From: Rozella allomycis CSF55
Lineage: Eukaryota
Direction of reading: 5' to 3'
NCBI GenBank assembly: GCA_000442015.1
Contig: KE561347.1
Coordinates: forward strand, 45,489-65,488
DNA length: 20,000 nt
The translations under genes and the position numbers were made by a program. How positions within the stretch are numbered: position 1 is the first letter of the stretch; each line of letters begins with the position of its first letter. Below are positions 1 to 20,000 of the stretch, in pieces. The notes beneath the pieces are model-generated. The model was not told the DNA's origin, did no database searches, and saw only the letters and a list, made by a program, of their open reading frames with translations.

Positions 1-568
1 AGGGGCCGTTCTTATGTGTTCGGCTCTGAACCTTGGCAATTGTTCATATTTGGTAGGTAAATGTGCGTTACGAATCTTTTTTCCAAATGGCCACCTAAAT
101 AAATTCTACAAGAGCAAATTACAATGCAAATAATGAAAGTCTCAAATTTTGTATAGCTGTACCAATCCCGATAATAGTAATGAATTGAATCATAGCGGTG
201 ACAGCGTGCATCAAAGCTATCGGTATTCCAATGACTATCAGCCAGATGACATTCGCAACAATAGTGTATGGATGCATGGGATTTGTTCTTGGGTTGGAGT
301 GTACGTCAAGTTGAACCAGCTCAGAATACGGTTCGCGCCCGATCGGCTGAAAAGCAAACGTCGCAAACTTTAGAGCTTGAATGCCTAGCGGGATAAATAT
401 TATAGTTGCAAACATTAGCAAGGCACCCATCAAGTACATGAGAAACAGCATCCATCCACCTAAGAATATCCAAATCAATTTGCGAATGTTCAAAATAAAT
501 GGCTGGTTTTGCCAGATAGTATACCTTTCGTAGAGTGTTGGCTTTAATGTGGTCGGTGCAACTGACAT
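1..568 (-). CDS. YccF-domain membrane protein with two tandem YccF repeats; 3' end lies outside the window
   Basis: Repeats LIWIFLGGW...TIIFIPLGIQALKFATFAFQPIG and NVIWLIVIGIP...TIIGIGTAIQNLRLSLFALWPFG. Removing the 28-nt GT-AG intron at 95-122 restores the conserved LWPFG, and the frame stays open to position 1. Confidence 0.85.
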
Positions 569-927
569 GGTCTTTGATCGTTCTTGAGATCCGATTTATT
601 ATCAATAACTGAGATATCATTGATTCAATGCAAGGAGCATAATTTTGAACTGTATCTATGATGATCATTAGATTCTAAATACTCACATATAATAGGTGAA
701 AAATGAGTTATTATTGTTTAGCCCCAGAGTCTTGGGTCGAGTCCAGACCATTCCATATCAATTTCTGACAGGCAACCATTAAACATATAGAATCACATCA
801 CTTTCTTTTGCAAATAATCCGTTTAAGTTATATCTAGTTAGTAGTTCTTAACTTATAGTACCGGTTTTAGTTTTTGAAGGTGGTCATTTAGGATCATCGA
901 GACTTGAAATTTACCAAATTGTCACAA

Positions 928-3900
928 ATGGAAATGGAGTTTCCAGTGCACGGACTGATGCCCAAGCAAGTACAAAAAATCCAACGATAAAATAGGAAAC
1001 GGAAGCATCAAACTTTGTCAAAAAGCACGCTACGTGGGACGGCCGAGGTATTATTGTTGCGATTTTAGATACGGGTGTTGATCCTGGAGCAGCTGGCTTG
1101 CAAGTAAAAATGAAATATATTAATAAGTAGAAAACAAGTGATGGGAAGCGCAAGTTGCTTGATGTGATTGATTGTTGTGGGAGCGGAGATGTTGTTTTGA
1201 GTGAGCCATTGAAGGTGGACGGAGAGATGAAGGTTGAGGGGTTGGCTGGATATAGATTGAGGTTGAATAGACAGTGGAATATCAAGGATGGACTGGTGAG
1301 GGTAGGACTAAAGAGAGCGTTTGAATTGTATCCAAAGTCGTTGATTAAGAGATTGGTTGAAGATAGGAAAAAGAAAACTGAAGTTGATCATGTTAGTTAC
1401 TGTGGAAAAGTGCTGGAGGAGATTAGTGAAATGAAGAGAAAGAACTCTGATTTATCTAAAATGAATCAAGAGGAAATAATAAGATACAATGATCTGAATA
1501 CAAGATTGGATATATTGAAAGAGTTGAATAAAGAGGAAGATGTTGGCCCCTTGATTGATGTTGTTGTCTTTAATGATGGAAGTAGATGGAGGGCTGCAGT
1601 TGACATTAGCGGCACTGGAGATTTTACCAATTCCAAAGCGTATGCTGATTATTCTCTGGAACATGAATATGGGACATTTTCAAAGGATGATTGTTTGAAT
1701 TATTCCATCAAGTTTTATGATAATGGAAATGTGCTTTCAATCGTCACTAATGCGGGATCTCATGGTACCCATGTAGCAGGGATAGTTGGCGCGTATTTTG
1801 AAGATAACTTGGAGTTGAATGGAGTTGCTCCTGGATGTCAAATGATTAGCTTGAAAATTGGGGAAACCAGATTGGGGTCAATGGAAACTGGAACTGGATT
1901 TTGTAACAAATAATCATTTAATTAACTTAGCACGAGCGATTAAAGCCATTGCAGATTATGAATGTGATCTAGTGAACATTAGTTACGGAGAAGCACCGAA
2001 TGTGCCAAACAAAGGTCACATTGTAGAATTGTTAAAGGAATTAAGTTTAAAGAAGAATGTTGTTATTGTAAGCTCAGCTGGAAATGGAGGTCCTGCCTTG
2101 TCAACAGTTGGCGCGCCTGGTGGTACAAGTGACACAATAATTGGAGTTGGTGCATATGTGACGCCAGCTATGATGAAGGCAGAATACGCTCTAGTTGACA
2201 AAATAAATGAAACGTCTTATACTTGGTCATCAAGAGGACCAACTGCTGATGGAGATGTGGGAGTGAGTGTTTATGCACCTGGTGCTGCAATTACAAGTGT
2301 CCCTACATGGACACTACAACCAAACCAATTAATGAATGGAACTAGCATGTCTTCACCAAACGCTTGTGGTTGTCTTTCTTTAATAATATCAGGTTTAAAA
2401 CATGAAAAAATCAATTACACGCCAATGAGCATAAAGAGAGCTATTGAAAATACAAGCAAAGCCATTAATGATGAATTCAAAGTAGGATTAATTCAAGTTG
2501 AAAAATCATTTGAATATCTAGTTAAAACTCGTTCTTTTGTTGATTCTGATGTTGATTTTCAAATTGAAATTTCGGAAACAAAAGGCCGGGGTGTTTATAT
2601 AAGGAATTGTAGAGAAGCCAATAAAGTTAATCAATATACAGTGAATGTGAATCCAGTGTTTAGAAATGACGAAGATAATAATAAAAAATATCAATTGGAT
2701 GTTAAAATGGCGATTACAAGTAGTGAACCATGGGTTACAGTGCCTGAATATTTACAGATTAATAATGGAGGAAGAAATTTTAATATAATTGTTGATGCGA
2801 GAAATATTAAAGAAGGATTAAACTTTTGCCAAGTTGAAGGATTTGACGTTTCATCACCTTGGAGGGGTCCTCTATTTAAAGTCCTTATAACTGTTTGTAA
2901 ACCAATACAGCCAAAAGAATCAAATCAATTTTCATGTTTATTTAATAATCTAAAGTTAAAGAGTGGTGATATTCAACGTTATTTTATTGAATGTCCTTTA
3001 AATTGTTCATACGCAGGTAATAACGTTTGTTCTATTAGAAAGATATTGACTTGAAAGCTGAGAATGTTGAAAAAACAACGAAATTTGTTATTCATACATT
3101 GCAAATACTTCCAGAGACTAGATACTCGAATAGTGAGGATCAATTTTATGTTAATATTGGACCAAATGAAGTTTTTAAAAAAAGAATAATTGTTCAACCA
3201 GGTGTGGTCATGGAAGCGACTGTGGCGCCATTTTGGTCTAGCGGGCTAACTTCTGAAATTTCTTTCAATGTTTCATTTGGCGGGCTCTCTCCAAATTCTA
3301 AATTTATTTTATCTCAAGCAAATAATTTTGCTAAATTTGAAATGTCAAGTTTAAATAAATCAATAGCATCACCATCTGGTTCATTTGATTGCTATAACAA
3401 GACGTTAAAGCCAAGTGAATATTCAATAAATGTGTTGAGTGAAAGAGATAATCTCATTACAGGAAAGGCAATGAATGAATTAGTTTTAACGTATAAATTC
3501 AAAGTAGCTAATAGTTGTTCGATTACACCTTCAGTACCATTGTTTAATGATTATTTGTATGATTCTCCATTTAATAGCGTTGTTTCTATATTATTTGATA
3601 AAAATAAAAAATATTTAACGTTTGGTGACATTTATCCCAAAAAGACAAAAGTAGACCCTGGTCAGTACATATTTAAGCTTCAATTGAGGCACGAATCGTT
3701 TGAATTTCTTGAATCATTTTCTAATTTAGTTTTAAATGTTTCTTTTACTTTATCCAAAGAAGTTCCAATTGAATGCTACAAATCTCTGCCTGATTTGATT
3801 AACAAGACAAAGTTTGGTTCAGCAACTGTAAAGCCAGAGTATCCAATATCTTTATTCATTGGCACGCTAGTTGAAGATTTAAACGATGAAGTTCAACCAG

Positions 3901-4715
3901 GAGACTTTCTTTCTGGTTCAATTTACTTGGAAAAGAAGCAAGATGCCAGACCAAAACCATTTCCAGTGCAATTATACCTGTCGTGTCCTGTAAAGAAGGC
4001 TGATAAGAGTATTTCAATGAAGCCTTCGGATGACAAGAATGAATTTGATAAATTGAATGAAAGTCTTTTGGAATCCAAGATTTCTGCATTAAGCAAATTA
4101 AGTGAAGATCAATTTAAAGAAATTATTTCAAATCTAAGGGAAAAGGAATCAAGTTCTCCTGTATTTCTATTGGCTCTTTTGAAGAGATTGGATAATGCAG
4201 AAAATCGCAAGAATGAGCCGCTTAAAATTGTTAACGCTGCAGATAAAATTATTTCGTCTATCGATGCTTCTGCGTTAACTGAACATTTCGGAATTAAGAA
4301 GCAATCGTTTGATAAAGAATTTGTTAAAAGAAATGCAGAGTTTAATAAACTTAAAGACTATCTTGTTGAATCTCTTGTAAGAAAAGCAAGATCCCAAATT
4401 TCTATTTCAGTAGAAGAAGTTTCAAAAACTTTAAAAGAATTGGGCAAATGGGTTGATGTTGCTGAACATTCCGACGCTCTTGTTCCATTCGTTTGGGTCG
4501 AGAGACAAAATAAAAGGTATGGCAATGCTATTAAAGCTATCAATAAATGTATCAGTGCTGTTAAATCTAAAGAATCTTCTGATTTGATTCCTTTGGAAAA
4601 AGAACTTTATGAACTTCGTTTGGAAGTGTTGGAGCAACTTGGATGGAAGGCCTTGGCTGACAATGAACGTAGATGGAATGTTCTTAGATTTCCTAAAGAA
4701 TTTATGGGATTTTAA
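928..4715 (+). CDS. TPP2: Tripeptidyl-peptidase II (subtilase S8)
   Basis: Exons 928-969, 996-1103, 1131-1902, 1931-3016, 3043-4715. N-terminus [33 protein letters not shown]; catalytic motifs ILDTG, HGTHVAG and [13 protein letters not shown] motifs LGSMETGTG and YTWSSRGP. Confidence 0.97.
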
Positions 4716-4780
4716 TAAATGTTTTTAGAATATAATATTTTTTTTTATTGATTGATATTGTTCATTACTTTTACTTTCAA

Positions 4781-5061
4781 AGGCGTCAGCGTAGCTATTT
4801 GAAGAATTAAGGTACTACATCTTTGTCAAATATCTAAGTTGATGCGAGAACTTTTCGGAACGCAAATAGGGGCTAAGGAATTCTTTCGAGTTTTAATAGC
4901 AAATAAAGATAAAGATTGATNAGGCGTCAGCGTAGCTATTTGAAAAAGTAAGGTACTACAGCATTTTCAAATATCAAAGTTGATGTGAGAACTTTTCGGA
5001 ACGCAAGTAGAGGCTAAGGAATTCTTTCGAGTTTTAATAGCAAATAAAGATAAAGATTGAT
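4781..5061. repeat. 140-bp diverged duplication across scaffold N at 4921
   Basis: 4781-4920 and 4922-5061 are colinear, with about 9 substitutions and no indels. Confidence 0.9.
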
Positions 5062-5083
5062 TACTCGTTCATCACACACTAGT

Positions 5084-5560
5084 TTATTTATTAGCTAGGG
5101 ATTCCAAAGCCGTAATAGTTTGAATTAATTCTTCGCGCACTAGTTGTAACTCTTCTTTATTTTTCAATTCGACAGTTTTTCCAATCAAAAGCTGAACAAG
5201 TTCTTCGTCTGTTATGCCTTCTCTAAATTGAAGATCAAGATATTTATTGGTCGTGAAATCTCCTACATTTTCCTTGAGAGCGTCTAGTCCTTAAAAGATT
5301 AATTCATTACGCAAATATGGATTTTTGAGAGCACTGCTGGGAAATAGCATCATGTCACCTGAGAAATGAAAGAATGGGCTCAATTCAAAAGTTATTAATC
5401 GCAAGCCGTACTCAAGTCTTGCCAATTTCTTTGCTATAATCTCAGGCTCACTTAGGTTTGTTAACGACTGATTGGGATTCGAGGGCATTGGTCGTGCTGA
5501 CAAAAAGGAAACCATGATAAATGTAATAAAGGTTTGCAGAAAGAAAGAGGTGAATTTCAT
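5084..5560 (-). CDS. Orphan small secreted protein (about 151 aa)
   Basis: Signal-peptide-like start MKFTSFFLQTFITFIMVSFLSA-RP. A putative 21-nt intron at 5290-5310 (GTAATGAATTAATCTTTTAAG) removes an in-frame TAA, and the frame continues RLDALKENV...ALESLANK* to 5084. Confidence 0.7.
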
Positions 5561-5674
5561 AGGTCTTAATTTTAAATTCCTTTAATTTCTTCGTCTCAGT
5601 TTTGCTTCCAATGACAGGGATAGATGTAAACATGTCAATGCGCCGCAAATGTCAATCAAGTTAACCAAAAAATA

Positions 5675-8600
5675 TCAAAATTCATACCATTTTTTATTTT
5701 CTTCCTTTTCTCTCAATTGTTTGGCCAAATCAAGAAATGATTTCGCATTTTCAGCCATATCCTCTGTCTTCTTGTCCAGATTTGACAATTTCTCGCCTCT
5801 TTCCAATGCCGCCTTTATTAATTGATAAAAATTTAAATACATTTCCAAGGTCGGTAAAAACAGAATTGGAAGCAGAAGATTCAATGTTTACTTTGGAAAT
5901 GGAAGAAGACCGTGAATTGTCTATTCGAGCTCCGGATACTTTAATTTTGAAAACTATGTTTTACATAATTCTTCTAAATCTTTCATTGATGTGCCTTTTC
6001 TTAACTGAATTTCTGGAATCTTTAAATCTTCATTGTAAAGCAACACTGAAGGCCTATTTCGCAAATTATTGGTTCATTACCCATTACGAGGATTGAAGGT
6101 TAATTCACAGACATTATTTTCGATTATAACATAATCAGAAGACAAGAGTTTAACATTTCCAGATGACTGAAAAGTAATCAGCTCACATTTGGGAAGGGAA
6201 TAAACAGAAAAAGCACTTGTTGAATTTGTAGCTAAAACTAATCCATGATCTGTAGAAATAATNTAAATTATTAATTAATTACCCATGACGAGGATTGAAT
6301 GCTAATTCACAGACATTATTTTCGATAATAACATAATCAGAAGACAAGAGTTTAACATTTCCAGATGATTCAAATGTAATCTGCTCACATTTGGGAAGGG
6401 AATAAACAGAAAATGCACTTGTTGAATTTGTAGCTAGAACTAATCCATGATCTGTAGAAACAATTTCAGCTTGAAGTAACATTTCTTTTTTAAATTTCCT
6501 GTGAATTAATTGCGAGATGCTTGGCGGCTCATGATTTATTAACTTATCGATTTCATAAACGTAGTAATCACTTTTAGTAGTGAGAATAAGAAATATCTTG
6601 TCAAGTTCTTTAATGGATTTAGATGAAACGCTCCTTTTTGGTAAACTTGGCATACTATTTTCATTGTCAGCATCATTGTTAGAGTCGTTATCATGGTCAA
6701 GAGAGTTATTTTGAAGTAATTCAATATCATTATTAATATTGTGTTTTACCATTTGCCCAATGCCTAGTGTCTAATTCTAGAGTCTTTCCAACTTGATTGC
6801 AAGTATGAAGCAATAATATTTCTTCCTTTAACGAAAATGAGTAAACTATTCAATAAAAAAATAAAATATACCTTGTATAAACACACCTTCTTTGAGAATG
6901 TAAAACAAAACTCTCCCAGTACTTGTTCCAATAATGAATACCATTTGAGATTCATATTCATAGCAAGCAGAACTACTCAAATGTTCATCAGGCATAAGAC
7001 CATTAGGTTCTGATAGATGAAGTAATAGGTTATTAGAGTAATCAAAAGCAACTAAACTGGCTTCTTTTGACTCCAACACCATACTATTATTTAGGGTATA
7101 ATAAAGTTACTAATTCCCATTTAATCTTAGACTCGCCCTATTTACCAATAAGTTTGAAATTTTAAACTTTAGCTGAAAGCCCGGAGATGTGCAATTTTCG
7201 AGATAGTCCAGAGTGACATTACTACAAACAGATAATGCAGTAACTTTATCTATTGAATCTCTATTAACAAAAGAAAACTCGTAAATATAAAAGAATTCTG
7301 CTGTTTGAACAATAATGATCCTCGGCTTCGGATAAAATTGGTGGTCCAATATTTTCTCATTAACATCCAATGAAAATAACTCCAGATAGGATATTTTGGG
7401 AGTGTAAACCTGTAATCGACTTTTATTATTGATAAAACAAAGATCTGCATCGATAAATGGTTTAAATGGCTCTGGATACATGCTAAACTTTGAGGTGGGG
7501 CTTTCAAAACAACTTATAATATCATCTATTAGGTTTTCATCTAAATTCTTATAAATTTTAACGTTTGAATCTGGCAGTATCGGATTTAGAGAATAGGGGA
7601 GCGGTATAAAGGGGAAGTGCTGATGGGAAACGTCTATAGCCTCAAGATTATTTTCTCCACAAACTGTTAGCATTTCAACATAATTATCTGAAGTAGAAAT
7701 CGTAATAATATTATAAACTTTAAAAGAAACGTCNAATTAGCATTTCGACATAGTTATCTGAATTAGAAATCGGAATAATATTATAAACTTTAAAAGAAAC
7801 GTCAATGTACTGCAATTGAGTAATATCCTTAAAGTTATCTTTTTGAAATTGCAATATTTGTATTCCTTTGTCAAAATCTTTTGAACACCCACCAGAAATT
7901 ATGATAATTGTAGTGTTCATAGTTGATTTGGCCCATTTCATATTTGAAAATTCAATTACAGTTTCTCCTTTGAACGCAGACATTCTTTCTTCAGCTGTAA
8001 TTTTTGCGTAAACTTTTAATGAAGAACTTTTGTAAATAATTATTTCTCCATCTTCACATCCCAGTGCAATATAATCCCCTGATGGATGCCAACATGCGAC
8101 TTGCGCCCTTTTATCCACGATTGTACTGCAATGAAGCTTACTTTTTCTGATATCCAAAATCCCGATAAAGCCATTGGCATGTACGAAAAGTAATAGTGAT
8201 GGATCAGAAGGGTTGAACATCTGAATTAAAATATCTGATTCATTGTAATATTGAAAAGAAGCACTTGACCAAATTCCATTTTGCACATTCAACAATCTAA
8301 TAGAATCTTTAAAGCTCACAAACAACCATTTTGATAAATTTGGTATCGCAGCTTCTAAAATATTCGATTGATTTGAAATGATATGCAGAATTCCTTTCTG
8401 CGCAATGCTCTTTTGATAATCAGATTTTACAATGGTCCTCGTTTTAATATTTTCATGATTTAAGTTCCATATATAAATAGTATTTTGATTATTTATCGCT
8501 GCGATTCTTCCATGCCCCTCCTCGAACACCAGTCTGACAATGGGATGAACTGATTCTTCATGCTCCAAAATACAGAATTCATTTCTCCCTACAAATATTT

Positions 8601-8813
8601 TGCCATCATTAAACCCAAATGCTAGTAATTTTTGTATAGGGTCACTCGACACGCTAGTAATTCTCTCGCAAGGAAAATGATTTCCAACCTATATATTTCA
8701 ACTAAATAACTTACATATCTACAAAATAATTCTTTTCCTTGGCATTTTGTAAAGTCTGCATTTTTCAGAATTGATGAATCTTGAGTCAAGGCATCTAGTA
8801 TTTTGTTAAACAT
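5675..8813 (-). CDS. STXBP5: Tomosyn / Lgl / Sro7-family WD40 protein with C-terminal R-SNARE motif
   Basis: N-terminal DPIQKLLAFG motif, WD40 repeats (ACWHPSGDYIALGCEDGEIIIY) and C-terminus AALERGEKLSNLDKKTEDMAENAKSFLDLAKQL...KKWYEF*. Introns 8689-8714, 7084-7110, 6846-6871, about 6722-6749 (non-canonical), 6054-6080, 5939-5964 and 5813-5840. Interrupted by N-joins with duplications at 7734 and 6263. Confidence 0.9.
6062..6464. repeat. About 200-bp diverged duplication of a tomosyn exon end across N at 6263
   Basis: 6062-6262 matches 6264-6464. Both copies keep an open frame (…ELTFNPRNG vs …ELAFNPRHG) and both have a GTAAT donor. Confidence 0.9.
7667..7803. repeat. 67-bp diverged duplication across N at 7734
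   Basis: 7667-7733 matches 7737-7803 with a few substitutions. Confidence 0.88.
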
Positions 8814-8941
8814 AGGTGGCTAAGCAGTATCCAGGTTGAAATCTTTATTGTTTTTTCATTACTTGACATTCAAATTAGATGAGGTCTAAATTTAGCTCAC
8901 ATGAAAATTCACGGCAAAAATAATACCCTGGCCTAAGACTA

Positions 8942-10037
8942 ATGCTAGGAAAATTTTTGTGCAGTTTACTGCGTAAAGTTAATGAAAAGCCATCTAAAGT
9001 ATATGGCAAGGAAGAAACTCTAGCAAATCATCAGCTACATCGAAAGAATGAGATTTTGGCAACTTCTTTCGCTGCTGAAATACCCAGAACCATCACAGAA
9101 GGCGGTCTTGGAATTTCGGAAAAATTAAACCTTAACCCGATTAGGAAATTCAAAAAATCATCTATTATTTTGGAAGGAGAGAGAAGCGCGGGCTTTGTTA
9201 ATATAACTTTTGGAAAATCTTCTTGCACTATAAATCCCGTGGGTGCAACAATCGTTGATTATTCAGTCGACGGAGTTCCTGTCTTGGGAATTTATAAAGA
9301 AAGGGAAATTCTAAACTCCGAACATGTTAATGGAGGCATTCCAATTATTTTCCGTAATCAAAATAGTACACTTTTATTTAGCATTTGGAACGAGGCCCGG
9401 CGAGGATATTTCCAGTGGGCAATTGTGGATTTGGGATGAGAAAGTTTTGGAAAATTCAAATTTTACTGAAACATCTTTTATATTATGCGATAATGAATCG
9501 ACAAGGTCAATTTGGCCACATTCTTTTAAGCTTACATACACTGTTATGTTATACGAAAACGTGTTGAAAACGAGAATATACGTTGAGAATATGTCTTTGC
9601 AAACTTTTGATTTCACGATTCTATTTCATAATTACTTAAATTTATATTTTACCCAATTTGCAGCATTAGAAGGTGTGAAAGGGGCGTTATTTAATGAGTT
9701 TGGTCTCGATTATGAAGAAGTAAAAGACTGTAGGCCCAGCGTATTTGTGCAACGTGAAATTGATAGGATATACTGGGACATTAAGAGGCCATTAAAATTA
9801 AATTATGATCTTGGATATGTGAATATTACATTGCAGGGTTTTCCCGATATAAGTCTGTGGAATCCTGCAATTCAAGATCATCATTATCAAGACAAAAAAG
9901 AAGTAATATATCTAAGACTTTTTGAGTAGTTTAAAAAAATGATTTGCGTTATTCCAGGAAACTTTACGAAACCTAGCGTTCTCGAACCAGCTGGTAAATG
10001 GCAAGGTGAACAAATTTTGAACCCCGTATTCCAATAA
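8942..10037 (+). CDS. Aldose 1-epimerase superfamily, D-hexose-6-phosphate mutarotase-like; probable pseudo-enzyme with N-terminal extension
   Basis: Exons 8942-9353, 9382-9902, 9930-10037. Motifs GATIVDY, GGIPIIFPFG, TRSIWPHSFKLTYTV, FHNYL, EIDRIY, GFPDISLWNP, MICV, LEPAGKWQGEQ. Confidence 0.88.
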
Positions 10038-10098
10038 ATTCAGCTTTTTGATCTGAATGTAGTTTTGTTTAGTATTTCATTTCATGCGCCACATTTGA

Positions 10099-11178
10099 AT
10101 GGGCATATTTGACTCTCCGTTCGCTTGGATATGCTATTATTTCTTGGCCAACTTAGGTCTCACAATCCATAACAAATGGGTTCTAAGCCAATTACACTTT
10201 GATTTTCCGTGGCTTTTAACTGCAATCCATATTGGCGTGTCAGGTTTAGGCGCGTTTGTCACACTAATTCGTACAAAGACAATATCTGCACCTTTGAACG
10301 CTCGTGAAACTATAAAATTGGTACTGTTTAGTTTGTTATACACAATCAATATAGCAATCAGCAATGTGTCCTTAAATTACGTCAGCCTTTCATTCCATCA
10401 AATTGCAAGATCTATGACACCATTCTTTACCGTCTTAATAGAACTTTTATGGTTTACAAAGTTTCAAAAAATGGTAACATACCTCTCATTGCTTCCAGTA
10501 ATGTAATAGTTGAATCAAAAGGAGGTTGTGATAGGAGTAATATTTTCAACTATAGGTGAATCCAAAGCTATAAACTTCGACTCTTATGGATGTATTCTTA
10601 CTTTTATTGGAGTCTTTCTATCAGCATTGAAGGGAATTGCCACAAATAGAATGATGAGCGGAAATCTGAAACTACATCCGCTTGAATTGCTACATAGATT
10701 GGCACCATTAGCTTTTGTTCAATGCATAATCTATGCATATTGCTTTGGAGAGATTGATAATTTAAAGATATTTCTATTTGGAGGGTCAGATTCAATTTCC
10801 TTTGGCACGAAAAATCCACAAGAAAGAACCGTTTTATTGATGAAACTTGTTTTTAATGGACTTTTAGCGTTTTGGCTAAATTACGTTAGCTTTACTGCAA
10901 ATAAGAAAACTTCAGCCCTTAGTATGACAGTTGCGGGAAATTGCAAACAAGCATTCTCAATAATACTTGCCATTTACATTTTTGCAACCCCTGTGAGCGC
11001 CATTAGCGGTGTTGGTATTTTTATAACCTTATTAGGGGGTGCTTGGTACAGGTACTTCAAATTTGTTCCCTTGATTAGTTATCTAGCGTACTTGGAGAAG
11101 ACAAGAAAGTACAATGTCATTCCGAACGAAATACCTGAAACAAAATTTGACAATAGTGTTCAAGTTATAATAAAATGA
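10099..11178 (+). CDS. Triose-phosphate / nucleotide-sugar transporter family (SLC35E-like, DMT superfamily)
   Basis: Motifs LTIHNKWVL..FDFPWLLTAIH, NIAISNVSL..VSLSFHQIARSMTPFFTV and KKTSALSMTVAGNCKQ, with about 10 hydrophobic segments. Introns 10498-10524 (or -10521) and in-frame 11052-11078. Confidence 0.93.
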
Positions 11179-11215
11179 ATATTTCAACATTATTTTAAGC
11201 AATCACAATTCTCCG

Positions 11216-12868
11216 ATGCCTGAAGATGATAGTCTCCATTCTTTAGAAAATATGCCTGTGGATTATCGAGAAATAGTTCAATTAGCAGTTAAAGATGTCG
11301 AAAACATGTACTCTCATTCTTTAGAGCCCCACGCACTGTTCCAATTAGCCGAATTCGGACAGCAAGGTATGCCTTGAAAATTGGATTTTAGAGATCAAAA
11401 TTTGATACCATTAATTGAAAACCTCTCTGAATACTCTATAGTAGATCATCCACACAGCATGGGTGCATTGACTCTAATTCTTGGTTGGATTCCGACCCCA
11501 GCTAAAGAAAAGCGAACGGAGTTAAAGAATTTTATCAAATCCATTATCAAATCATACACTATAGAATTCCATGATTCTAAGGAGCCTAATCAAAAAATTA
11601 TTAATGCCGCAAGAATTCTGTACATTTTGTTGATTCGGTGGGCGGGGCAAATGAGTGATGAGTTGTATGATTCAGAATTAGTCGAGCAAGTTATCTCCAT
11701 ACTAAAAGAATCTCATAACTCATTATTGATGTTTTCATGTTTAAATTTGCTTGATGGCATTTCACATACAAGTAACATTAACATGGTACTAAGAAAGAAA
11801 CATCAAAGTTGAAGTTGATAGAAAATAAATCCGTACAGGAATATTTCGAAGAGATTAACATTTGCAGTGAAACAATAGATTATAATGATGTTCCAAAGAG
11901 GCATTTCTCGTTTTTGCTAAAGCATTTGGCTGAAAAGAAATGTAACATATTTCTTTGCGTCAATAGAAGTTAAATTCTTTCCTCTAAATGAATTCTGCCC
12001 CGGAAATGTTAGTATTAACGGCAAAGATAAAACTTCGTCTCTTAAATTAGGATCAACTCTTCTCGAAGTATTGAATAACTCTCAATTTAACTAGTTCAGG
12101 AATGATTCTTTATTCTTTGAAAGTGCAAGAGCGTCATTGCCGTGTATATCTGGCTCAACGTATTATGAAGTTACGATTTTGAGCAATGGGATCTGTCAAA
12201 TTGGATGGTCTACTAAACAATTAGTTTTCAACCCTGAAGAGGGCGTGGGTGTCGGTGATGATGATTCATCATTTGGATTTGACGGCTGTCGAAAAAAATT
12301 ATGGCACAATGGTCAATCTGTAGATTATGAGAATACAATTGTCTGGAAGGCCGGAGATGTAATTGGATGTTTCCTCGATTTAAAAAATGGATTTGTGCTA
12401 TTCTTCTTAAACGGAACACCAATAGAGCCAATGTTTTATATCGAAGAAGAAAAAGTTCAAGAAATCAAAGAAAAAGGAGGTTTGTATCCTGCCTTTTCCC
12501 TATTAACATACCAGCACGTAATGGTGAATTTCGGACATGACGCATTTGAATATTCAGACGATTTAAATATATTTTTGCATAAAGTATACGGAGAACAATG
12601 CGATGCGGATGAAAGGTGGAAAAGTTTAGAAGAGCAAGCACCTCAAATTACAACACTACGGCAAACAATGAGCAACTTAAGTATCCTGTCTCATGACAAT
12701 ACATGCACCGTTTGTTTTGCTTCAATCGCTAATTGTACAGTTTATCCTTGTCTACACAATTTTTGCAAAGAATGTTCGTCAAAAGTGGTCAACTGCCCAT
12801 TGTGCAGGACCTTTCTGCATAAGAACATGACAGAGTTAGTACTTCCAAATGTATGTAATAAACAATAA
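11216..12868 (+). CDS. RSPRY1: RING finger and SPRY domain-containing protein 1 homologue (putative E3 ligase)
   Basis: Exons 11216-11366, 11394-11771, 11798-11941, 11970-12067, 12095-12868. SPRY motifs FESARA..YYEVTILSNGICQIGW..EGVGVGDDDSSFGFDGCR; C3HC4 RING CTVC..PCLH.FCKEC..CPLCR; N-terminal helical region resembles animal RSPRY1. Confidence 0.85.
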
Positions 12869-12870
12869 TT

Positions 12871-13587
12871 TTAAGCGGTGACTTTATTCTGATCTAATTT
12901 TTGTGGTTCGGGATTGGTCTCCACGTATGCTGGCTCTGTATCGTCCAGATAACTAGGTTCTCCTTCAAATTCAAAATCGGCTTCATTTTGAAGAGCCTCC
13001 AATTCTCATTAAATGTATCAGAATTAATTACCTGCTTCCAATTCATCCTCATCAACATCATCAGGCAGTCCATAAGAGCGGCCCAACGCTTCTTGAACTT
13101 CATTTGATTGCTCAAGGAGATCCTCAATTTCATCTTGCAAATTGTCGATTTTATCTATGTTGATAGCCTTGAATTGTGTTTTCATTTCTTTAGCTGCAAT
13201 TTTCATAGCGTCAACGGTAGTAACAGTACTTTTCATGCTTTCTAATGCAAAATTAGTCTGATCCATATTGAAAGACTGTTGCATCATCATGTCTCGCTGT
13301 CCTTCATATAGTTTCTTTTGTTTAAGCACACGGAGGGCCTTTGATTTTATAGCATTCTAAAAATAAATAGAAAAATAGATACCTTGGCTGGACCATCTTT
13401 CATTTTAGACATTTGATCTTTGTATCTTGCAAGTTCAGCATCCAGCTTCTTAACTTTTACTTCGACACTCTCAGTTCTGGAATCCATCTATCAAGTTTAA
13501 GGATTTCATAAATATTACTTTTTCAATTGCATCGTTGAGTGTTGGCTTTGGTGCTTTCGGTTTTGTTGAACCGAAGAATCGATTCAT
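12871..13587 (-). CDS. VPS60: ESCRT-III subunit Vps60/CHMP5 (Snf7 family)
   Basis: [99 protein letters not shown]. Introns 13488-13518, 13357-13382 and 13005-13031. Confidence 0.95.
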
Positions 13588-13602
13588 TTCGCAATTTTCT
13601 AA

Positions 13603-14337
13603 ATGTATCAATTTAGATTTTATCATTCATTTGCTAAGCGCCCGCCGCTCACAGCATTCATCTTACAAAATAAGGATAAACTTAGAAAAATAGTAGCAGC
13701 ACTACCAGTTACAATGTCATTTACATGCGCAGTGGGCTCATTATATTTTACGGGACTTTATTTCTATCCTTTGGACCCAATGTTTAAAGGAGCCGATTAT
13801 CCATTGATGGTCAAAAAAGATATTATAAAGGGGACATATTACAGAGACTTTAATTACATATATACATACTTCAAAAAGGCAATATCGAGGTTGACGTTTA
13901 AAGGGTATGATGAAAACTCACAGGAAATCATTAAAATCAACATTTTTCTTGCCCAAAGAATGCTGAATACCATCGATGTTCCTTTAACTCCAATGCTGGA
14001 GCTTTTCGAATTTCTGTCTAGGAAGACACGACCGGGTATTAGTTTTAATACTATAATATTAGGGGAAACACCAGAAAATGAAGCTATTCGAATTTATACA
14101 GCAATATTAGTGGCTAACCGAATGGCTGGCAAGTATATTGATCGTGGTGACTTTTTAGCATCACGAAAATGTTTGAGTTGGGCAATGAAAATGATAGTAA
14201 ATGAATGAAACCTATAATTTTAGTTAAATACACCGGAGCATTTAAAAGATCACATTCACGTAGAATTCGATGTCATCAAGAATTTAAAAGAAAAGGCGGC
14301 AGTACTTAAACCATATATTGAGCTTTTGGAAAAATAA
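13603..14337 (+). CDS. Putative mitochondrial inner-membrane helical/TPR-like protein, Mgr3-like
   Basis: Basic presequence-like N-terminus, one TM segment, then YPLMVKKDIIKGTYY..YFKKAI..GYDENSQEIIKINIFLA, which resembles fungal Mgr3-type proteins (recalled similarity, not searched). Introns 14036-14062 (in frame) and 14197-14223. Confidence 0.55.
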
Positions 14338-14378
14338 ACAAAGTGGTATCTAACGATTACTGCAATTTATAGTTTTCG

Positions 14379-15158
14379 ATGGACCAGGTTTTTAATTTTT
14401 CTAGTGATCAGACCTCACGAAAGCGGACATTAATTGATAGTGTAAAGAGGCGCTCGAAAATCAATAGACCCACGTCCTTATTTATAGCATCACCAGTCTC
14501 CGCGGAGCCTCTTACAACTACCAGAAATGAAAAATCCGTTAAAGAATTGTCCTTAATTCTAGAAAAGGAAAAAGAAAATGTAATGCGGAAACGTGAAAAA
14601 GTCGCTTTGATTAAAAACAGTAATGAATTTATTAATAAGCAAATTGAAATTTTGAAGACAAGGCAGTCATCATTATTGGATACCTTAGCAAATGAAAAGG
14701 CTGTAATTAGACGATTGGAATCAGAAATCGAGCGTGAACGACAAAATGTACGCGGCATGAAAGACCAGAATGAAGGTGAAAAAAATAGGATAGAAAGTGT
14801 AAAAAAGAACTTCTTAAAACAAATTGATTCGGAAAGAGAAGATCTCAAGGCTATCATAACCAAACTACAGGAGTCAATTGAAAAAAGAACAGTACAGGTA
14901 GACCAAATGAATAAAATATCGGAAAAGCTGACAGGAAGGGAATATAAAATCAGCAGCCCTAGAAAATACTCAGATGTTGCCAGAACTTTAGGGAAATCAG
15001 ATTTCCGCGAAAGCCTTGAAAGCAGGGTGAAAGCACTTTCCATTGAAACTCATGTCCGGCGAGAGTCACTCGATATTATAGAAATGGCAGACAGAGCTCA
15101 AACACCTGGTTCTCTTGACCTTCAATTAAATAACATTTCCGAATTCATGGAAGATTAA
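14379..15158 (+). CDS. Hypothetical coiled-coil protein (259 aa, apparently intronless)
   Basis: Long ORF with an E/K/R/Q-rich heptad central region and a basic N-terminal cluster (RKR..KRRSK). No family recognised. Confidence 0.75.
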   Translation: MDQVFNFSSDQTSRKRTLIDSVKRRSKINRPTSLFIASPVSAEPLTTTRNEKSVKELSLILEKEKENVMRKREKVALIKNSNEFINKQIEILKTRQSSLLDTLANEKAVIRRLESEIERERQNVRGMKDQNEGEKNRIESVKKNFLKQIDSEREDLKAIITKLQESIEKRTVQVDQMNKISEKLTGREYKISSPRKYSDVARTLGKSDFRESLESRVKALSIETHVRRESLDIIEMADRAQTPGSLDLQLNNISEFMED

Positions 15159-16570
15159 TATGTTAACTTGTTTGTATTTCATAATAAAAAAGAAAATTTT
15201 GATCTTCTAAGAGCATTTTTCCAATCCACATACATATTTCAAATTTAGAGCTATGATAGGGCTAACGTTGGAATTGAGTATACCAGAGTATGCTATAAGC
15301 AATTAAATATTAAATTCGTAGTTCCAAGCTACTATTGTAGCGGTTTTCAAAACTGTGCATGTTGGAAGTCCGTCAGGCGTCAAGAAATTTTCCAAATACG
15401 TAAATGTAAAAAATCTTCCCTTGCTTTTGTAGCTTTTTAGAAAAGCCTTATTTACTTTAGCTAGAAGATTTTTACTATATAAAACTGTTTCTTTTGATTG
15501 ACTTTACGACTAAAGCTAAGCGTAAAGACAGATACGAGAAATACATAACTATTTCACTATTTTTTGTGATTTAATTAATCTTTGTTTAAGACAAGACATA
15601 GTTAACTGGTAGTCCACTTTGCTAACCTGACATTATCCCCTTCTCTGTCTCATTGAGATTTATTTTAATGTAATACTTTATACTAGCCGGTAAGTTGAAT
15701 CTCAATAGGTGAAAGAATCCATTGGTTCACGAAACCATTATTTGGATAATTCAATCTTACCTGTGGCAAAGTTGTGCTAGTTTCTCAGAGTTAGTTGCAA
15801 CATTTTATAGTGGCTTCGTCACTACATAGCAACTTTGATGGGATAATGGAAATTCATCATCATTATAAGTCGTTTGAAAGGATTCCCATTGATTAATTAA
15901 ATATCCATACTTCCATAGAGGAATTAATTCTTATCACCATAGACATATGTTGAAAAGGAGGTGACGAGCAATAGAACTAATTAAGCAGAGTTATTATAAT
16001 CGATGATTCGATGGTTCTTCAATTTTACGATTTCAAACGCCGTTCATTATTTTTATATCATTTTTAGTATTCTCTTTATAGTTACATCATTTTGTCATTT
16101 GTGTCTGTTGTAACCATTTTTACTCTAACATATCCAACACAATTGGTTTGTAAGGTGGAAAATCCATTTGAATGTCTCTAACTTTTGCATGGTCTTGCTT
16201 AAACCATGTTCTTATTTTTGCTTCGATTGACGATTCCTTTGATTCGTGATTCTCTTCTCTAATGAAAAATGAAACTAGCAAATTTTGAGATTGAGGCATT
16301 ATATTCTTATTCTCAGTTGGTGGAGTGATTTGTCTGGTTAATTTCGAGTGCTACTGTGCTAGTTTAATAAACGGGATAAGAAAATACAATTATAGATTTG
16401 AATATTGTGAATAATTAAAGCAACGCTTATCATTCCATATGTGATGTTTGGATAAAAATTCAGTATAACAGCGCTCGTCCCTCAAACCTGATACTAGTGA
16501 GACGCAAAGGCGAGAATGGCAGTGGAGTAGAGAGTACCCGTTAAATATGTCTGATTCATAAATAAAGATT

Positions 16571-16617
16571 TATCGGACGGGGAGTTTACGACCCGGACTT
16601 CAGAAACGATTATTGGC
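16571..16617. repeat. 47-bp exact direct repeat, copy 1 (truncated by N at 16618)
   Basis: TATCGGACGGGGAGTTTACGACCCGGACTTCAGAAACGATTATTGGC is identical to 19236-19282; the upstream flanks differ. Confidence 0.95.
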
Positions 16618-16618
16618 N

Positions 16619-17201
16619 TAGAAGTATTGAGTGGATTAGAACAACACTTCACATTGGCTCTGTTGAAAGTGCATTTGACAAGTGGATCAAGTTGACCAAT
16701 GCTGCATATGAAGTGACCAGTGATGCACGGCCAGTGCTCTTACTTGATGAAATTGGGGTGTTTATGGGCATGACTAATAGACCGTCTTCGACAAAGAATG
16801 ATGCGAATGGTAATTTCCTTATTCATACCTATCTTTCTGATGCTATTACTACTTTATTGAACCGATGTTATGTTATTGTTTCTGGGACTAGAGATGTCAA
16901 TCTGTCTGCTTTGAGTGACTATTCCAACTTTGTTACCAACAATTTCTCACTGACACCGTTTTCAATGGAGGATGCCTATCAATATGGAGTGAATTATTTG
17001 ACCTTGAAGGATTGCAGGGATCAATGGCCAAATACCTTTGATGATTTCATGAACGATTCGTCCCTTCTTAGCCTCTTCTACCAGACTTTGCAAGTGCCAA
17101 GATTAGTCGTCTTTGCTGTTGAAGCGTTTTTTGAAAGTTCATCGGGCAATCCTGCTTGTTCGTCATTTGAAGCAAAAACCCTCAAATGGTACAAAGATGC
17201 C
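16619..17201 (+). CDS. Fragment A of CR/Crinkler-type NTPase-nuclease gene (Walker B and helical region)
   Basis: Open frame from N to N. Contains PVLLLDEIG (Walker B), VIVSGT strand, LTPFS and QVPRLV (GxPR-like). Confidence 0.75.
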
Positions 17202-17202
17202 N

Positions 17203-17851
17203 ACATCCTCCATTGAAAACGGTGTCAGTGAGATATTGGTGGTAACAAACTTGGAATAGTCAGCAGTCAAAGCAAACAGATTGCCATCTCTAGTCCCGGA
17301 AGCAATAACATAACATCGGTTCAATAGAGTAGTAATAGCATCAGAAAGATAGGTATGCATAAGGAAATTAACATTCGCTTTCTTTGTCGAAGACGGTCTA
17401 TGTGTCATGCCCATAAACACCCCAATTTCATCAAGTAAGAGCACTGGCCGTGCATCACTGGTCACTTCATATGCAGCATTGGTCAACTTGATCCACTTGT
17501 CAAATGCACTTTCAACAGAGCCAATGTGAAGTGTTGTTCTTATCCACTCAATACTCCTGAATTCAACTCCATCAACTACGCATCCCTCAAAAATTTTCCA
17601 CAAATGATCAAGAATAATCTCCATCCAAAGATCTTCGGCAAAATTCTCATGCTCTAAAACTTTCTTATATTTGCTCAAATCAACAACTGCCAGCCGCCCA
17701 ATAGCACGAGCCGCACTCAGCTGAGAATTGTCGATCTCCACACCAAATCCTTCAGGATCGACAAGTGCTTTTAAAACAGTCGTCTTCCCTAGCCCACGAG
17801 TAGCACATAGAACTCCAACTGATGTCTATATCGGTGTATCCACCAAAACTT
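17203..17851 (-). pseudogene. Fragment B: inverted second copy of the NTPase domain, with Walker A and Walker B
   Basis: Extending the 17163..17741 frame upstream gives VLVDTPI*TSVGVLCATRGLGKTTVLKALV. Walker A is at about 17778-17804 and an in-frame TAG at 17826-17828. About 355 bp is a diverged reverse complement of fragment A. Confidence 0.7.
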
Positions 17852-17852
17852 N

Positions 17853-17942
17853 CTTCTTTCGAAATAGCTTCAATCTGTGTTTCTCGTCCAAGAAGAGGAA
17901 GTGTGGGTCCATTCTTTTGAAGGCATTTAATTAGAACATCTC
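17853..17942 (-). CDS. Fragment C: segment upstream of Walker A
   Basis: DVLIKCLQKNGPTLPLLGRETQIEAISKE. The hhGRE motif typically precedes Walker A in STAND/AAA-like NTPases. Confidence 0.6.
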
Positions 17943-17943
17943 N

Positions 17944-18430
17944 TGAAGCGTTTAGTGCCAGTTCATTGGTCATTGCTGCTTGTTCGTCATTTGAAGCAAA
18001 AACCCTCAAATGGTACAAAGATGCCTCGCAGTCGTTTGGGTCCTACTCTGATCATGATCTTGTTCACATCTTGTTTGCTTGTGCATCTGGCTATCGCTTG
18101 TCACAGAATGATTGCATTCCAGGTACAGACCTCTTAGTTCGTGATTTTATTGATGGAGGAATGATTTTTCATTATGTTGATGGTCGATTTACGACCCTGC
18201 TGTGGATCTTTGCCAAAGAGAGGTTAGTTGATCTTGATACTTATGCCAAAACTTTGATTCCAAATAACGATCTCTCCAAGTGCTTTTTTTCATTCGATTC
18301 TTGGCTCAACAAGTCACTGAATCTACATTCAATTGGTGTGGAATTCGAGGCCATCTTTGCTCATTCTCTTTGCATCAAGTATTACCTCCATTCTCTTGTG
18401 AACGGTGAAGGCCCTTTTAGCTTTTCTGCT
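17944..18430 (+). CDS. Fragment D: linker and start of nuclease domain
   Basis: Overlaps the end of fragment A (ACSSFEAKTLKWYKDA). Open frame, with IGVEFEAIFAHSL as the first REase helix. Confidence 0.7.
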
Positions 18431-18431
18431 N

Positions 18432-19219
18432 TGCTTGTCACAGAATGATTGCATTCCAGGTACAGGCCTCGTAGGTGGTGATCGTATTGATGGAGGAATG
18501 ATTTTTCATTATGTGGATGGTCGATTTACGACCCTGCTGTGGATCGTTGCCAACGAGAGGTTAGTTGATCTTGATACTTATGCCACAACTTTGATGCCAA
18601 ATATCGATCACTCCAAGTGCTTTTTTTCATTCGATTATTGGCTCAACAAGTCACTGAATCTACTTCAATTGGCGGGGAATTCGAGGCCATCTTTGCTCAT
18701 TCTTTTTGCATCAAGTATTACCTCCATTCTCCTGTGAACGGTGAAGGCCCTTCTAGCTTTTCTGCTGTGTACGATCTTGATATCCACAGTAAATCTTACC
18801 CAGCCGCTTCGACTTGGAATATTGATTTGCGAGGTGGTTATGTGGAAACAGAAGATGTAACTGACGAGGACAATTTAGAGCGTTGCTTTTACCACAACAC
18901 TTTCACCAACAATGCCGCTGCAGACTCTGTTGCATTCAAGGATCCATCTCCCCATCTTAATATTCAAGACAAATACTCAATGGATTGTGAAATTGAGACT
19001 GACAAGATAGCCAGGCAGTTGGAGCATTGTGAAAATTTATTGTGGGTCCCACTTGGTCTTGTGGAAGATGACTATGTTCCGCCAAACTACAGGACTGGAG
19101 CAGTAAGGAACGCTTGGCTTGAAAAAAGGTTGGCATTTATCGATGGAAGTGGCTGTTGCAATCCAATGCTCATGGATTTATCGATTCTGTTGAAGTTGCA
19201 TTTAGAAACTACTAAATAA
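18432..19219 (+). pseudogene. Fragment E: duplicate of D with a 1-nt frameshift, continuing into a PD-(D/E)xK-like nuclease C-terminus
   Basis: CTACTTCAATT here vs CTACATTCAATT in D (deletion near 18664). Nuclease motif G.EFE...FYHN..NNAAADSVAF...LNIQDKYS; stop at 19219. Confidence 0.7.
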
Positions 19220-19235
19220 AACACATTGTTCAATC

Positions 19236-19282
19236 TATCGGACGGGGAGTTTACGACCCGGACTTCAGAAACGATTATTGGC
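19236..19282. repeat. 47-bp exact direct repeat, copy 2
   Basis: Identical to 16571-16617; starts 16 bp after the nuclease stop codon. Confidence 0.95.
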
Positions 19283-19318
19283 AAGTTGAGTTAATACCAT
19301 TTTCACTTCGAATATACA

Positions 19319-20000
19319 TTCACTTTAAGGGATTTAAATTTTACACCGTGAACCAGGGTGGTTGTCGAGTGGTGCGTGTGTGTGTGTGTATGTGTGTCAG
19401 TAACCTTTTTTGCTTCCGATTCTCTCCAAATTTGGTCTCTGAACTCAACACACCCAGTATACGACGTAATATCAATTTTCAGTCCGTATAGTAAAGGTAG
19501 TTGTTGAGATATAGGTGGCGGAAGTTTTTTAAGGTGCATGTTGGATTGTTCATTAATATGCCACATTTGTGACGAATTATAAATAGATTAAATAAAAACA
19601 ATAAATTGTTATTTTATTTTTTTTTATTAGCGTTTTGGAGCCATAAGAGTCGCTTGTTACACCTACTTTTGAGTTCCATAGTGTAGCGAATCTTAAAAAG
19701 TATAGAATCGATTATAAGTTTATATTAATTAAAAGATAATATTGTAGACATTTATTTATTACAACATGATAATTGAGATTCAGGATTCGTANTTCACTTT
19801 AAGGGATTTAAATTTTACACCGTGAACCAGGGTGGTTGTCGAGTGGTGCGTGTGTGTGTGTGTATGTGTGTCAGTAACCTTTTTTGCTTCCGATTCTCTC
19901 CAAATTTGGTCTCTGAACTCAACACACCCAGTATACGACGTAATATCAATTTTCAGTCCGTATAGTAAAGGTAGTTGTTGAGATATAGGTGGCGGAAGTT
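19319..20000. repeat. 208-bp or longer exact duplication (19319-19526 = 19793-20000) containing a GT microsatellite
   Basis: The second copy begins immediately after the N at 19792. The (GT)n tract is at about 19376-19397 and 19850-19871. Confidence 0.92.

Follow-up and report, generated by a model that had tools for sequence, protein, structure and literature searches.

A probable header-less Crinkler-type ATPase-nuclease gene of Rozella allomycis, split among five misjoined contigs

Rozella allomycis is an obligate intracellular parasite, and positions 16620-19219 of the window (the whole 20,000-nucleotide stretch of DNA that was analysed) raise a question about one of its genes: do the five N-bounded pieces found there, lying on both strands, come from several scrambled copies, as the first-pass annotation had it, or from a single gene, and what kind of protein do they encode? 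We compared the window by tblastn with P0001 (618 aa), one of two full-length homologues, the other being P0002 (620 aa). The five pieces cover amino acids 15-618 of P0001 and are collinear with it, with identities of 72-88% across the tblastn segments:

16620..17201, + strand: Piece A, aa 143-333 of P0001 (tblastn, 78% identity, E 1.5e-92; ORF listing), with LLLDE at 16737-16751 and QVPR; frame open.
17203..17851, - strand: Piece B, aa 44-258 (tblastn; 79% identity to P0001), with Walker A ATRGLGKT at 17781-17804, Walker B LLLDE and an in-frame TAG.
17854..17940, - strand: Piece C, aa 15-43 (tblastn, 78% identity, E 2e-8), with the LLGRE motif.
17945..18430, + strand: Piece D, aa 305-468 (tblastn, 88% identity, E 7e-90), helical/winged-helix part and start of the nuclease-like domain (GVEFE); frame open.
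18432..19219, + strand: Piece E, aa 358-618 (tblastn matches in two frames), with G.EFE, N.A.D, IQDK and the stop codon TAA at 19217-19219.

This tiling, together with the overlaps between pieces, bears out the arrangement that had been proposed from the letters (C, then B/A, then D/E) and likewise the proposed size of some 600 amino acids, and all the motifs listed at that stage (LLGRE, ATRGLGKT, LLLDE, QVPR and G.EFE...N.A.D...IQDK) were located in the pieces. These had also been described as intronless; indeed, the P0001 alignments ran without intron-sized gaps in every piece. The 5' end of the gene (amino acids 1-14 and what lies upstream) is missing from the window, at the N at 17943. Piece C is collinear with Piece B across the N at 17852, yet it is out of frame with it.

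Looking at the ends of the pieces, we observed that they overlap, with nucleotide identities (blastn) of 94% for A/B, 90% for A/D and 93% for D/E, the A/B overlap being inverted with a 229-bp spacer between its two arms. The window contains nine single Ns, at 4921, 6263, 7734, 16618, 17202, 17852, 17943, 18431 and 19792. At six of them the sequence of the left end recurs to the right of the N with 93-100% identity, as unmerged contig ends; A/B is the sole inverted case, the other five overlaps being direct, and three of the six joins (4921, 6263 and 7734) fall in housekeeping sequence. Since the housekeeping joins show the same kind of unmerged overlap, the five pieces fit one locus whose order was disturbed by scaffolding and which is represented by two sequence variants. 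The scrambling is thus most likely an assembly artefact and not biology, and the words "scrambled" and "multi-copy" found no support as properties of the genome. The 6-10% divergence of the overlapping ends points to two alleles or to two very recent copies.

As first reported, the Walker A motif is absent from the program-made ORF track, and it was missed because Piece B carries an in-frame TAG at 17826-17828 (- strand), three codons upstream of the motif. The TAG stands at the position of a Lys codon kept in four homologues. Reassignment of TAG to a residue was ruled out: the neighbouring genes read well with the standard code, and the TAG affects just one conserved Lys position, of the AAG type. 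Piece E, compared with Piece D, has a 1-nucleotide deletion at about 18663/18664 that shifts the frame. By the nonsense codon in B and the frameshift in E, at least one of the two sequence variants is predicted to be disabled. Differences between overlapping pieces were mostly non-synonymous (7 synonymous versus 29 non-synonymous over 227 codons), and this substitution pattern, taken with the nonsense codon in B and the shifted frame in E, would fit decay as well as it would a working gene.

We modelled P0001 with AlphaFold (pLDDT 88.6, pTM 0.85). Searched against the PDB with Foldseek, this model gave 255 matches at E <= 0.001, led by Apaf-1 (5.7e-8), 2qen (2.7e-7, TM-target 0.60), 2fna, CED-4, ORC/Cdc6 and NLRs. 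The fold of the first 410 or so amino acids is thus predicted to be that of an AAA+/STAND-like ATPase with helical and winged-helix parts, common to PAB2304 (2qen), SSO1545 (2fna), Apaf-1, CED-4 and ORC/Cdc6 with E values from 5.7e-8 to 5e-6. A Walker A of the form GxxxxGK[ST] is present as GLGKT in Piece B, and a Walker B of the form hhhhD[DE] as LLLDE in both A and B. The long homologues keep Walker A, Walker B and Q-[VI]-P-R; in many of them Walker B reads LLDN. Archaeal Walker-type ATPases and STAND/AAA+ switches have an LxGRE-type motif, Walker A and Walker B in the same arrangement, but none of these proteins bears the C-terminal nuclease-like domain of the window gene. Pfam matches to this half stayed below the cut-offs: Piece B scored 18.6 bits against AAA (PF00004), under the gathering cut-off of 21.2, P0001-P0003 likewise stayed under the thresholds of AAA, AAA_16 and AAA_22, and matches to ATPase_2 were sub-threshold too; Pieces A, C, D and E had no Pfam match.

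We also modelled the C-terminal domain, from the window's own letters:

18665..19216, + strand: nuclease-like domain (184 aa), with E at 18683-18685, D at 18923-18925 and Q-D-K at 18965-18973 (conserved columns and model).

The AlphaFold model (pLDDT 94.2, pTM 0.90) presents the element order alpha-beta-beta-beta-alpha-beta of the restriction-endonuclease fold and a catalytic-type signature E...D...QxK. In an alignment of 42 sequences three residues (N, K and G) never vary, and Y, G, A, D, Q, L, W, F, G and K each reach 90% conservation or more; the signature D is kept in at least 90% and the Lys of QxK in all 42. The helix Glu, the strand Asp with QxK and the following helix with a conserved Gln recall PD-(D/E)xK nucleases (MspJI, XPF/ERCC4, McrC, Mrr-type), from which the window domain differs by a Gln in place of the usual Asp/Glu of the (D/E)xK triplet. 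In Foldseek searches the top rows of both libraries were PD-(D/E)xK nucleases, with best E values of 0.18 in the PDB (MspJI, XPF, McrC, DdmD, EcoT38I, Card1 and TnsA) and 0.04 in BFVD ("Restriction endonuclease" entries, probability up to 0.90); none was significant, and E <= 0.001 was reached by none of the 500 best rows in either library. Searching PDB sequences with a domain profile gave no match at E <= 10, so that sequence relationship to these nucleases was not detectable in that comparison, and the full alignment gave chance-level rows against the same sequences (best E 0.0072, a superantigen). No Pfam family matched the domain in the 42 members, with faint hints of RRG7 in two and of HSDR_N_2 in one, both at E 0.13.

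The first-pass annotation had called the locus an NTPase and restriction-endonuclease-fold gene and had proposed structure prediction as a check. The ATPase half of that claim stood, with significant structural matches; for the C-terminal half the signature, the element order and the non-significant top rows among restriction-endonuclease-fold nucleases suggest this fold, with no structural match reaching E <= 0.001. The domain family comprises 45 representative clusters at E <= 0.001, with named members in Amoebozoa, aphelids and chytrids, among them Nowakowskiella and a transcriptome entry of Arcella intermedia; a look-alike search, itself unconfirmed, hints at Mucoromycota as well.

We looked at the relation of this gene to Crinkler/CR effectors, of which the NTPase and REase pair is a leading C-terminal module (PMC5289972); crinklers are reported in this parasite lineage (PMC6299283). 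A paralogue, P0003, about 47-53% identical to Piece B (47% in tblastn), has a Crinkler header recognised by Pfam (PF20147, E 7.6e-19) immediately before its LLGRE/Walker A region, which upholds the assignment of the window gene to the Crinkler/CR type. It also has the sequence HVLMELP some 30 residues ahead of the module, in a part that is not assembled in the window gene. In CRN proteins a junction motif of the HVLVxxP type links the header to the C-terminal module. In contrast, P0001, P0002 and P0049 start just before the NTPase (with a Met in P0001 and P0002) and carry no header; P0003 was the one homologue, out of about 50 scanned, with a Pfam Crinkler header at E <= 0.01 or looser. No N-terminal header had been seen in the window, and none came to light when the P0003 header was searched against it by tblastn (best E 0.13, chance level), the 5' end of the gene being outside the assembled pieces. 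A further homologue, P0048, covers aa 242-602 of P0001, and its source contig and that of P0003 have the same size, 3187; P0003 and P0048 are thus probably two annotated halves of a single gene with header, NTPase and nuclease.

Set against the descriptions in PMC5289972 and PMC6131194, the window gene has the same domain order as NTPase, HTH and REase effectors, with a P-loop NTPase, a helical/winged-helix part and a C-terminal REase-like domain, and shares with them a paralogue with header and HVLxxxP-type junction. It differs in that a header is absent from the window copy and from both full-length homologues, in that its C-terminal domain matches no Pfam family, and in that the window copy is fragmented, with a stop codon and a frameshift. 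The models and fold searches place it in the NTPase, HTH and REase type described in PMC5289972; the gene is a further member of an already known module type, the ATPase-nuclease of Crinkler effectors.

The pieces had been noted as GC-richer than the housekeeping block, and their GC of 0.40-0.43 and GC3 of 0.36-0.42 indeed compare with 0.32-0.39 and 0.21-0.375 for the 11 other long ORFs of the window. A neighbouring ORF, TPP2, shares 99% identity with a protein of Rozella allomycis CSF55; its second-best match stands at 50%. The block is also flanked by a direct repeat:

16568..16617, + strand: left copy of the flank repeat, ending exactly at the N at 16618 (blastn, 98% over 50 bp to the right copy).
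19233..19282, + strand: right copy, beginning 14 bp past the stop codon of the gene and running on into unique downstream sequence.

Its 37-nt core occurs twice in the window (0 expected); homology stops sharply, and there is no leftward extension of the left copy. The repeat matched no Rfam family and no tRNA and showed no unusual fold (z = -0.58). A metagenome scan returned one short related locus, L001 (66% protein and 76% nucleotide identity), which is frameshifted and lacks the 50-bp repeat.

Several other explanations have to be weighed against a simple misjoined gene. The protein might not be exported at all and might act within the parasite as a STAND-like immune, self/non-self or selfish nuclease, an NLR-like ATPase activating a nuclease effector domain. 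We regard this as possible, if rather unlikely: the close paralogue P0003 bears a Crinkler header, with the HVLMELP junction shortly ahead of the module, the protein has no NLR-type sensor repeats at its C-terminus, and the organism lives as an obligate intracellular parasite. This explanation would nevertheless account for the three homologues that begin right before the NTPase, for the best structural matches being Apaf-1, CED-4 and NLRs, and for the finding of the domain family in eukaryotes that live freely, for instance Nowakowskiella and, in a transcriptome, Arcella intermedia; CR proteins are moreover reported in non-pathogens (PMC5289972), and, according to PMC6131194, most R. irregularis CRNs have no signal peptide and may work within the fungus itself.

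The locus could also be truly scrambled, the debris of at least two paralogous copies that inversions and recombination have left as a mosaic, dead pseudogene. The inverted repeat formed by A and B around 229 bp, the 6-10% divergence of the overlaps, the stop codon in B, the frameshift in E, the unconstrained look of the substitutions and the frameshift in L001 would all agree with it. However, all breakpoints fall on an N, overlaps at Ns with equal identity (93-94%) occur in housekeeping genes of the window, pieces of 90-790 bp belong to a size class often misplaced by scaffolders, and two separate rearrangements would be required to derive the order from a collinear gene, and we consider this account improbable. 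We think still less of a hemizygous or recently inserted mobile cassette, in which a GC-richer, header-less NTPase-nuclease gene would lie between direct repeats of 47-50 bp. The sharp edges of the repeat, the base composition of the block and the transposon ancestry proposed for NTPase and REase pairs (PMC5289972) favour it, but the left copy stops right at an N, which is what an unmerged overlap of contigs would look like, neither the window nor L001 showed a transposase, a terminal inverted repeat or another copy of the repeat, and the gene's 5' end, by which the left boundary would be defined, is missing. That the block of about 2.6 kb is a CR-type cassette still mobile or selfish in this cryptomycete parasite, serving as a source of modules that recombine onto Crinkler headers, as the cassettes of polymorphic toxins do, is the most speculative of these proposals and a very improbable one.

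Altogether, these data argue that the pieces probably represent one Rozella allomycis-type locus with a header-less gene of the Crinkler/CR-type family, encoding about 618 amino acids, whose five small contigs were joined in the wrong order. The assembler would have left the locus as these five contigs, which were strung by single Ns in wrong order and orientation. In the protein, the AAA+/STAND-like ATPase, with its Walker A GLGKT, Walker B LLLDE and the Arg of Q-V/I-P-R, may serve as a nucleotide-dependent switch or oligomerisation module and so place the protein under ATP control; the helical/winged-helix part would bind DNA, and the putative PD-(D/E)xK-type domain (E...D...QxK) would cut it. 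For paralogues that bear the ubiquitin-like Crinkler header, delivery of the module into the host cell is proposed, and it may be toxic there.

The single-N joins of this assembly stand for unmerged overlaps of diverged contigs, and apparent duplication or scrambling next to an N should not be taken as biology. If the flank repeat did mark a mobile block, it would bear on the transposon ancestry proposed for these effectors. The C-terminal nuclease-like domain is without a Pfam model and could be curated as a new family, and the gene adds a documented NTPase-winged helix-nuclease family of the Crinkler type to the Rozella lineage.

Five of the nine single Ns in the window (16618, 17202, 17852, 17943 and 18431) delimit the five pieces, A to E, of the Crinkler/CR-type gene. 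With piece B as the query, we recovered two full-length homologues, P0001 (618 aa, 79% identity) and P0002 (620 aa, 71% identity), together with a 370-aa fragment, P0003. A tblastn search of P0001 against the window placed the pieces as follows.

Gene pieces and the residues of P0001 that they match
17854-17940, minus strand, piece C, aa 15-43
17203-17851, minus strand, piece B, aa 44-258
16620-17201, plus strand, piece A, aa 143-333
17945-18430, plus strand, piece D, aa 305-468
18432-19219, plus strand, piece E, aa 358-618

This placement shows that the piece order and the length of about 600 aa proposed in the first-pass annotation were right, and every motif quoted there was found in the pieces. 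They are also GC-richer, as had been noted (GC 0.40-0.43 and GC3 0.36-0.42, compared with 0.32-0.39 and 0.21-0.375 in eleven long ORFs elsewhere in the window). A 76-aa open frame (16120-16350, minus strand) adjoins the locus on the left. The window copy is not demonstrably intact: piece B carries an in-frame TAG (17826-17828) at a position occupied by Lys in P0001, P0002, P0003 and P0049 (a Rozella allomycis paralogue 51% identical to P0001), piece E has a 1-nt deletion near 18663 relative to piece D, and residues 1-14 with everything upstream are absent from the assembly. A relaxed tblastn search across the window found no N-terminal header, in agreement with the earlier reading.

The locus had also been described as scrambled and multi-copy. 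We compared the flanking sequence on both sides of all nine Ns; at six of them, the end of the left segment reappears as the start of the right segment.

Overlaps at single Ns
4781-4920 and 4922-5061, housekeeping join, 93.6% identity
6063-6262 and 6265-6464, housekeeping join, 93% identity
7667-7733 and 7737-7803, housekeeping join, 94% identity
18096-18430 and 18433-18766, D/E join, same kind as the housekeeping joins, 94% identity
A/B join, inverted overlap, otherwise of the same kind, 94.6% identity
19319-19526 and 19793-20000, join at N 19792, 208 bp with a (GT)n run near 19375-19395, 100% identity

The mismatches in these overlaps are scattered substitutions. Given overlaps at six of the nine Ns, a single N here stands for overlapping contig ends that were too divergent to merge, and the overlaps inside the gene appear to be this same artefact; the 208-bp repeat across N 19792 is probably an unmerged contig overlap. 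Scaffolders easily misplace contigs of 90-790 bp, and one collinear gene would result if pieces B and C were flipped and put ahead of A. Since overlaps of this kind occur at the housekeeping Ns, the scrambled, multi-copy appearance is best explained by the assembly.

The duplicates flanking the housekeeping Ns are direct, 67-200 bp long and 93-94% identical, with amino-acid changes among the coding substitutions. They suggest that two haplotypes have diverged or that contig ends rich in errors were placed in tandem, and gene models spanning these Ns (4781-5061, 6063-6464 and 7667-7803) will contain false duplications. Within the gene, 227 codons are present as two variants, which may be alleles, recent paralogues or error-rich ends; the comparison, based on small counts (7 synonymous and 29 non-synonymous differences), shows no sign of purifying selection.

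The last 50 bp ahead of the first N of the locus (16568-16617) recur at 19233-19282 with 49 of 50 positions identical, the right copy starting 14 bp past the stop codon of the gene. These are the only two copies in the window, and their homology edges are sharp. They may be real direct repeats flanking an inserted block, which we consider quite improbable. A check for an RNA family, a tRNA or a structural signature gave none, and the repeat was not found in L001, a metagenome contig with a related locus. It may instead be a further unmerged overlap, such as an allele lacking the gene would leave.

L001:2-679 covers the 3' portion of a related gene and matches window 18504-19188 with 76% nucleotide identity; the reading frame changes partway, the translation matching a short protein, P0004, and this switch points to another broken or error-laden copy. 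At the other end of the window, the tripeptidyl-peptidase II gene (1131-4715, plus strand) comprises three long open frames; its part 1858-3054 shares 99% identity with a named Rozella allomycis CSF55 protein, and after that the closest relatives come from chytrids and Mortierellomycotina, at about 50% identity.

For the ATPase part, the Pfam matches (AAA, AAA_16 and AAA_22) were all below threshold. We modelled P0001 in AlphaFold from an alignment with 42 relatives; the model was confident (pLDDT 88.6, pTM 0.85) and gave 255 Foldseek matches in the PDB at E <= 0.001, led by Apaf-1, 2qen, 2fna, CED-4, ORC/Cdc6 and NLRs; with 2qen, an archaeal Walker-type ATPase, the TM-target was 0.60 over 411 columns. 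As modelled, the N-terminal part is an AAA+/STAND-like ATPase including helical and winged-helix parts. Long homologues keep Walker A, Walker B and the Q-[VI]-P-R arginine; Walker B reads LLDE in the Rozella group, whereas it is LLDN in many long homologues. In our alignment these distant members include P0008, P0011, P0021, P0027, P0033, P0044 and P0046. They lack the usual catalytic Glu, yet retain Walker A and the arginine, and may thus be capable of nucleotide binding but not of hydrolysis.

Searched exhaustively, piece E matched 45 representative clusters at E <= 0.001, of which 11 reached E <= 1e-10; in these clusters the domain is almost always C-terminal in proteins of 75-1672 aa; 14 long members combine it with the NTPase. 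Named members come from Arcella intermedia, Amoeboaphelidium occidentale and Nowakowskiella sp., and Mucoromycota clusters from a look-alike search (score 0.95) are a lead only. Conserved positions are a Gly and a Glu in the first helix, then N, A..D, QxK, Q, LLW and F..G.GC. In the AlphaFold model of the window's own domain (18665-19216; pLDDT 94.2, pTM 0.90), the elements run helix (Glu), strands, strand (Asp), strand (QxK), helix (Gln), strand, which is the established PD-(D/E)xK layout. Foldseek gave no row at E <= 0.001 in either the PDB or BFVD. The top PDB rows, all non-significant (best E 0.18), were restriction endonuclease (REase)-fold nucleases, namely MspJI, XPF, McrC, DdmD, EcoT38I, Card1, TnsA, LmuA, Ecl18kI, EcoRII, AvaII and SfsA; those in BFVD were "Restriction endonuclease", RecB-family, ERCC4 and Holliday-junction resolvase (best E 0.04, probability <= 0.90). 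Searching PDB sequences with a profile of the domain gave no hit, and none of the Pfam families covers it. Layout and top structural rows thus favour the REase fold of the first-pass annotation but no match is significant, and we regard this predicted fold as likely only.

The Crinkler/CR assignment is backed by this fold evidence and by a headed paralogue. P0003 carries the Pfam Crinkler N-terminal domain (PF20147, residues 1-112, E 7.6e-19), followed by HVLMELP and then by the same "FDKSEKR...LLGRE...ATRGMGKT" module as the window gene. P0048 (394 aa) is 59% identical to P0001 across aa 242-602. Its contig has a listed length of 3187, as does that of P0003, and P0003 and P0048 are probably parts of one header-NTPase-nuclease gene. 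P0001 and P0002 have no header and start with a Met about 30 residues ahead of LLGRE. Six long members (P0008, P0033, P0044, P0047, P0059 and P0062) have 60-120 extra residues N-terminal to the NTPase; these show no match to Pfam Crinkler or to the header of P0003 and may therefore be other, uncatalogued header domains.

According to a review, NTPase+REase makes up just over a quarter of CR C-termini, most of those in Phytophthora have the NTPase+HTH+REase architecture, toxicity is thought to lie in the REase under regulation by the NTPase, and prokaryotic NTPase+REase pairs are linked to transposable elements (PMC5289972). REase5/6/8 and NTPase4 domains are reported from Rhizophagus CRNs, most of which lack signal peptides (PMC6131194). 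The window gene belongs to an already known kind of effector module, as a new and fragmentary member. Its ATPase would serve as a nucleotide-dependent switch or oligomeriser, its winged-helix part would bind DNA, and the C-terminal PD-(D/E)xK-type site (E, D, QxK) would cut it. A Crinkler header would take the module into the host; a module that lacks the header may act within the parasite itself or be a spare cassette.
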